Shown: positions 1 through 64,000 of the stretch, piece by piece
How positions within the stretch are numbered: position 1 is the stretch's first letter
Layout: each line of letters starts with the position of its first letter
Assembly: GCA_021806605.1 (NCBI GenBank)
Contig: JAJZQY010000004.1
Span: 28,251-92,250 of the forward strand
Length of the DNA stretch: 64,000 bases
DNA from: Pseudomonadota bacterium
GTDB lineage: Bacteria > Pseudomonadota > Gammaproteobacteria > Burkholderiales > JABEVD01
Direction of reading: 5' to 3'
Translations under genes and position numbers: made by a program
Notes under the pieces: model-generated
What the model was told of the DNA's origin: nothing
The model's input: only the letters and a program-made list of their open reading frames with translations
Database searches by the model: none

Positions 1-828
1 CGCCTGGGTGCGCTTTGTGACAGCTTCATTGGCAATCGGCTGATTGGATGGCATGACCTTGTATGCGTTCGGAATGGCGGCATAATCCGGCAGGGTGTAC
101 GTTGTATGATGGTAAGTGTAACTTCCGCCATTCTGGCAGACGCTCTGCACATTGGAACTTGTAGCGCTCGGATTGATCGCCTGCAGCGAAGTCAAATTGA
201 CGTTCCCGTAACCACGAATGCCTATTCTTCCCGGCTGATAGCCGAAACCTGTCGCCGTGTTGTCGCTCTGATTCAAGAAGTTGCCATACTCGTCAATACC
301 CAGGCCGAGGTAGGCGCCCATCATGCCGTTGTAGGGCGAATTCGTGTTGGAACAACTGTAGCCTAGGCTCCCCCCCCAGGATCCCAGGTTCGGTGCCTGG
401 GTGCCGTTCAGGATATAAAATCCGATGCCGTCGGCACCATGCCCCCCGCTGTTGTCGCCGCCGTAGGTATAGGTCGTGAAGGTGACCTGCACCCCCTGAT
501 CGGAGGGAAACGGGGTGTTCAGGATGACCCCGCCGTTTTCATGATAATACGGATAACCGTTGGTGAATCTCAGCGCACCTGAACCGGTGGGGTCCGTATT
601 GTTTGTCAGCCCCACTTGCGTTTGAGTGCCATAATAAGCCAGTCCATTGCAGGCGGGGATGCTGCCCGTTCCGTTTCCCGCAGTCAGGCATGCGCCATTC
701 AGAGCGATCCAGGAAAGGCTGGCGGAACCGCCGGTGAAATTGTCCTTGAGGACAACCGATGCGCCCATGCTGGCCATAGGTGTCATCAACATGATCAGCA
801 GAATTGCTGCAGCCCTGACTATTTTCAT
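1..828 (-). CDS. pilY1: PilY1/PilC-like type IV pilus tip adhesin, N-terminal 276 codons only (the gene continues past the window start)
   Basis: I checked the frame codon by codon: it is open from the ATG at 828 to position 1 with no stop. The ORF track misses it because no stop lies in the window. It has a signal peptide (MKIVRAAAILLIMLMTPMASMGA) followed by L-type-lectin/ConA-like motifs: GALRFTNG, GVQVTFTTYTYGG, GADGIGFYILNG, GSLGYS and YLGLGIDEYGNF. It starts 2 nt after the pilX stop, which fits the fimT-pilVWX-pilY1 order. The PilY1 C-terminal domain is not visible. Confidence 0.6.
   Translation of the reverse strand, partial: MKIVRAAAILLIMLMTPMASMGASVVLKDNFTGGSASLSWIALNGACLTAGNGTGSIPACNGLAYYGTQTQVGLTNNTDPTGSGALRFTNGYPYYHENGGVILNTPFPSDQGVQVTFTTYTYGGDNSGGHGADGIGFYILNGTQAPNLGSWGGSLGYSCSNTNSPYNGMMGAYLGLGIDEYGNFLNQSDNTATGFGYQPGRIGIRGYGNVNLTSLQAINPSATSSNVQSVCQNGGSYTYHHTTYTLPDYAAIPNAYKVMPSNQPIANEAVTKRTQA
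370..377 (-). repeat. Homopolymeric tract, C8 on plus = G8 in the pilY1 coding strand
   Basis: Direct reading gives ctCCCCCCCCagg, encoding TCC TGG GGG GGG AGC (S-W-G-G-S). It is the longest homopolymer I saw in the window. A second G6 tract lies at 442-447. Confidence 0.9.
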
Positions 829-830
829 GG

Positions 831-1355
831 TTAGCTCCCGCCAAGTGAATGGGTTTGCTGGGAAACGCTGTACACGGTTTGCAGTACCGCGACAGCGTTG
901 GTGTTTCCGCCTACCGCGGCGGCAGTAATCAGAAACAGCGTTGCCTGGCTGCTGTTCACGCCCATGTACTGGATGTAATAGACCGGGTTGGCAGCATAAG
1001 TATCGACGCCGCCGGTTGCACTGATGCAGGATGGGGTGCTCGCCGCACATGGCAGCGAAAAGTTCACCCCCGAGGTCCACGGCCAGCTTGTCGAGTTCAG
1101 GAGTGCATTGGTGCATATGGCCGGGGTGCTGTACATCCCCGAACAGCTGACCGGGCTCGTCGAACCGTTGTTCGCGAGCCATGATTCGGCATAATTGATC
1201 GCGGTCTGCGCAGATTCCACCGCCCTGCTCTTCTCGCGCAGGTTGCCCGCCATCATTTTGTCGGTAGTGAACCCGTGAAACATGCTCAAACCCAGCAGCG
1301 TCATGATGACAAGAAAAATCAGGCTGGCGACAAGTACAAATCCGTTCCTTCTCAT
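831..1355 (-). CDS. pilX: Type IV pilus minor pilin / assembly protein PilX
   Basis: This uses the internal ATG at 1355 of track ORF 831..1700. The N-terminus MRRNGFVLVASLIFLVIMTLLGLSMF is a PilX_N-type hydrophobic anchor. The operon position between pilW and pilY1 supports the call. Confidence 0.75.
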   Translation of the reverse strand: MRRNGFVLVASLIFLVIMTLLGLSMFHGFTTDKMMAGNLREKSRAVESAQTAINYAESWLANNGSTSPVSCSGMYSTPAICTNALLNSTSWPWTSGVNFSLPCAASTPSCISATGGVDTYAANPVYYIQYMGVNSSQATLFLITAAAVGGNTNAVAVLQTVYSVSQQTHSLGGS

Positions 1356-1357
1356 GG

Positions 1358-2071
1358 CTATAATCCGTTCATGATGGCAACCGTATGCGACAGGGTGACG
1401 CTTGCCGGCTGGTTCGGCTGTTGTGCCAGCGGGTTGCTGAAATTCAAGGTCAGATTGACCGTTTTCACGGCAGACCAGTCCGTCACTGCGGATGCGGTAA
1501 GGTATTCTGTCACCGACCCGGAACCCGTCGTGTCCACGCCATAGAGCACCGTCATACCGGAGACTCCGGCAACCAGCGGGATGGACGCGGCACTGCCACT
1601 TTCTGTGCAGTACAGGTACGGATTGCTGTTGTCGGCCGGATTGGCGGCAATGCTGAACGTGTCCGTATAGAAGCTTCCCGCCAGAGCAGATCCTGTACAC
1701 CCCTGATAATTGCTGGCTGCGCTGACCTGAAAGCGGACAGAAAGCGTGTCTGTGCCGGGAGAGCCCCCTGTAGTCCCGGATAGCGTCTGCCCCATGGCAA
1801 ACACGCCGGACAGGGGGAACGGCGACGAGTTTATCGTCAGCGGATTGGTGTAGGGCGGCTGGGCATAGATGTAATATCCCGCGCCTTGTATGGCATTTCC
1901 CAGAAAAGTCATCGCCATCCGCTCGCTATCCTGGAGACTGGACAAGCCCTGGCTGGAAATGGAAGTCTGCCGCATGGAATAGAAAACCGTTCCCAATCCA
2001 AGCATGATGAACAGCCCTATGGTAAGGGCGACCATCAATTCGACGAGTCCGATCCCTCGCTCGCTTCTCAT
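1358..2071 (-). CDS. pilW: Type IV pilus minor pilin PilW
   Basis: The ATG at 2071 overlaps the pilV stop (ATGA). The N-terminus is prepilin-type, MRSERG/IGLVELMVALTIGLF, with Glu at +5. Confidence 0.75.
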   Translation of the reverse strand: MRSERGIGLVELMVALTIGLFIMLGLGTVFYSMRQTSISSQGLSSLQDSERMAMTFLGNAIQGAGYYIYAQPPYTNPLTINSSPFPLSGVFAMGQTLSGTTGGSPGTDTLSVRFQVSAASNYQGCTGSALAGSFYTDTFSIAANPADNSNPYLYCTESGSAASIPLVAGVSGMTVLYGVDTTGSGSVTEYLTASAVTDWSAVKTVNLTLNFSNPLAQQPNQPASVTLSHTVAIMNGL

Positions 2072-2598
2072 TGTATGTTCACCATGGTCTGGTAGCTCCG
2101 CGCCCCGGTGGTTCCGCTGGCGAAAATACCCGTCTCCGCACCGGTCGGATTGTTGAGGGCGACGTTGTTTTCGGTCCAGTTGATCTTGATGGTGCAGACA
2201 ACCGAGGTGGTCAAGGCGCAAGCTATGGCCCCGTTGCCGGAAGGCAGCGCCCCGGCCAATGCCTGCCCCCAGTTCTGGAGATCGAAATAGGCCAGCTGGG
2301 AAGCTGTACAGACGACGCCATTGCAATTCCCTCCCGCTGTCAGGACGCCATTCACCGTCACCGTCGAGCCTGAAACCGTGACCGTGGCAGGCACTGTGGT
2401 CGCTCCCCAGAAAGCGGAGTTGCCCTGCATTTCTGCCACCATGCTGGAGGCGGTCAACGCAGCAATGCTTTGATAGCGGGCTCGCTCGGTGTCGTTGATG
2501 GCCAGAATTTGTATGCCGGCCATCCCCAGCACACCGATCATGCCGATGACCAACGCCACCAGCACCTCCAGCATGGAAAAACCGGCTTCTTGTCTCAA
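2068..2598 (-). CDS. pilV: Type IV pilus minor pilin PilV
   Basis: The prepilin motif G/FSMLEVLVALVIG lies upstream of the first ATG. A TTG at 2598 gives the classic leader MRQEAG/FSMLEV and overlaps the fimT stop (TTGA). Confidence 0.75.
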   Translation of the reverse strand: MRQEAGFSMLEVLVALVIGMIGVLGMAGIQILAINDTERARYQSIAALTASSMVAEMQGNSAFWGATTVPATVTVSGSTVTVNGVLTAGGNCNGVVCTASQLAYFDLQNWGQALAGALPSGNGAIACALTTSVVCTIKINWTENNVALNNPTGAETGIFASGTTGARSYQTMVNIQ

Positions 2599-3119
2599 GG
2601 GCAGCCCGATCCTTTGCTTAATACGCTTGAGCCCGCCGCAAAAGCGATGCAGCGGCGCTGCGCCACGTCGTTGTTGGCATCGTGAAGCGTTACCGTACCA
2701 ACCATAAAATTGTACCCGCTTTGCGATATCTGCGCGGCAGCCCCCCCGCTCAGCGTATCCCCTCTTGTGACGCCGGGCGAGACGCGCAGCATCTGCACTG
2801 CAGACGGGGTGGAAGTAAAGCCGGATCCGGTATTGTCGACGTACACCAGCCAGCCAGTCGTCCAGTTCGACGAAGCGGTCGATGTGTTGTTGCTGCAAGT
2901 CGATCCGTCCGAGGTAGAGCAGACATAGACTGGCTGCCCCCGTTTGATTGCTTCGCTGCGGGCGAATTTCATGTCTGCCAGAAACGAATTGATTTCTCCG
3001 CTCATGCGCATACTGGTTGCCATGCTCTGATAAGCTGGCACGCCCGCAGCCAGCATCAAGACAATGATGGCAACAGTGATCAGCATTTCCGTAAGCGTGA
3101 ATCCGGTTTGCAGCATCAT
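2595..3119 (-). CDS. fimT: GspH/FimT-family minor pilin (FimT/FimU-like)
   Basis: The ATG at 3119 gives MMLQTG/FTLTEMLITVAIIVLM, a prepilin cleavage/methylation motif with Glu+5. It is the first gene of the minor-pilin operon. Confidence 0.7.
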   Translation of the reverse strand: MMLQTGFTLTEMLITVAIIVLMLAAGVPAYQSMATSMRMSGEINSFLADMKFARSEAIKRGQPVYVCSTSDGSTCSNNTSTASSNWTTGWLVYVDNTGSGFTSTPSAVQMLRVSPGVTRGDTLSGGAAAQISQSGYNFMVGTVTLHDANNDVAQRRCIAFAAGSSVLSKGSGCP

Positions 3120-3595
3120 TGCAGCCCCTGCCGACCGATTTTTCCCTGCAAAACCCTGGGACATAACAGGCCGCGCAAGCCTCTTTCCACCGACATCCAT
3201 TCGTTGTTCGCCCGATTTCCTGAAAAGGCCGTAGCGCATGAACGCCCGAAATGCACCGATCTTGAAAGAAGGCGCGCATCGGCTGATGCACCTGGATCCG
3301 TCCATGCGAAACGCGTTGAGAATGACTCCGCAGCGGGAGAGAAGAAACGATCCTGTCCGGATTCCGGACCATGAGATCCAACACGCCCGGCGCCGGTCAG
3401 GCGGCCGGTCAGAAAGTGGCCATAATGCTCGGATAGGCTCATATATCCTCTACGGTAACCCCGCTATCCGCTGAAACCGGACCGGAAGCTTTGCGTCCTG
3501 ACATTGCTGCCAGTTTGCCCTTTACATACCTGCAACTTACTCTACACCTAAAATTTATGAAAGTCCATGATTTGGCAATCCAAAATTCAGCCGGC

Positions 3596-4351
3596 TCAAT
3601 TGGCCGAATACTGCTTGATGATGTGCTGCTGACGTCTGCTGATGGGCAATTTTTCCGCCCTGCCGCCCAGGATCACCTTCCAGCCGCCGTCTTCCTCGGC
3701 ATCCTTTTCGAAACCCAGCATGTATTTCTTTGCAACCAGGGTATTGCGATGGATTCGCACGAAATCCTCCCTGAATTCACCTTCCAGACTCAAAAGCGAC
3801 TCCTCGAGCAGGTAAGATTTGTCCTTCGTGTTCAGCGCCACGTACTTGAGTTCCGCCTTCATGTAAATGATGTCAGCGACCGGCACGAGATGAATCTTCC
3901 CCCTTTCCTGGACGGAAAGATGAGTTCTCGGGGCATCCGACATCGCTTGCAACATGTCGAGCGGCAGCGGCCGCATGGCGCTCGCCCTGGACAGCGCATT
4001 GAACAGGCGGCCGAGCCTGATGGGCTTCGTCAGATAATCGACGGCATGCACCTCGAAGGCTTCAAGCGCATGGTCGCTGTATGCCGTGGTAAAGATCACC
4101 GCAGGGGGATTGGGCAGCTTCGTCAGGTACTGGGCGAGTTCGATTCCATCCATGTCGGGCATTCTGATATCGAGCAGCACGACCTCGACTTCGCTCGATT
4201 CGATGAGCTGCAGCGCCTCCAGCCCATTTGCAGCCTCCCCGACGATTTCCAGGGGCAATTTCGACGCGCAGTCCGCCAGGACATCCCTGGCTCTCTGCCT
4301 TGCAGGCTGCTCGTCATCGACGATGAGCACTTTCAATGCTTCGTCAGACAC
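3596..4351 (-). CDS. algR: LytTR-family response regulator AlgR
   Basis: The receiver domain shows KVLIVDDEQPARQR, VVLLDIRMPDMDG and DYLTKP. The C-terminal LytTR domain shows IHLVPVADIIYMKAELKYVAL and FVRIHRNTLV. The start is a GTG at 4351, 8 nt after GGAGA. Adjacency to a divergent argH matches Pseudomonas. Confidence 0.8.
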   Translation of the reverse strand: MSDEALKVLIVDDEQPARQRARDVLADCASKLPLEIVGEAANGLEALQLIESSEVEVVLLDIRMPDMDGIELAQYLTKLPNPPAVIFTTAYSDHALEAFEVHAVDYLTKPIRLGRLFNALSRASAMRPLPLDMLQAMSDAPRTHLSVQERGKIHLVPVADIIYMKAELKYVALNTKDKSYLLEESLLSLEGEFREDFVRIHRNTLVAKKYMLGFEKDAEEDGGWKVILGGRAEKLPISRRQQHIIKQYSAN

Positions 4352-4607
4352 GCTGATTCGTCTCCTGAATATCGGGCAGAAGATGTGGATCTGAAAAGCA
4401 TTGCCGATGATCTCGGTTTTCAGGCTCGATGCCAGGGTATGCCGCATTTTTCGGCAGGGGCTGGCTCACCACGGAAATGCCGGCCCATTCCCGCAGCAGC
4501 CCCTGCCAGGATCCGGATTTCAGCAGAATCGCCAGGATGCGCAGCATGATCCCGGAATTGCGGAAATTCGGCAGCGTGAGGTTTTGATTTATACTATTGG
4601 AATTCAT
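4344..4607 (-). pseudogene. 87-codon ORF, possibly a stub of the AlgZ/FimS-type sensor kinase normally found between algR and argH
   Basis: It occupies the slot where algZ sits in Pseudomonas and overlaps the algR start by 8 nt, as a coupled kinase gene would. Its start, LPNFRNSGIMLRILAILL, is reminiscent of AlgZ-type N-termini, but that is from memory and unverified. No His-kinase or HATPase motifs are present, and only 285 bp exist between algR and argH. Confidence 0.3.
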
Positions 4608-4636
4608 CTACTTATTCTGAACAAGGCGGGAACGGT

Positions 4637-6037
4637 ATGCAAGACCTCCAAAATGAAGGTTCGAATTCGAAAACATGGTCGGGCAGGTTCTCCGAGCCGG
4701 TTGCGGAAATGGTCCAGCGCTTTACCGCCTCGATTTCCTTCGACAAGCGGCTGGCCGAATTCGACATTCAGGGCTCTCTCGCCCATGCGAAAATGCTCCA
4801 TTCTGTCGGCATATTGAGCCGCCGGAACCTCGATGCCATAGAAAACGGGCTCCAGATCATACTGCTTGAAATCCGGGACGGGAAATTCGACTGGTCGCTC
4901 GAGCTGGAGGACGTCCATCTCAATATCGAGAAGCGCCTGACTGCGCTGGTAGGCGATGCCGGGAAGCGCCTGCATACGGCAAGATCCAGAAACGACCAGG
5001 TTGCAACCGACATCCGGCTCTTCCTGCGGCATGAAATCGACGAAATCGACGAATCGATCAAGTCGCTGCAGTCGGCGATCCTCGATCTCGCGGAACAGCA
5101 TGCGGACACCGTGATGCCCGGATTCACCCATCTGCAGGTCGCGCAGCCCGTCAGCTTCGGGCACCATCTGATGGCCTACTTCGAAATGCTCTCTCGCGAC
5201 AGGGAGCGTTTTTCCGATTGCCGCAAACGCGTCAACCGGCTGCCCCTGGGTTCCGCCGCTCTGGCAGGGAGCAGTTACCCCATCGACCGGGAGGGCGTGG
5301 CGAAAATGCTCGGGTTCGAAGGCGTCTGCGAAAATTCGCTGGATGCGGTTTCCGACAGGGATTTCGCGATCGAATTCTGCTCGGCCAGCGCCCTCGTCAT
5401 GACCCACCTTTCGCGCTTTTCCGAGGAATTGATTCTGTGGATGAACCCCGGATTCGGCTTCATCGACATTGCAGACCGCTTCTGCACCGGCTCCTCCATC
5501 ATGCCGCAGAAAAAGAATCCGGACGTTCCGGAGCTGGTCCGGGGAAAAACGGGCAGGATCAACGGGCACCTGATCGCCCTGCTGACGCTGATGAAATCCC
5601 AGCCGCTTGCCTACAACAAGGACAACCAGGAAGACAAGGAGCCGCTTTTCGATGCGGCAGACACGGTCCTGACCAGCCTCAGGATCTATGCCCAGATGAT
5701 TCCCGGGATCAAGGTCAACAAGGACGCCATGCGCCTTGCGGCGAGCCGGGGTTATGCCACCGCAACCGATCTTGCGGACTATCTCGTGAAGAAGGGACTG
5801 CCCTTCCGGGATGCTCACGAAGCCGTGGCGAGGGCCGTGCGCTATTGCGAGGAAAAGGGCTGCGATCTGGGCGAGCTCTCCCTTCAGGAACTGAAGCAGT
5901 TCTCGAATCTGATCGAAGAAGATGCGCGCCAGGTCCTCACCCTGGAAGGCTCCATGGGCAGCCGCGACCATATCGGCGGGACGGCGCCGAAGCAGGTGAT
6001 GGCGGCTATCCTGCGCGCCAGAAAGAATCTTGCCTGA
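4637..6037 (+). CDS. argH: Argininosuccinate lyase
   Basis: The 466-aa product begins [35 protein letters not shown] and carries the [12 protein letters not shown] signature. Confidence 0.97.
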
Positions 6038-6890
6038 TCTTTGGCGAAGCATCGCATCCGGAATTTCGGATGCGACGGGGGGACCCTTTCTTCCGCTCGG
6101 GAAAAGCGCAATCGGCGGCGGCTGCATCTCGGATGCATGGCTGCTCGAAGGAAATTCAGGGCGCTACTTCGTCAAAACCGGAAAACTGCCTTTCGAACCC
6201 GAAGCCGCTGGGCTTGAAGCGATCGGCAAAGCAGTGCGCACCCCCGGCGTGATTTGCCTAGGGTGTCATGAGGGCCGCCACTGGCTGGCTCTGGAATATG
6301 TCGAAATGAGCCGGGAAGTCATGCGGTTCGATCTTCTCGGCGCGAGTCTCGCAGCCCTTCACCGGGTCCCATCAGGACAGTTCGGTTGGGATATCGACAA
6401 TCTCATCGGCTCCACGCCACAGATCAATGCGCCTTCGAAAGACTGGATCGAATTCTGGAAAGCGAGGCGACTGGGCTTCCAGTTCGATCTTGCCAGAAGA
6501 AACGGCTGCGATTTCGGGCGCAGGGCGGAAGAGCTGATGGAAAATCTGGATGCATTCTTTGTCGGCCACAAGCCTTCGCCTTCCCTGCTGCACGGCGACC
6601 TGTGGCGGGGAAACGCCGGATTCGATGCATCGGGGCGTCCCGTGCTGTACGATCCCGCAGTCTACTTCGGGGACCGCGAAGCCGATATCGCGATGACCGA
6701 ACTCTTCGGCGGCTTTCCGCGGGAATTCTACTCGGCCTACATCGAGTCCTTCCCGCTAGACCCGGGGTATGGGACGAGAAAGACGCTCTATAATCTGTAT
6801 CATGTGCTGAACCACCTCAACCTGTTCGGTTCAGGCTACCTGCATCAGGCAGCATCGATGATCGATGCGCTACTCGCCGAAATCAGGTGA
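6030..6890 (+). CDS. Fructosamine/ketosamine-3-kinase family protein
   Basis: The sequence [18 protein letters not shown] and [13 protein letters not shown] aligns in my reading with YniA-type kinases. The TTG start at 6030 overlaps the argH end by 8 nt. Confidence 0.85.
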
Positions 6891-6893
6891 ATC

Positions 6894-6913
6894 AGGGACT
6901 GCCGACAGTCCCT
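6894..6913. terminator. Shared hairpin between convergent genes (8-bp stem, 4-nt loop)
   Basis: AGGGACTG-ccga-CAGTCCCT lies between the kinase stop (6890) and the grxD stop (6912). There is no clear U-tract on either side. Confidence 0.35.
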
Positions 6914-7217
6914 ACTTCAGCATTTCCTGCAATTCTCCCGACTGGAACAGTTCGATCATGATGTCCGAGCCGCCGACGAATTCGCCGTTGACATAAAGCT
7001 GCGGAATGGTCGGCCAGTTGGCGTACTCCTTGATTCCCTGGCGAATTTCAGGGTTGGCGAGCACGTCGACGCTGAAGAAATCCTGAACGCCGCAACGCTT
7101 CAGAAGGTTCACGGCATTCGCCGAAAAACCGCATTGCGGAAACTGGGGCGTCCCCTTCATGTAAAGCACGACATGATTGCCCGTGACCTGACTCCTGATT
7201 GTGTCCTGTATGTCCAT
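6912..7217 (-). CDS. grxD: Grx4-family monothiol glutaredoxin
   Basis: The product has the CGFS active site (PQCGFS) and the WPTIPQLYVNGEFVGGSDI motif. Confidence 0.93.
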   Translation of the reverse strand: MDIQDTIRSQVTGNHVVLYMKGTPQFPQCGFSANAVNLLKRCGVQDFFSVDVLANPEIRQGIKEYANWPTIPQLYVNGEFVGGSDIMIELFQSGELQEMLK

Positions 7218-7268
7218 GGAAGCTCCGTAAAATCCGACAAAAATAGTGAGATAAAGTGTACCCGCCGT

Positions 7269-8108
7269 TCACCCTGCGGTCAATCTTCCGCCGCTGACGC
7301 GCTCGATTCCGGAAAGATCCTGCCAGGAACCCACTTCGGCAAGCTTTTCCGAAAGAAGCTCCCGGCAAATTTCACCTTGGTCGTAGCCGTGCTCGAAAAG
7401 CAGCCATCCTCCGGGTTCGAGATGATGGGGGGCCGCTTCGATTATGTTTCTGATCGCATCCAGACCGTCCTTGCCGCTCGTCAATGCAAGCGCCGGCTCG
7501 AATTTCAGGTTCGCAAGATGCGCGTCCCCTTCCGCAATGTAAGGCGGATTGGACAGGATCAGATCGAATTTCTCCCCCTGGAGCGCAGCGAACCAGTCGC
7601 TTTCCACAAACCGGATGTTTCCCAGACCCTCCCCGTTCTGTTTCGCCACGGCAAGCGCAGACGCTGATTTGTCGACCGCGGTGACTGTCGCACGCTGCCT
7701 GTGTCTTGCCACCGAAATTCCGACGATTCCGCTTCCGGTTCCAAGGTCGAGCACCCTGAAAGCCCCCTGCTCCGGAATGCGTTCGAGGGCAAGGTCGACC
7801 AGCAGCTCCGTCTCCGGCCTCGGAACGAGAACCTCTTTCGTCACCTTGAACCCGATGCCGTAAAACTCCCTGCAACCCAGAATATAGGCGACCGGCTCGC
7901 CCGTTAACCTTCTTTCGACCATGGCTTCGAATTTCGGGAGCGCTTCCGGATCGACTGGATCCGTGGCGTGGGCAATGAGCCAGGCGCGGCCGACGCTCAA
8001 GGCAGACGCAAGGAGCGCCCTGGCCTCGACGCCCACGCTTGCGGCATCGAGATCGAGCGCCCTGGCCATCCTGTCGGCAGCCAGCTTCAGGGCTTGGGCG
8101 ACGTTCAA
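7269..8108 (-). CDS. prmC: Release-factor glutamine N5-methyltransferase PrmC/HemK
   Basis: The product shows [17 protein letters not shown] and the NPPY motif (LSNPPYI). The TTG start overlaps the prfA stop (TTGA). Confidence 0.9.
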
Positions 8109-9196
8109 CCCAGCCTGACCTCTTCAGACATCGCCGCAAGCATGTCGGCCTGATGCTGCGCCATCAACGCGCCGGTCAGCTCGAACAAGTCGCCATCCAT
8201 GATTTCGTCGATCTTGTAGAGGGTCAAGTTGATCCTGTGGTCGGTGACCCGCCCCTGCGGAAAATTGTACGTCCTGATGCGCTCGGAACGGTCTCCGCTG
8301 CCCACCAGTGATTTTCTTGCAGCGGCCTGTTGCGACTGCTGCTCGGCCACCTGCCTGTCCCTGATTCTCGCAGCCAGAACCGACATCGCCTGGGCCTTGT
8401 TCTTATGCTGGGAACGGTCGTCCTGGCATTCCACGACCACCCCCGTGGGAAGGTGCGTGATCCTGACCGCAGAATCGGTTTTGTTGATGTGCTGTCCTCC
8501 AGCGCCACTGGCCCTGAAGGTATCGATCCTGAGATCGGCCGGATTCAGCACCACATCGTCGACGGCATCGACTTCGGGAAGAATCGCAACCGTGCAGGCC
8601 GAAGTGTGGATCCTGCCCTGGGTTTCCGTCGCGGGGACGCGCTGCACGCGATGCGCCCCGGATTCGAACTTGAGCTTGGAATAGGCGCCATGCCCGACGA
8701 TCTTGGCGATGATTTCCTTGTATCCGCCCGCTTCGCTGGGGCTTTGCGAAATGATTTCGACCCCCCAGCGATTTCGCTCCGCGAAACGGCTGTACATCCT
8801 GAAAAGGTCTCCCGCGAAAAGCGCGGATTCGTCTCCGCCTGTCCCTGCCCGGATTTCCAGGAAAAGGTTGCGCTCGTCGTTGGCATCCTTCGGCAGCAGC
8901 AGCTTCTGAAGCTCCGATGAAATCCTGGCGAGCCTTTCCTTCCCCTCCCGCAACTCGGCCTCGCCGAATTCCCGCATCGAAGGGTCGCCGACCATTTCCT
9001 GGGCAGTTGCGATGTCTTCCTCGCATTTTTCGTATTCGCCGTAAAGCGCAACGACGGGAGCGATTTCCGCATGCTCGCGGCTGAGCTTCCTGTAGTTGTC
9101 CAGGTTGCTGGTTGCCGATTCGCTGGAAAGCAGACGATCAAGCTCGACGAGTCGCTCGCGCAGCCGGGCGAGCTTGGCCGCGATGGTTTTGTTCAT
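8105..9196 (-). CDS. prfA: Peptide chain release factor 1
   Basis: The product has the PATE-type tripeptide ([13 protein letters not shown]), the GGQ motif ([11 protein letters not shown]) and is 363 aa long. Confidence 0.97.
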
Positions 9197-10446
9197 TCAG
9201 CGGAATGGAGATGGTACAGGCGATTGACGAGATCGACCAGATCGTCCCGCTCTGCCGCATTGGCGTGGTTCAGGGCATGACTGGGAACATGCAGGAACTT
9301 GTTCGTGAGGCCCACGCTGAGGGCTTCCAGGACCTGCTGCGGATCGACCCCCTTCGCCAGCATGCGCATCGCCCGGTCCAGCTCGTGCCTGCGGTGGCGC
9401 TCGCCATGATCGCGCAAGGCGCGGATCGTCGGGACGATTTCGCGGGATTCGAGCCAGTCCATGAAATTGGCGACATTCGAATCGATGATCACCTCGGCCT
9501 GGGCAACCGCGCTTTGCCTGGAATTGAGTCCTTCCCTGACCACTCCGGCCAAGTCGTCGACGGTATAAAGGAACACGTCGTCAAGTTCGGAAACTTCCGG
9601 CTCAATATCCCTCGGCACGGCAAGGTCGACCATGAAAATCGGCCTGTGCTTGCGCGCCTTGATCGCGCGCTCGACCATGCCCTTGCCGAGAATCGGCAGC
9701 TGGCTCGCGGTGGACGTGACGATGATGTCGTTTTCCGCCAGATGTTCGGGAAGCTCGTTCAGGGTGATGCCTTGGCCGTTGAAACGGGAAGCCAGCTGCT
9801 TGGCTCGCTCCAGCGTGCGGTTGGCGACCGTGATCTTCTTCGGATTGTGCGCGGAAAAATGCATCGCATTCAGCTCGATCATCTCGCCAGCGCCGATGAA
9901 GAGGACATTCTGGTCGGCAATCGAGGGGAAAATGCGCTCGGCCAGCCGCACCGCGGCAGCTGCCATCGACACCGAGCTCGACCCGATCGAGGTCTGGCTT
10001 CTGACTTCCTTGGCGACGGAAAAAGTTCTTTGGAACAGTTTGTGCAGCAAAAAGCCCAACGTGCCGGCCTGTTCGGCGGAATTCACCGCCTGCTTGAACT
10101 GCCCCAGGATCTGCGGCTCGCCGATGACCATCGAGTCCAGTCCGCTCGCGACCCTGAAGGCATGCTTGACCGCCTCCCCGCGCGGGAAAGTATAAACGTA
10201 GGGGGCAATGTACTGCGTTTTCAGATGATGATAGTCTGCAAGCCAGTCTATCGCTGGCGCAGGATCATGGGCATTGCAGTAGATTTCGGTCCTGTTGCAG
10301 GTCGATATGATCGCAGCTTCCCTGACCTTGCAGCTGTCGACGAGATCGCGCAGCGCCCCTTCCATGGAATCGGGCTGGAATGCGACCTTTTCGCGTACGT
10401 CAACGGGCGCAGTCTGATGATTGATGCCAAAAGCATGTAGCTGCAT
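9193..10446 (-). CDS. hemA: Glutamyl-tRNA reductase
   Basis: The product shows [18 protein letters not shown] and a Rossmann fold (VLFIGAGEM). The stop overlaps the prfA start (ATGA). Confidence 0.97.
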
Positions 10447-10604
10447 GTCAGATCAAGAGCCTATGATCGAATCCGAAGGGTGGTCATTATATCATGTACC
10501 GCAAATTATCAAGCGCATGCGCTATTCTGCTGCACTTCGCGCCGCGCATCAAGCAGCGAAGCCTGCTCCAAGCCTTCGATGCCCAATCCGGCCCGCAAGT
10601 TCAG

Positions 10605-11024
10605 TCAGCTCATATCCTGAGGCCCAAGCACTTCCCTGAGCTGCGATTCCAGCAGCGCCTTCCAGCCGGGAAGCAGGGGGGCGGACTCCTCCCTCAGCGG
10701 TTTTCCCCATACCGGATTCGGGAAATGGCGGTCGCCCGAAAAGCGGGGGATGACATGCCAGTGCAGATGGGGGGTCATGTTCCCGAGGCTTGCGAGATTG
10801 ATCTTGTCAGGATGCAGCGCGGATCTTGCCGCCTGCTCCACCGAAAAAACGACCCTCATCAAGGCGATGCGCTCCTCTTCAGGAAGATCGCTCATCTCGG
10901 CGACATGGCGCTGCAGAATGACCCTGCAGAACCCGGGATAATCCTCATCCATGACGAGCACCACCCGGCAAAGTCCGTTCTGCCAGACGAGGTCGCCTCC
11001 CGTCTCTTCGCACAGTTCGCACAT
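10605..11024 (-). CDS. HIT-family hydrolase
   Basis: The product carries the histidine triad HLHWHVIPR. Its start shares 1 nt with the upstream stop (TGATG). Confidence 0.85.
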   Translation of the reverse strand: MCELCEETGGDLVWQNGLCRVVLVMDEDYPGFCRVILQRHVAEMSDLPEEERIALMRVVFSVEQAARSALHPDKINLASLGNMTPHLHWHVIPRFSGDRHFPNPVWGKPLREESAPLLPGWKALLESQLREVLGPQDMS

Positions 11025-14000
11025 CAGAGCAGTACCCGCTCAATCCCGCCATTGTTGGCTTTTGCCACATAATCCGCCATCCAGTTTTCCCCCAGAAGGT
11101 GGCGCGCCATTTCGACGACGATATAATCCGCCTCGATGCCGGCATCCTCATTGTAGCGGGACAATCCCTGGAGGCAGGACGGACAGGAAGTGAGCAGCTT
11201 GACGGGCTGGCTCTTTCCGATCTGATCGACCTTTTTCAGGATTTCTTCCTGCTTCCTGAATCTCACCTGGGTCGAAATGTCGGGGCGAGTCACCGCGAGC
11301 GTTCCCGCCTCCCCGCAGCAGCGCTCGCTCAGGACGACATCCTGCCCGACCAGCTGCTTCGCCACGCCCAGCGGCTCGTAGGTCTTCATCGGCGTATGGC
11401 AGGGATCGTGGTACATGTAGCGCACGCCCTGCAGCCCGTCCATCCTGACCCCTTTCTCGAGCAGGTATTCGTGGATGTCGAGCAGCCTGCAGCCCGGAAA
11501 GATCTTCCCGAACTCGTATTTCTGCAGCTGATCCATGCAGGTTCCGCAGGACACGATCACCGTCTTGATGTCCAGGTAATTCAAGGTGTTGGCCAGGCGA
11601 TGGAAAAGCACCCGGTTCCTGGTGACGATCTCCTGCCCCTTGTCGCCCTCCCCTGCGGAAGTCTGGGGATAGCCGCAGCACAGGTATCCCGGGGGAAGCA
11701 CGGTCTGGACCCCGATTTCGAAAAGCATCGCCTGGGTGGCAAGCCCGACCTGACCGAAGAGCCGCTCCGATCCGCATCCAGGGAAATAGAACACGGCGTC
11801 CGTTTCCTCGCCCACCTTCGCCTTGTCCCGTATCACCGGAACGACGGCATCGTTTTCGATGTCGAGCAGCGCGCGCGAAGTCTTCTTGGGCAAATTGCCC
11901 GGCATCGGCTTGTTGAGGAAATGGATCACCTGAGCCTGCAGCTTCGGCCGCCCCACCGACGAAGCAGGATGCGCCATCTGACTCTGGATCAACCCCAGCT
12001 TCCTCGCAGCCGCGTGGCCCATGCGCTGCAGCTTGTAGCCCCACTCGATCATGAACTTGCGGGTCATGGCAATCGCCTCTGGATCGGTCGCGGTGAGAAA
12101 GAACATCGCCGCAGCCGTACCCAAGCTCGCCTTCTTCTTCCCCATCTTCCTGAGGAAATTGCGCATCATGATCGAAACGTCGCCGAAATCGATCTTGACC
12201 GGACAGGGATTGGCGCATTTATGGCAGACGGTGCAGTGATCCGCCACATCGCAAAATTCGTCGAAATGCCTGAACGAAATCCCTCTTCTGGTCTGCTCTT
12301 CGTAAAGGAAAGCCTCGACCAGAAGGCTGGTTCCCAGGATCTTGTTCCTCGGGCTGTAGAGCAGGTTGGCCCGCGGCACATGGGTATTGCAGACCGGCTT
12401 GCATTTTCCGCAGCGCATGCAGTCCTTGATCGAATCCGAGATCTTGCCGATCTCGCTCTGCTCGAGGATCAGGCTCTCCAGTTCGAGAAGATTGAAACTG
12501 GGCGTATAGGCATCCCCGAGATCGGCCCCGTGCATCAGCTTGCCCTTGTTGAATCGCCCATGGGGATCGACTTTCGCCTTGTAGGCAGCGAACGCATCGA
12601 GTTCCTGCGGCTCCAGGAACTCGATCTTGGTGATGCCTATGCCGTGCTCCCCGGAAATCACGCCGCCCAGCGATTTTGCGAGCGCCATGATTCTCGCGAC
12701 CGCCTCGTTCGCCTGCTGCAGCATCAGGTAATCGTCCGAGTTGACCGGGATGTTGGTATGCACGTTGCCGTCTCCGGCATGCATGTGGAGCGCGACGAAA
12801 ACGCGCGATTTCAGCACCTTGCCATGCACGGCGTCGCATTCCTCCAGGATCTTCTGGTAGACCCTGCCCGAGAAAATCTGGTGCAGCTTCGCGCGGATTT
12901 CGCTTTTCCACGAAACCCTGATGCCGTGCGACTGCAATGCCCTGAATACCGATTCGCCTTCTTCGGCCGGCTCATCCAGGTTTTCCAGCATGAAACGCCA
13001 GCGTTCCTTCGCCTCTCCCAGGAGCGCCCTGGCCTGCCCGACCCGGTTGCCGAGAAGCTCTTCCGAACCGATTTTCTCGTCGTCCTGCACCAGGGGAAGA
13101 TCCCCCTGAAAGAAGGCGTCCAGGGCATCGAGAAGGTTCAATTTGTTCCTGATCGAGAGCTCGATATTTATCCGTTCTATGCCGTCCGAGTAGTCACCCA
13201 GGCGGGGCAGCGGAATCACCACGTCCTCGTTGATCTTGAACGCATTGGTGTGCTTTGCGATGGCAGCGGTGCGCGCACGATCCAGCCAGAATTTCTTTCT
13301 CGCCTCCGGGGTCACGGCAATCGATCCTTCCCCTCCGCGCAAATTGGCTATCTTCACCACACGGGACGCGGCGATCGCGATTTCGTCCTCGTCGTCCCCG
13401 ACGATATCGGCGATCAATACCATTTTCGGCAGCACGGTTCGGGATTTCGTCGAATAGCCCACCGCCTTCAGATAGCGCGCGTCCAGATGCTCCAGCCCTG
13501 CGAGGGTCGCTTCCTCGTGCGCATCGAGATAATCCTTGATTTCGACAATCGCGGGCACCGCTTCCCTGATTTCGGAGAAGAATTCCAGGCAGACTGTCCG
13601 GGTATGCTTCGGCATTTTGTGCAGAATGAACCGGGCGGATGTGATGATGCCATCGCATCCTTCCTTCTGTATTCCGGGAAGGCCCGAAAGGAACTTGTCC
13701 GTCACGTCCTTGCCGAGACCTTCCTTCCTGAATTTCTTCCCCTCGATTTCGAGCACTTCCGGCTCGTGCAGCGGCGTTTTTCCGTCCTGGGCAAAACGGC
13801 TTATCCTGAATTTCGCGGTTTTGATATCGTGTATCTTCCCCAGATTGTGATCCAGCCTTTCGACGAGAAGCCAGTTCGCATCAGGGGTGACCATTTTCCA
13901 GGAAGCGAGGTTGTCTAGCGCGGTTCCCCACAGCACCGCTTTCTTTCCCCCCGCATTCATGGCGACGTTTCCGCCTATGCAGGAAGCGTCCGCAGAAGTC

Positions 14001-14791
14001 GGATCGACCGCGAAGACATAGCCGCCCTCTTCCGCGCTGTCCATCACGCGGCGGGTCACCACTCCCGCCCCGCAGTGCAGGGTGGGGACGGGAAAATCCA
14101 GTCCGGGAAGGGCGAGATGCTCGATCGGGCCGAGATTTTCCAGCTTTTCGGTGTTGAGCACGGCAGAATGCTTGGTGAGCGGAATTGCCCCGCCCGTGTA
14201 GCCTGTGCCGCCCCCCCGCGGAATCATGGTGAGTCCCAATTCGATGCAGGCGCCGACAAGCTGGGCGACCTCTTCCTCGGCATCGGGGCTGATCACCACG
14301 AAAGGATATTCGACCCGCCAGTCGGTGGCATCGGTGACATGGGAGACTCTTGCCAGGCCGTCGAACGCGATGTTGTCGCGCCGGGTGAACCTGGAAAGCA
14401 GGCGAGCTGCGCGACGCCTGAGTTTCAGGGTCTCCTCGAATTCCGATTCGAACGCGTTCACCGCCTGGTGCGCCCTGGCAAGCAGGAATTTGACCTTCTC
14501 GTTCTCCTGTCGCCGCTCCTCGATCGCGGAAAGCCTGTGCCTCAGCGCGCCGACCAGCGCCTTTCGCCTTTCGCGGTTGGAAAGCAGGTCGTCCTGGAGA
14601 TAGGGGTTTCTCGAAACCACCCAGATGTCGCCGAGCACTTCGTAAAGCATGCGCGCGGAGCGCCCCGTCTTCCGCTCCGATCTCAACTCGTTCAGGACGT
14701 TCCACGCTTCCCCGCCGAGGATCCTGATGACGATTTCGCGATCGGAAAAGGAAGTATAGTTGTAGGGAATCTCCCGAAGTCTAGCGCTCAT
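11024..14791 (-). CDS. DUF3683 + FAD-linked oxidase (GlcD-like) + 4Fe-4S dicluster + CCG cysteine-rich (GlcF-like) fusion oxidoreductase, YdiJ-like
   Basis: This uses the internal ATG at 14791 of track ORF 11024..15082. The N-terminus is [24 protein letters not shown] binding is indicated by [12 protein letters not shown]. The Fe-S motifs are [11 protein letters not shown] and [15 protein letters not shown]-type motifs are [10 protein letters not shown] and [10 protein letters not shown]. Confidence 0.85.
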
Positions 14792-14805
14792 GGCCGTTCC
14801 GACAC

Positions 14806-16503
14806 CTACTTCTTCGGCATGTAAAGATCGGTGATGCTGCCGATGGCGATTTCGGAGGCGAACATCGCGGTTTCGGAAAGCGTCGGATGGGGATGTATCG
14901 TAAGCGCGATGTCTTCCGCATCCGCCCCCATTTCGAGGGCAAGCACCATTTCGGCGATCAATTCGCCGGCATTGGTGCCGACCATGGCCGCCCCGAGGAG
15001 TTTTCCGGAGTCCTTGGCAAAAACAAGCTTGGTCATGCCCTCGCTTCGCCCCGTCGAAAGCGAGCGCCCGCTCGCTGCCCAAGGGAAGACCGCCTTGTCG
15101 TACTCGACGCCCTGCTGCTTCGCCTCCTTCTCGGTCAGCCCCATCCAGGCCACTTCAGGGTCGGTATAGGCCACCGAAGGAATGGTGAGCGCATCGAAAT
15201 GCGCCTTGTGCCCGGATATCACTTCAGCCGCGATCTTGGCTTCATAAGTCGCCTTGTGCGCCAGCATGGGTTCTCCGACGATGTCGCCGATGGCGAAAAT
15301 GTTCGGCACATTCGTCCTGCATTGCCCATCCACTGGAATGAAACCCCGCTCGTCGACAAAAATGCCCGCATTCTCCGCGCCTACCGCTTTGCCGTTGGGG
15401 CGCCGTCCCACGGCCATGAGGATCCTGTCGAAAAGCTGCGGCTCGGGTGCCTTTTCACCCTCGAAATGGACCCTGATGCCCTCGGCGAGCGGCTCCATCT
15501 TCGTCACCTTGGTCTTGAGCAGGATCGCTTCGTAGCGGGACTCGATGTGCTTGTGCAGGGGCTTAACGATATCCTTGTCCGCCCCCGGAATGAGGGAATC
15601 CATCAACTCGACGACCGTGATTTTCGCTCCCAGCGCACTGTACACGGCAGCCATTTCAAGCCCTATGATGCCGCCGCCCACCACCAGCATTCTTTCCGGA
15701 ATCGATTCCAGCGCAAGCGCCCCGGTAGAATCGATGATTCTCGGGTCCTCGTAGGGGAATCCGGGAATTTTCGCGACGCTCGACCCTGCCGCGATAATCG
15801 CCGAATCGAAGGAAATCGTCGAAATTCCTTCGGCTGTCGCAACCTCGATCGAATTGCCCGAGACGAACTTTCCCTCTCCCCTCACCACTTTCACCTTCCG
15901 CTGCTTCGCGAGCCCGGAAAGTCCCCTGGTCAATTTCCCGACCACTTCGTTTTTCCAGCTTCGCACGGCATCGATATCGACAGCCGGCTTGCCGAAAGTC
16001 ACGCCGTGGCTGCCGACTTCTTCGGCCTCGGTGATGACTTTGGCGACATGCAGCAGCGCCTTGGAAGGGATGCATCCCACGTTGAGGCAGACTCCGCCGA
16101 GCTTCTCGTGCCGCTCGATCAGAATCACGCTCTTTCCCAGGTCCGCTGCGCGGAAAGCCGCCGTATATCCGCCGGGGCCTGCCCCCAGAACCACCACGTC
16201 TGCATGCAGGCCGGAACGCTCTGCGCCAGGCGCTGAGGCTGCCGCCGCTGGCGCATCGGCAGATTCGACTTCCATGAAAAGCAGGCGGGAGCCCTCGGAA
16301 ACGAGGTCCCCGACCTTGACCGATATTTCACGCACGATGCCTGCGAAGGGGGCGGGAACGTCGATCGTGGCCTTGTCCGATTCGAGCGTGACGAGGGTCG
16401 CATCCTTCTCCAGCCGGTCCCCCGATTTCACCGCCACCTCGATAATGGCGACGTCCTTGAAATTGCCGATTCCCGGCACCTTGACTTCCAGTTTTCTGCT
16501 CAT
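14806..16503 (-). CDS. lpdA: Dihydrolipoyl dehydrogenase (E3) with an N-terminal lipoyl domain
   Basis: The N-terminal lipoyl motif is [11 protein letters not shown]. It is followed by GAGPGGY, the redox disulfide [13 protein letters not shown], and the HPHPTLSE interface motif. Confidence 0.93.
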
Positions 16504-16516
16504 TCGATTCTCCTTG

Positions 16517-17773
16517 TCACGTCCTCACCTGCCCGTCTCCGAGGACGATGAATTTCTGGCTGGTCAGCCCTTCCAGGCCGACCGGTCCGCGCGCATGAAT
16601 CTTGTCGGTGGAAATGCCGATTTCCGCGCCGAGACCGTATTCGAACCCGTCGGCAAATCGCGTCGATGCATTCACCATGACCGAACTCGAATCGACCTCC
16701 CTGATGAAGCGGCGCGCTTTCGAATAATCCTCCGTGACGATGGCGTCGGTATGCTGGGAACCGTAACGGTTGATATGCTCCATCGCCTCGTCCAGATCCT
16801 TCACGACGCGAACGCTCAGGATGGGGGCGAGATATTCCGTCTTCCAGTCCTCTTCCGTCGCCGCGATCATTTGCGGAACGATGCGCCTGGCGGCCTCGTC
16901 ACCCCTCAGCTCGACGCCCTTTTGCAGATAGATCGCGCAGAGCGGGGGCAGAATCCTGTCTGCCACGCCGGATGCGACGAGCAGCGTCTCCATCGTGTTG
17001 CAGGTGCCGTAGCGCTGCGTCTTGGCATTGTCGGCTATTCTCAGCGCCTTGTCGAAATCGGCGCTGTCGTCGATATAGACATGGCACACCCCGTGAAGAT
17101 GCTTGATGACCGGGATCGTCGCCTCGCCCGAGATGCGCTCGATCAGCCCTTTTCCGCCCCTCGGGACGATCACGTCGACATGATCCTTCATCGTGATCAG
17201 TTCGCCGACGGCGGCGCGGTCAGGGGTTGCGATCACCTGAACTGCCGTCTCGGGAAGCCCTGCAGTGCGCAGTCCTTCGTGGACCAGGGCTGCGATCGCC
17301 TGGTTGCAGTGCAGCGCCTCGGAGCCGCCGCGCAGGATCGCGGCATTGCCAGACTTCAGGCAAAGTCCGGCGGCATCTGCGGTCACGTTGGGGCGAGCCT
17401 CGTAAATGATGCCGATCACACCCAGGGGAACGCGCATCCTGCCGACCTGGATGCCGGAAGGGCGGAATTTCATGTCGCTGATCTCGCCTATGGGATCGGG
17501 AAGGGAGGCGATCTGCAGCAATCCCTCGCTCATTCCGGCAATGCCTTTCCTGGAAAGGGTCAATCGATCGATGAGCGCGGGCTCCAGCCCTCTCTGTTTC
17601 GCTCCCTCCAGATCCATGGCATTGGCTTCCAGAAGGCGATCAGCCTCGCGAGAGATAGCCTCCGCGATCGCTTCCAGCGCGCGGTTCTTGGCTGCCGTAT
17701 CCGCCCGCGCCATCAGCCTGGATGCCGCTCTCGCCTCCCTGCCGACGCCATCCATGTAGCTTTTGATGTCCAT
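16517..17773 (-). CDS. proA: Gamma-glutamyl phosphate reductase
   Basis: ProA family motifs are present throughout. I prefer the ATG at 17773 ([23 protein letters not shown] 7 nt upstream) over the TTG at 17788. Confidence 0.95.
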
Positions 17774-17799
17774 AGAAGAACCCCGCAAAATCGTTCATT

Positions 17800-18816
17800 T
17801 TATCCGTTTTTGGGCCTGGCGGCGAAATTCAGGCCGAGCTGCAGCAGTTCGTCCCAGACATTCCCCTTGCGCAAGCCCTTGATCATCTGGTCTATATGGG
17901 CGGCCTTGAGCAGCATTTGCTCCAGGAATCCTAGGCCGACCCGCTTGCTTGCTTTCAGGACAAGCGTCTGCCGCGCTCCCCATATGCGCGCGTCCCTCAG
18001 CACCTGCGCCTGCGGGAGGCCCCGCTTCATTCCGGCAGCCACCCTGAGAAGCGCCCTGATTTCATCGGCCAGATGCCAAAGCACCAGGGGCTCGGCAACC
18101 CCTTCGCCTTCCAGGGCCTCCAGTATCTTCGCGTAGCGCGCGACATCCGGGGCCAGCATGGCTTCGCCGAGCTGGAATATGTCGTAGCGCGCGACATCCA
18201 GAACAGCCTTCTTCGCATCGACAAAGGAAATTTTCCCGGGGGGATGAAGGAGGCCGAGCTTGCTGATTTCCTGGTGCGCAGCAAGCAGGTTTCCTTCCAC
18301 GCAATCGGCAATGAATTGCAGCGTTTCGATATCGGCCTGCTGGTTCTGCCGGGCAAGCCTTCGGGAAATCCATTGCGGCAGCTCTCCCCTTTCGATCGAA
18401 TTTGCCGAAACCGCAACGCCATATCGATCGAGCGCCTCGAACCATTTCGAAGCCATGCCCTGCCTGTCGAGCTTCCCCATGCTGACCAGGGTGAGCACGT
18501 CGGGCTGCAATGCCTCGCAATAGGACTGCAGCGCCTGACTGCCTTCCGCGCCGACCTTGCCGGAAGGAATCCTGAGGTCGACGAGCTTCTTCGAACAGAA
18601 CAGGGAAAGGCTTCTCGAAGCATCAAGCAGCGCATTCCAGTCGAAGCCCTGCTCGACAGTCAGGATGTCGCGCTCGAGAAAGCCTGCTCTTCTGGCTGCC
18701 GCGCGGATCGAATCGGCCGCCTCCGCGAGCAGAAGAGGGGAGTCGCCGTGAAGCACGTAAAGGCGCTGCAGCCCCTTTTCCAGATGGGCGTCCAGCCTGC
18801 CCGAATCAATTTTCAT
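17800..18816 (-). CDS. holA: DNA polymerase III subunit delta
   Basis: The HolA-like N-terminus is LYVLHGDSPLL. Conserved leuS-lptE-holA synteny supports the call. Confidence 0.88.
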   Translation of the reverse strand: MKIDSGRLDAHLEKGLQRLYVLHGDSPLLLAEAADSIRAAARRAGFLERDILTVEQGFDWNALLDASRSLSLFCSKKLVDLRIPSGKVGAEGSQALQSYCEALQPDVLTLVSMGKLDRQGMASKWFEALDRYGVAVSANSIERGELPQWISRRLARQNQQADIETLQFIADCVEGNLLAAHQEISKLGLLHPPGKISFVDAKKAVLDVARYDIFQLGEAMLAPDVARYAKILEALEGEGVAEPLVLWHLADEIRALLRVAAGMKRGLPQAQVLRDARIWGARQTLVLKASKRVGLGFLEQMLLKAAHIDQMIKGLRKGNVWDELLQLGLNFAARPKNG

Positions 18817-19291
18817 CAGGCTTCACTGCGGCAAGGCGACGGATGATCTGGTCGACCGCGTCGCTTTGCATGTCGTTATTCAGCAGCACGGCTTCGCTCT
18901 CCTTCGCCAGAATTTCGGAAATGTCGTAGCTCAGCAACCGGGTCAGGAAGAGTTCGCTTCTCGGAATCCGCACTTCTCCCTTGTCGTCCAGCAGGCGGAA
19001 AGCCACCTTGTAGCGCAACTGGTATTCCCGGACCTGCCCGGTGGCATCCAGCGAAAGGATGATCCTGTCATTCACCGCACTCAGAACCTCCAGTCTCCAG
19101 GAGGACTTGGTCGGCTTGTCGACCACGCGCGCTTCACTGCCCGACTCGATGGAACGCTTCAGTTCAGCGGCAAGGGGTGTCCCTCCAGGCGAAATCGCAA
19201 TGCTTTCGAAAGGAAACTCTTCCTGCCCGCGCAGATGGAATCCGCAGGAAGCGAGCTGGAGGGCCAGAAAAATCGGGACAAGTTTGCGCAT
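18806..19291 (-). CDS. lptE: LPS-assembly lipoprotein LptE
   Basis: The internal ATG at 19291 gives a lipobox, MRKLVPIFLALQLASC/GFHLRG. The gene sits between leuS and holA. Confidence 0.8.
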   Translation of the reverse strand: MRKLVPIFLALQLASCGFHLRGQEEFPFESIAISPGGTPLAAELKRSIESGSEARVVDKPTKSSWRLEVLSAVNDRIILSLDATGQVREYQLRYKVAFRLLDDKGEVRIPRSELFLTRLLSYDISEILAKESEAVLLNNDMQSDAVDQIIRRLAAVKPDEN

Positions 19292-19293
19292 TT

Positions 19294-21738
<2,445 letters not shown>

Positions 21739-21873
21739 CTAATATCGTTTATGTTCCGAACTCCGGATTATACCTCGCAAGCAGCGCTTTAGGACGGGTG
21801 CCCTGTCTTAAATCGTCACATTCTGTTAAAGTAATGGGATTCAAAGGTTTCAATCAGTCCAGGAGATAAAATC

Positions 21874-22758
21874 ATGTCGAAAAGACACCCTGTCATCGCC
21901 GTAACCGGCTCGTCGGGCGCAGGCACCACCACGGTCAAGCGCGCTTTCGAGAACGTCTTCCGCCGCGAGCATATCGATGCGGCCGTTATCGAAGGGGACA
22001 GCCTGCACAGCATGGACCGCAAGGCATTTCGCGCAGCGGTTGCCAATGCCGAGAAGAACGGCACCCAGGCGCCCAGCCATTTCGGCCCCGAAGCCAACCA
22101 TTTCGACAAGATCGCGGAAACCTTCGAAACCTATGGAAAGAAGGGCACCTGCAAAAGGCGCTATTACATCCACAGCGACGAAGAGGCGCGCGACCACAAT
22201 GCACGCCTCGGCACCAGCCTGAACCCCGGCGAATTCACGCCCTGGGAAGACATCCCTGAAGGCTCCGACCTCCTTTTCTACGAAGGGCTGCACGGCCTCG
22301 TGAAAACCGACAGCGTGGATGCTGCGCAGCATGTCGATCTCGGCGTAGGCGTCGTGCCCATCGTCAATCTCGAATGGATACAGAAGATCCACAGGGATGC
22401 CGCAGAGCGCGGCTATTCCGCGGAAGCTACCGTGGATACGATCCTGCGCCGCATGCCGGACTACATCAATCACATCACGCCGCAGTTCTCGCAGACGCAC
22501 ATCAACTTCCAGCGCGTACCGACCGTGGATACCTCCAACCCGTTCATCGCGCGCGACATCCCCACCCTGGACGAAAGCTTCGTGGTGGTGCGTTTCCGCG
22601 ATCCGCACGGCGTGGATTTCCCGTACCTGCTCAACATGATCCACGATTCCTTCATGTCCCGCCCCAACACCCTGGTGGTGCCCGGCGGCAAGATGAGCTT
22701 CGCCCTGGAAGTGATTCTGGCGCCCATCATGCACGACATGATCCAGAACAAGAAGTAA
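21874..22758 (+). CDS. prk: Phosphoribulokinase
   Basis: The product has a P-loop (VTGSSGAGTTT) and PRK-family motifs (YEGLHG, VPIVNLEWIQKIHRD) and is 294 aa long. Confidence 0.95.
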   Translation: MSKRHPVIAVTGSSGAGTTTVKRAFENVFRREHIDAAVIEGDSLHSMDRKAFRAAVANAEKNGTQAPSHFGPEANHFDKIAETFETYGKKGTCKRRYYIHSDEEARDHNARLGTSLNPGEFTPWEDIPEGSDLLFYEGLHGLVKTDSVDAAQHVDLGVGVVPIVNLEWIQKIHRDAAERGYSAEATVDTILRRMPDYINHITPQFSQTHINFQRVPTVDTSNPFIARDIPTLDESFVVVRFRDPHGVDFPYLLNMIHDSFMSRPNTLVVPGGKMSFALEVILAPIMHDMIQNKK

Positions 22759-22805
22759 CCGGTTTCAGGGGAGCAGGAACCCGCTCCCCTTGTTCCCAGG
22801 AAATC

Positions 22806-24869
22806 ATGGACATCCTTGCCGGGCTGAATCCGGAGCAAATCGAAGCAGTCACCCTCCCTCACCGTTCCGCCCTGATCCTTGCAGGCGCGGGAAGCGGCAA
22901 GACACGGGTCCTCACCTCCCGCATCGCCCACCTGATCCAGAAACAGGGAGTCTCCCCCCACGAAATACTCGCAGTCACCTTCACCAACAAGGCGGCGCGG
23001 GAGATGACGGCGCGCATTTCGGCGATGCTGCCGATCAACATCAGGGGCATGTGGATCGGCACCTTCCACGGCCTGTGCAACAGGATGCTGCGCGCCCATC
23101 ACCGGGAAGCCGGGCTTCCCGAGACCTTCCAGATCATGGACAGCGCAGACCAGCTTGCCATGGTCAAGCGCGTCATCAGGAGCCTCAACCTGGACGACGA
23201 GAAATATCCCCCGAAGCAGCTGCAGCATTTCATCAACGGCAGCAAGGAGGAAGGGCTGAGGCCGCACGATGTATCCGTCTACGACACCTTCACGCGCACC
23301 CAGCAGGAAATCTTCTCCGCCTATGAAGCGCAATGCAACCGGGAAGGCGTGGTCGATTTCGCCGAACTCCTGCTCAGATCCTTCGAGCTCCTGAAGCGCA
23401 ACGAAATTCTGCGGGAGCACTACCAGACGCGCTTCAGGCACCTGCTGATAGACGAGTTCCAGGACACGAACCGCCTCCAGTACCAGTGGCTCAAGCTTCT
23501 CGCAGGAAAGGATTCGGCGATTTTCGCGGTCGGCGACGACGACCAGTCCATCTATGCATTTCGCGGGGCGGATACCGGCAACATGCGCGAACTTGAGCGG
23601 GATTTCCATATCAGGGACATCATCAAGCTGGAGCAGAATTACCGCTCCCACGGCAACATCCTCGATGCAGCCAATGCGTTGATCCGGCACAACGCCTCCC
23701 GGCTGGGCAAGAATCTCTGGACCAGCGACGCCAGGGGCGAGAAACTGCGCTTCTATCAGGCGCCCACCGACCTTCAGGAAGCCGAATACATCGTGGAGGA
23801 AATCCAATCGCTGCATTCGGGCGGCGTGCCGCTCAACGACATCGCCTTGCTTTACCGTTCCAACGCCCAGTCGCGGGTGCTGGAACATGCGCTTTTCAAT
23901 GCCTCCCTATCCTATCGCGTGTATGGCGGATTACGCTTCTTCGAACGGCAGGAGATCAAGCATGCGCTCGCCTACCTGAGGCTGGTCCACAATCCGGACG
24001 ACGACGGCGCGCTCTTGCGGGTGATCAATTTCCCGGCCAGGGGAATCGGGGCCAAGACGATCGAGTCGCTCCAGGCGACTGCTGGCGGGGGAAGTCTTTG
24101 GGCCGCCGCCAGGGGAAAGGGCAGGAAAATCGACGATTTCATCCGCCTCATCGAAGCCATGCAGCGGGAATGCCATGGCGCTGCGCTCGCCGAGACGGTC
24201 GAAACCGTGATCGAGATGAGCGGCCTCAAGTCGCATTATCTGCACGAGAAGGACGGCGAAGACCGGCTGGAGAATCTGGACGAACTCGTCAATGCCGCGG
24301 CCCTCTTCGAATCCGAAGGAGACCCCCTGGTCGAATTTCTCTCCCATGCCGCACTGGAAGCCGGAGAGCGCCAGAGCGGCGAAGGATCGGATGCGGTCCA
24401 GCTCATGACTGTGCATTCCGCGAAGGGGCTGGAATTTCATGCGGTATTCGTCAGCGGACTGGAGGAAGGGCTGTTTCCCCACAGCAACAGCAGGAATGAA
24501 GCCGGGGGCATCGAGGAGGAGCGGCGCCTGATGTACGTCGCGCTCACCCGCGCAAGGAGAAGGCTTTACCTCAGCTGCGCGCAAAGCAGGATGCTGCACG
24601 GCCAGACGAATTACAACATTCCTTCGCGCTTTCTGAAGGAAATCCCGGAGGAGCTGATCCAGCCCATCGGCATCGCCGAATTCGGAGATGCGCCCGCCTC
24701 GTTTTCCGGCAAAGCATCCCCCTGGCGGATCGGGGCGAATGTCTTCCATCCCAAGTTCGGGGAAGGCGTGGTCCTCGCCTGCGAAGGAGCCGAGCAGGTT
24801 CAGGTCAACTTCAGAAGGGCGGGGATGAAGTGGCTGGCGCTGGAATATGCCAATCTGATCGCGATCTAG
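22806..24869 (+). CDS. uvrD: ATP-dependent DNA helicase UvrD (SF1)
   Basis: The ATG at 22806 lies inside track ORF 22374..24869. The product shows LNPEQIEAV..LILAGAGSGKTRVL, VTFTNKAAREM, DEFQDTN and VALTRAR. Confidence 0.9.
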   Translation: MDILAGLNPEQIEAVTLPHRSALILAGAGSGKTRVLTSRIAHLIQKQGVSPHEILAVTFTNKAAREMTARISAMLPINIRGMWIGTFHGLCNRMLRAHHREAGLPETFQIMDSADQLAMVKRVIRSLNLDDEKYPPKQLQHFINGSKEEGLRPHDVSVYDTFTRTQQEIFSAYEAQCNREGVVDFAELLLRSFELLKRNEILREHYQTRFRHLLIDEFQDTNRLQYQWLKLLAGKDSAIFAVGDDDQSIYAFRGADTGNMRELERDFHIRDIIKLEQNYRSHGNILDAANALIRHNASRLGKNLWTSDARGEKLRFYQAPTDLQEAEYIVEEIQSLHSGGVPLNDIALLYRSNAQSRVLEHALFNASLSYRVYGGLRFFERQEIKHALAYLRLVHNPDDDGALLRVINFPARGIGAKTIESLQATAGGGSLWAAARGKGRKIDDFIRLIEAMQRECHGAALAETVETVIEMSGLKSHYLHEKDGEDRLENLDELVNAAALFESEGDPLVEFLSHAALEAGERQSGEGSDAVQLMTVHSAKGLEFHAVFVSGLEEGLFPHSNSRNEAGGIEEERRLMYVALTRARRRLYLSCAQSRMLHGQTNYNIPSRFLKEIPEELIQPIGIAEFGDAPASFSGKASPWRIGANVFHPKFGEGVVLACEGAEQVQVNFRRAGMKWLALEYANLIAI

Positions 24870-24878
24870 CAGGAAAAG

Positions 24879-25751
24879 CTACTTCTTCCTGGAGCGGGGA
24901 TGGGCTGCGTCGTAAACCCTGGCGAGATGCTGGAAATCCAGGTGAGTGTAAACCTGGGTGGTCGAGATGCTGGCATGCCCCAGCATTTCCTGCACCGCAC
25001 GCAGATCTCCGCTCGACTGCAGCACATGGGATGCGAAGGAATGCCGCAGCATGTGGGGATGAATATGCCCCGGCATGCCCTGCTTCACGCCCCACGAACT
25101 GATGCGGTACTGGATGGCGCGCTGGCTGATGGGGCGGCCGTTTCTGTTCAGGAAAAGAGCCTCTTCCCCTTCCCTTGCCAGATTCTTTCGCACTTCCAGC
25201 CATTTTTCGATTGCGGCAATCGCCATGCGCCCCACCGGAACCACCCGGGTCTTGTTTCCCTTGCCTGTCACTCGCACCGTTCCCTCGCCGAAATCGATGT
25301 CGCGGCCGGCCAGATGCTTCAGTTCGGAAAGCCGCAGTCCCGATGAATAGAACAGTTCGAACATGGCCTTGTCGCGCAGGCTCAACACGTCTTCCGCATC
25401 GTTGGCAAGGAACCTGTTCGCCTCGTCCGGAGAAAGCGCTTCGGGAAGATTCCTGGGAGACTTCGGCGGGCGGAGGCCCGTTGCCGGATTATGGGTGTGT
25501 CCGTGGTCGCGCACCAGATAATTGAAGTAGCTGCGCCATGCAGAAAGCGTCCGGGCAAGGCTTCTTCCGCTCAAGCCCCCGGCGTGCAGCCTGGCGACGA
25601 AGTGGCGCAGATGGTGGATCCTGATGTCTTCGAGAGGAGTATCCTGCGCAAGACCGAGCAGCAGGCCCACATCCCTCAGGTAATTTTCGCAAGTCAATCG
25701 GCTCAGGCGCCGCTCGTTCGACAGGTGCGACCTGTAGCCCTCAAGATGCAT
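24879..25751 (-). CDS. xerC: Tyrosine recombinase XerC
   Basis: Catalytic-region motifs are HMLRHSFASH and LGHASISTTQVYTH. dapF-DUF484-xerC synteny supports the call. Confidence 0.9.
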   Translation of the reverse strand: MHLEGYRSHLSNERRLSRLTCENYLRDVGLLLGLAQDTPLEDIRIHHLRHFVARLHAGGLSGRSLARTLSAWRSYFNYLVRDHGHTHNPATGLRPPKSPRNLPEALSPDEANRFLANDAEDVLSLRDKAMFELFYSSGLRLSELKHLAGRDIDFGEGTVRVTGKGNKTRVVPVGRMAIAAIEKWLEVRKNLAREGEEALFLNRNGRPISQRAIQYRISSWGVKQGMPGHIHPHMLRHSFASHVLQSSGDLRAVQEMLGHASISTTQVYTHLDFQHLARVYDAAHPRSRKK

Positions 25752-25752
25752 G

Positions 25753-26397
25753 TCAGAAGCGGGAAAGCGCAGCCGCCACCCACTCGCCTATGCGCTTCAG
25801 GTGCAGCGTGCCGATGTCCGGGTCGAAGCGCCGCGGGTCCTCGGAAGCCAGCACCAGCAACCCCTTCGCCCTTTCCCCGGGGAGCGGCACCAGGGCGAAG
25901 GAGCGCAGATGCTCCCCCGCTTCCCCGAACCAGGACAGCAGCCCGGGAGCGACATGGTGCCCGCAATGGGGCTGGGTCAGGCTCTCCGCAATCTCGATCT
26001 CGCTCGCGCCGACCGGCGAAAATTCCGGAAGATCGGCACCCGAATCCATTCCCCATACCCTGAGCGCGACATGGGGGACTTCGAAATCCTCGCGCAGATT
26101 GTTTTCCAGAACATAGAGCAAAGCCTCCATGGAGCGGGCTTTCAGCAGGGCAAGCGACAGCCTGTGCATTTTCTCGCCGATGTCGTCGTTTTCCTCGCCG
26201 AACCGGATCAGTTCCCGCAGCTTGGTCTCGATCAGCCGGTTCTTCTCCCGCAAGGTAATCAGCTGCCTCTCCCCGATGGGAATCGCCCTGCCGTCGTGCG
26301 GATGGGGCACGTAGATGCTCGCCAGAAGATCGGCATAGTGTTCGGCAAACTCCGGGTTTTGCTGCAAATATTGTGCGACTTCCTCTGCTGTCATCAT
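25753..26397 (-). CDS. DUF484 (YigA-like) protein
   Basis: The N-terminus [14 protein letters not shown] is typical, and the gene sits in the usual slot between dapF and xerC. Confidence 0.85.
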
Positions 26398-27233
26398 GCC
26401 TTCCTCAGTTCGATTTCGCCTTCATAAACGCTGACGGCAGGCCCCGTCATCCAGACCGGATGGCCTTCGCCCTCCCAGCGCACGACAAGCTCCCCGCCGC
26501 GCGTACTCACCCTGACCGCATTGTCGAGCAGCCCCCGCGCAATCCCGGCGACCACCGCCGCGCAGGCGCCCGTGCCGCAGGCGAGCGTCTCGCCCGCCCC
26601 CCGCTCGTAAACCCGCAAGCGGATGGATTTCCTGTCCAAAATCTGCATGAATCCCGCGTTCACCCGCTTCGGAAAACGGGGATGGGATTCGATCGATGCG
26701 CCCTGAACCGTTACCGGAGCGGAATCGACGTCATGCACCACCTGCACCGCATGCGGGTTTCCCATGGAAAGAGCGCTGATCTCCAGCTCCTTTCCGTCCA
26801 CGTCCAGCGCGTAGGTGAGCGCCTTCTTTTCGGCCAGAAAAGGAATTTCGTTCGGCTCGAATTTCGGCTCGCCCATGTTCACGGTGACCTGCCCGTCCTG
26901 CTCCAGCCTGGGGGCAATCATGCCGCCCAGCGTTTCCACCAGGATTTCGCGCTTCCCGGTGAGCTTCTTGTCGTGAACGAAGCGTACGAAGCATCTCGCC
27001 CCGTTGCCGCATTGCTCGACTTCGCCGCCGTCCGCATTGAAAATGCGGTATCTGAAATCGGCCTCCATTCCGGAAGGTTTTTCGACGACCAGAATCTGGT
27101 CGCAGCCTATTCCGAAATGCCTGTCGGCGAGAAACCTGAACTGCCGGGAATCCAATTCGATCTTCCTGGAAAAGCCATCGATCACCACGAAATCGTTGCC
27201 AAGTCCATGCATTTTCGTGAATTCGATCTTCAT
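26394..27233 (-). CDS. dapF: Diaminopimelate epimerase
   Basis: The internal ATG at 27233 gives [19 protein letters not shown]. The catalytic Cys motifs are QCGNGARC and ACGTGACA. Confidence 0.95.
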
Positions 27234-27234
27234 T

Positions 27235-28449
27235 TCAGGCCACCACGACCCTGGCATACTTGCGCTTTCCGATCTGCAGCACGGCAGAGCTCCCCCGCTC
27301 CAGCCTGAGCGCCTTGTCGCTGACCTTTTCTCCATCGATTTTCACGCCGCCCTGCCCTATCATCCTGAGCGCCTCCGAAGTACTCGAAGTGAGGCCCGCC
27401 TGCTTGAGCACCTGGATCAGGGGAATTTCCCCATCGACAGACTCGATCGTGAATTCGGCAATGTCTTCCGGAATCGCCCCGCCCCTGAATCTCGCCTCGA
27501 AATCCTCGAGCGCGCCCTTCGCCGCGTGCCTGTCGTGGAAGCGGGCGATGATTTCCTGCGCGAACATCACCTTGATGTCGCGGGGGTTGCGCCCCTCCCC
27601 GACCTCCCGGCGCCAGGCGGCGATGGTTTGCGCGGATTCGAACGAGAGCAGTTCCAGATAGCGCCACATCAACTCGTCGGATATGGACATCAGCTTGCCG
27701 AAAATCTCCGCGGGCGCCTCGCTGATGCCGACGTAATTGCCGAGCGACTTGGACATCTTGTTCACGCCGTCGAGACCTTCCAGAAGCGGCATGGTCAGGA
27801 TGCACTGCGGGGCCTGCCCGTAATGCTTCTGCAATTCCCTGCCCATCAGCAGGTTGAATTTCTGGTCGGTGCCGCCGATTTCGAGATCGGCCTGCAAGGC
27901 GACCGAATCGTAACCCTGAACCAGCGGGTAGAGAAATTCGTGGATGGCGATAGGCTGGTTGGCTTTGTAGCGCTTGCCGAAGTCATCCCGCTCCAGCATC
28001 CTCGCCACGGTAGAAGTGGAAGCCAGCCGGATCATGCCGGCGGAGCCCAGCCCATCCATCCAGCTCGAATTGAACACCACTTCCGTGCGTTCGGGATTCA
28101 GCACCTTGAAAACCTGGTCCGCATAGGATTTCGCATTCTCCAGAATCTGCTCCCTGGAAAGCGGCGGCCTGGTCGCGTTCTTTCCGGTGGGATCGCCGAT
28201 CATGCCCGTGAAATCCCCGATCAGGAAAAGGGCCTGGTGCCCCAGATCCTGCAATTGCCTCAGCTTGTTGAGGAGCACGGTATGCCCGAGATGCAGGTCG
28301 GGCGCAGTGGGGTCGAACCCCGCCTTGATCCTCAAGGAAGCCTTCGAGGCAAGCTTTTGAGCGAATTCCTCCTCGACCAGAAGTTCGTCGCATCCTCTTT
28401 TGATGATCGCCATGGCCTCGGCTGGCGTCGCCTGTATCGTTTTGTCCAA
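27235..28449 (-). CDS. tyrS: Tyrosine--tRNA ligase (type 2)
   Basis: The product has HLGH and KMSKSLGN motifs and a C-terminal S4-like domain. The start is the TTG at 28449, with an in-frame ATG 12 codons downstream as an alternative. Confidence 0.95.
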
Positions 28450-28527
28450 AATTCAATTCACCGAAAAAGTCATATTTCCGTTATTTTTCTGATATCATGC
28501 GCCTAATTAGGAAGAAACGGGACTCCA

Positions 28528-29844
28528 ATGCAGCGCTTTAAAGACCTAATTCTAACGCAAAAACCGCTGATCCTTGAACGAAAAATCAAACTGCGCTGGC
28601 TGGTTGGCGCATCCAGCATTCCCCTTTTCGGCATCATCGCAGCATTCGGCATCGCCCCGAGTTCGCGTCTCGACAATGTCCCGCTTCAGACCGTGGTCGA
28701 GAACGTCAAGCTTCCCGATTTCTCCGGGCAGGAACAGAGTCTGGTTTTCTGGCGCGAGGAAAAGATTCAGCGGGGAGACACCATCGGCACATTGCTTTCC
28801 AGGCTAAAAGTGGTGGATCCCGAAGCCGCCAGTTTCCTGCGCAATCCGAAAAATTCCCATTCCCTCTACCAGCTGACTCCCGGCAGGACGGTTCAGGCGA
28901 AAACCGACCAGAACGGACTCCTGATCTCGTTGCGCTATCTGGATGCCGCAGGCGACGAGCTCACCGTAGAGCGCACTGCCCAGGGATTGCAATCGAAGGA
29001 GCAGTCGGCCTATCTCGAAACGCGCGTCCTGATGAAATCGGCCGCCATCGGCAGTTCCCTGTTCGCTGCAACCGACAGCGTCGGGTTGCCCGATTCGGTC
29101 GCGACCCAGATCGCCGACATGTTCGCCTCCGACATCGACTTCCACAAGGACCTGCGCAGGGGCGATCATTTCACCGTGGTCTACGAAATGCTCTACAGCA
29201 ATGGAGAACCCGTGAAAGTGGGACGCATCCTGGCTGCGGAATTCGTCAATCAGGGCAAAAGCCACCGCGCCATCTACTTCCAGACCCCGGGCGGGAACGG
29301 AGGCTACTACACGCCAGAAGGAAAGAGTCTGAGAAAAGCCTTCCTGCGCTGCCCGCTGCCGTTTTCCAGGGTCACTTCCGGCTTCACCACGGCCAGGTTC
29401 CATCCGTTCCTGCTGAAGTGGCGGGCGCACAAGGGAGTCGACTTCGGCGCGCCCATAGGCACGCCCGTCAGGGCGACCGCGGACGGGCGGGTTGAATTCA
29501 GGGGTGTCCAGCGCGGCTACGGCAATGTGATCATCCTTCAGCATCAGGGCCGCTTCTCCACCGCCTATGGTCATCTTTCCCGTTTCGCCAAGGGGCTGCA
29601 CAAGGGCGAAAAGATCAGCCAGGGCGAAATCATCGGCTATGTCGGCATGACGGGATGGGCGACCGGCCCCCATCTGCATTACGAATTCCGGGTCAACGAC
29701 AAGCCGGTCGATCCCCTCAAGGTCGCATTGCCGGGCGCAAAACCGCTCGGCGCGCAATATGCCAGCGCCTTCCGCAATGAAGCCAGGCCTCTGGCGGAGA
29801 GGCTGGACCTGATGCGCAGCGTCAACCTCGCCAACCTGGATTGA
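28528..29844 (+). CDS. M23-family peptidoglycan endopeptidase with an OapA/LysM-like N-terminal region
   Basis: M23 motifs are HKGVDFGAPIGTPV and GWATGPHLHYEF. There is an N-terminal TM segment. Confidence 0.85.
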   Translation: MQRFKDLILTQKPLILERKIKLRWLVGASSIPLFGIIAAFGIAPSSRLDNVPLQTVVENVKLPDFSGQEQSLVFWREEKIQRGDTIGTLLSRLKVVDPEAASFLRNPKNSHSLYQLTPGRTVQAKTDQNGLLISLRYLDAAGDELTVERTAQGLQSKEQSAYLETRVLMKSAAIGSSLFAATDSVGLPDSVATQIADMFASDIDFHKDLRRGDHFTVVYEMLYSNGEPVKVGRILAAEFVNQGKSHRAIYFQTPGGNGGYYTPEGKSLRKAFLRCPLPFSRVTSGFTTARFHPFLLKWRAHKGVDFGAPIGTPVRATADGRVEFRGVQRGYGNVIILQHQGRFSTAYGHLSRFAKGLHKGEKISQGEIIGYVGMTGWATGPHLHYEFRVNDKPVDPLKVALPGAKPLGAQYASAFRNEARPLAERLDLMRSVNLANLD

Positions 29845-30962
29845 CCGGGAATCCGATTACAGGTTCTGCCCCGGCCGAATATCATATCGGCCTGATGTCC
29901 GGCACCAGCCTCGACGGCGCGGATGCGGTTCTGGCCGATTTTCGCGCCGACCAGCCTGAAATCCTGGGTCACGCTCATCTCCCCTATCCCCGCAGCCTGC
30001 GCGAGCAACTGCTCGAACTCCACCGGATCTCCGGCGGCGAGATCGAAAAGGCCGAACTGATTGCAATAACGCTCTCCCGGCTTTACGCGCAGTGCGTTGC
30101 GATGCTGCTGGAAAATGCCGCCGTCCCGAAGCAGGCCATCGCCGCCATCGGCTGCCACGGACAGACCGTCCGCCACAGGCCGGAATCCGGCTACTCGGTG
30201 CAGCTCGTCAATTCTCCCCTGCTTGCCGAACTCACCGGAATTACCGTGGTCTCGAATTTCAGGAACAGGGATATCGCCGCGGGAGGGCAGGGCGCCCCGC
30301 TCGTTCCAGCATTTCATGCCGCGATGCTGCGCAGCCCGAAAGTGCACCGGGCAGTCCTGAATCTGGGCGGAATCGCTAATCTCACCGACCTGCCCGCAAA
30401 AGGCCCGGTCACCGGATTCGACTGCGGCCCGGCGAACATGCTGATGGATGCCTGGATTGAATCGAATCTCGGAAAAACCTACGACGAAAGCGGAAACTGG
30501 GCTTCGTCGGGCAAGGTCATCAATGACCTGCTGGAATCCCTCATGCAGGACGGATATTTCAGGCAGGCGCCCCCGAAAAGCACCGGGCGGGACAGATTCA
30601 ATCTCGAATGGCTGAAAAGCCGCCTCAGGGGAGGCGAAGACCCAGCCGACGTCCAGGCGACGCTGCTCCAATTGACTGCCCGATCGATCGCGGAAGCGAT
30701 CCGGGCGCATTGCGCAGGCGTCCGGGAAATCTACCTGTGCGGCGGCGGCGCATACAATGCCCTGCTGAGAAAAACCCTGGAAGGCCTGCTGCCCGGGCTC
30801 TCATTCGCCCTGACGGACGAGCTGGGAATCGGTGCCTGCCACATGGAGGCCGCAGCCTTCGCCTGGCTGGCGAGGCAGGCGATGAAGGGGCTGCCCGGAA
30901 ACCTGCCTGAGGTTACCGGGGCAAGGGGAAAAAGAATCCTCGGGGCGATCCACCCCGCGTAA
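29841..30962 (+). CDS. anmK: Anhydro-N-acetylmuramic acid kinase
   Basis: The product begins with GLMSGTSLDGADAVL. The TTG start overlaps the upstream stop (TTGA). Confidence 0.92.
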   Translation: MTGNPITGSAPAEYHIGLMSGTSLDGADAVLADFRADQPEILGHAHLPYPRSLREQLLELHRISGGEIEKAELIAITLSRLYAQCVAMLLENAAVPKQAIAAIGCHGQTVRHRPESGYSVQLVNSPLLAELTGITVVSNFRNRDIAAGGQGAPLVPAFHAAMLRSPKVHRAVLNLGGIANLTDLPAKGPVTGFDCGPANMLMDAWIESNLGKTYDESGNWASSGKVINDLLESLMQDGYFRQAPPKSTGRDRFNLEWLKSRLRGGEDPADVQATLLQLTARSIAEAIRAHCAGVREIYLCGGGAYNALLRKTLEGLLPGLSFALTDELGIGACHMEAAAFAWLARQAMKGLPGNLPEVTGARGKRILGAIHPA

Positions 30963-30963
30963 C

Positions 30964-31308
30964 TCAGACCGAGAAGGAGGAGCCGCAGCCGCAGGTGGAC
31001 TGGGCGTTCGGGTTCTTGATGATGAACTGGGCGCCTTCCAGCCCTTCCTGATAGTCGATTTCCGCGCCGACCAGATACTGGAAGCTCATCGGATCGATCA
31101 GCAGCTGCACGCCGTTCTTTGACATCATCGTGTCGTCTTCGTTGACGCTTTCATCGAAAGTGAAACCATACTGGAAGCCGGAGCACCCGCCCCCCGTCAC
31201 GAAAACCCTCAGTTTCAGCTCATCGTTGCCTTCTTCCTCGATCAGCTGCTTCACCTTGTTCGCCGCGCTGTCGGTGAAGATCAGTGGCGTTTCGGTCATG
31301 GCGTTCAT
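30964..31308 (-). CDS. erpA: Iron-sulfur cluster insertion protein ErpA
   Basis: The product has an HesB/IscA fold with the CGCGSSF C-terminal motif and is 114 aa long. Confidence 0.93.
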
Positions 31309-31465
31309 AATATTTCTCCAAGTAATTTTGTCCCATTATGCGATTCTGTCAAAGCCCGGTCAACTGGCATGTATTCCCGAATATGACAATGCCGGAATCC
31401 AGGAGTTGCAATTTGAGGTATAATTCCACACCTATCCGCACAGACCCTCCCCATTCACAATTCTC

Positions 31466-33262
31466 ATGAACGTATTTTACGAGGAAGACGGCGCATTCAA
31501 GGCGGGTTCCGTCCTCGCCGACAACACCACCTCGTTGCAAGTCGAGTCCACCCACGGCAAGCGCAGCAAAATCAAGGCAGCTTCCGTGCTCATCCGTTTC
31601 CAGAAACCCGATCTTTCGGGATTCATGGAAGCCGCCCAGCAGGTGGCTGACGGAATCGCCCCCGACTTCCTCTGGGAATGCTGTTCGGGCGAGGAATTCT
31701 CGTTCGATGCGTTGAGCGAGGAGTATTTCGGTCACGCGCCCTCCCCTCTGGAAAGCGCGGGAGTGCTCATCAGGCTTCACCATTCCCCCATGTATTTCTA
31801 CAAGAAGGGCAAGGGGAAATACAAGGCCGCCCCGTCGGACGCGCTGAAAGCCGCTCTGGCGAGCCAGGAGAAGAAGCGCAGGCAGGCCGAATTGCAGGCG
31901 AGCCTTTCCGCGGAGCTCGAAAATCGCCGGCTTCCGGACGAATTCGTTCCGATACTGCCTAGCCTGCTGTACGACCCAGACAAAAACAGCATCGCCTACA
32001 AGGCGCTCGCTCAGGCTTGCGAGGCATCCGGACTTTCTGCCGCCCGCCTGCTCGAAGAATGCGGTGCCCTGCCTTCCAGCCACGACTATCATCTGAACCG
32101 CTTCCTTTTCGAGCATTTCCCGAAAGGCATTCCGGTTCCGGAAGCGTGCGGAATTCCCGAATTGCCGGATCTGCCCATGGGAGACGCGAAAGCTTTCAGC
32201 ATAGACGATGCGGCCACCACCGAAATCGACGACGCATTTTCGGTCTCATTCCCGGAAAACGGAAACCTGCGCATCGGCATCCATATCGCCGCGCCGGCCC
32301 TCGGCATCCCGGTGGGCTCCGGCATCGATCTTCATGCGCTCAAGATGCTTTCGACCATCTACATCCCGGGGCGGAAATTCACCATGCTCCCGGAAGAAGG
32401 GATCGACGCCTTCACCCTTTCCGAAAACGCGATCTGTCCTGTCGCCTCCCTATATGTCGAGGTGGATGAGAACTTCGAGGTGGTCGCCACGCGCAACGCA
32501 CTGGAACGGATAGCGATCGTCTCCAATCTCAGGCACGAGACCATGGCATCCGACAGGCGCTTCGAAAAAGAGATGGGGATCCTCCTCGACTTCGCCAGCA
32601 AGCTGGAATCCGCCAGGGGAAAGGCCGGCAATACGAATCAGGTCGACTACAATTTCCATGTCGAGAACGACCGCGTTACAATCAGCGAGAGAAAGCGCGG
32701 CTCCCCCCTCGACAAGGTCGTCTCGGAACTCATGATCTACGCCAACACGGAATGGGCGAGGCAGCTCTCCGACAAGGGATTGCCTGCGATCTACCGTTCG
32801 CAGAACAACGGCAAGGTGCGCCAGGACACCAGGCCGGCTCCGCACCAGGGGCTGGGCGTTTCCCAGTACGCCTGGACCACTTCCCCCCTGCGCCGCTACG
32901 TCGATCTCGTCAACCAGAGACAGCTGGTTGCGATGATCAACGGCACCGATCCCGCCTACGAAAAGGGAAGCGACCAGGTTCCGGTCATCATGCGCGACTT
33001 CGACCAGGCTTACGAAATCTACAACGGCTTCCAGCGCACCATGGAGCGCTACTGGTGCCTGAGGTGGCTGCTGCAGGAGAACGTTTCTTCGGCAAGCGGA
33101 ACCGTCCAGCGCGAAAACTGGGTCAAGCTCGACAAGCTCCCCCTCTCCTGCAAGGTGCCCTCCCTTCCCGAGATGGCGCCGGGCAGCCAGGTCATGCTGG
33201 AGATTTCGCATGTCGACCTTCTCGAACTCGGCTTCAATGCCAGATTCACGGAGAGAATCTGA
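31466..33262 (+). CDS. RNB-domain ribonuclease (RNase II/R family)
   Basis: The RNB catalytic motif SIDDAATTEIDDAFS is present, and TSPLRRYVDLVNQRQL appears later. The product is 598 aa long. Confidence 0.8.
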   Translation: MNVFYEEDGAFKAGSVLADNTTSLQVESTHGKRSKIKAASVLIRFQKPDLSGFMEAAQQVADGIAPDFLWECCSGEEFSFDALSEEYFGHAPSPLESAGVLIRLHHSPMYFYKKGKGKYKAAPSDALKAALASQEKKRRQAELQASLSAELENRRLPDEFVPILPSLLYDPDKNSIAYKALAQACEASGLSAARLLEECGALPSSHDYHLNRFLFEHFPKGIPVPEACGIPELPDLPMGDAKAFSIDDAATTEIDDAFSVSFPENGNLRIGIHIAAPALGIPVGSGIDLHALKMLSTIYIPGRKFTMLPEEGIDAFTLSENAICPVASLYVEVDENFEVVATRNALERIAIVSNLRHETMASDRRFEKEMGILLDFASKLESARGKAGNTNQVDYNFHVENDRVTISERKRGSPLDKVVSELMIYANTEWARQLSDKGLPAIYRSQNNGKVRQDTRPAPHQGLGVSQYAWTTSPLRRYVDLVNQRQLVAMINGTDPAYEKGSDQVPVIMRDFDQAYEIYNGFQRTMERYWCLRWLLQENVSSASGTVQRENWVKLDKLPLSCKVPSLPEMAPGSQVMLEISHVDLLELGFNARFTERI

Positions 33263-33265
33263 GCA

Positions 33266-34090
33266 ATGAGCGCGCGGCTGAGAGTCGGCATCTCCACGCT
33301 GATATCGGTTCTGCTGCACGCATTCCTGCTTTTCGGCATCGGATTCGAGGTTTCCCGAATGCTCAAGCATGCCGCCCCGCCGCTCGAAATCATCCTGGTC
33401 AACAGCAAGACTGCGCACAAGCCCGTCAAGGCCGATGCCCTGGCGCAGGCTAATCTTTCCGGAGGCGGGAACGTCGCCGAGAAGAGACGCGCAAAGTCTC
33501 CCCTCCCCCCCGTGGACACGCAGGAAATGCGCTCGGATGAAGTGGAAGCGAGGCAGGAGCAGCTTTCCCAGCTGGAGCGCGAGTCGAAGCATCTGCTGGC
33601 TGCGATAAAGGACAGCGAAACCGTGCAAAGCGACAAAAGAATCGCCGACACGCACGACCTCGCCCAGAAAAGCCTCGAAATCGCCCGCATCGAAGCGCAA
33701 ATCGACAACGACATGGATGCCTACCAGAAAATCCCGAAGGAAACCGATGTTTCGCCTTCCACCCGGGAATACCGCTTTGCCCGCTACGTCGAAGACTGGC
33801 GGATCAAGGTGGAGCGAATCGGCAGCCTGAATTTCCCGGAGGAAGCCAAGAGAAGGCAGATCTTCGGCAGCCTCCTGCTCAACGTCTGCATCAAGCCGGA
33901 CGGCTCGCTCGACAGGGTGGAGATCGTCCGCTCTTCCGGACACGGGATTCTCGACGATGCAGCGATCCGCATCGCCAGGCTTGCCGCCCCCTATGCTCCG
34001 CTGCCGAAAGACATCCGCAAGGACACCGACATCCTCTGCATCTACCGCACCTGGATGTTCACGAGATCAAACGAAATGGTGAGCAAATGA
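33266..34090 (+). CDS. TonB-family (TonB C-terminal domain) protein
   Basis: The product has an N-terminal TM segment (ISTLISVLLHAFLLFGIGF) and a charged coiled middle region. The C-terminal domain is TonB_C-like (GSLLLNVCIKPDGSLDRVEIVRSSGHGILDDAA). Confidence 0.65.
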   Translation: MSARLRVGISTLISVLLHAFLLFGIGFEVSRMLKHAAPPLEIILVNSKTAHKPVKADALAQANLSGGGNVAEKRRAKSPLPPVDTQEMRSDEVEARQEQLSQLERESKHLLAAIKDSETVQSDKRIADTHDLAQKSLEIARIEAQIDNDMDAYQKIPKETDVSPSTREYRFARYVEDWRIKVERIGSLNFPEEAKRRQIFGSLLLNVCIKPDGSLDRVEIVRSSGHGILDDAAIRIARLAAPYAPLPKDIRKDTDILCIYRTWMFTRSNEMVSK

Positions 34091-34911
34091 CCGACCGTTA
34101 TGCCGTCATCGGAAACCCGATCGCCCACAGCAAATCCCCCCTGATTCATGCCGAATTTGCGAAACAGACGAATCAGGACATGACCTACGAGGCGATCCTC
34201 GCGCCGCTGGAGGGCTTCAGGGAAACTGTCGAAGGATTGCGAATGGCCGGTTACAAGGGGTTGAATGTCACCGTGCCTTTCAAGTTCGAGGCGTTTTTGT
34301 ACGCGACTTCGAAGAGCGAGCGGGCCGAAACCGCAAAAGCGGTCAACACCCTGAGCTTCGCAGGGGGCGCGGTATTTGGAGACAATACCGACGGCATCGG
34401 GCTGGTTGCCGACATAGAGAAGAACCTCGATTTCCCCATTGCGGGGAAAAGCATTCTTCTGGTGGGGATGGGAGGAGCGGCATGGGGAGTTTTGTCCCCG
34501 CTTCTTCAGCAGAAGCCGAAGCGATTAACCCTGTCGAACAGGACCGTAGCCAAAGCGGAAGACGCCGCCCGAGTTCTTGCTTCGCTGGGCAAATACGATC
34601 CTACCGAAATTGCCGCGAAACCGTTCGACCGGCTGGCAGGACAACAGTTCGACATCGTGATCAACGCCACATCAAGCGGCCTCAAGGATGAAATGCCCCC
34701 CCTGCCTCCAGGTCTTTTTTCCGAAAATTCACTCGCCTACGACATGATGTACGGCAGGCAGACGCCTTTCATGGCATTCGCCGGGAAGGAAGGCGCTTCC
34801 AGAATTTCGGACGGGCTCGGGATGCTCGTCGAGCAGGCCGCAGAAGCGTTCTTCTTGTGGCGCGGCATCCGCCCGCAAACTGCGCCCGTGATCGAGAAGC
34901 AGAGGACATGA
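34087..34911 (+). CDS. aroE: Shikimate dehydrogenase
   Basis: The product shows VIGNPIAHSKSPLIH, NVTVPFK, NTDG and a Rossmann fold (GMGGAA). Confidence 0.93.
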   Translation: MTDRYAVIGNPIAHSKSPLIHAEFAKQTNQDMTYEAILAPLEGFRETVEGLRMAGYKGLNVTVPFKFEAFLYATSKSERAETAKAVNTLSFAGGAVFGDNTDGIGLVADIEKNLDFPIAGKSILLVGMGGAAWGVLSPLLQQKPKRLTLSNRTVAKAEDAARVLASLGKYDPTEIAAKPFDRLAGQQFDIVINATSSGLKDEMPPLPPGLFSENSLAYDMMYGRQTPFMAFAGKEGASRISDGLGMLVEQAAEAFFLWRGIRPQTAPVIEKQRT

Positions 34912-35594
34912 AGCGCTGGATCGAGCGCCTGCTTGCGCTCGCATTCCTCTCGATCCTGCTCTACCAGGCATGGCTCTTCGCCCATGTCTGGTACTGGGTG
35001 GACCACAACCCGGATTCCACCGCATTCATGGCGGCCCGCCTCGTCGAGATGAGAAAAACGAATCCTGACGCCCATATCGTCCACCAGTGGGTGCCCTACA
35101 ACCGCATCTCGAACAACCTGAAGCGCGCGCTGGTCGCGGCCGAAGACGCCAAGTTCCTCGACCACGAGGGATTCGACTGGGAAGGGATACAGAAGGCCTA
35201 CGAGAAGGATTTGAAGAAGGGCAGGATCGTCGCGGGAGGATCGACCATCAGTCAGCAGCTCGCCAAGAATCTCTTCCTTTCCGGAAAGCGCTCTCCCTGG
35301 CGTAAGGGGGAGGAGAGCATCATCACCGTCATGATCGAGCACACCATGAGCAAGCGGAGGATACTGGAGCTCTATCTCAACAGCATCGAGTGGGGAAACG
35401 GCATTTTCGGCGCAGAGGCCGCAGCCAAGCATTATTACGGAATCGATGCGGCGAACCTTTCAGCCTTCCAGGCTGCGCGGCTCGCCGCCATGGTGCCCAA
35501 TCCCCGCTATTACGATGCGCATCGCAACGCCGGGTGGCTCTCGAAAAAAACCGGCATCCTGCTCGGGCGCATGAATTCAGCGCAAATTCCGTAA
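34908..35594 (+). CDS. mtgA: Monofunctional biosynthetic peptidoglycan transglycosylase
   Basis: The ATG at 34908 overlaps the aroE stop (ATGA). GT51 motifs are AAEDAKFLDHEGFD and GGSTISQQLAKN. Confidence 0.93.
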   Translation: MKRWIERLLALAFLSILLYQAWLFAHVWYWVDHNPDSTAFMAARLVEMRKTNPDAHIVHQWVPYNRISNNLKRALVAAEDAKFLDHEGFDWEGIQKAYEKDLKKGRIVAGGSTISQQLAKNLFLSGKRSPWRKGEESIITVMIEHTMSKRRILELYLNSIEWGNGIFGAEAAAKHYYGIDAANLSAFQAARLAAMVPNPRYYDAHRNAGWLSKKTGILLGRMNSAQIP

Positions 35595-36146
35595 CACCTC
35601 GTTCCAGGATTCCAGCGGGTCGCGCCTGAATCCGCTTTTGGCGAACTGGTGCCAGCGCCCGACCACGAAGCACATCAGGATGTTGGCCTGAACCGCTTCA
35701 TCCCGTCCTCCCGGCAGTTCCCCCTGGCTCACCGCGAAGCGCAGCGACTGCTTCAGCGTCGCCTCAAGCCTGTCGTGAAGCTGGTTGATCCTGCCCTGCA
35801 GCCGCTCGTTCTCGTTGACGAGCGCATCCCCTATCAGGACGCGGGTCATGCCCGGGTTCTTCTTGGCGAAGCCGAGAAGCAGGGAAAGGACGGCCTCGGT
35901 CTGCTTCAGTCCGCTCTGGTCCTCTGCGGAAATCTTGTTGATGATGCCGAAAAGGGTCTGTTCGATGAATTCGATGAGTCCCTCGAACATTTGCGCCTTG
36001 CTGGCGAAATGCCGGTAGAGCGCGGCTTCTGAAACATCGAGCTTGGCCGCGAGGGATGCCGTGGTGATTTTCTCCCCCGGCTGCTGCAGCATTTGCGCCA
36101 GGGTTTGCAGGATTTGCAGCTTTCTTTCGCCTGTTTTTGCGGACAT
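35577..36146 (-). CDS. slmA: Nucleoid occlusion factor SlmA (TetR family)
   Basis: The sequence ITTASLAAKLDVSEAALYRHFASKAQMFEGLIEFIE closely parallels E. coli SlmA. LQGRINQL is also present. Confidence 0.85.
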   Translation of the reverse strand: MSAKTGERKLQILQTLAQMLQQPGEKITTASLAAKLDVSEAALYRHFASKAQMFEGLIEFIEQTLFGIINKISAEDQSGLKQTEAVLSLLLGFAKKNPGMTRVLIGDALVNENERLQGRINQLHDRLEATLKQSLRFAVSQGELPGGRDEAVQANILMCFVVGRWHQFAKSGFRRDPLESWNEVLRNLR

Positions 36147-36154
36147 CTTTTCCT

Positions 36155-36792
36155 CTAGTGGGTTAATTGTCTTCTCGAAAGCGCCCTGATCGACGGGACA
36201 GCGATGTCGACATAGGGCGGGCGCCGGGAACAGGAAGTCACCCAGACCGTCTTCATTCCCAGTTTCTTGGCCGTCTTGAGATTCTCCAGCGCATCCTCGA
36301 CCATGACGAAGCGGGCGGGATCGAGCCCCATTTTCCTGAAAATCCTGAAGAATCCGTAGGATTCCGGCTTGGGCCGGTATCGCGAATGCTCTATCGAATA
36401 TACCCCGTCGAACAGATCGAGAATCCCGAGAATTTTCAGCACATCCAGCGCATAATGCAACGGCGCGTTGGAAAAGACAATCTTTCTCCCGGGAATGGCG
36501 CGCAATGCATGCCTCAATTGCGGCTCGCGCACCACCATTTTGGAAAGCTCGGGAAACCGGTGCGTATGCTCCAGAAAATGCCCGGGCCTGGTGCCATGGT
36601 GCTGCATCATGCCGGAGAGCGTCGCGCCGTATTTTTCCCAGTAGTGCCGTCTCAGCCTGTCGGCTTCGTCATGTTCGAGATCCAGATGCGTCTTCAGGTA
36701 TTGCGTCATGCTCCTGTTGATGTGGGGAAAGATGTGCGGATTCGCATCGTGCAGCGTGTTGTCGAGATCGAATACCCAGATTTTCCCGGCCA

Positions 36793-36793
<1 letters not shown>
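36155..36793 (-). CDS. HAD-family pyrimidine 5'-nucleotidase
   Basis: The internal ATG at 36793 gives MAGKIWVFDLDNTLH, the HAD motif I DxDxT. Its start shares 1 nt with the argB stop (TGATG). Confidence 0.8.
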
Positions 36794-37740
<947 letters not shown>

Positions 37741-37775
37741 AAGACGGTCGATATGCGCACGGGAACCCTGGCAAT

Positions 37776-38102
37776 TCATCCGGCCGTCACCACGGCCCTG
37801 ATCTCGACGTGAAGCGCTTTTTTTATGGCCACGAAAATAGCCGAGAGACTTTCCATGGTGGGATTCCCGGATGCGGAGAGCATCCTGTGCAAGCTTTTGC
37901 TCGGTTTATGGACATCCGCGGCCAGCGCCTCAAATCCGACTGTCGCATTGACCAGTTCGCGGAGCACAAGTTTTGCCGTGTCCGGTTCGCCGTTGAGGAA
38001 AAGCGTGAGCGCCTCATCCAGCAGCGCCTGTGCAAAAGCAGGGTCGTTCTTCGCGCGGGCGACGACTGTTTGCTTGAAATCTCTGGTTAATGCCACGATC
38101 AT
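37776..38102 (-). CDS. Addiction-module antidote protein (HTH, HigA-like; dnstrm_HI1420 type)
   Basis: The internal ATG at 38102 overlaps the toxin stop (ATGA). The product is 108 aa and has an XRE-like HTH region ([28 protein letters not shown]). Confidence 0.8.
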
Positions 38103-38440
38103 TGCCTCCTTTTCATCTCTTTTGCCTTGCGCAATTTGTATCTTTCCCATAGCTCGACAGCCCGGTCGATATCCTTCTGCTGCCCTTTCTTTGTGCCGCC
38201 GCCAAGCAGAACTATGATCTTTAAGCCGTCCCTGGCAAGATAAATTCTGTAGCCCGGCCCCCAATCGATTTTATATTCTCCAATCCCACGAAACCAATTG
38301 ACGTTGGACAGATTGCCCTGACTCATTCTTAGCTTCGCTGTTGCGATCTTCGCTGCAGCGACAGGGTCCAGCGACAGGAACCAGTCTTCATAAGGGCTGG
38401 TTCCGTCTTCTTCGATCAATTCGCAAACCTGAAAGGTCAT
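38099..38440 (-). CDS. RelE/ParE-superfamily addiction-module killer protein (upstrm_HI1419 type)
   Basis: The ATG at 38440 gives a 113-aa product with the typical pattern [41 protein letters not shown] and [14 protein letters not shown]. The toxin precedes the antitoxin, as in higBA. Confidence 0.8.
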
Positions 38441-38447
38441 ATTTATA

Positions 38448-38488
38448 GTAACCTTAACGTTACCATTAGGCAAGGACCACGCCTTAAC
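38448..38488 (-). promoter_or_regulatory. Possible TA operator: inverted repeat GTAAC-N6-GTTAC plus two CCTTAAC direct repeats
   Basis: The element lies 8-48 nt upstream of the toxin ATG. GTAAC is at 38448-38452 and GTTAC at 38459-38463. CCTTAAC occurs at 38452-38458 and 38482-38488, 30 bp apart. Confidence 0.25.
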
Positions 38489-38650
38489 TACCTGGCGCGT
38501 CTTTATTGAATTCCCTTTCAATTTAGAGCATTATTGGAAAAATTCCCGAACCGACGCCGGAATAGCGGTTTCTCCCGTCAATGGGGGTGTCTGCTTCAGT
38601 TGGGCGCGGCAATCAACGAAATGACCGATAATCGAATTTTCCGGTAGGAG

Positions 38651-38866
38651 ATGAAGACAATGGAACTGACCGCAGTACTTACCCCCGCCGAGGAAGGCGG
38701 CTACATCGCATTGAACCCTGAGACCGGAACGACTACGCAGGGTGAAACCGTTGAAGAAGCGATTGCCAACCTTCAGGAGGCCACGGCGCTCTACCTGTCC
38801 GAGTTCCCAATTCACGTGTCTGGTCACCCCCTGGTAACGACCTTCAGCGTTCCAGCGCATGCCTAA
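38651..38866 (+). CDS. hicB: Minimal HicB-family antitoxin (71 aa, UPF0150 fold only)
   Basis: The sequence AVLTPAEEGGYIALNPETGTTTQGETVEEAIANLQEA is a typical HicB N-domain. The SD (TAGGAG) is correctly spaced. No RHH or HTH tail is present. Confidence 0.8.
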   Translation: MKTMELTAVLTPAEEGGYIALNPETGTTTQGETVEEAIANLQEATALYLSEFPIHVSGHPLVTTFSVPAHA

Positions 38867-39074
38867 ACTGCCGCACGTCTCGGGGCCTGCCATAGTTCGG
38901 GCACTGGAGCGCCTCGGTTTCGAAAAGATCCGCCAGTCCGGAAGCCACGTCATCATGCGTCGCGGTTCCAAAGGTTGTGTCGTGCCGATGCATGGCGAAG
39001 TCAAGACAGGCACCCTGGCAGGCGTTCTTCGACAGGCCGCTGTATCGGCGGAAGAATTTATCTCGGCTTTGTAA
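38859..39074 (+). CDS. hicA: HicA-family mRNA interferase toxin
   Basis: The fold is YcfA/HicA-like, with VSGPAIVRALERLGFEKIRQSGSHVIM containing the catalytic GSH. It overlaps hicB by 8 nt. Confidence 0.85.
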   Translation: MPKLPHVSGPAIVRALERLGFEKIRQSGSHVIMRRGSKGCVVPMHGEVKTGTLAGVLRQAAVSAEEFISAL

Positions 39075-39177
39075 CCATGGCATCCAACCCATGCTTTGAA
39101 GGATCGTCCGGGGCGCCGCGCCCCCTGCGCTTCCGGGCTGTCCTTCAAGCTTTCCGTTAGGCATCAAAGGATGAACG

Positions 39178-39816
39178 ATGACACAAAAATATGAAGAACC
39201 GGGATTGAATAAGGATGCGTTTACGTGTCCATCATGTGGTGCGTTTGCGGCAATGCAATGGGAGCCTCTACGTACCAATAGCGCATGGCAAGCTATTTCA
39301 CTTGCTTATTGTCACAGGTGTAAGCGCCACTCCGTTTGGTTGGATGGTTCGAATGGCTATCCAGTCAAAATGCTCTTCCCTAAATCATTAACTGCACCAC
39401 TGCCAAATGAAGACCTGCCAGAAGAGTGCCTGAACGACTACATGGAGGCGAGAGAAATCGCTAATAATTCGCCTCGTGGGGCGGCAGCATTATTGCGGTT
39501 GTGTATCCAAAAGCTGGCAATACATTTAGGTGGGGATGGAAAAAATATCAATGATGACATCGGTAAGCTCGTAAAAAATGGGATGCCTCAACGGGTTCAG
39601 CAAGCCCTAGATGTTGTACGTGTGGTTGGCAATAATGCAGTTCATCCTGGAGAAATGTCTGTTGACGATCAGCCTGAAACGGTTCACGCCTTATTCGGTT
39701 TAATCAACCTGATTACTGATAACCAAATAACCCAACCCAAACAAGTTGGTAATTTATTCGCCAGCTTACCGGAAGGGGCGAGAAACGCTGTTGAAAAACG
39801 AGATAAATACTCATAA
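39178..39816 (+). CDS. 4-Cys zinc-ribbon + DUF4145-type (HEPN-like) protein, function unknown
   Basis: The N-terminus has CPSCG..(24)..CHRC. The C-terminal half matches my memory of DUF4145 (YMEAREIANNSPRGAAALLRLCIQKL and ALDVVRVVGNNAVHPGE, which is R-x2-GN-x3-H). GC is markedly lower than in the flanks, 46 of the first 100 nt by hand count. Confidence 0.8.
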   Translation: MTQKYEEPGLNKDAFTCPSCGAFAAMQWEPLRTNSAWQAISLAYCHRCKRHSVWLDGSNGYPVKMLFPKSLTAPLPNEDLPEECLNDYMEAREIANNSPRGAAALLRLCIQKLAIHLGGDGKNINDDIGKLVKNGMPQRVQQALDVVRVVGNNAVHPGEMSVDDQPETVHALFGLINLITDNQITQPKQVGNLFASLPEGARNAVEKRDKYS

Positions 39817-39902
39817 CAAAATGCTCAAGATCGTTCGCTTTCACCCACTGAAATTCCGGAGACCTTAAAAAACCATGTTCACTTGATTGCGATTCCGCAG
39901 AC

Positions 39903-39926
39903 AAAAAAAGGATAACCTATCCTCTC
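39903..39926 (-). terminator. Rho-independent terminator-like hairpin (minus strand)
   Basis: The minus strand reads AGGATA-ggt-TATCCT followed by TTTTTTTGT. It lies about 195 nt downstream of the ibpA stop. Confidence 0.5.
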
Positions 39927-40018
39927 ATTGCTAGATTTGCGCGGAAAGCCACGCGAATTCGAACGTCAATCTTCCCAGTAATGGAAGCGCAGTTGAGCGG
40001 TCATCAATGCACCCTCCT

Positions 40019-40029
40019 CGATGCGCCAT
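40019..40029. repeat. Right copy of the exact 11-bp direct repeat CGATGCGCCAT
   Basis: It is identical to 37702-37712. Confidence 0.9.
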
Positions 40030-40118
40030 GCGATGCTCATGTGATGCGGCGCGACCGGAATCCGGAAAGGGCGCGCTTCAGGCCTGCGCGAAGAACCGCC
40101 CAGGCCGCGATTGCCACG

Positions 40119-40559
40119 TCAGTCGATGGTCAGGCGCCTCGCTTCGACAGTCGCCTTCTTGGGAAGCACTAGTTCCAGCACGCCGTCCGAATATTTCGCA
40201 TGGGAATTCGACTCGTCGACTTCCTGGTCCAGCGTGAAGGCCCGGGAAGCCTTGCCGAAATAGCGCTCGGAGCGCAGCACGATTTCTCCCTTCTTCTCTT
40301 CCTTCTCCTGCCTGACTTCGGCGGAGAGGGAAACCCGGTTGCCGTCTATCGTCACATGGATGTCTTCCTTCTTCACCCCCGGAATGTCCGCCTTGACGGT
40401 GTAGCTCTTGTCGTCCTCCTTGACGTCCACCTTGATCTGGGGAGCCTGCCTCTCCATATCCGTGCCGAAAGGCTTGACCATGAAGCCCTTGAAGAAGTTG
40501 TCGAACGGATCGTCGAACGGTTCCAGTCTGAAAGGATCCCAGCGGGAAATGTTGGCCAT
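40119..40559 (-). CDS. ibpA: Hsp20/alpha-crystallin small heat-shock protein
   Basis: The product has an alpha-crystallin domain (VDVKEDDKSYTVKADIPGVKKEDIHVTIDGNRVSLSAE and GVLELVLPKK). A strong SD (AGGAGGA) is present. Confidence 0.92.
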   Translation of the reverse strand: MANISRWDPFRLEPFDDPFDNFFKGFMVKPFGTDMERQAPQIKVDVKEDDKSYTVKADIPGVKKEDIHVTIDGNRVSLSAEVRQEKEEKKGEIVLRSERYFGKASRAFTLDQEVDESNSHAKYSDGVLELVLPKKATVEARRLTID

Positions 40560-40593
40560 GATGTCCTCCTGTAAAGTATGTCAGGTACTTAAA

Positions 40594-40621
40594 ATATAGC
40601 GGCATAATCCCGGAATTCAAG
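40594..40621 (-). promoter_or_regulatory. Candidate sigma32 (RpoH) heat-shock promoter of ibpA
   Basis: The minus strand reads CTTGAA-N13-CCGCTATAT, against the consensus CTTGAA-N13-17-CCCCATNT. It lies about 35 nt upstream of the ATG. Confidence 0.5.
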
Positions 40622-40669
40622 TCTCCCCGGAAAGCGGGTAGAATTCCCTATTTCACACCGAAATCGTCC

Positions 40670-42016
40670 ATGCACATCCACATTCTGGGCATCTGCGGCA
40701 CCTTCATGGGGGGCATTGCAGCGCTCGCAAAATCTTCCGGGCATCGCGTAACCGGATGCGACACGGCGGTCTATCCGCCCATGAGCACGCAACTCGAAAA
40801 GCTCGGCATCGAGCTCGTCGAGGGCTACGACCCTTCCCAGATCGGCTTGAAACCCGACCTCTTCGTGATCGGCAACGTCGTCTCCAGGGGCAACCCGCTG
40901 ATGGAGGCGATTCTCGACCGGAATCTTCCCTATGTTTCCGGGCCGCAATGGCTGCACGAAAACATCCTGAGGGAAAAATGGGTGCTGGCAGTTGCCGGAA
41001 CGCACGGCAAGACCACGACCACCTCGATGCTTTCCTGGATACTGGAGTGCGGAAATCTGGAGCCCGGCTTTCTGATAGGCGGCGTCGCGCAGAACTTCGA
41101 GGTTTCGGCGCGGCTCACCGCATCGCCTTTTTTCGTGATCGAGGCGGACGAATACGACACGGCATTCTTCGACAAGCGCTCGAAATTCGTGCATTACCAT
41201 CCGAGGACAGCCATTCTCAACAACCTGGAATACGACCACGCCGACATCTTTCCCGACCTTGCCGCCATCGAAACGCAGTTCCATCATCTGGTGCGCACCG
41301 TCCCCTCGAACGGGCTGATCGTGGCCAATGCAAAAGAGGCGAGCCTGACGCGGGTGCTGGAAAGGGGGTGCTGGACGCCCGTCGAGCGGTTCGGAAGCGA
41401 GGAAGGCTGGCATGCCGTTCAGGAAGGGGAGGAAACCGGCATTTTCTTCGGGGAAGCCCGTGAAGGTACGCTTTCCTGGGATCTTCTGGGGGAGCACAAC
41501 CGCTCCAATGCGCTCGCCGCCATCGCAGCCGCAAGGCATTGCGGCGTGCCGCCGAAAGTCAGCCTGGAAGCCCTTGCGAAATTCAGGAACGTGAAGCGCC
41601 GCATGGAAAAGAAGGGCGATGCGTGCGGGGTTGCCGTCTACGACGATTTCGCCCATCACCCCACCGCCATCGAGACCACCCTCGCAGGACTCCGCGAGAA
41701 GGTCAAGCGGGAACGCATCCTGGCGGTCCTGGAGCCGCGTTCGAACACCATGAAGATGGGGGTGATGAAGGATGCCCTGGCGCGAAGCCTCACCGACGCC
41801 GATCTGGTTTTCTGCTATTCGGGCGGACTGGACTGGGACGCAAAATCCGCCCTGCTTCCCCTGGGCGAAAAAGCGCGGGTGATGGGCGACCTGGACGAGC
41901 TGGTTCGGGCGATCACCGAAGCTTCAAGGGCGGGGGATCACATCCTCGTCATGAGCAACGGCAGCTTCGGCGGCATCCACGAGAAGCTGCTTCGGTCCCT
42001 GCAGTCCAGGGGCTGA
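40670..42016 (+). CDS. mpl: UDP-N-acetylmuramate:L-Ala-gamma-D-Glu-meso-DAP ligase
   Basis: The product shows MHIHILGICGTFMGGIA and Mur-ligase motifs (VAGTHGKTTTTSM) and is 448 aa long. Confidence 0.93.
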   Translation: MHIHILGICGTFMGGIAALAKSSGHRVTGCDTAVYPPMSTQLEKLGIELVEGYDPSQIGLKPDLFVIGNVVSRGNPLMEAILDRNLPYVSGPQWLHENILREKWVLAVAGTHGKTTTTSMLSWILECGNLEPGFLIGGVAQNFEVSARLTASPFFVIEADEYDTAFFDKRSKFVHYHPRTAILNNLEYDHADIFPDLAAIETQFHHLVRTVPSNGLIVANAKEASLTRVLERGCWTPVERFGSEEGWHAVQEGEETGIFFGEAREGTLSWDLLGEHNRSNALAAIAAARHCGVPPKVSLEALAKFRNVKRRMEKKGDACGVAVYDDFAHHPTAIETTLAGLREKVKRERILAVLEPRSNTMKMGVMKDALARSLTDADLVFCYSGGLDWDAKSALLPLGEKARVMGDLDELVRAITEASRAGDHILVMSNGSFGGIHEKLLRSLQSRG

Positions 42017-42024
42017 ATCGTGCG

Positions 42025-43059
42025 CTACGGCAGCAGCGGGACGATGTCGATGCCCGATGCCTCCTGCAGTCCGAACATGATGTTCATGTTCTGCACCGCC
42101 TGACCCGCGGCGCCTTTCACCAGATTGTCGATCACCGAGAGAACGACCACGGTGCCGGAATCCTGCGGCCTGTGCACCGCGATGCGGCATACGTTGCCCC
42201 CCCGCACGCTGCGCGTCTCGGGATGGCTGCCGGACGGCATGACGTCGACGAAGCACTCGTTCGCGTAGCGGCTCTCGTAAAGCTGCTGCAGATCGGCGTC
42301 CCCGGTGAGCTGCGCGTAAAGGGTTGCATGGATGCCGCGAATCAGCGGGGTGAGGTGGGGAACGAAAGTCAGCCCGACCGGCTGCTTCGCCGCGATCGAG
42401 AGGCCCTGCCTGATTTCAGGAAGATGCCTGTGCCCGGCAACGCCGTAGGCCTTGAAATTGTCGGCGGCCTCGGAAAACAGGAAGCCGGTTTCGGCTTTTT
42501 TCCCCGCCCCGCTCACCCCCGATTTCGCATCCGCGATCAGATGGTCGGTATCGACCAATCCGGCCTCGACGAGCGGCAGGAAACCGAGCTGCACCGCCGT
42601 GGGATAGCAGCCGGGGTTGGCCACCAGATTCGCCTTCGCTATTTTTTCCCGGTTGACTTCGGGCAGGCCGTACACCGCATCCTCAAGCAGTTCGGGGCAG
42701 GCATGCTGCATGCCGTACCATTTTTCCCAGACCCCGACATCCCTGATCCTGAAATCGGCGGCAAGGTCGATCACCCTGATTCCGGCATCGAGCAGGGCTT
42801 TCGCCTCCTTCATGGCGATTCCGTTTGGGGTGGCGAAGAAAACCACGTCGCATCCCGAAAGGGCGCCGGCGGAGGGCGCGACGAATTCGATGTCCACCCG
42901 CCCCCTCAGGCTGGGAAACATTTCGCTGACCCTCGTGCCCACTTCGGAGCGGGACGTGATCGCCTGCAGCCGCACGTCGGGATGCTTCGCCAGAAGGCGC
43001 AGCAACTCGACCCCCGTGTATCCCGTTCCGCCTACGATGCCTGCCTTGATCATGTTCAC
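42025..43059 (-). CDS. argC: N-acetyl-gamma-glutamyl-phosphate reductase
   Basis: The product shows [14 protein letters not shown] and the active-site motif PGCYPT, and is 344 aa long. Confidence 0.96.
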
Positions 43060-43090
43060 CTCGCTATGGAAATATAACCTTTTTCCGCGG

Positions 43091-43121
43091 AAAACAAAAA
43101 AGCCGCCAAAGGCGGCTTTTT
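43091..43121 (-). terminator. Rho-independent terminator downstream of rpsI
   Basis: The minus strand reads AAGCCGCC-ttt-GGCGGCTT followed by TTTTTTGTTTT. An A-tract on the other side makes it potentially bidirectional. Confidence 0.7.
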
Positions 43122-43130
43122 CGAGGAAGC

Positions 43131-43523
43131 TTAACGCTTCGAGAACTGCTTGCGTTTGCGCGCCTTGTGCAAACCCACTTTCTTGCGTTCCACCTCTCGC
43201 GCATCGCGCGTCACGAGGCCGGCCTTTTTCAGGTCCGTCTTGAGATCCGCATTGTAGTCGATCAGTGCGCGGGTGATGCCGTGCCTGACTGCGCCCGCCT
43301 GCCCCGATTCGCCTCCGCCCATCACATTGACCATGATGTCGAAGCTTTCCAGGTTGTTGGTCAGCGCCAGCGGCTGGCGAACCACCATGCGTCCGGTTTC
43401 GCGGGAGAAGAACTCGTCGACCGGCTTGCCGTTGACGACGATGTTGCCCTTGCCGGGTTTCAGGAAAACCCTGGCCACCGCGCTCTTGCGCCTTCCGGTG
43501 CCGTAATTGTAGTTTGCGCCCAT
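43131..43523 (-). CDS. rpsI: 30S ribosomal protein S9
   Basis: The product shows [12 protein letters not shown] and the C-terminus [11 protein letters not shown]. Confidence 0.98.
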
Positions 43524-43524
43524 G

Positions 43525-43962
43525 TTATGCCTTCACGATGTCCAGAGGTTGCGGCTGCTGCGCCGAATGGGGATGCTGGGGCCCGGCATAAACCTTGAGC
43601 TTCCTGAGCATCGCATAGCCCAGCGGGCCCTTGGGCAGCATGCCCTTGACGGCTTTCTGCAGCACTCTGCCGGGAAAGCGCGCATGCATCTTCGAGAAGC
43701 TCGTCGCATAAATGCCGCCGGGATAGCCGGTATGCCGGTAATAGATCTTGGCTTCCGGCTTGTTGCCCGTCACGCGCAGCTTGTCGGCGTTGATGACCAC
43801 GACATAATCGCCGGTATCGACATGGGGGGTATAGATAGCCTTGTGCTTGCCGCGCAAACGATGGGCGATCTGGGAGGCAAGGCGCCCCAGAACCTTGTCC
43901 GTTGCGTCGACCACGATCCAGTCGTGGGTTACCTCGTGGGGCTTAGCTGAAAATGTTTTCAT
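43525..43962 (-). CDS. rplM: 50S ribosomal protein L13
   Basis: The product shows [28 protein letters not shown]. Confidence 0.98.
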
Positions 43963-44001
43963 GAAGCCAATCCTAGATACTTGAATTAGGGAAAGTTGCG
44001 A

Positions 44002-44031
44002 ATTCTATGCTAGATTCGCCGCTGATGTCAA
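44002..44031 (-). promoter_or_regulatory. Candidate sigma70 promoter for rplM-rpsI (TTGACA-N18-TAGAAT)
   Basis: The minus strand reads TTGACA tcagcggcgaatctagca TAGAAT, about 40 nt upstream of the rplM ATG. It overlaps the divergent DUF218 gene start. Confidence 0.45.
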
Positions 44032-44822
44032 TGGAAAAAAGCGAACTGATGAGCTGGATTGCGACACACCTGATCGGCGCCTGCCTGCTCCCACCGCTGA
44101 ACATGATTCTGCTGGGTGGGCTCGGGCTGCTTTTGCTGAAATCCAGACCCAGGCTCGGCAGGGGCCTCATCGCCCTGTCCTTGCTCGTTTTGTACCTTCT
44201 TTCGACGCCCTACGCATCCGACCGGGCAATGGCAATGTTCGAAGGGCCCTACATCCCCCCTTCCGGAAATGCCGGCGCAATCGTGGTTCTCGGCGGGGGA
44301 ACCTATTTCCGCGCGCCCGAATACGAGGGCAGGAATACCGTCAACCGGTGGGACCTGGAGCGGCTGCGCTATGCCGCGCACCTTTACCGGAAAACGGGAA
44401 AGCCGATCCTGGTCTCGGGCGGCCACCCCCTGGGCAACCCGGATTCCGAAGCCGCGCAGATGAAAGCCGTGCTGATCGAAGATTTCCACATCCCCGTCGC
44501 CTGGACGGAAGACGAATCGAGAAACACGGAAGAAAACGCCGCGAAAAGCTTCGCGATCCTGAAGCGGCAGAACATCCGCACCGTTTACCTCGTCACCCAG
44601 GCCTGGCACATGCCGAGGGCGGCGCTCCTGTTCAGACATGCGGGCTTCGCCGTCATTCCGGCGCCTGTCGGTCTTGCAACTTCATACCAAACCGGCCTGC
44701 TTTCGTTCGTGCCTTCGAGCGGATCCCTGATGCAGAGCGAAATTCTGCTGCACGAGCTCATCGGCATCGCCTGGTTTGAGTTAAAATCCCCGATATCGAA
44801 CCGGAGCCAGGAGAAACCATGA
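44007..44822 (+). CDS. YdcF/ElyC-family (DUF218) protein
   Basis: N-terminal TM segments are followed by DUF218 motifs (IVVLGGG, ILVSGG, NTEENA). Alternative in-frame ATGs lie 6 and 8 codons downstream. Confidence 0.8.
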   Translation: MLDSPLMSMEKSELMSWIATHLIGACLLPPLNMILLGGLGLLLLKSRPRLGRGLIALSLLVLYLLSTPYASDRAMAMFEGPYIPPSGNAGAIVVLGGGTYFRAPEYEGRNTVNRWDLERLRYAAHLYRKTGKPILVSGGHPLGNPDSEAAQMKAVLIEDFHIPVAWTEDESRNTEENAAKSFAILKRQNIRTVYLVTQAWHMPRAALLFRHAGFAVIPAPVGLATSYQTGLLSFVPSSGSLMQSEILLHELIGIAWFELKSPISNRSQEKP

Positions 44823-45235
44823 AAGCGCGCATCAAGTGGATCGAAAATGTCAGTTTCCTCGGGGAAACCGGAAGCGGCCATGCCGTGTTGATGGACGGGG
44901 CGCCCGAAGGGGGCGGGCGCAACCTGGGCCCTCGCCCGATGGAAATGCTGCTTGTCGGAACCGGCGGCTGCACCGCTTATGACGTGGTGCACATCCTGAA
45001 GAAGGGACGCCAGCCGATCTCCGATTGCGTGGTCGAAATCGACGCGGAGCGCGCTGAAGAAGACCCCAAGGTGTTCACCAAGATTCACCTCCATTTCATC
45101 GTCAAGGGGAAGGGCCTCAATCCCGTCCAGGTCGAGCGGGCGATTTCCCTTTCAGCCGAGAAATACTGCTCGGCATCGATCATGCTCGGCAAGACCGCGG
45201 ACATCACCCACGATTTCGAACTCGTTGAAGACTAG
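44819..45235 (+). CDS. OsmC-family peroxiredoxin-like protein
   Basis: The product shows RPMEMLLVGTGGCTAYDV and EKYCSAS, OsmC family motifs. The start overlaps the upstream stop (ATGA). Confidence 0.88.
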   Translation: MKARIKWIENVSFLGETGSGHAVLMDGAPEGGGRNLGPRPMEMLLVGTGGCTAYDVVHILKKGRQPISDCVVEIDAERAEEDPKVFTKIHLHFIVKGKGLNPVQVERAISLSAEKYCSASIMLGKTADITHDFELVED

Positions 45236-45275
45236 GGCCTCCGATGTGCGCGCACCGGACAAGTGTTAACAGGCT

Positions 45276-45905
45276 CTAGGCAAGCTTAGAGACGTCGATC
45301 ACAAAATCCTCTTCCGGATCGAAGGGGACCACATCGAGCAGCGGCGCATCGATCCGCCCTATTATGGCTTCCAGCACCTCATCGAAAGCCTGCATGCCGG
45401 GGTCCATCCTGTTCGCCACCCATCCTGCGAGCTCAAGCCCCCTCGATTTCACGGCATCCCTGGTCAGAAGCGCGTGGTTGATCGCCCCGAGCCTCATGCC
45501 GACGACGAGTATCACAGGCAGGCCCAGCATGCGCGCAAGATCCGAAGTGTCCTGCTCTTCGTTGAGCGGAACGAGAAAACCGCCGATTCCCTCGACGATC
45601 ACGATGTCCGCCCAGATATTTTCATAGGCGCGAACGATGGTTCCGGCATCGATCGCAACCCCAGCGCGCCGCGCGGCGATATGGGGCGCCAGCGGATCGG
45701 GCAGATCGTAAGGATTGGCGAGATCGGGCGGGACCGGCAGCGAGCCTGCCGCGGCAAGCCTCGCAGCATCGTCCCCCCCGGAGCTGACCGGCTTCATTCC
45801 CGCCGATGCCAGGCCCAGCCTCGAAAAGGAGCGCAGCAGTGCGCAGCTCACCGTGGTCTTGCCGATTCCCGTGTCCGTTCCGGTGACGAAGTATCCGCGT
45901 TTCAT
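45276..45905 (-). CDS. bioD: Dethiobiotin synthase
   Basis: The product shows FVTGTDTGIGKT and EGIGG. Confidence 0.93.
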   Translation of the reverse strand: MKRGYFVTGTDTGIGKTTVSCALLRSFSRLGLASAGMKPVSSGGDDAARLAAAGSLPVPPDLANPYDLPDPLAPHIAARRAGVAIDAGTIVRAYENIWADIVIVEGIGGFLVPLNEEQDTSDLARMLGLPVILVVGMRLGAINHALLTRDAVKSRGLELAGWVANRMDPGMQAFDEVLEAIIGRIDAPLLDVVPFDPEEDFVIDVSKLA

Positions 45906-46768
45906 TTGGGCTTTGCCGCAAACTGGATGACCTTGCTGCCTTCCGGAAGAGCGCTCTGCTCCGGCTTCCAGGCATGCCCGTAGACCACCTCGAAAGTCGC
46001 GGGCAGCCTGCCATCCCGCCTCATGGATTCGTAGTTTTCAACCAGCCTGCCCCACGCGGATTTCCCGAAAAGGCCGCGCGGCCTGCCCTGAAGCGCATTG
46101 TGGGCGCCGATCGCCTTGAGGTCGTGCATCACCCCCCTGACATCCTGATAAGTCAGGGTAATGCACTCCATGTCCATGACTGGAATGGCGAAACCGGAAT
46201 GCAGCAATGCGTCCCCGATGTCGTGCATGTCGACGAAGCGGTTGACGTGGGCATGGGAATCGGGAAAAGCCCGGCGCAATTCCTTCAGGGTATCCGGGCC
46301 GAAAGTGCTGAACATGAACAGCCCCTGGGGCTTCATGATGCGGCTTATTTCGGAAAGGGCCGCATTCAGGTCGCTGCACCACTGCAGGGCGAGATTCGAC
46401 CAGACCATGTCCACGCTGGAGGACTTGAGCGGCAGGTTTTCGATGTCGCCGCAGACCTGGGGCGCGGCTTCCGAAAAGGGCTTCTTCCACCAGGGAACTT
46501 CCGGGCGCGCCTTGAGCAGCATGGCAAGGGACAGATCCAGTTCGACGATGGCCGCATCGGGGTAGATTCTGCCGAGATCGCGCCTGCCCTTTCCGGTCCC
46601 CGATCCCGCATCGAGTATCGTCTTCGGGCTTATATTCACGTAATCGAGCCGGGAGAGCATGCGCTCCCCCACTTCTCTCTGCAGGACGGCAGCGCTATCG
46701 TAACTTTGCGCGGCCCTGTCGAAAGCGCGCCTGACCAGGCGCTTGTCGGCAACATAATCAGTATTCAT
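45902..46768 (-). CDS. bioC: Malonyl-ACP O-methyltransferase
   Basis: The product shows RAFDRAAQSYDSAAVLQREV and the SAM motif LDAGSGTG. Confidence 0.9.
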   Translation of the reverse strand: MNTDYVADKRLVRRAFDRAAQSYDSAAVLQREVGERMLSRLDYVNISPKTILDAGSGTGKGRRDLGRIYPDAAIVELDLSLAMLLKARPEVPWWKKPFSEAAPQVCGDIENLPLKSSSVDMVWSNLALQWCSDLNAALSEISRIMKPQGLFMFSTFGPDTLKELRRAFPDSHAHVNRFVDMHDIGDALLHSGFAIPVMDMECITLTYQDVRGVMHDLKAIGAHNALQGRPRGLFGKSAWGRLVENYESMRRDGRLPATFEVVYGHAWKPEQSALPEGSKVIQFAAKPK

Positions 46769-47504
46769 CGAAAAATTCCGTCAATTTCGAAACGAAGCCC
46801 CCGGGATGCGAAATGAAAGGGGCGTGCGCGCATCCGGAAATCTTTTCCAGTTTTCCGTCTGGCATGTTCTCGGCGAGCCATTTTCCTGCCGCCAGCGGCG
46901 TCAGCCTGTCGCATTCTCCGTGCAGCACCAGCGCGGGCCGGGCAACGGACTGGGCAGTCTTCCTCAAGTCCGAATTCAGCAAAAGGTCGAGGCCTTTCTT
47001 CAAGGCTGCCATTTCGGTTCTTTCCAGGCAATCCTGCAGCTTTCTGAAAATTCCGGGGGCATCCTCTCCGCCCCGGGCCTGAAGAAACAGGAAGCGCTTC
47101 AATGTCGCCTCAGGGTCACTCTCAAGGGCATCGGCAAACTCCGCGAAAGTCCCTTCGGGAATGCCGTGCGCCCAGTCCTCCCTGGAAACGAAGCTGGGGG
47201 TGCTGGAAACGAGCGCGAGCCGCCCGATCCGCTCCGGATATCTTTGCGTCCATTGCAAGGCAAGCTGCCCGCCGAGGGACCAGCCGCACAAAGAAACCTC
47301 GGAAGGAAAGGCCTGCGCCAGAACTTCGACCCAGTCGCCGCTGCAATGCCCGCTCGATCCATGCCCGGGAAGATCGACCCGGTGCACCCTGAATTCTTGC
47401 GCAAGCCCGCGGAACACCGGATCCCAGCATTTGCCGGACATTCCCCAGCCGTGGAGCAGGACGACATCCCTGCCCTTTCCCTCGCTTTCAACATGCAGAT
47501 GCAT
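46758..47504 (-). CDS. bioH: Pimeloyl-ACP methyl ester esterase (alpha/beta hydrolase)
   Basis: The product shows VLLHGWG and the nucleophile elbow GWSLGG. Its position is between bioF and bioC. Confidence 0.85.
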   Translation of the reverse strand: MHLHVESEGKGRDVVLLHGWGMSGKCWDPVFRGLAQEFRVHRVDLPGHGSSGHCSGDWVEVLAQAFPSEVSLCGWSLGGQLALQWTQRYPERIGRLALVSSTPSFVSREDWAHGIPEGTFAEFADALESDPEATLKRFLFLQARGGEDAPGIFRKLQDCLERTEMAALKKGLDLLLNSDLRKTAQSVARPALVLHGECDRLTPLAAGKWLAENMPDGKLEKISGCAHAPFISHPGGFVSKLTEFFDEY

Positions 47505-48630
47505 TTTTCAGCGCCGCAATCAGGCGATCCAGATCTTCGAAGGTGTGCGCGGCGGAAAGCGAGATCCGCAGCCTCGCGCTGCCTTTCGGCACCGTGGGGG
47601 GGCGGATGGCAGGAACGATCATGCCTTCCTCCTGCAATCGGGCGCTGAGCGCCATGCAGGCTTCGTTTTCGCCCACGACAAAAGGCTGGATCGGCGTATC
47701 CGACGGCAGCAGCGCCGATTTCAAATGCGATTTGAGATGATCGGCAAGCTTAAGCAGCCGCTCCCTTCTCCAGGATTCCGCCCCGATCAGCTTCAGGCTC
47801 GCAAGCAGCGCCTCCGCCAGCATGGGCGGTTGGGCGGTCGTGTAGACATAGCTCCTTGCGCGCTGCACCAGCATTTGCACCATGTCGACTCCCCCCGCGA
47901 CGAAGGCCCCGGCCACGCCCGCCGCCTTGCCGAGCGTTCCCACGTAAACGATGCGGGGGGAAGAGATGCCGAAATGGGAAAGGATGCCGCCGCCGCTTTC
48001 CCCGAGCACGCCGAAGCCGTGCGCATCGTCCAGCAGCAGCGCAGCATCGTACCTTTCGCAAAGCTCGAGCATTTTCGGCACAGGCGCGATGTCGCCGTCC
48101 ATGCTGAACACGGCATCCGTCACGACGAGCTTGCGCCTTTTCCCTTCCCTGGCGAGAAGGGATTCCAGCGCAGCCATGTCCAGATGCGGATAACGGCGAA
48201 GTTTCGCCCTGGAAAGCAGGGCCGCATCGTTGAGGGAAGCATGATTGAGCCTGTCGCAAAAAATCGCGTCGTTTCTTCCTGCCAGGATCGAGATCGCCCC
48301 GATGTTGGCCATGTATCCGGTGGAGAAAAGCAGCGCGGCAGGCAATCCCACGAATTCGGCCAGCGCCTGTTCGGCCGCCTCATGCGCACTGCCATGGCCG
48401 CAAAGCAGATGGGAAGCGCCGGCCCCCACGCCGAACCGCCTCGCCCCCGAGCAGGCTGCCTCGATCAAATCGGGATGATTGGCGAGCCCGAGATAGTCGT
48501 TGCTGCAATAGCTCGTGCAGGCTTTGCCGTCGACCTGAACGCGCACGCCCTGGGGTCCCTCCAGGGTACGGCGGCGGCGCAGGAGGCCGCTTTGCTCCAG
48601 TTGGTCGAGTTCAGCCCTGAAAGAATGCAT
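47488..48630 (-). CDS. bioF: 8-amino-7-oxononanoate synthase
   Basis: The internal ATG at 48630 of track ORF 47488..49272 is used. The product shows SNDYLGL and the PLP-lysine region GTLGKAAG. Confidence 0.93.
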   Translation of the reverse strand: MHSFRAELDQLEQSGLLRRRRTLEGPQGVRVQVDGKACTSYCSNDYLGLANHPDLIEAACSGARRFGVGAGASHLLCGHGSAHEAAEQALAEFVGLPAALLFSTGYMANIGAISILAGRNDAIFCDRLNHASLNDAALLSRAKLRRYPHLDMAALESLLAREGKRRKLVVTDAVFSMDGDIAPVPKMLELCERYDAALLLDDAHGFGVLGESGGGILSHFGISSPRIVYVGTLGKAAGVAGAFVAGGVDMVQMLVQRARSYVYTTAQPPMLAEALLASLKLIGAESWRRERLLKLADHLKSHLKSALLPSDTPIQPFVVGENEACMALSARLQEEGMIVPAIRPPTVPKGSARLRISLSAAHTFEDLDRLIAALKNASAC

Positions 48631-48632
48631 GG

Positions 48633-49577
48633 TCACATTGCATGCATGCCGAGCTTGTCGAGCAGAGCCCTGTCCCTTTCGACTTCGGGGTTGCCTGTCG
48701 TCAGCAGTTTCTCGCCGTAGAATATCGAGTTCGCCCCGGCAAGAAAGCACAATGCCTGGGTCGATTCGCTCATCTGCTGGCGGCCTGCGGAAAGGCGAAC
48801 GAAGCTTTTCGGCATGGTGATCCTGGCTGCAGCTATGGTTCTCACGAATTCGAGGTGGTCGAGCGGATCGGTTCCGTAAAGCGGCGTACCTTCGACCTGA
48901 ACAAGATTGTTGATCGGCACGCTCTCCGGCTGGGGAAACTGGTTGGCGAGTTCCGCGATCAGTTCGGCGCGCGCCTCTCTGGTTTCCCCCATGCCCACGA
49001 TTGCGCCGCAGCATACATTGATCCCGGCGCGCCTGACTTTCGACAGGGTATCCAGCCTGTCCCCGTAATCCCGGGTTGAAACGATCTCCTCGTAATGCCG
49101 GCGGGAAGTGTCGATGTTGTGGTTGTAGTAATCGAGGCCGGCCTCCTTGAGCTGCTCCGCCTGCCCTTCTTTCAGCATGCCGAGCGTCGCGCAGGTCTCG
49201 AGCCCCAGTTCCCTGACCGCCCTGACCATCTCGGTCACGGCATCGAGATCCTTCTGCTTCGGCCCGCGCCATGCCGCCCCCATGCAGAACCGGCTGGCGC
49301 CGTTATCCCGTGCGGCTCTTGCGGCAGCCAGGACTTCTTCCAGGGAGAGCATGGGCTGATTTTCGACGACGGTATCGTGCCGGGCGGACTGGGAGCAATA
49401 GCCGCAATCCTCGGAGCACCCTCCCGTCTTGATCGAAACCAGGGTGGAAAGCTGGATGCCGTTGGGATCGAAATGCTCCCTGTGAATGCTTTGCGCCCTG
49501 TAGATGAGGTCGCTGAAAGGAAGCCCGAAAAGACCGAGCACCTCCGATACCTCCCATTTTTTCGAATCCGTCTCCAT
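48633..49577 (-). CDS. bioB: Biotin synthase
   Basis: The radical-SAM motif is [11 protein letters not shown]. The product is 314 aa long. Confidence 0.97.
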
Positions 49578-49650
49578 GCGATTTTCCCAATCCGTCCTAA
49601 GATGCAGGAATCATCGACGATCGGATGCCGAATTGTCAAATCCAGCCAGG

Positions 49651-50340
49651 ATGTTTTTGAACAACTGCTCAAAATTCAGGCAGAATCTTTTCGGGACCGA
49701 CTGCCTGCTGTGCGGCGCCACTTCCGGATCGGAAAACATCTGTCCCGCCTGCCTCGCCCATCTCCCCTATCTGCGAGGAAGCCGGTGCAGGATTTGCGCA
49801 AACCCGACCGCAGGCCCCGTATGCGGAACCTGTCTGGCAAAGACGCCGCATTTTTCCCGCACCCTGGCAGTGTTCAGCTACGAATTCCCGGTCGATGCGC
49901 TGATCCAGTCCCTCAAGTACCGCGAGAATCTCGCGCTGTCCTCGACATTTGCGCAAATGCTGATGCAGGCCTCAGGCAGCTATCCCAGGCCGGATTTCAT
50001 CGTGCCGGTTCCCCTTCATCCGTCGAGGCTGCGCGAGCGCGGATTCAATCAGGCCATGGAAATCGCAAGGCATATCTCGGGGAAAACCGGGATCGCCCTG
50101 ATCGAATGCAGCAAAATCAGGGATACTCCTTCCCAGACTTCGCTTCCCTGGGCAGCTCGGAAAGAAAATGTCAGGGATGCGTTTTCCTGCGAGTCCGCCC
50201 TGGAGTCAGCTCATGTCGCCATCATCGACGATGTCATGACCACGGGCTCGACGCTCGACGAACTGGCGAAAACCCTGCTCAAGCAGGGCGCGAAGGAGGT
50301 GAGCGCCTGGGTGGTAGCGCGCGCCGTCAAGTCAGTCTGA
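49651..50340 (+). CDS. comF: ComF-family phosphoribosyltransferase-like protein
   Basis: The ATG at 49651 is used. The N-terminus has Cys pairs (CLLCG, CPAC, CRIC, CGTC) and the C-terminus has a PRTase motif (IIDDVMTTGST). Confidence 0.85.
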   Translation: MFLNNCSKFRQNLFGTDCLLCGATSGSENICPACLAHLPYLRGSRCRICANPTAGPVCGTCLAKTPHFSRTLAVFSYEFPVDALIQSLKYRENLALSSTFAQMLMQASGSYPRPDFIVPVPLHPSRLRERGFNQAMEIARHISGKTGIALIECSKIRDTPSQTSLPWAARKENVRDAFSCESALESAHVAIIDDVMTTGSTLDELAKTLLKQGAKEVSAWVVARAVKSV

Positions 50341-52611
50341 CGATTCCGTAACAGGCACGTTGGTTTTGGTAAAGCCGGGTATGCTGTCCCTGAGCGCCTG
50401 CAGGGGATCGGACCCTATCCTCGCCATGCCGTTGAGTTCGAGCTGAATGAAGAACATGCTCGCAGTCTCCTGGTAGGCGATGGCGAAGCGCTTGGTGACG
50501 ATGCGCAGCGCCCAGCAATCGGCATCGTATTCGACCCCGGCGGTTCCTTCGAGCAATTGCCTGTTGGCCAGCGAATAATTCCATCGACCCACGCCGTGCC
50601 ATCGCCCCATCAACGGCCATTGGCCGGATATGTCGACCTGATTGAGCGCAAAACCCTGGGCCGCCACCGCAGCCGGCAGGGCGGTTGTAAGCGCCGGAGC
50701 ATTGGAAACCCCGTAGGCATAATAGGAAAGCGGCAGAACCGTCCGATTGAAAAGATAACCCAGGTTGAGCAGCTTGCCGATTTCGGGCGAATAGTGCGCA
50801 TAGAAGCTGACAAACTGGGTCTGCCAGGCTCCCGGGGTGACCTGAACATAGCTGTCGAGGCTCAGCTCCTTGCTCACCGCTCCGCCTACGCTCGCGATCA
50901 CGTCCGATGTGGAGGTCGTCACTGGAATCATTTGCGGCGATTGCAGATAGAATCGCTGCGCAAGCGTCATCCTCAGGCGCTCATCCCCGGTGTTTTCCTC
51001 GATGAAGCGGGATGTCATCGCCAACGTAAGCTGGTTCGCATCGCTGAACCTGTCGTTTCCGCTGAACTGGTTTTCGGTGAACATCTGCGCGTAAGTGAAA
51101 TCCATGGGCGCGGAATCGAAGTTCGGCAGATTGTTCTGATTCCGGTAGGGCACATAGACATAATAGGCTCTCGGCTCCAGCGTCTGAACCAGGTCCTGCC
51201 GCCCCATGGGATCGCTCTTTTCGAAAAAGAGGCCGCTGTCGACGCTGACATAGGGAATGTTGACCGTCGCATTGGGAAGATTGCTGGTATTGTTCGCTCC
51301 CAGCGAATAGCTCACGCTGTGAAAGCCCAGTTTGGGGGTAAAGAAGGCGGCCGCACTGCGCACCGGATAGGTGACGGTCGGATTGATTGCCAGTCTTTTG
51401 CCGTCGACGAATATCGGATGGCTGAAATCGTCGTATTCCCCGTTGAAAACCACGTTCGCCCCGTCCACGTTATCCTTGCTTGCGCCCAGCAGCAGTTGCG
51501 GCAGGGAGGCATAGGGCGCGATGACCGGCACCAGCGGATTGGACAGGGTCTGATAATTCTGCACCCTGGAAGTGAAGCTCCATCCCTGTCCGCTGTAGGT
51601 CAGATGCCCTTCCCTGGGCAGAACGCTCTGGGAAGTCATGGTCATCAACGGGGAAAGATCGAGGTAATAGTAGCTGTCTGAAACCTGCTGCAGATTAAAT
51701 TCGCCAGACCACCCATCGCCGAAATTCTGGTTGTGCAGAATGTTCGCCTCCTCACGCGTCGTTCCCGTGATGTTGTCCCTGGGCAGGATATTGAAGTGCG
51801 CAATGCCGGAATAGTTCGGCTCGAGATAGCGAAATTCGGTATTGAGCATTTCTCCCCGCTTCATCAGGACGCGAGGGGCAATCGTTGCATCGTAGTTGGG
51901 GGCGATGTTCCAGTAGTAGGGAACGGTAAGTTCCTCGCCGCCGGAAGCCGTGCTGCCGAAAACCGGCGCAAGAAAACCTGACCTTCTCCGGTTACCCGTC
52001 GGGAAATCCATCCAGGGCGCATAGAGAATGGGCTCTCCCTTGAATGAAATCGTCGCATCATGGGCTATGCCGACCTGGCTCGCCTGGTCGAGATCCAGTT
52101 CGCCGACCTTCAGGAACCAGTCGTCGTTCCCCACCGGGCAGGTGGTATAAATCGCCTTGTGCAGCCGATACTTGTCCTTGCCGGTGAATTCCAGCTTGTC
52201 CGCATGGCCGCGACCGCCATTGGCCATGCGGTATACCGGCTGATCCATGAAGCCGATATTGCTTTTGACCTGCAGCTGCAGCGTGGGGCCGTCCATGGTG
52301 CTGCCATTTTGTTCGACACGGACATGGCCATGCCCCAGAATCTCGTCGCTCGCCTGAAGGTACTTGAGCCAGTCGGCAACGATCGACTGGCCGCGCTTCC
52401 TCATCTCGGCATGACCTATCGCGATCATGTCTACATCCTGATGTCCCTGCACGCGATCTCCCCTGATGAACAACGGCACGTCCTCGCCGTTGTCCGGAGG
52501 AGGGAGCATCTCGCTGGTCAGCCCGAGCGGCAGCCCTTCATCTGCAAAGGCGGTTACGGAAAGCATGCATAAAAGGGAGAGGATGGCAGGCTTGAGGCGA
52601 AATTTATGCAT
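50332..52611 (-). CDS. lptD: LPS-assembly outer-membrane protein LptD
   Basis: The internal ATG at 52611 of track ORF 50332..53706 gives a signal peptide (MHKFRLKPAILSLLCMLSVTAFA). OstA-like N-domain and barrel motifs are present (RRSGFLAPVFG, YYWNIAPNYD). Confidence 0.93.
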   Translation of the reverse strand: MHKFRLKPAILSLLCMLSVTAFADEGLPLGLTSEMLPPPDNGEDVPLFIRGDRVQGHQDVDMIAIGHAEMRKRGQSIVADWLKYLQASDEILGHGHVRVEQNGSTMDGPTLQLQVKSNIGFMDQPVYRMANGGRGHADKLEFTGKDKYRLHKAIYTTCPVGNDDWFLKVGELDLDQASQVGIAHDATISFKGEPILYAPWMDFPTGNRRRSGFLAPVFGSTASGGEELTVPYYWNIAPNYDATIAPRVLMKRGEMLNTEFRYLEPNYSGIAHFNILPRDNITGTTREEANILHNQNFGDGWSGEFNLQQVSDSYYYLDLSPLMTMTSQSVLPREGHLTYSGQGWSFTSRVQNYQTLSNPLVPVIAPYASLPQLLLGASKDNVDGANVVFNGEYDDFSHPIFVDGKRLAINPTVTYPVRSAAAFFTPKLGFHSVSYSLGANNTSNLPNATVNIPYVSVDSGLFFEKSDPMGRQDLVQTLEPRAYYVYVPYRNQNNLPNFDSAPMDFTYAQMFTENQFSGNDRFSDANQLTLAMTSRFIEENTGDERLRMTLAQRFYLQSPQMIPVTTSTSDVIASVGGAVSKELSLDSYVQVTPGAWQTQFVSFYAHYSPEIGKLLNLGYLFNRTVLPLSYYAYGVSNAPALTTALPAAVAAQGFALNQVDISGQWPLMGRWHGVGRWNYSLANRQLLEGTAGVEYDADCWALRIVTKRFAIAYQETASMFFIQLELNGMARIGSDPLQALRDSIPGFTKTNVPVTESSD

Positions 52612-52659
52612 CGGAATCGGATTGATTGTTTGGTGATAAAATCGCACAATTTCACCATT

Positions 52660-53649
52660 ATGGCAATCGCATTGGAAAGACGGCAGATCATCGAATCCTG
52701 GCTGGAAGACCAGTTCCCGGACCAGCCTTTCGCGCTCGAGGCGGCATCGGAAGATGCCAGTTTCCGCCGCTATTTCCGGGCGATCTTCGCGGACCGATCG
52801 CTGATCGTGATGGATGCCCCGCCCGCCCATGAGGACTGCCGCCCCTTCGTCCGCATTGCGCAAATTTTCGGAGAAGCCGGAGTCAATCTGCCCCGGGTGA
52901 TTTCGCAGGATCTCGAAAGGGGATTCCTGCTTTTGAGCGATCTGGGCAGCACGACCTATCTGGAAGTCCTCGACGAAAGCAATGCCGATGCGCTTTACGG
53001 CGATGCGGTGGACGCCCTCGTCAAGATCCAGCTTGCCAGCCGCCCCGGCGTGCTTCCCGAATACGATGAAGCCCTGCTCAGGCGCGAAATGGGGCTTTTT
53101 CCCGAATGGTATCTCGGCAGGCACCTTGGCGCCGAACCCGGAGAAAAACAGGCGACGATTCTGGAGCAGGCATTTTCCTGCCTGGTCAGAAACAACCTTT
53201 CCCAGCCCAGGGTCTATGTCCACCGAGATTACCATTCGCGCAACCTGATGCTGACCCATCCCAATCCGGGCATTCTGGACTTCCAGGACGCAGTCTACGG
53301 TCCCATTACCTACGACCTCGTTTCGCTTTTCAGGGATGCCTATATCGCCTGGGAGGAGGAACGGGTGCTGGACTGGGTCATCCGCTACTGGGAAAAGGCG
53401 AGAAAGGCCGGCCTGCCGGTCACTTCCGACTTCGCGGAATTCTACCGGGACTTCGAATGGATGGGCGCGCAGCGCCAGCTCAAGGTCGTCGGAATTTTCT
53501 CGCGCCTCCATCATCGCGACGGGAAGGCGCGTTACCTCGACGACATTCCGCTCGTGCTTTCCTATCTGAAGAAAACCTGCGCGCGCTATGCCGAACTCTC
53601 CCCCGTATTGCGGCTCGTCGACAAAATCGAAGTGAGAACCACCTTTTGA
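52660..53649 (+). CDS. amgK: N-acetylmuramate/N-acetylglucosamine kinase AmgK (phosphotransferase family)
   Basis: The ATG at 52660 is used. APH-like motifs are [10 protein letters not shown] and ILDFQDA. The gene is divergent from lptD and coupled to murU, as in Pseudomonas. Confidence 0.8.
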
Positions 53650-54332
53650 AGGCGATGATTCTTGCCGCAGGGCGCGGCGAGAGAATGCGGCCCCTGACCG
53701 ATTCAACCCCGAAACCGCTTCTCGAAGTCAGGGGAAAACCCCTGATCGTCTGGCAGATCGAAGCTCTGGCAAGAGCCGGCTTTCGCGACATCGTCGTCAA
53801 TCTCGCCCATCTCGGCGGACAAATCGAAGACCGGCTCGGCGACGGGAAAGCCTTCGGTGTGGGCATAGCATACTCCCGCGAGGAATCCGCCCTGGAAACG
53901 GCAGGTGGCATCGCCCATGCGATGCATCTTCTGGGAAACGTTCCCTTTCTCGCGGTGAATTCGGACATTTATTGCGACTTCGACTATTCGACATTGCTTG
54001 CGAAGATCGATCAAATGGCAAACCGGTCCGTCCTCGCCCATCTGGTTCTCGTCGACAATCCCGAACATCATCCGCAGGGCGACTTTTTCCTGGAAGACGG
54101 AAGAATCGTTCCCTGCGGGAAAGAAAAGCTGACCTTCAGCGGAATAGGCATTTACCGTCCGGATCTTTTCCACGGCATCCGGCCCGGGCAATCGGCCAGG
54201 CTCGCCCCGCTCCTGAACGATGCGATCGTCATGGGAGCAGTCTCCGGAATGCATCATCGGGGATTATGGATCGACGTCGGCACGCCAGAGCGTCTCCTCG
54301 AACTGAATTCCGGTGGTAGAATCGGGGCATGA
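53646..54332 (+). CDS. murU: N-acetylmuramate alpha-1-phosphate uridylyltransferase MurU
   Basis: The nucleotidyltransferase motif is (MKA)[23 protein letters not shown]. The TTG at 53646 overlaps the amgK stop and reproduces the MKAMILAAG start typical of homologues. An ATG at 53655 is the alternative. Confidence 0.8.
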
Positions 54333-55627
54333 AAGATCATTCTGTCCATCTCGAAAGAAGGCGGCGCCTGCTCGAAAAAGTCGAAGGCGTCGTCATCCTG
54401 CCCACTGCAGTCCATCCTGTGCGCAACCGGGATACGCATTACCCGTTCCGTTTCGACAGCCATTTCTATTACCTGACCGGATTCACCGAGCCCGATGCGG
54501 TGCTCGTCATGGTTGCAGGAAAATCCCCCAAGAGCATGCTGTTCTGCCTGGAAAAGGACATGGAAAGGGAAATCTGGGACGGCTACCGCTTCGGGCCCGA
54601 GGGCGCCAGAGACGCTTTCCTGTTCGACGAAGCGCACCCGATATCGGCGCTGGAGGCCATGCTGCCGCAGCTATTCGCCGACCAGCCCGCCGTATCCTAC
54701 CCTCTCGGACAGGACGAGAAATGGGATGCCAGGGTGCTCTCCGCCCTGAATGCCGTGCGCGCCCAGGGAAGAAGCGGAATTTCCGCGCCAGCCGAAATCA
54801 GGGACATCCGCCCGGATATCGACGAAATGCGACTGTTCAAGGACGAATACGAGATCTCGCTCATGCGCCGGGCCGCGCATATCGCATCGGACGCGCACAA
54901 GCTTGCCATGAAGTCGGCAAGGCCCGGAATGATGGAATACGAAATCGAGGCCGAGTTCCTGCGGGAATTCCGCCGCAGGGGCGCGCAGGCTCCCTCCTAT
55001 ACGCCCATCGTGGCAGGCGGAGGAAATGCCTGCATATTGCACTATGTCGAAAACAATGCGGCGTTGAAGGACGGGGATCTTCTGCTCATAGATGCCGGAT
55101 GCGAGCTGGACGGCTACGCCTCCGACATCACCCGCACCTTCCCGGTGAACGGGCGCTTCACGCCCGCCCAGAAGGAAATCTACGAACTGGTGCTCGAAGC
55201 GCAATACGCAGCGCTTTCGGAAGTGAAGCCGGGCGCCTCATGGAACGATCCCCATGAGGCTGCGGTGAGAACCCTCGCCCGGGGACTGGTCGATCTCGGG
55301 CTCTGCAAGGGCAGCGTGGACGCCGTGATCGAATCCGGGGATTACAGACGCTTCTACATGCACAGGACCGGGCACTGGCTCGGTCTCGACGTGCACGACG
55401 TGGGCAGCTACAAGACCGAAGGCTACTGGCGCAAACTCGCGCCGGGAATGGTCCTGACGGTGGAACCCGGCTGCTACATCCGTCCCTCGGAAGACGTCCC
55501 AGAAGCCTACTGGAACATCGGCATTCGCATCGAGGACGACGTCCACGTCACCGAAGGCGGCCATGAAATCCTGAGCCTGGATACCCCCAAGTCGGTGCGG
55601 GATATCGAAAACTGGATGGCTCGATGA
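54329..55627 (+). CDS. pepP: Xaa-Pro aminopeptidase
   Basis: The product has an M24B fold with the motifs [33 protein letters not shown] and [13 protein letters not shown]-like [13 protein letters not shown]. Confidence 0.93.
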
Positions 55628-56781
55628 GCGAATATGTCGATGTTCTCATCATAGGAGGCGGCCCCGTGGGGGCGGCTCTCGCGCTCTCCCTGAAAGACGC
55701 CGCCCTCTCCGTCATGGTGCTCGAAGCGAAAACTTCCCCTCAGAACGACCCCCGCATGCTCGCTCTCTCCTTCGGCAGCAAACTGCATCTTGAGCGCATC
55801 GGCGCCTGGAGCGGGATCGGCAATGCGACCCCCATCGACACCATCCATGTATCCCAAAAGGGCGGGTTCGGCAGGACCATCCTGACTGCCAAGGAATCCG
55901 GAGTGCCCGCTCTGGGGTACATCGCCAGCTATCACGAAATTCACGCGGCGCTGGTCTCGAAGCTGGCTCCGGAAACCTATCTCGCAGGCGCATGCGCCTC
56001 CGAAGTCGATCTTTCCGGAGACTGCGGCACGGTCGATTTCGATTACCGGGAAAAGAGAAGGCGAATCGGCGCCGGGCTGGTCGTGATGGCCGACGGCGGC
56101 AAGCTCGTCGAACATGTGAAAGGGATCGCTCAGCACCAGCGCGAATACGGACAATGGGCGATCATAGGCCAGGTCAGGACGGAAAAGCCGCACAGCAACA
56201 CCGCCTACGAGCGCTTCACGCCGGACGGGCCGCTCGCGCTGCTGCCCAACGGGGACGGCTTTTCGCTCGTCTGGACGGCCGCCCCGGAATCGGCCAAAAA
56301 GATTCTCTCCCTCGAAAAGGGCGAATTCCTGGAAAGGCTGCAAAACCATTTCGGCGACAGGCTGGGGAAATTTGCCGACTGTGGCCCCATGTCCGGATTT
56401 CCCCTCGCGCTCAAATATTCGACTCCTTTCGTCGCAAAACATCTCGCCCTGATCGGCAACGCAGCGCAAACCCTTCATCCCGTTTCCGGCCAGGGACTCA
56501 ACCTGGGCCTGAGGGACGTCGCGGCACTTGCCCGGGAAATCAGGGAGGCCGAAGCAATCGGCTCCGATTCCATGCTCGCGAATTACAGCAAGCGCAGGCA
56601 ACTCGACAGGGCGGGCGGAATACGCTTCACCGATTCGCTGATCAAGCTGTTTTCCAACGAAATCCCCGTCCTGCGCGCAGGGCGCGGCCTGGCGCTCGCC
56701 GCGCTGGATTGCGCCCCCCCTGCCAGGAAGTGGTTTTCCCGGAAAATGATGTTCGGCATCAAAGCGGGTTCCCTTTTGTGA
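55624..56781 (+). CDS. ubiH: UbiH/UbiF/VisC-family FAD-dependent ubiquinone hydroxylase
   Basis: The product shows VLIIGGGPVGAALA and LIGNAAQTLHPVSGQGLNLGLRD. pepP-ubiH synteny supports the call. Confidence 0.85.
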   Translation: MSEYVDVLIIGGGPVGAALALSLKDAALSVMVLEAKTSPQNDPRMLALSFGSKLHLERIGAWSGIGNATPIDTIHVSQKGGFGRTILTAKESGVPALGYIASYHEIHAALVSKLAPETYLAGACASEVDLSGDCGTVDFDYREKRRRIGAGLVVMADGGKLVEHVKGIAQHQREYGQWAIIGQVRTEKPHSNTAYERFTPDGPLALLPNGDGFSLVWTAAPESAKKILSLEKGEFLERLQNHFGDRLGKFADCGPMSGFPLALKYSTPFVAKHLALIGNAAQTLHPVSGQGLNLGLRDVAALAREIREAEAIGSDSMLANYSKRRQLDRAGGIRFTDSLIKLFSNEIPVLRAGRGLALAALDCAPPARKWFSRKMMFGIKAGSLL

Positions 56782-56830
56782 AAGCGCCGGGAAAAGTTTA
56801 CAATGTTAGCTTTTCCGTAAAAACCCTACT

Positions 56831-57844
56831 GTGAAAATCGGTCCCTATCAGCTCAGGAACAATCTGATCGTCGCCCCGATGGCGGGCGTCACGGACAGGC
56901 CTTTCCGCCAGCTTTGCAAGGCGATGGGGGCGGGCATGGCGGTTTCCGAGATGGTTTCCAGCAATTCCCTGCTCTGGGGCAGCGACAAGACACGCCGCAG
57001 GGCGAATCACGACGGCGAAGTGGAGCCGATTTCCGTTCAGATCGCCGGGGCGGATCCGGACATGATGGCCGAAGCTGCGAAATACAACGTCGACAACGGC
57101 GCGCAGATCATCGACATCAACATGGGCTGCCCGGCGAAAAAGATCTGCAACGTGATGGCGGGTTCCGCCCTGTTGCAGAACGAACCTCTGGTGGCCAGGA
57201 TCGTAGCGGCCGTGGTCGCTGCGGTGGACGTGCCCGTCACGTTGAAGATCCGGACGGGATGGGACAGGGAAAGCAGGAATGCGGTCAGGGTCGCCAAGAT
57301 CGCCGAAGCCGCCGGCATCCAGGCCCTCGCCATTCACGGCAGGACGCGCGCCTGCGGATACGGCGGGGATGCGGAATACGATACGATCGGCGAGGTCAAA
57401 TCCAGAATCGCCATTCCGGTCATCGCCAACGGCGACATCACTTCCCCCGAGAAGGCGAAATTCGTGCTCGAAAGAACCGGCGCGGATGCCCTGATGATCG
57501 GTCGGGCCGCCCAGGGAAGACCCTGGATCTTCCGCGAGATTGCGCATTATCTCGAAACCGGGGAGCACCTCCCGCAGCCCGAGGTTTCAGAAATCCATGC
57601 CGTCCTGATGGCGCATCTCGGGGACCTTTTCGGGTTCTACGGGGAGGACACCGGGGTGCGCGTGGCGAGAAAGCACATCTCCTGGTACACCAAGGGCTTG
57701 GCAGGCTCCGCCCAATTCAGGCACAGCATGAACCAGCTCCAGTCCTGCGCAGAGCAGATCGCCCATATCGACCGCTTCTTCTCCGAACTTGGCGCAAACA
57801 ACCCGCGTTTGACTTACACCGAGGACGAGAAATGGGCGGCATGA
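56831..57844 (+). CDS. dusB: tRNA-dihydrouridine synthase B
   Basis: The start is a GTG. The product shows LIVAPMAGVTDRPFR and DINMGCPAKK. Confidence 0.95.
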   Translation: MKIGPYQLRNNLIVAPMAGVTDRPFRQLCKAMGAGMAVSEMVSSNSLLWGSDKTRRRANHDGEVEPISVQIAGADPDMMAEAAKYNVDNGAQIIDINMGCPAKKICNVMAGSALLQNEPLVARIVAAVVAAVDVPVTLKIRTGWDRESRNAVRVAKIAEAAGIQALAIHGRTRACGYGGDAEYDTIGEVKSRIAIPVIANGDITSPEKAKFVLERTGADALMIGRAAQGRPWIFREIAHYLETGEHLPQPEVSEIHAVLMAHLGDLFGFYGEDTGVRVARKHISWYTKGLAGSAQFRHSMNQLQSCAEQIAHIDRFFSELGANNPRLTYTEDEKWAA

Positions 57845-58077
57845 AGGGGGAAGGCGAAATCGGTTCCTGCGTCCGCAAGGCGGTCGAATCCTATTTCAAC
57901 GACCTTGACGGCGAAAAACCCTGCGCGCTCTACGACATGGTGATGCGCTGCATCGAAAAGCCCCTGATCGAACTCGCCCTGAGCCACACTCACGGCAACC
58001 AGACCCGCGCTGCGGAATTGCTGGGCCTGAACCGCAACACGCTCAGGAAGAAAATGCAGGATCTCGGCATTTCCTGA
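57841..58077 (+). CDS. fis: Fis-family DNA-binding protein
   Basis: The C-terminal HTH is [21 protein letters not shown]. The ATG at 57841 overlaps the dusB stop (ATGA), and an in-frame ATG at 57832 is an alternative. Confidence 0.9.
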
Positions 58078-58102
58078 TTTCTCAACCACACAGATTCACA
58101 CC

Positions 58103-59668
58103 ATGACTTCGATCACTCAAGCGCTGCTCAGCGTCTCCGACAAGACAGGCATCCGGGAATTCGCGTCCGCTCTCCACGAGATGGGCGTGAAAATTCTTTC
58201 CACCGGAGGGACCGCCAAGCTGCTTTCCGAATCGGGCATCCCGGTCACGGAAGTCGGGGATTACACCGGATTTCCGGAAATGCTGGACGGGCGGGTCAAG
58301 ACGCTGCATCCCAAGATCCACGGCGGAATCCTGGGGCGCAGGGATATTCCGGATCACGCAGAGACGATGAAAAAGGCGGACATCCCCCCCATCGACCTCG
58401 TCGTAGTCAATCTTTACCCCTTCTCGCAAACCGTCGCCAGGGAAAACTGCTCGCTGGAAGACGCCATCGAAAACATCGACATAGGCGGGCCGACCATGGT
58501 CCGGGCTGCGGCCAAGAATTACCATCATGTCGCCATAGTGACCGACCCTGCGGATTACGGCAGGGTACTCGCCGAAATGCGGGAAAATGCGGGAGCCGTG
58601 TCGGATGCAACGCGCTTCGATCTGGCGAAGAAGGCCTTTTCTCATACTGCGAGCTATGACAGCGCAATTAGCAACTATCTGACTGCGATCGAAGCGGACG
58701 GGACGCGCAGCGAATTTCCGGTGCAGATCAATTTCAATTTCGTCAGGGTGCAAAGCATGCGCTATGGCGAGAACCCGCACCAGCAAGCCGCTTTCTATCG
58801 CGATCCGGTTGCATTGCCCGGGGGCATCGCAAGCTATGTTCAGGTGCAGGGCAAGGAACTTTCCTACAACAACATCGGCGACGCCGACGCGGCGTGGGAA
58901 TGCGTCAAGACATTCGACGAGCCCGCCTGCGTGATCGTCAAGCATGCCAATCCCTGCGGCGTTGCGATTGCCGACTCCCCTCTGAATGCCTACAAACTGG
59001 CCTATGCGACGGATACCACCTCCGCATTCGGCGGCATCATCGCCTTCAATCGCGAACTCGACGCAGAGACTGCCTCGGCCATCACTGCCAACCAGTTCGT
59101 CGAAGTGATCGTTGCGCCTGGCGCTACCGAAGCCGCGCTCGACGTGACCGCCGCGAAGCAGAACGTGCGCGTTCTCACCGTCCCGCTTTCGGATGCGCAC
59201 AACCGCTTTGACTTCAAGCGGGTGGGCGGCGGCCTTCTGGTGCAGAGCCCGGATGCGCTGAACGTCCAGGCAGGGGAACTGCGCGTGGTCACCAGGGCGC
59301 AGCCCAGCGCTGCGCAACTCAAGGACCTGCTCTTCGCCTGGAAAGTCGCCAAGTACGTCAAATCCAATGCCATAGTGTTCTGCAGGGACGGCCGAACCCT
59401 CGGCGTGGGCGCAGGCCAGATGAGCCGCGTCGACAGCACGAAAATCGCCTCGATCAAGGCGAGCCATGCCGGGCTCGACCTTTCCGGCTCCGTCGTCGCA
59501 TCGGATGCCTTCTTCCCTTTCCGGGACGGACTCGACGTCCTCGCGCAGGCGGGCGCACGCGCGGTCATCCAGCCAGGGGGCTCGATGCGCGACGAGGAAG
59601 TGATTGCTGCGGCGGACGAGCAGAACATCGCCATGGTCTTCACCGGCTACCGTCATTTCAGGCACTGA
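58103..59668 (+). CDS. purH: Bifunctional AICAR transformylase / IMP cyclohydrolase
   Basis: The product shows [10 protein letters not shown] and [15 protein letters not shown] and is 521 aa long. Confidence 0.98.
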
Positions 59669-59670
59669 AC

Positions 59671-60927
59671 ATGAAAATTCTCGTCATCGGAAACGGCGGG
59701 CGCGAACATGCCCTGGCATGGAAGCTCGCCCGTTCGGCAAGAGTCAGCCGGGTCTATGTCGCGCCCGGGAATGCGGGAACCGCGCTGGACGAAGGCTGCG
59801 TCAACGTGAATCTGACGGAAATCCCCGACCTGATCGATTTCGCGAAACAGGAATCGATCGCGCTCACCGTGGTCGGGCCTGAAGCGCCTCTGGCGAAAGG
59901 CATCGTCGACGACTTCAGGGCGGAAGGCCTCAAGATTTTCGGCCCGACGAAAGCGGCCGCCCAGCTCGAAAGCTCCAAGGCTTACGCCAAGGCGTTCATG
60001 ATGCGGCACGGCATTCCCACCGCAAGTTATGCGGAATTCGAAGACATTGCTGCAGCGCACCGCTACGTGGACGAGAAAGGCGCTCCCATCGTGATCAAGG
60101 CAGACGGCCTCGCGGCCGGAAAGGGCGTGGTAGTGGCCATGGATCTGCCTGATGCGCATGCCGCGATCGACACGATTCTTTCCGGAGGCGGACGGGTGGT
60201 GATCGAGGAATTCCTGGAAGGGGAGGAAGCGAGCTTCATCGTCATGGCCGACGGAAAAAATGTCCTGCCCTTCGTCACCAGCCAGGACCACAAGCGGCTC
60301 CTCGACGGCGACAGGGGTCCCAACACCGGCGGCATGGGCGCTTATTCTCCCGCAGCCGTGGTCACGCCTTCGCTGCACGCGAGGGTGATGCGGGAGATCA
60401 TTCAGCCTGTCATGCGGGGCATGAGTCAGGACGGCATCAGCTACACCGGCTTTCTTTACGCGGGACTCATGATCGACAGGGAAGGCAACCCGAAAACGCT
60501 CGAATTCAACTGCAGGATGGGCGACCCGGAAACCCAGCCGATCATGATGCGCCTCAAGACCGATCTCAGCCTCCTCGTCGAGCACGGGATCAACGGCACG
60601 CTCGACAAGATCGAAGCCGAATGGGACAGGCGCGCCGCGCTCGGCGTGGTGATGGCGGCCCACGACTATCCCGACAATCCGAGGAAGGGGGACGTCATTT
60701 CCGGGCTGCCGAAAAACGAGGAAGATTTCCACGTATTCCATGCCGGGACCCGGCTGGAGGACAAGCAAGTGCTCACCAATGGTGGACGGGTCCTGTGCGT
60801 CACTGCGCTCGGCGACAGTGTGAAAATGGCGCAGCGCCGTGCCTATCAGGTGGCGGAAGGGATTTCCTTCGAAGGCTGCCAGATGCGCACGGATATCGGC
60901 TACCGGGCGCTCTCTCCGAAGCAATGA
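59671..60927 (+). CDS. purD: Phosphoribosylamine--glycine ligase
   Basis: The product shows MKILVIGNGGREHALAWK and an ATP-grasp domain and is 418 aa long. Confidence 0.98.
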   Translation: MKILVIGNGGREHALAWKLARSARVSRVYVAPGNAGTALDEGCVNVNLTEIPDLIDFAKQESIALTVVGPEAPLAKGIVDDFRAEGLKIFGPTKAAAQLESSKAYAKAFMMRHGIPTASYAEFEDIAAAHRYVDEKGAPIVIKADGLAAGKGVVVAMDLPDAHAAIDTILSGGGRVVIEEFLEGEEASFIVMADGKNVLPFVTSQDHKRLLDGDRGPNTGGMGAYSPAAVVTPSLHARVMREIIQPVMRGMSQDGISYTGFLYAGLMIDREGNPKTLEFNCRMGDPETQPIMMRLKTDLSLLVEHGINGTLDKIEAEWDRRAALGVVMAAHDYPDNPRKGDVISGLPKNEEDFHVFHAGTRLEDKQVLTNGGRVLCVTALGDSVKMAQRRAYQVAEGISFEGCQMRTDIGYRALSPKQ

Positions 60928-61472
60928 TCCCGGCTTCCCTGCTAGGCAGAGTCAGGCGGCATCTCCGGGCAGGCGGCGTCATCGCCTATGCCACGGAATC
61001 GTGCTACGGTCTCGGATGCGACCCGGGGAATTATGCAGCGGTCCGGCTTCTGCTCAAGATCAAGCGGCGCAGGCAGAGCCGCGGCCTGATCCTGGTCGCA
61101 GGGCGCCTGAACCAGCTGAAGCGCCATGTCGCAAGCCTCCCGAAGCGGGATGATCTGCGCAAGTTCTGGCCGGGGCCTTATACCCTGCTCCTCAACGCAT
61201 CCCGCTTCGCCCCGAAGTGGATCACCGGCAAGCACGGCAAGATCGCCGTTCGCCTGACGGCGCATCCCGATGCCGCAAAGCTTTGCAACAGCCTCAACAT
61301 GGCTCTGGTTTCGACGAGCGCCAACGTTTCGGGCATGAAGCCTGCAAAAACCTATCGCGACTGCATTTCCAGATTCGGCAATCGGATCCTGACGATCCCG
61401 GGAAAAATCGGCAAGAGGAAAACCCCATCCACCATCATGGATATGGAAACTGGCAAAATTTTCAGGCCGTAG
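60924..61472 (+). CDS. tsaC: L-threonylcarbamoyladenylate synthase (YrdC/TsaC type)
   Basis: The ATG at 60924 overlaps the purD stop (ATGA). The product shows YATESCYGLGCD and VSTSANVSG. Confidence 0.85.
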   Translation: MIPASLLGRVRRHLRAGGVIAYATESCYGLGCDPGNYAAVRLLLKIKRRRQSRGLILVAGRLNQLKRHVASLPKRDDLRKFWPGPYTLLLNASRFAPKWITGKHGKIAVRLTAHPDAAKLCNSLNMALVSTSANVSGMKPAKTYRDCISRFGNRILTIPGKIGKRKTPSTIMDMETGKIFRP

Positions 61473-61505
61473 CGATAATAGAGCAGTTCGCAGCCTTGAA
61501 ATTTC

Positions 61506-62567
61506 ATGAGACACAAACTTCTTCGGATAGCGCTTCTCCATTGCGGACTCGCCTTCTCTGGCCTGTGCCACGCCGATGATGCGGCTGGGCCATTGCCCTA
61601 TTCTTTCGGCCAGGGCTATCGTTCTGGGGATTACTATCTGTCCGGATATGCCAACCTCCAGATGGAGGATCCGTTCGGGCAGCCGGCAAAGCTTGCCCTG
61701 GAGGACCTCAGCCTCTTCATCGGAGGCAACTCGGGGCGGTGGATCAATCCCTTCACGGAAATCGAACTAACGCGGCAAACGCTGATCAAGCAGGGCGGCA
61801 ATCCTGGCCACGGCAATATTGTCGTCGAGCGCCTCTACAATGACGAGTTGTTATCCGACCAGGATACTCTGCGCATCGGCAAGGTTCTGACGCCGCTCGG
61901 CGACTGGAACACCGTTTTCGCCGCTCCGCTGGTTCCCACCGTTACCCGCCCCAACACGACGGCGCTGGGTTTCGAAACCAACGAGAGCGGAGTCACCTGG
62001 ATGCACAACGTCCAGGACGGCGAAACCCCGGACCTGCAACTGTACTCGCAGCCAGACTACGAATGGTTCGAACGCCTGCCGAGAGAAACGCTGAGACACT
62101 TCCAGAATGTATACGGAGCGCATATCAACAAGCCCTTTGGGCTGATCGACAAGGCAGGCGCATCCTTCCAGCACGGTGAACTCGTCGAAACCGGAGAAGA
62201 ATATACGGTGTACGGCATGAATGTCATGCGAACTTTCGGCAATCTGATGCTCGAGAGCGAAGCGCTCGCATCGCGCTTCTACGGCAGGGAACTGCCCTGG
62301 GCTCCACCGCGCCTGCATTCGAGCGAATCGGGCATATTCGGCCTCGCTGATTATTCCTTCACGCAAAAGTGGCACGGGATAGCCGAATGGGAACACTACC
62401 AGGACCATCTCGTCGCCTCGCCTTCAATGAACTGGCTGGTCGGAATCGATTACAAGCCGAAATCTTACATGGTCTGGAAGTTCGAGTATGTCCGCCAGTA
62501 CGGCACGCCGACTTCCTTCTCGCCTATCCTGACGGGGTTCAATTGTTCCTTCTCGACCCTATTCTGA
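61506..62567 (+). CDS. Hypothetical secreted protein, probable outer-membrane beta-barrel
   Basis: The product has a signal peptide (MRHKLLRIALLHCGLAFSGLCHA/DD). The composition is aromatic- and Gly-rich in an alternating pattern. The C-terminus ends in F (FSTLF), as in many OMPs. I do not recognise a family. Confidence 0.6.
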   Translation: MRHKLLRIALLHCGLAFSGLCHADDAAGPLPYSFGQGYRSGDYYLSGYANLQMEDPFGQPAKLALEDLSLFIGGNSGRWINPFTEIELTRQTLIKQGGNPGHGNIVVERLYNDELLSDQDTLRIGKVLTPLGDWNTVFAAPLVPTVTRPNTTALGFETNESGVTWMHNVQDGETPDLQLYSQPDYEWFERLPRETLRHFQNVYGAHINKPFGLIDKAGASFQHGELVETGEEYTVYGMNVMRTFGNLMLESEALASRFYGRELPWAPPRLHSSESGIFGLADYSFTQKWHGIAEWEHYQDHLVASPSMNWLVGIDYKPKSYMVWKFEYVRQYGTPTSFSPILTGFNCSFSTLF

Positions 62568-62581
62568 AGCGCGTCCCGCTC

Positions 62582-62986
62582 ATGATCCTGACATGGACCC
62601 TGTCCGCTCACGCCCAGAGGCTCCTGATCATCGCCTCCCCGCTGGTTCCTCAAAGCAGCATTTCGACGAAGGAGCTCTCCGACATCTACATCATGAAAAA
62701 GCAGAACTGGTCGGATGGCATCAAGATCGTCCCCGTCAACCGCGAAGTGACTAGCCGCGAGCGCGAAGTTTTTTCCAAGGAAGTGTTCCATCTTTCCCCC
62801 CAGCAGATGGCCGATTACTGGAACCGCCTCCGCTTCCAGGGCAAGCTGCCGCCTTCGGTCCAGCCTTCGGATCAGGCAGTGCTGAATTTCGTCCGCACCA
62901 TTCCCGGCGCGATCGGCTACGTCAGCACGCGCACCTTGCCGAAGGACGTCAAGGTGCTGATGGAGCTTCAGCCGGAGAAACCATGA
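62582..62986 (+). CDS. Small periplasmic-binding-protein-like (PstS/PBP_like_2-type) protein
   Basis: The sequence ISTKELSDIYIMKKQNWSDG..VPVNREVTSREREVF..IPGAIGYVS resembles phosphate-binding PBP-like domains. The start is uncertain; see the finding on the non-canonical start at 62561/62564. Confidence 0.6.
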   Translation: MILTWTLSAHAQRLLIIASPLVPQSSISTKELSDIYIMKKQNWSDGIKIVPVNREVTSREREVFSKEVFHLSPQQMADYWNRLRFQGKLPPSVQPSDQAVLNFVRTIPGAIGYVSTRTLPKDVKVLMELQPEKP

Positions 62987-64000
62987 AATCCCTCAGACAA
63001 GGTTCGAGCTGGCTTTTCCAGTCCATCTACATGACGCTGACGATCTTCTTCAAGAAGGAAACCCAGAATCATGCCTCGGGAATCGCGCTTTATTTCTTTC
63101 TGTCCATCATTCCCCTCGTCTACTTCCTGAACACGGTCATTGCCGGAAACCTGGAGCTCAGCAAGGCCCTGTATTTTCTGCTCAACATGCTGCACCTCAA
63201 TTTCATGGACGTCGATTTTTCGGGCTCATCCGACAGGTATTACGGGATCTTCAAGGTCACGAGCTGGGTCAGCATCGCCGTGCTGCTGTGGAGCTCGAGA
63301 GGCCTGATGCGTTCAGTCCACGGCGCTTTCTCGGTGATATTCGCCTCCCCGAAGAGGAGGAATTTCGTCTCGACGAATCTGATCGCCCTGTTGATCATCC
63401 CCTTCTCTTTCCTGACACTGGCGATCTGGGTTGCCGGAGACTATCTCGGCCTCCTCTTCACGTCATCCAGCAGCCCGATCGTCTCGGGATTTCTTCACCT
63501 TGCCAGCGCGCTCACCCCGCTTTGCATGAGCTGGGCAATCTGCTTTCTTTCCTTCTACTTCATCCCGCCCGAGAGGCCCGGGCTGCGCCTTGCGATCTCC
63601 GTCAGCTTCGCATGGGCGCTTTCCCTCGCCCTGCTGCAGTTTCTCACCAACACCACTTTCAAGGTCGACGAATACATCAAGATCTACGGGTCGCTCGGGG
63701 CGATCCTCTTTTCCCTTATCTGGGCCTACATCGCCAGCCTGCTTTTCCTGCTTTGCGCGGAATTCCTGCGCGTCTCCGGGAAAATCGACGTGATCGCGAT
63801 GGAAAGGATATTCCTTTACAGCGAGGAAAGGAGCCGCCTTGCGACGAAGATCGAGCATTTCCTGTTCAGGCGGTCGGAGCGCCTTTTCGAGAAGTACGGC
63901 CGAACCTGCCGCAAGGGAGACATCGTCATCCATCAGGGGGAATATCCCTCCGAAGTCTATTACCTCTATTCCGGGAAAATCGGAATCTATCGGGCCGGCC
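62983..64000 (+). CDS. YihY/BrkB-family inner-membrane protein fused to a C-terminal cyclic-nucleotide-binding domain (partial, runs off the window)
   Basis: I translated this by hand, as it is not in the ORF track. The ATG at 62983 overlaps the upstream stop (ATGA). YihY motifs are ASGIALYFFLSIIPLV and YGSLGAILFSLIWAYIASLLFLLCAEF. From about codon 300 a cNMP-binding beta-roll begins (CRKGDIVIHQGEYPSEVYYLYSGKIGIYRAG). Confidence 0.75.
   Translation, partial: MKSLRQGSSWLFQSIYMTLTIFFKKETQNHASGIALYFFLSIIPLVYFLNTVIAGNLELSKALYFLLNMLHLNFMDVDFSGSSDRYYGIFKVTSWVSIAVLLWSSRGLMRSVHGAFSVIFASPKRRNFVSTNLIALLIIPFSFLTLAIWVAGDYLGLLFTSSSSPIVSGFLHLASALTPLCMSWAICFLSFYFIPPERPGLRLAISVSFAWALSLALLQFLTNTTFKVDEYIKIYGSLGAILFSLIWAYIASLLFLLCAEFLRVSGKIDVIAMERIFLYSEERSRLATKIEHFLFRRSERLFEKYGRTCRKGDIVIHQGEYPSEVYYLYSGKIGIYRAG

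What the first reader, a model, noticed from the sequence alone, without database searches (positions are those of the whole stretch)
37776..39926. Low-GC toxin/defence islet (two TA pairs plus a zinc-ribbon DUF4145 gene) wedged between argB and ibpA-mpl
For more than 10 kb on each side the genes are core metabolism and translation with strong G/C at codon position 3. Between the argB start (37680) and the ibpA stop (40119) sit five small genes with visibly lower GC; I counted 46 G+C in the first 100 nt of the 39178 gene. They are a RelE/ParE-type killer with its HTH antidote (toxin first, ATGA overlap), a minimal hicB with hicA (antitoxin first, 8-nt overlap), and a DUF4145-type protein. No integrase, transposase or tRNA is adjacent, so the route of acquisition is not evident. 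TA modules clustered with an uncharacterised HEPN-like gene is the pattern typical of defence islands. This is the only clearly accessory block in the window.
Basis: partly seen in the sequence, partly recalled or inferred. Interest (0 to 1): 0.6.

Follow-up and report, generated by a model that had tools for sequence, protein, structure and literature searches.

The report
Defence/toxin islet built from integron cassettes
The low-GC block between argB and ibpA is a real, strain-variable accessory islet holding two toxin–antitoxin pairs and a homologue of the recently solved anti-phage RNase RAZR (PD-T7-4). At least its hicBA and RAZR genes arrived as integron gene cassettes, so it is an ordinary example of a known kind.

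Summary
Five small genes sit at 37776-39816. Their GC3 is 0.39-0.66, against 0.72-0.87 in the flanking core genes. The ATGA and 8-nt overlaps and the "46 G+C in 100 nt" count are all exact.

The DUF4145 gene is no longer uncharacterised. It is a full-length homologue of PD-T7-4/RAZR (PADLOC E=2e-86; PDB 9y9c E=1e-60). The Cys4 zinc ribbon and the R/H catalytic pair are kept, and the sensor domain is divergent.

hicBA (38600-39156) and RAZR (39157-~39849) are integron gene cassettes. A homologous hicBA cassette elsewhere starts its homology exactly at the GTTGGGC core. An attC-like site (39082-39162) separates hicA from RAZR. The closest named RAZR relatives are cassettes next to IntI.

No integrase lies in the window, so this is a CALIN/SALIN-type remnant. 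Related strains carry other cargo at the same ibpA-argB site: a three-cassette array with significant attC sites, phd-yoeB, RelE/HTH only, or hicB only. The window also keeps a frameshifted yoeB relic.

This is a new member of a known kind, of modest interest.

The parts
37681..37721 (-). Conserved 41-nt argB leader shared by all locus variants. The homology break with the sister alleles lies at 37721/37722.
   Evidence: blastn breakpoints against L081, L099 and L116. The -10 element TAAAAT of a promoter-like site at 37740-37711(-) lies inside this segment, and the -35 lies in the variable DNA.
37722..38505 (-). RelE/HTH toxin-antitoxin module, 784 nt. It is present in the window, L097 and L105-107, and is replaced by about 81 nt in L099 and L116.
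   Evidence: No attC-type cores were seen at its borders when the sequence was read by eye.
37776..38102 (-). Antitoxin candidate, 108 aa, of COG3636-type ('HTH domain-containing transcriptional regulator').
   Evidence: The ATGA overlap with the toxin is seen in the sequence. No Pfam or NCBIfam hit was obtained. More than 7700 homologues of about 106 aa exist, named HTH regulator or DNA-binding phage protein. The AF2 model has pLDDT 84 and six helices. The Foldseek hit list contains many Xre-type HTH proteins, but every hit has E>=0.9.
38099..38440 (-). RelE/ParE-family toxin, 113 aa.
   Evidence: TIGR02683 E=1.8e-23, 82.7 bits against a cut-off of 62.85. A protein in the same 90% cluster is named 'type II TA system RelE/ParE family toxin' by NCBI.
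38506..38563 (.). Junction element shared by the window, L097, L099 and L116. It contains a terminator-like hairpin on the - strand (38562-38544). Three different sequences follow it after ...CCGGAAT.
   Evidence: plus the sequences read.
38564..38605 (+). Short remnant ending in the recombination core GTTGGGC (38599-38605), which precedes the hicBA cassette. GGGTGTCTGCTTCAGTTGGGC resembles the attI end of the Sulfuricella integron L102 (GGGTGTCTACTTAACGTTAGGC).
   Evidence: Homology with the independent hicBA cassettes L119, L120 and L121 begins exactly at 38599. The attI resemblance was seen by eye and has not been tested statistically.
38600..39156 (+). hicBA integron gene cassette, 557 nt, from TTGGGC to the G of the R' core.
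   Evidence: 80% nucleotide identity to L119/L120/L121 over 38599-39090, and 87% to L117/L118 over 38631-38922. The L120 copy has its own attC scoring 27.3 bits, E=1e-4.
38660..38866 (+). hicB, minimal antitoxin of 68 aa (71 aa from the ATG at 38651). It has the HicB N-terminal domain only and no DNA-binding domain.
   Evidence: DUF7387 27.3 bits (cut-off 27.9) and HicB_lk_antitox E=0.02. PDB hits: 2yzt E=0.0015, and the E. coli HicB N-terminus 6hpb_B E=0.009.
38859..39074 (+). hicA toxin, 71 aa. The GSH motif with the conserved His is present.
   Evidence: PF07927 E=2.2e-16. PDB 1whz E=3.4e-5.
39082..39162 (+). attC-like site of the hicBA cassette: R'' ATCCAAC, an imperfect palindrome, then R' GTTAGGC.
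   Evidence: It is the only exact RYYYAAC...GTTRRRY pair (50-150 nt apart) in the 64-kb window on either strand. It is the top hit of both attC covariance models in the window, but at only 12.2 bits, E about 1. Its 3' half is 78.6% identical to the L118 copy. It forms a hairpin.
39157..39849 (+). RAZR cassette with a truncated attC. It comprises TTAGGC, a 15-nt leader with an AAGGA Shine-Dalgarno sequence, the ORF, and then only the R''-L'' half of its attC (TCATAAC at 39811-39817 overlaps the stop codon).
   Evidence: 79.6% nucleotide identity to L100 over 39178-39849, running 33 nt past the stop codon into L100's attC. R' + 15 nt + ATG is the same layout as in L100, and L102 has 18 nt. GCATAAC overlaps the stop codon in L102 and L103.
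39178..39816 (+). RAZR (PD-T7-4) homologue, 212 aa: a Cys4 zinc-ribbon sensor domain, a linker, and a DUF4145/HEPN RNase domain.
   Evidence: PADLOC PD-T7-4 E=2e-86 over 2-208/211. PF13643 E=5e-14. PDB 9y9c_OA E=1.2e-60. C17/C20/C45/C48, R148, N152 and H156 are invariant in 117/117 homologues. Identity to RAZR-Ec is 29% in the ZFD and 56% in linker+HEPN.
39850..39959 (.). Spacer sharing short motifs with the sister allele L081 ('AATTCCGGAGAC...GCCACGCGA...CGAACGTCA'), suggesting a common right flank of the cassette array.
   Evidence: Sequences compared by eye; no alignment-tool match supports this stretch. BLAST homology to L081 resumes at 39960.
39960..40082 (-). Relic of yoeB (codons ~48-84), frameshifted and carrying a stop. 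phd and the 5' part of yoeB are deleted (455 nt relative to L081).
   Evidence: 86% identity to L081 6934-7063. The translation shows LKRALSGFRSRRIT* and IAWRIEEGALMTAQLRFHY in different frames.

Best explanation
The ibpA-argB intergenic site of this uncultured betaproteobacterium is a strain-variable hot spot. In this strain it holds a mosaic of four small pieces.

(1) A RelE/ParE-family toxin with a small, probably HTH, antitoxin. This is a type II TA pair, transcribed toward argB.

(2) A hicB-hicA integron gene cassette with its own attC. HicA is an mRNA-cleaving toxin. The 68-aa HicB is only the toxin-binding domain.

(3) A RAZR (PD-T7-4) cassette whose attC is truncated.

(4) A dead fragment of a former yoeB toxin gene.

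By homology, RAZR is the actual anti-phage effector. Its Cys4 zinc-ribbon domain binds large ring-shaped phage proteins (portal, or Gp77-type). RAZR then assembles around the ring, and its DUF4145/HEPN domain (R148/H156 here) cleaves single-stranded RNA non-specifically. This stops translation and aborts the infection.

The cassettes were delivered either by integron-integrase recombination at GTT cores or as a piece of a cassette array by homologous recombination of the flanks. No integrase remains nearby, so this is a CALIN/SALIN-type remnant. The TA pairs most likely act as addictive stabilisers. Because hicBA sits just upstream on the same strand, it is also the likely source of transcription for the promoter-less RAZR cassette.

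Shown here: gene content, composition, allelic variation, cassette boundaries and family membership by sequence. Inferred: all activities, expression, and the role of IntI.
For: Accessory status. GC3 falls from 0.72-0.87 in the flanks to 0.39-0.66 in the islet. At least five alternative contents occupy the same site on related contigs:
- window type: L090-95 and L111-115;
- phd-yoeB plus three other ORFs: L081-84;
- phd-yoeB plus RelE/HTH: L097 and L105-107;
- neither RelE/HTH nor a recognisable hicBA/RAZR: L099;
- hicB only: L116.
Several alleles are found in the same sample (3300031749, ERZ27237554, ERZ27233572, ERZ27236955). An hsp20 gene lies 65-201 nt upstream of argB in 13 of 80 distant genomes.

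RAZR identity. PADLOC PD-T7-4 E=2e-86, full length. PDB 9y9c E=1.2e-60. Cys4, R, N and H are invariant in 117/117 homologues. Mechanism and catalytic residues are taken from PMC13017515.

Cassette nature. Homology with the independent hicBA cassettes L119-121 starts exactly at GTTGGGC (38599) and stops at the R'' of the attC-like site, and their own attC scores E=1e-4. The 3' half of the window's attC-like site is conserved in L118. The site is the only exact R''/R' pair in the window. RAZR begins 15 nt after R', as in L100. RAZR homologues at 67-69% identity sit in cassette arrays next to IntI-type integrases in a Sulfuricella MAG and in V. parahaemolyticus. In the sister allele L081, each of the three cargo ORFs is followed by an attC of the same polarity (53.6 bits E=1e-11; 20.5 bits E=0.006; 19.4 bits E=0.011). 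TA systems and PD-T7-4 are reported among the commonest defence cassettes of integrons (10.1101/2024.07.02.601686).
Against: The window's attC-like site scores only 12.2 bits (E about 1) with both covariance models. That is the same range as a noise hit at 60664. Its DNA-fold z-score is unremarkable. R'' and R' are only 4/7 complementary.

The RAZR attC is incomplete. The RelE/HTH module shows no attC cores at its borders, so not all of the islet is explained by integron recombination.

No intI is found in 64 kb, and the rest of the genome could not be examined.

The antitoxin's HTH fold is not statistically supported.

Variants D (L099) and F (L116) each rest on a single short metagenomic contig, which could be chimeric.

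No function was tested.
Confidence: 0.8

Rival explanations
1. This is a plain TA/defence islet assembled by illegitimate and homologous recombination at a hot spot, with no integron involvement. On this view the 81-nt palindrome after hicA is simply a terminator or REP-like hairpin.
For: The covariance-model E-value for the site is about 1. No intI is present in the window. RelE/HTH and phd-yoeB have no attC. Breakpoints such as 38563/38564 and 37721/37722 are not at GTT cores.
Against: The hicBA homology with L119-121 begins exactly at the GTTGGGC core, and those copies carry a significant attC. The sister allele has three significant attC sites at the same locus and with the same polarity. 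RAZR relatives are bona fide cassettes.
Confidence: 0.15
2. The five genes form one co-adapted defence system: the TA pairs regulate or trigger RAZR, and all were acquired together as a unit.
For: The genes are tightly packed. hicBA and RAZR lie on the same strand, 103 nt apart. They are jointly absent from the L097/L105 alleles.
Against: The modules occur independently. RelE/HTH occurs without hicBA/RAZR (L097, L105-107), and hicB occurs without RelE/HTH, hicA or RAZR (L116). hicBA is followed by other cassettes in L120. RAZR has other neighbours in L100, L102 and L103. GC content differs between modules (0.45 against 0.57-0.58). RAZR-Ec works as a single gene (PMC13017515).
Confidence: 0.07
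3. The block is ancestral to the lineage and its low GC merely reflects small, weakly expressed genes. On this view the other alleles are deletions.
For: Some variants do look like deletion derivatives: L116 has hicB only, and the window itself has lost phd and the 5' part of yoeB.
Against: Allele L081 has entirely different cassettes rather than a subset. The nearest RAZR relatives are in Vibrio and in metagenomic integron arrays. GC3 of 0.39 in a genome with GC3 of about 0.8 is far outside the host range. hsp20 and argB are adjacent in many genera.
Confidence: 0.05

Closest known systems
RAZR (ring-activated zinc-finger RNase; formerly PD-T7-4) of E. coli UMB1727, PDB 9y9c (Zhang et al., Nature 2026, PMC13017515; discovered in Vassallo et al. 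2022, PMC9519451)
   Same: It is a single gene of about 210 aa. It has an N-terminal Cys4 zinc ribbon, a conserved linker, and a C-terminal DUF4145/HEPN domain with an R-x7-H catalytic pair (R148/H156 here, R146/H154 in Ec). It aligns end to end (E=1e-60), with 56% identity in linker+HEPN.
   Different: The sensor zinc-finger domain is only 29% identical. The paper shows this domain sets phage specificity, so the triggers are probably different. The Ec inter-dimer contacts are not all kept: D180 and R184 are N182 and Q186 here, and V21 is A22. N, Q and A are the majority residues among the 117 closest homologues. The host is a betaproteobacterium and the context is an integron cassette. Activity is untested.
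Integron gene cassettes and integrase-less attC clusters (CALIN/SALIN). Anti-phage cassettes in sedentary chromosomal integrons are described by Darracq et al., bioRxiv 10.1101/2024.07.02.601686.
   Same: The units are small and promoter-less or TA-type. They are bounded by GTTRRRY cores, with an attC hairpin after the ORF. TA plus PD-T7-4 matches the content reported as most common in integron cassettes. The cassette content differs between strains.
   Different: Only one near-complete attC-like site and one half-site remain, and no intI or clear attI is present. The array sits between two core genes (ibpA and argB) and is interleaved with non-cassette TA modules (RelE/HTH, phd-yoeB).
HicAB type II toxin-antitoxin systems (E. 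coli HicAB 6hpb; T. thermophilus 1whz and 2yzt)
   Same: The HicA domain is present (PF07927, with the conserved GSH His). The HicB N-terminal fold is present. The genes overlap and are likely co-translated.
   Different: The antitoxin comes first. HicB is only 68 aa and lacks the C-terminal RHH/HTH DNA-binding domain, as in the small Thermus protein. Autoregulation, if any, must therefore work differently.
RelE/ParE-superfamily toxin TIGR02683 (HI1419-type, COG3657) with its downstream COG3636 DNA-binding partner (HigBA-like gene order)
   Same: The toxin comes first with a 4-nt overlap. The toxin scores above the curated cut-off. The partner belongs to the large ~106-aa family annotated as HTH regulator or 'DNA-binding phage protein'.
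   Different: The partner matches neither TIGR02684 nor any Pfam HTH model. Its target (mRNA on the ribosome, or gyrase) cannot be told from sequence.
Core-genome defence hot spots lacking mobility genes (general knowledge, not checked here, of hot spots described in E. coli and Pseudomonas aeruginosa pangenomes)
   Same: The flanks are conserved core genes, the small defence or TA cargo varies between strains, and no integrase or tRNA is present.
   Different: Here part of the cargo has recognisable integron-cassette borders, which offers a concrete exchange mechanism.

Membership tests
RAZR / PD-T7-4 | Full-length match to the PD-T7-4 family model | tested here: met
   PADLOC PDLC04109 E=2e-86, residues 3-210 against model positions 2-208 of 211.
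RAZR / PD-T7-4 | N-terminal Cys4 zinc-ribbon domain | tested here: met
   C17, C20, C45 and C48 align with Ec C16, C19, C49 and C52. All four are invariant in 117/117 homologues.
RAZR / PD-T7-4 | C-terminal DUF4145/HEPN domain with catalytic Arg and His (R146/H154 in Ec) | tested here: met
   PF13643 E=5e-14. R148 and H156 align and have the same spacing. Both are invariant in 117/117 homologues. Their catalytic role is taken from PMC13017515.
RAZR / PD-T7-4 | Inter-dimer contacts needed for higher-order oligomers in Ec (V21, D179, D180, R184) | tested here: not met
   D181 is kept, but the other three positions are N182, Q186 and A22 here. N, Q and A are the majority residues in the subfamily. 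These residues are therefore Ec-specific rather than family-defining. Oligomerisation itself is untested.
RAZR / PD-T7-4 | Phage-ring-triggered assembly, ssRNA cleavage, abortive infection | not testable with these tools
   Known only for the E. coli and K. variicola proteins (PMC13017515).
Integron gene cassette | Cassette starts at the TT of a GTTRRRY core | tested here: met
   GTTGGGC lies at 38599-38605, and homology with the independent cassettes L119-121 begins exactly there. The RAZR cassette starts at GTTAGGC, 39156-39162.
Integron gene cassette | attC site (R''-L''...L'-R' imperfect palindrome) downstream of the ORF | tested here: inconclusive
   For hicBA: 39082-39162 has exact cores, forms a hairpin and is the top covariance-model hit, but at only 12.2 bits, E about 1. 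Genuine but divergent attC sites scored 12.8-17.6 with the same model. For RAZR: only the 5' half remains.
Integron gene cassette | Homologous cassette found in other genetic contexts or arrays | tested here: met
   hicBA is found in L119-121 (with an attC at E=1e-4) and in L117/118. RAZR relatives lie next to IntI in L102 and L103 and in the L100 array.
Complete integron | intI integrase gene and attI adjacent to the array | tested here: not met
   tblastn with two IntI proteins finds only XerC (290 aa, next to DUF484) 12 kb away. The element is therefore a CALIN/SALIN-type remnant at most.
HicAB type II TA | HicA domain toxin | tested here: met
   PF07927 60.1 bits against a cut-off of 27. 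PDB 1whz E=3.4e-5.
HicAB type II TA | HicB antitoxin fold adjacent to hicA | tested here: inconclusive
   HicB_lk_antitox E=0.02. DUF7387 27.3 bits against a cut-off of 27.9. PDB 2yzt E=0.0015 and E. coli HicB 6hpb_B E=0.009 over the N-terminal domain. There is an 8-nt overlap with hicA.
RelE/ParE type II TA | RelE/ParE-superfamily toxin | tested here: met
   TIGR02683 82.7 bits against a cut-off of 62.85.
RelE/ParE type II TA | Cognate DNA-binding (HTH) antitoxin | tested here: inconclusive
   No Pfam, NCBIfam or PDB sequence match. NCBI names a protein in the same 90% cluster an HTH regulator. The AF2 model is helical and its best Foldseek hits are Xre-type HTH proteins, but all have E>=0.9.
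Type II TA (both pairs) | Toxicity neutralised by the partner | not testable with these tools
   This needs expression assays.

The most novel reading that the evidence does not exclude
An integrase-less mini cassette array, fixed between two core genes (ibpA and argB), serves as a population-level exchange point for defence and TA cassettes. It would be fed by an integron integrase acting in trans. Co-existing strains in one community would then carry alternative cassettes: hicBA+RAZR here, and three cassettes in the sister allele encoding a 100-aa BrnA-like protein and proteins of 167 aa and 210/256 aa with no known family. The two unknown sister-allele cassettes would then be candidates for new anti-phage genes. 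The divergent RAZR zinc finger would sense ring proteins of phages of this uncultured host.
Probability: 0.25. Interest if true: 0.5.

Novelty: new member of a known kind. Interest (0 to 1): 0.3.

Why it matters
The finding places a homologue of a freshly characterised immune RNase (RAZR) in an uncultured betaproteobacterium. Its sensor domain is strongly diverged, which is useful for anyone mapping how the zinc finger sets phage specificity.

It also gives a clean natural example of integron cassettes (TA plus defence) stranded in a core-genome hot spot, with several alleles co-existing in the same samples.

It does not challenge current views. TA and PD-T7-4 cassettes are already reported as the commonest defence content of integrons.

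Tried and rejected
1. Flanking direct or inverted repeats, or a tRNA, as att sites: none found.

2. Covariance models for attC, built from 8 and then 12 betaproteobacterial sites. They find the sister-allele attCs convincingly. They cannot separate the window's site (12.2 bits) from noise. DNA-fold z-scores do not discriminate either, since a genuine L102 attC has z=+0.13.

3. A second attC upstream of hicB (38476-38606), and a complete attC after RAZR: not detected by regex, covariance model or folding.

4. RelE/HTH as a cassette: no GTT cores were seen at its borders by eye.

5. Suspected hicA pseudogenes in L091 and L114: the ORF is intact and was simply not listed in the gene tables.

6. 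The second GC dip at 31.0-31.6 kb is a core erpA-like gene.

7. The IntI-like tblastn hit at 24.9-25.8 kb is XerC.

8. Whether ibpA-argB is a hot spot in other genera: larger gaps there hold metabolic or flagellar-type genes, not TA or defence genes.

10. PADLOC on the sister-allele cargo gave only a negligible SduA hit at E=0.016.
Full report
**Observation.**

On the minus strand, a 113-aa gene (38099-38440) overlaps a 108-aa gene (37776-38102) by ATGA. On the plus strand, hicB (38651 or, better placed behind its Shine-Dalgarno sequence, 38660-38866) overlaps hicA (38859-39074) by 8 nt. A 212-aa gene follows at 39178-39816. argB starts at 37680 and ibpA ends at 40119.

GC3 is 0.72-0.87 in slmA, the HAD phosphatase gene, argB, ibpA, mpl and argC. 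In the five islet genes it is 0.66, 0.58, 0.64, 0.61 and 0.39. The first 100 nt of the 39178 gene contain exactly 46 G+C.

The islet is the only marked GC trough in the window. The marginal dip at 31.0-31.6 kb is a core erpA-like gene. There is no tRNA in the window and there are no flanking repeats. The only tyrosine recombinase is XerC, next to a DUF484 gene 12 kb away.

**What the genes are.**
- The toxin matches TIGR02683 (RelE/ParE family) at 82.7 bits, above the curated cut-off of 62.85.
- Its partner has no Pfam, NCBIfam or PDB sequence match. It belongs to a family of more than 7700 proteins of about 106 aa. NCBI names these 'helix-turn-helix domain-containing transcriptional regulator' and JGI names them 'DNA-binding phage protein'.
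- An AlphaFold model of the partner (pLDDT 84) is all-helical. Its best Foldseek matches are Xre-type HTH proteins, including HipB, C.Esp1396I, S. pneumoniae HigA and the HTH half of HicB3. None is significant. The HTH assignment is therefore plausible but not demonstrated.
- HicA is clear (PF07927 E=2e-16; PDB 1whz E=3e-5).
- The 68-aa HicB matches only the N-terminal HicB domain (2yzt E=0.0015; E. coli HicB 6hpb_B E=0.009; DUF7387 0.6 bit under threshold).

**The DUF4145 gene is a RAZR homologue.**
It matches the PADLOC model for PD-T7-4 over its whole length (E=2e-86). It also matches the chain named 'DUF4145 domain-containing protein' of PDB 9y9c at E=1.2e-60.

PD-T7-4 was renamed RAZR in Zhang et al., Nature 2026 (PMC13017515). 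According to that paper:
- an N-terminal Cys4 zinc-finger domain binds large ring-forming phage proteins (portal proteins of T7, T3 and SECphi18, and Gp77 of SECphi27);
- 24 RAZR protomers assemble around the ring;
- the DUF4145 domain, a divergent HEPN RNase with R146 and H154, then cleaves ssRNA non-specifically, blocks translation and aborts infection;
- the zinc finger is the most variable part and sets specificity.

The window protein keeps the four cysteines and R148, N152 and H156. All are invariant in the 117 closest homologues. It is 56% identical to RAZR-Ec in linker+HEPN but only 29% identical in the zinc finger.

The Ec inter-dimer residues D180, R184 and V21 are N, Q and A here. 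These are the majority residues in this subfamily, so those contacts are not family-defining. More than 5900 homologues exist at E<=1e-10.

**The locus is polymorphic.**
Looking up the exact IbpA, ArgB, RAZR, HicB and antitoxin-family proteins in public assemblies gave many contigs from related populations. I compared these with the window by blastn. L090 (GCA_027327765.1) is 100% identical to the window over 33178-40311.

| Allele | Contigs | Flank identity to window | Content from ibpA to argB |
|---|---|---|---|
| A | window, L090-95, L111-115 | 98-100% | yoeB relic, RAZR, hicAB, RelE/HTH |
| B | L081-84, L086, L087 | 94-96% | phd-yoeB, then ORFs of 100 aa (weak BrnA-like), 167 aa (signal peptide) and 210/256 aa (no family) |
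| C | L097; L105-107 | 97%; 88-93% | phd-yoeB, small GDCCVxC-type ORF, RelE/HTH |
| D | L099 (single contig) | 99.6% | no RelE/HTH (short contig; the ibpA side is not covered) |
| F | L116 (single contig) | 88-98% | hicB only |

- L085 is 98.7% identical in the ibpA-mpl flank and still has an intact phd and the 5′ part of yoeB (the contig ends within the gene).
- Different alleles occur in the same samples (3300031749, ERZ27237554, ERZ27233572, ERZ27236955).
- The window itself retains a 123-nt yoeB fragment (39960-40082, 86% to L081). It is frameshifted and carries a stop.
- In 13 of 80 more distant beta- and gammaproteobacterial genomes, an hsp20 gene lies 65-201 nt upstream of argB on the same strand. 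The islet therefore splits a common adjacency.
- Where other genera have larger gaps, these hold metabolic or flagellar-type genes, not TA or defence genes.

**Route of acquisition.**
The closest named RAZR relatives (67-69% identity) sit in arrays of same-strand small genes next to a divergent IntI-type integrase. This is seen in a Sulfuricella MAG (L102) and in V. parahaemolyticus (L103, where RAZR is the first cassette). Each is followed by an attC whose R'' (GCATAAC) overlaps the stop codon. An 88%-identical relative (L100) lies in another attC-bearing array.

In the window, the only exact RYYYAAC...GTTRRRY pair in 64 kb on either strand is 39082-39162, in the 103-nt hicA-RAZR spacer. It forms an imperfect hairpin. 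It resembles the L102 attCs in sequence (by eye).

RAZR starts 15 nt after the R' core behind an AAGGA Shine-Dalgarno sequence. This is the same layout as in L100.

Covariance models built from 8 and 12 genuine attCs rank this site first in the window, but at 12.2 bits and E of about 1. That score is not significant on its own. Genuine but divergent attCs (Vibrio, L100) score 12.8-17.6 with the same model.

The decisive evidence is comparative.
- Independent hicBA cassettes (L119, L120, L121) are 80% identical to the window from 38599 to 39090. The homology starts exactly at the core GTTGGGC and ends at the R'' of the attC. Their own attC scores 27.3 bits, E=1e-4.
- A decayed copy (L117/L118) shares the 3' half of the window's attC.
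- In allele B, each of the three cargo ORFs is followed by an attC of the same polarity as the window's cassettes (53.6 bits E=1e-11; 20.5 bits E=0.006; 19.4 bits E=0.011).

I therefore read 38600-39156 as a hicBA cassette. I read 39157-~39849 as a RAZR cassette whose attC has lost its 3' half, because nucleotide homology with L100 runs 33 nt past the stop codon and then breaks.

There is no intI, so the element is a CALIN/SALIN-type remnant. The RelE/HTH module (37722-38505) and phd-yoeB show no attC cores and vary independently. They are separate insertions.

TA systems and PD-T7-4 are already reported as among the commonest defence cassettes in integrons (10.1101/2024.07.02.601686).

**How it most likely works.**
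Shown here: content, composition, allelic variation, cassette borders, and family membership by sequence.

Inferred from the families:
- RAZR is the anti-phage effector and acts by abortive infection through ring-triggered RNase activity.
- HicA and the RelE/ParE protein are growth-arresting toxins held in check by their partners. They stabilise the array by addiction and may contribute to phage defence.

Inferred from the anatomy:
- The promoter-less RAZR cassette is probably read through from hicBA.
- The promoter-like site for argB (37740-37711, minus strand) straddles the homology break. Its -35 element is therefore supplied by the inserted DNA.

**Verdict.**
Two updates apply: the HEPN-like gene is RAZR, and the cassettes explain much of the acquisition route. 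It is a new member of known kinds (RAZR, integron cassettes, type II TA), of modest interest.

Noticed in passing
window 39960-40082 (-): Frameshifted, 5'-truncated relic of a yoeB toxin gene. Sister alleles have an intact phd-yoeB at this spot, and 455 nt are deleted here.
   Followed up: yes
window 37711-37740 (-): A promoter-like site upstream of argB straddles the homology break at 37721. The -10 (TAAAAT) is in conserved DNA and the -35 (TTGAAC) is in islet DNA, so different alleles may give argB different promoters.
   Followed up: partly
window 38585-38605: GGGTGTCTGCTTCAGTTGGGC resembles the attI end of the Sulfuricella integron (L102 ~1283-1305: GGGTGTCTACTTAACGTTAGGC). This is a possible attI remnant. 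It was seen by eye only and its significance was not assessed.
   Followed up: partly
window 38506-38571; L097 576-633; L099 73-138; L116 from 375: A 58-66-nt 'junction element' with a terminator-like hairpin is kept in four alleles. It is followed by three unrelated sequences after ...CCGGAAT. Its role (ibpA-side terminator, operator or recombination point) is unknown.
   Followed up: partly
L081 7141-9573: The sister allele carries a three-cassette array. Each ORF has an attC after it: a 210/256-aa protein with no family, a 167-aa protein with a signal peptide and no family, and a 100-aa weak BrnA-like protein with a degenerate terminal attC. These are candidates for unknown cassette functions.
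   Followed up: partly
L097 298-531 (-): A 77-aa Cys-rich ORF with a GDCCVxC motif lies between yoeB and RelE in allele C. It was called as a 75-aa gene in L097 but not in L105.
   Followed up: no
L100 576-3584: An array of DUF5343, HEPN_Swt1, RAZR homologue (88% identical to the window's), a second DUF4145 protein and BrnA, with attC sites. Two RAZR-like genes lie in tandem.
   Followed up: no
L002 10206-11751: In a relative with 81% ArgB identity, a very strong attC (76 bits) precedes a RelE-like/HTH pair and an IS200/RAYT-like ORF, about 2.8 kb beyond argB. Cassette remnants therefore also occur near argB in another lineage.
   Followed up: partly
L119 1117-1311: A 64-aa Phage_integrase fragment lies just upstream of, and on the same strand as, the homologous hicBA cassette. 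This is possibly a decayed integrase.
   Followed up: no
window 60664-60738 (+): A weak attC-model hit (11.6 bits) lacking the AAC/GTT cores. I treated it as noise.
   Followed up: no
window 24879-26397 (-): A DUF484-xerC pair (core chromosome-dimer resolution). This is the only tyrosine recombinase in the window and it is not an integron integrase.
   Followed up: yes

Follow-up and report, generated by a model that had tools for sequence, protein, structure and literature searches.

Within the stretch of DNA analysed here (64,000 nucleotides, hereafter the window), the segment lying between argB and hsp20-mpl (37700-40120) holds a RelE/ParE toxin gene with its antitoxin, a hicBA pair and a gene of the RAZR (PD-T7-4) family, a putative single-gene anti-phage system. 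The latter occupies positions 39178..39816 on the + strand, starts with an ATG and encodes 212 aa followed by a stop codon, in agreement with the open reading frame originally described at this place. A Shine-Dalgarno-like AAGGA (39167..39171, + strand), read from the sequence, lies 6 nt 5' of the ATG, and the ATG at 39178 was retained as the correct start because the homologue alignments begin at residue 1.

The neighbouring genes consist of two toxin-antitoxin modules. The first, on the - strand, comprises a RelE/ParE-family toxin (38099-38440; TIGR02683, E=1.8e-23) and a presumed antitoxin of 108 aa (37776-38102), whose gene shows a 4-nt overlap with the stop of the toxin gene and whose product had no significant match in Pfam or NCBIfam, the expected HI1420-type antidote model being unmatched. 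The second, on the + strand, comprises a HicB-like protein of 68-71 aa (38651-38866) and HicA (38859-39074; HicA_toxin, E=2e-16). The HicB-like protein remained slightly below the cut-off for DUF7387 (27.3 vs 27.9 bits), matched HicB_lk_antitox weakly (E=0.022) and had no NCBIfam match, and it appears to be a minimal HicB devoid of a DNA-binding domain. The gene of interest thus lies beside two toxin modules, as had been noticed from the letters of the sequence, and these modules (37776..39074) are context and not part of the RAZR system. The apparent lack of hicA in one of the related metagenomic contigs (L002) was dismissed as a gene-calling omission. Likewise, a 359-aa open reading frame overlapping argB (36155-37234, - strand) was rejected, its N-terminal extension being an artefact of high-GC open frames; the real gene within it encodes a pyrimidine 5'-nucleotidase of 212 aa (36155-36793, - strand; TIGR01993, E=1.5e-52).

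The RAZR homologue is the most AT-rich gene of the window, as first proposed, with a GC content of 0.451 vs 0.589 for the window as a whole. Only 0.2% of the 639-nt intervals have a lower GC content, each of them overlapping the gene itself, and its GC3 is 0.39 vs 0.77 in the neighbouring mpl, revealing a foreign composition. A putative sigma-70-like promoter match (TCGACA-17-AAGAAT; 39029..39057, + strand) falls within the terminal (3') part of hicA, ~120 nt before the RAZR homologue; it has 9/12 consensus matches, which makes it weak evidence in a region with 6 such sites vs 2.1 expected from shuffles. The terminator scan returned no credible intrinsic terminator 3' of the gene, the matches at 39732-39749 falling within the open reading frame.

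The host is an uncultured betaproteobacterium close to Sulfuricella, Sideroxydans and Gallionellaceae, with an Mpl sharing 75-80% identity with the Mpl of named MAGs. An identical RAZR protein was found on 7 contigs from several samples, and the islet is shared with metagenomic contigs and with the MAG GCA_027327765.1. In a sister genome (Mpl 96% identical; L087, 4072-6892), the place beside hsp20-mpl is occupied by YoeB/YefM, an IS3-type transposase, an integrase fragment and a UvrD helicase. Because the sister genome carries other cargo at this place, we regard the RAZR gene as part of the accessory load of a hot-spot whose content varies. The search for direct or inverted repeats bordering the islet gave nothing convincing, and neither an integrase nor a tRNA is adjacent to it.

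The encoded protein begins with a Cys4 zinc-ribbon domain (ZFD; aa 14-67; 39217..39378, + strand), the presumed sensor of the phage trigger, continues with an inter-domain linker (aa 68-81; 39379..39420, + strand) and ends with an all-helical DUF4145/divergent HEPN domain, predicted to be an RNase (aa 82-212; 39421..39813, + strand). The CPSC-x24-CHRC ribbon initially recognised by eye was recovered, with Cys at positions 17, 20, 45 and 48. The AF2 model of the protein (pLDDT 90.6) displays a beta zinc ribbon and then a helical domain, with ZFD strands at 14-16, 23-32, 37-45, 51-56 and 63-67 (pLDDT about 87-97) and C-terminal helices at 82-94, 99-116, 124-133, 138-155, 166-195 and 199-210. This helical half carries the announced Arg...His pair: the ALDVVRVVGNNAVHPGE motif spans A143 to E159 and includes R148 and H156, and the predicted catalytic motif R148-V-V-G151-N152-N-A-V-H156 (R-x7-H; 39619..39645, + strand) was delimited by alignment with residues R146 and H154 of RAZR-Ec, the PD-T7-4 protein of E. 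coli UMB1727 (PDB 9y9c) used as reference throughout. The proposed link with DUF4145 was verified by a significant Pfam match at aa 90-169 (PF13643, E=5.4e-14, 52.5 bits vs a gathering cut-off of 23.1), while NCBIfam provided no model for the protein, the sole match (SCO2400, E=0.18) being spurious. The idea that DUF4145 is HEPN-related and fused elsewhere to restriction or Abi-type proteins is also supported by the literature, which assigns this domain to the HEPN superfamily and reports its fusions with restriction-enzyme, helicase and AbiJ-NTD modules, and also with zinc ribbons (PMC3710099).

Beyond these domains, the whole architecture corresponds to a known defence protein. The PADLOC PD-T7-4 model (PDLC04109) matched the protein in one stretch, aa 3-210 being aligned to profile positions 2-208 of 211 (E=2e-86, 286.8 bits). 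Similarly, a phmmer search returned chain OA of 9y9c, i.e. RAZR-Ec, in one alignment (aa 10-210 vs 9-208, E=1.2e-60). The same chain was the best Foldseek match of the AF2 model and its only significant match in the PDB (E=6.2e-10, probability 1.0), with modest TM-scores (0.42-0.48, rmsd 7 A) that probably reflect the domain orientation and the low resolution of the deposited model, though the superposition is not tight. On these sequence grounds, the window gene clearly belongs to RAZR (formerly PD-T7-4), a single-protein anti-phage system whose characterisation has already been published. The original prediction had considered the protein as uncharacterised and stand-alone members of the family as devoid of established function, and both statements have to be abandoned, as the architecture is that of PD-T7-4 (PMC9519451), renamed RAZR, for which the trigger, the cryo-EM structure and the RNase activity have been published (PMC13017515). 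Its broader proposal of a nucleic-acid-targeting effector in phage defence fared better, the family being one of defence RNases, provided that the premise of an uncharacterised protein is set aside.

PD-T7-4, which defends E. coli, was identified in 2022 by selecting functionally for anti-phage genes (Vassallo et al. 2022, PMC9519451) and was subsequently renamed RAZR, for ring-activated zinc-finger RNase, within a family termed divergent HEPN (Zhang et al., Nature 2026, PMC13017515). According to the latter study, the ZFD is the sensor and specificity determinant of RAZR and binds large rings of phage proteins, namely Gp77 of SECphi27 and the portal proteins of T7, T3 and SECphi18, with 24 RAZR subunits encircling the phage ring scaffold (PMC13017515). 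Activation requires this higher-order oligomerisation on the phage scaffold, beyond dimerisation or the release of an antitoxin; activated RAZR then cuts single-stranded RNA (mRNA, tRNA and rRNA) non-specifically, but neither double-stranded RNA nor DNA, and RNA cleavage halts translation, leading to abortive infection (PMC13017515). In RAZR-Ec, which is active alone under its own promoter, the substitutions R146A and H154A abolished both defence and RNA cleavage, and deletion of linker residues inactivated the protein (PMC13017515). The Arg and His singled out in the window protein before any database search are thus the counterparts of experimentally essential residues.

The two proteins are alike in length (212 aa for the window protein vs about 211 aa) and in the succession of a Cys4 ribbon, a conserved linker and a DUF4145/HEPN domain, and both are encoded by stand-alone genes without partner, carried by mobile or accessory DNA and matched end to end by the PADLOC model. 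By contrast, the host of the window gene is an uncultured betaproteobacterium and not an enterobacterium, and no integrase adjoins it. The overall identity of 46% (95/206 aligned columns) is unevenly distributed, decreasing from 57% in the HEPN domain to 43% in the linker (aa 66-79 of RAZR-Ec) and 26% in the ZFD, where the window protein lacks 5 residues between the Cys pairs and has 6 additional ones after the second pair. The zinc-binding Cys nevertheless align (C16, C19, C49 and C52 in RAZR-Ec; C17, C20, C45 and C48 in the window protein), as do the catalytic residues, R146 and H154 having R148 and H156 as predicted equivalents. Conversely, none of the five RAZR-Ec residues in contact with the Gp77 trigger is kept in the alignment to 9y9c: P30, R32 and A36 stand at the positions of R29, Y31 and R35, and T41 and E43 both face gaps. 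Such contact residues set the specificity and do not define the RAZR family, and their loss is expected for a hypervariable sensor. Because the sensor is only 26% identical, bears indels and keeps 0/5 of the contact residues, the trigger of the window protein probably differs from that of RAZR-Ec; it is presumably a protein of phages infecting the betaproteobacterial host. Of the dimer-dimer residues, D179 of RAZR-Ec is retained as D181, whereas D180, R184 and V21 are replaced by N182, Q186 and A22, so that the geometry of the ring assembly is not guaranteed.

A total of 5,918 relatives were retrieved from the protein database at E<=1e-5, nearly all of them named just "DUF4145 domain-containing protein", and homologues are spread over many phyla and are also carried by 209 IMG/VR viral or prophage contigs. 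Across 60 aligned homologues, down to about 50% identity, C17, C20, C45, C48, R148, G151, N152 and H156 are all invariant, and this invariance of the R/H motif and of the four Cys far exceeds chance. The linker is also strongly constrained, with P68 and P81 invariant and P74, P76 and D79 nearly so. Column entropy, on the other hand, reaches 2.18 bits in the ZFD vs 1.03 in the HEPN domain, making the ZFD the most variable region of the family, and 24 to 33 aa separate the two CxxC pairs in RAZR homologues. This contrast reproduces the published picture of a hypervariable sensor mounted on a conserved RNase. Furthermore, positions 182 and 186 (nt 39721-39735) covary, as N-Q (35 sequences), N-E (10), E-K (3), K-E (2) or D-R (2), the N-Q pair of the window protein being the majority state in its subfamily. 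At the sequence level, this covariation suggests that the inter-dimer contact formed in RAZR-Ec by the D180-R184 salt bridge is kept with a different chemistry.

The neighbourhoods of 78 homologue loci were then surveyed, with 146 adjacent genes scanned against Pfam and PADLOC and 96 more distal ones scanned to provide a rough comparison. No conserved partner emerged from the adjacent genes, the commonest Pfam family, Phage_integrase, accounting for 5/146 of them. An all-vs-all BLAST of the 568 open reading frames located within 3 kb of these loci likewise revealed no family present in more than 5 loci, the largest being an integrase-like gene of about 535 aa found directly upstream of the homologues in Enterobacterales, which fits a remark made in PMC9519451. 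With no neighbour shared by more than 5 of the 78 loci over 3 kb, we consider the window gene as a single-gene system. Defence genes (Type I and IIG R-M, Gabija, mad, DRT, SoFic, Old and Pycsar) are scattered near homologues, both in adjacent positions and at 6-8 kb. No HicA, HicB or RelE family recurs beside the 78 loci. RAZR homologues have a lower GC content than their flanks in 62/68 loci, by 6 points on average, and in hosts whose flanks exceed 0.55 the mean is 0.52 for the RAZR gene vs 0.61, which is consistent with a continual horizontal movement of the family.

Several individual loci of this survey deserve mention. Pseudomonas anatoliensis P141 carries two tandem RAZR paralogues on the same strand (L038, 7215-7877 and 8001-8645), the upstream copy being 39% identical to the window protein; these may represent two sensors with different specificities. 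RAZR homologues located one or two genes from mpl were also observed in a Nitrosomonadaceae MAG and in Acinetobacter sp. ANC 4862 (L027, 5960-8621; L067, 6534-8660), and this repeated proximity is either a coincidence or the mark of a recurrent insertion neighbourhood. Finally, two loci of Jeongeupia wiesaeckerbachi (NZ_CP136946.1; L022 and L023) occupy opposite ends of the chromosome record and show no difference over the 14,209 bases compared. This most likely reflects a terminal overlap from circularisation rather than a true duplication.

Family membership, the domain architecture, the conserved metal-binding and catalytic residues, the lack of a partner gene and the mobile/accessory nature of the locus are established by these observations. 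Taken with the published work on RAZR-Ec, they make it very probable that the window protein is a functional RAZR, i.e. a ring-triggered, oligomerising single-strand RNase acting through abortive infection. We infer the RNase activity, the ring-triggered activation and the abortive infection, properties known only for RAZR-Ec and RAZR-Kv (PMC13017515), by homology with RAZR-Ec, and the successive steps would be as follows. In uninfected cells, the protein would stand as inactive dimers or linear oligomers. Upon infection, its Cys4 zinc ribbon would bind a large ring-shaped phage assembly (for example a dodecameric portal or a recombinase-like ring), forcing the RAZR subunits into a curved, closed ring around it. 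Ring closure would reposition the composite active sites formed by the paired DUF4145/HEPN domains, with R148 and H156 as predicted catalytic residues, and the enzyme would then cut single-stranded RNA (mRNA, tRNA and rRNA) without sequence specificity. Translation would stop and the infected cell would release no phage.

The catalytic part of this scenario can also be viewed against canonical HEPN RNases (HEPN/MNT toxins 7AE6/7AE9, AF_0298 2hsb, HepS and Cas13/Csm6-type enzymes). The window protein appears to share with them a helical core, and it has an Arg...His pair that is expected to build a composite site upon dimerisation. Their motif is R-x4-6-H, whereas that of the window protein is R148-x7-H156, with the same spacing as in RAZR-Ec. 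The HEPN structures returned by Foldseek (2hsb, 2q00 and 7ae9) were weak fold matches, with probabilities of 0.5-0.9 and non-significant E-values, including 2hsb (probability 0.91, TM-target 0.60) and 7ae9 (probability 0.51).

The sensing step leaves more room for another reading, in which a RAZR-like HEPN RNase would be activated differently, its divergent zinc finger sensing a non-ring phage protein or a nucleic acid. The low ZFD identity to RAZR-Ec, with its indels and the complete loss of the Gp77-contact residues, and the high variability of the ZFD across the family would be compatible with such a shift. A precedent may be found in DS-38, another single-protein defence system made of a Zn-finger and a HEPN domain, for which the HEPN domain common with PD-T7-4 and the distinct Zn-finger domains have been taken to suggest distinct mechanisms (DefensePredictor preprint, 10.1101/2025.01.08.631726). 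However, DS-38, compared here by description, reportedly aligns with PD-T7-4 in the HEPN domain only, whereas the window protein does so in both domains, its ZFD aligning continuously with the PD-T7-4 model and with RAZR-Ec, four Cys and linker included. The covariation of positions 182 and 186 also argues for a kept oligomer interface. In addition, RAZR-Kv of Klebsiella variicola, 78% identical to RAZR-Ec and differing from it mostly in the ZFD, has a phage range unlike that of RAZR-Ec, yet is still portal-ring activated (PMC13017515). This provides a case of ZFD divergence retuning the specificity, beside which the window protein, much more distant, is set by description. An activation without phage ring consequently appears unlikely.

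The location of the gene raises another alternative, that of a toxin or third component of the adjacent HicAB or of the islet toxin-antitoxin systems, acting as an addiction or stress-response RNase and not as a phage sensor. The RAZR gene indeed follows hicB-hicA in the same orientation, at a distance of 103 nt, hicA contains the only promoter-like match, and the arrangement is kept in near-identical metagenomic contigs (L001-L006). However, HicA, HicB and RelE are not recurrent beside the 78 homologue loci. The GC content of the RAZR gene (0.45) vs that of hicB and hicA (0.57-0.58) moreover argues for separate acquisitions, and RAZR-Ec acts alone from its own promoter (PMC13017515), making this functional link highly improbable. 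Still less credible is a decaying or inactive remnant without current function, as could be imagined for a gene that is accessory, foreign in composition and located in a variable hot-spot, because the frame is intact and full-length, the catalytic, zinc-binding and invariant family residues are all present, and the identical protein recurs on several contigs and samples.

With a functional RAZR as the preferred reading, our results are of little importance as a discovery, since the literature already describes the RAZR family, what it does in defence and how it works, and since standard annotation tools for defence systems (PADLOC) label the gene directly. Their more modest value lies in the description of a RAZR homologue whose sensor has diverged strongly, from an uncultured Sulfuricella/Gallionellaceae-like betaproteobacterium, in the invariance of the catalytic and zinc-binding residues facing a hypervariable sensor over 60-80 diverse homologues, and in the identification of the gene as low-GC accessory cargo of a hot-spot filled with different toxin-antitoxin and IS cargo in a sister genome. 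The sensor class of the window protein, in which 24 aa separate the CxxC pairs and 19 aa lead from the second pair to the linker, its loss of all the known trigger contacts and its uncharged N-Q dimer-dimer pair lead us to the tentative idea, less probable than its opposite, that it responds to a new kind of phage ring, possibly of another diameter or symmetry than the portal or Gp77. If true, the "geometry-sensing" principle would reach beyond its present triggers to new ones in environmental bacteria. Divergent RAZR sensors such as this one represent useful material for mapping the range of phage ring proteins that can be detected.
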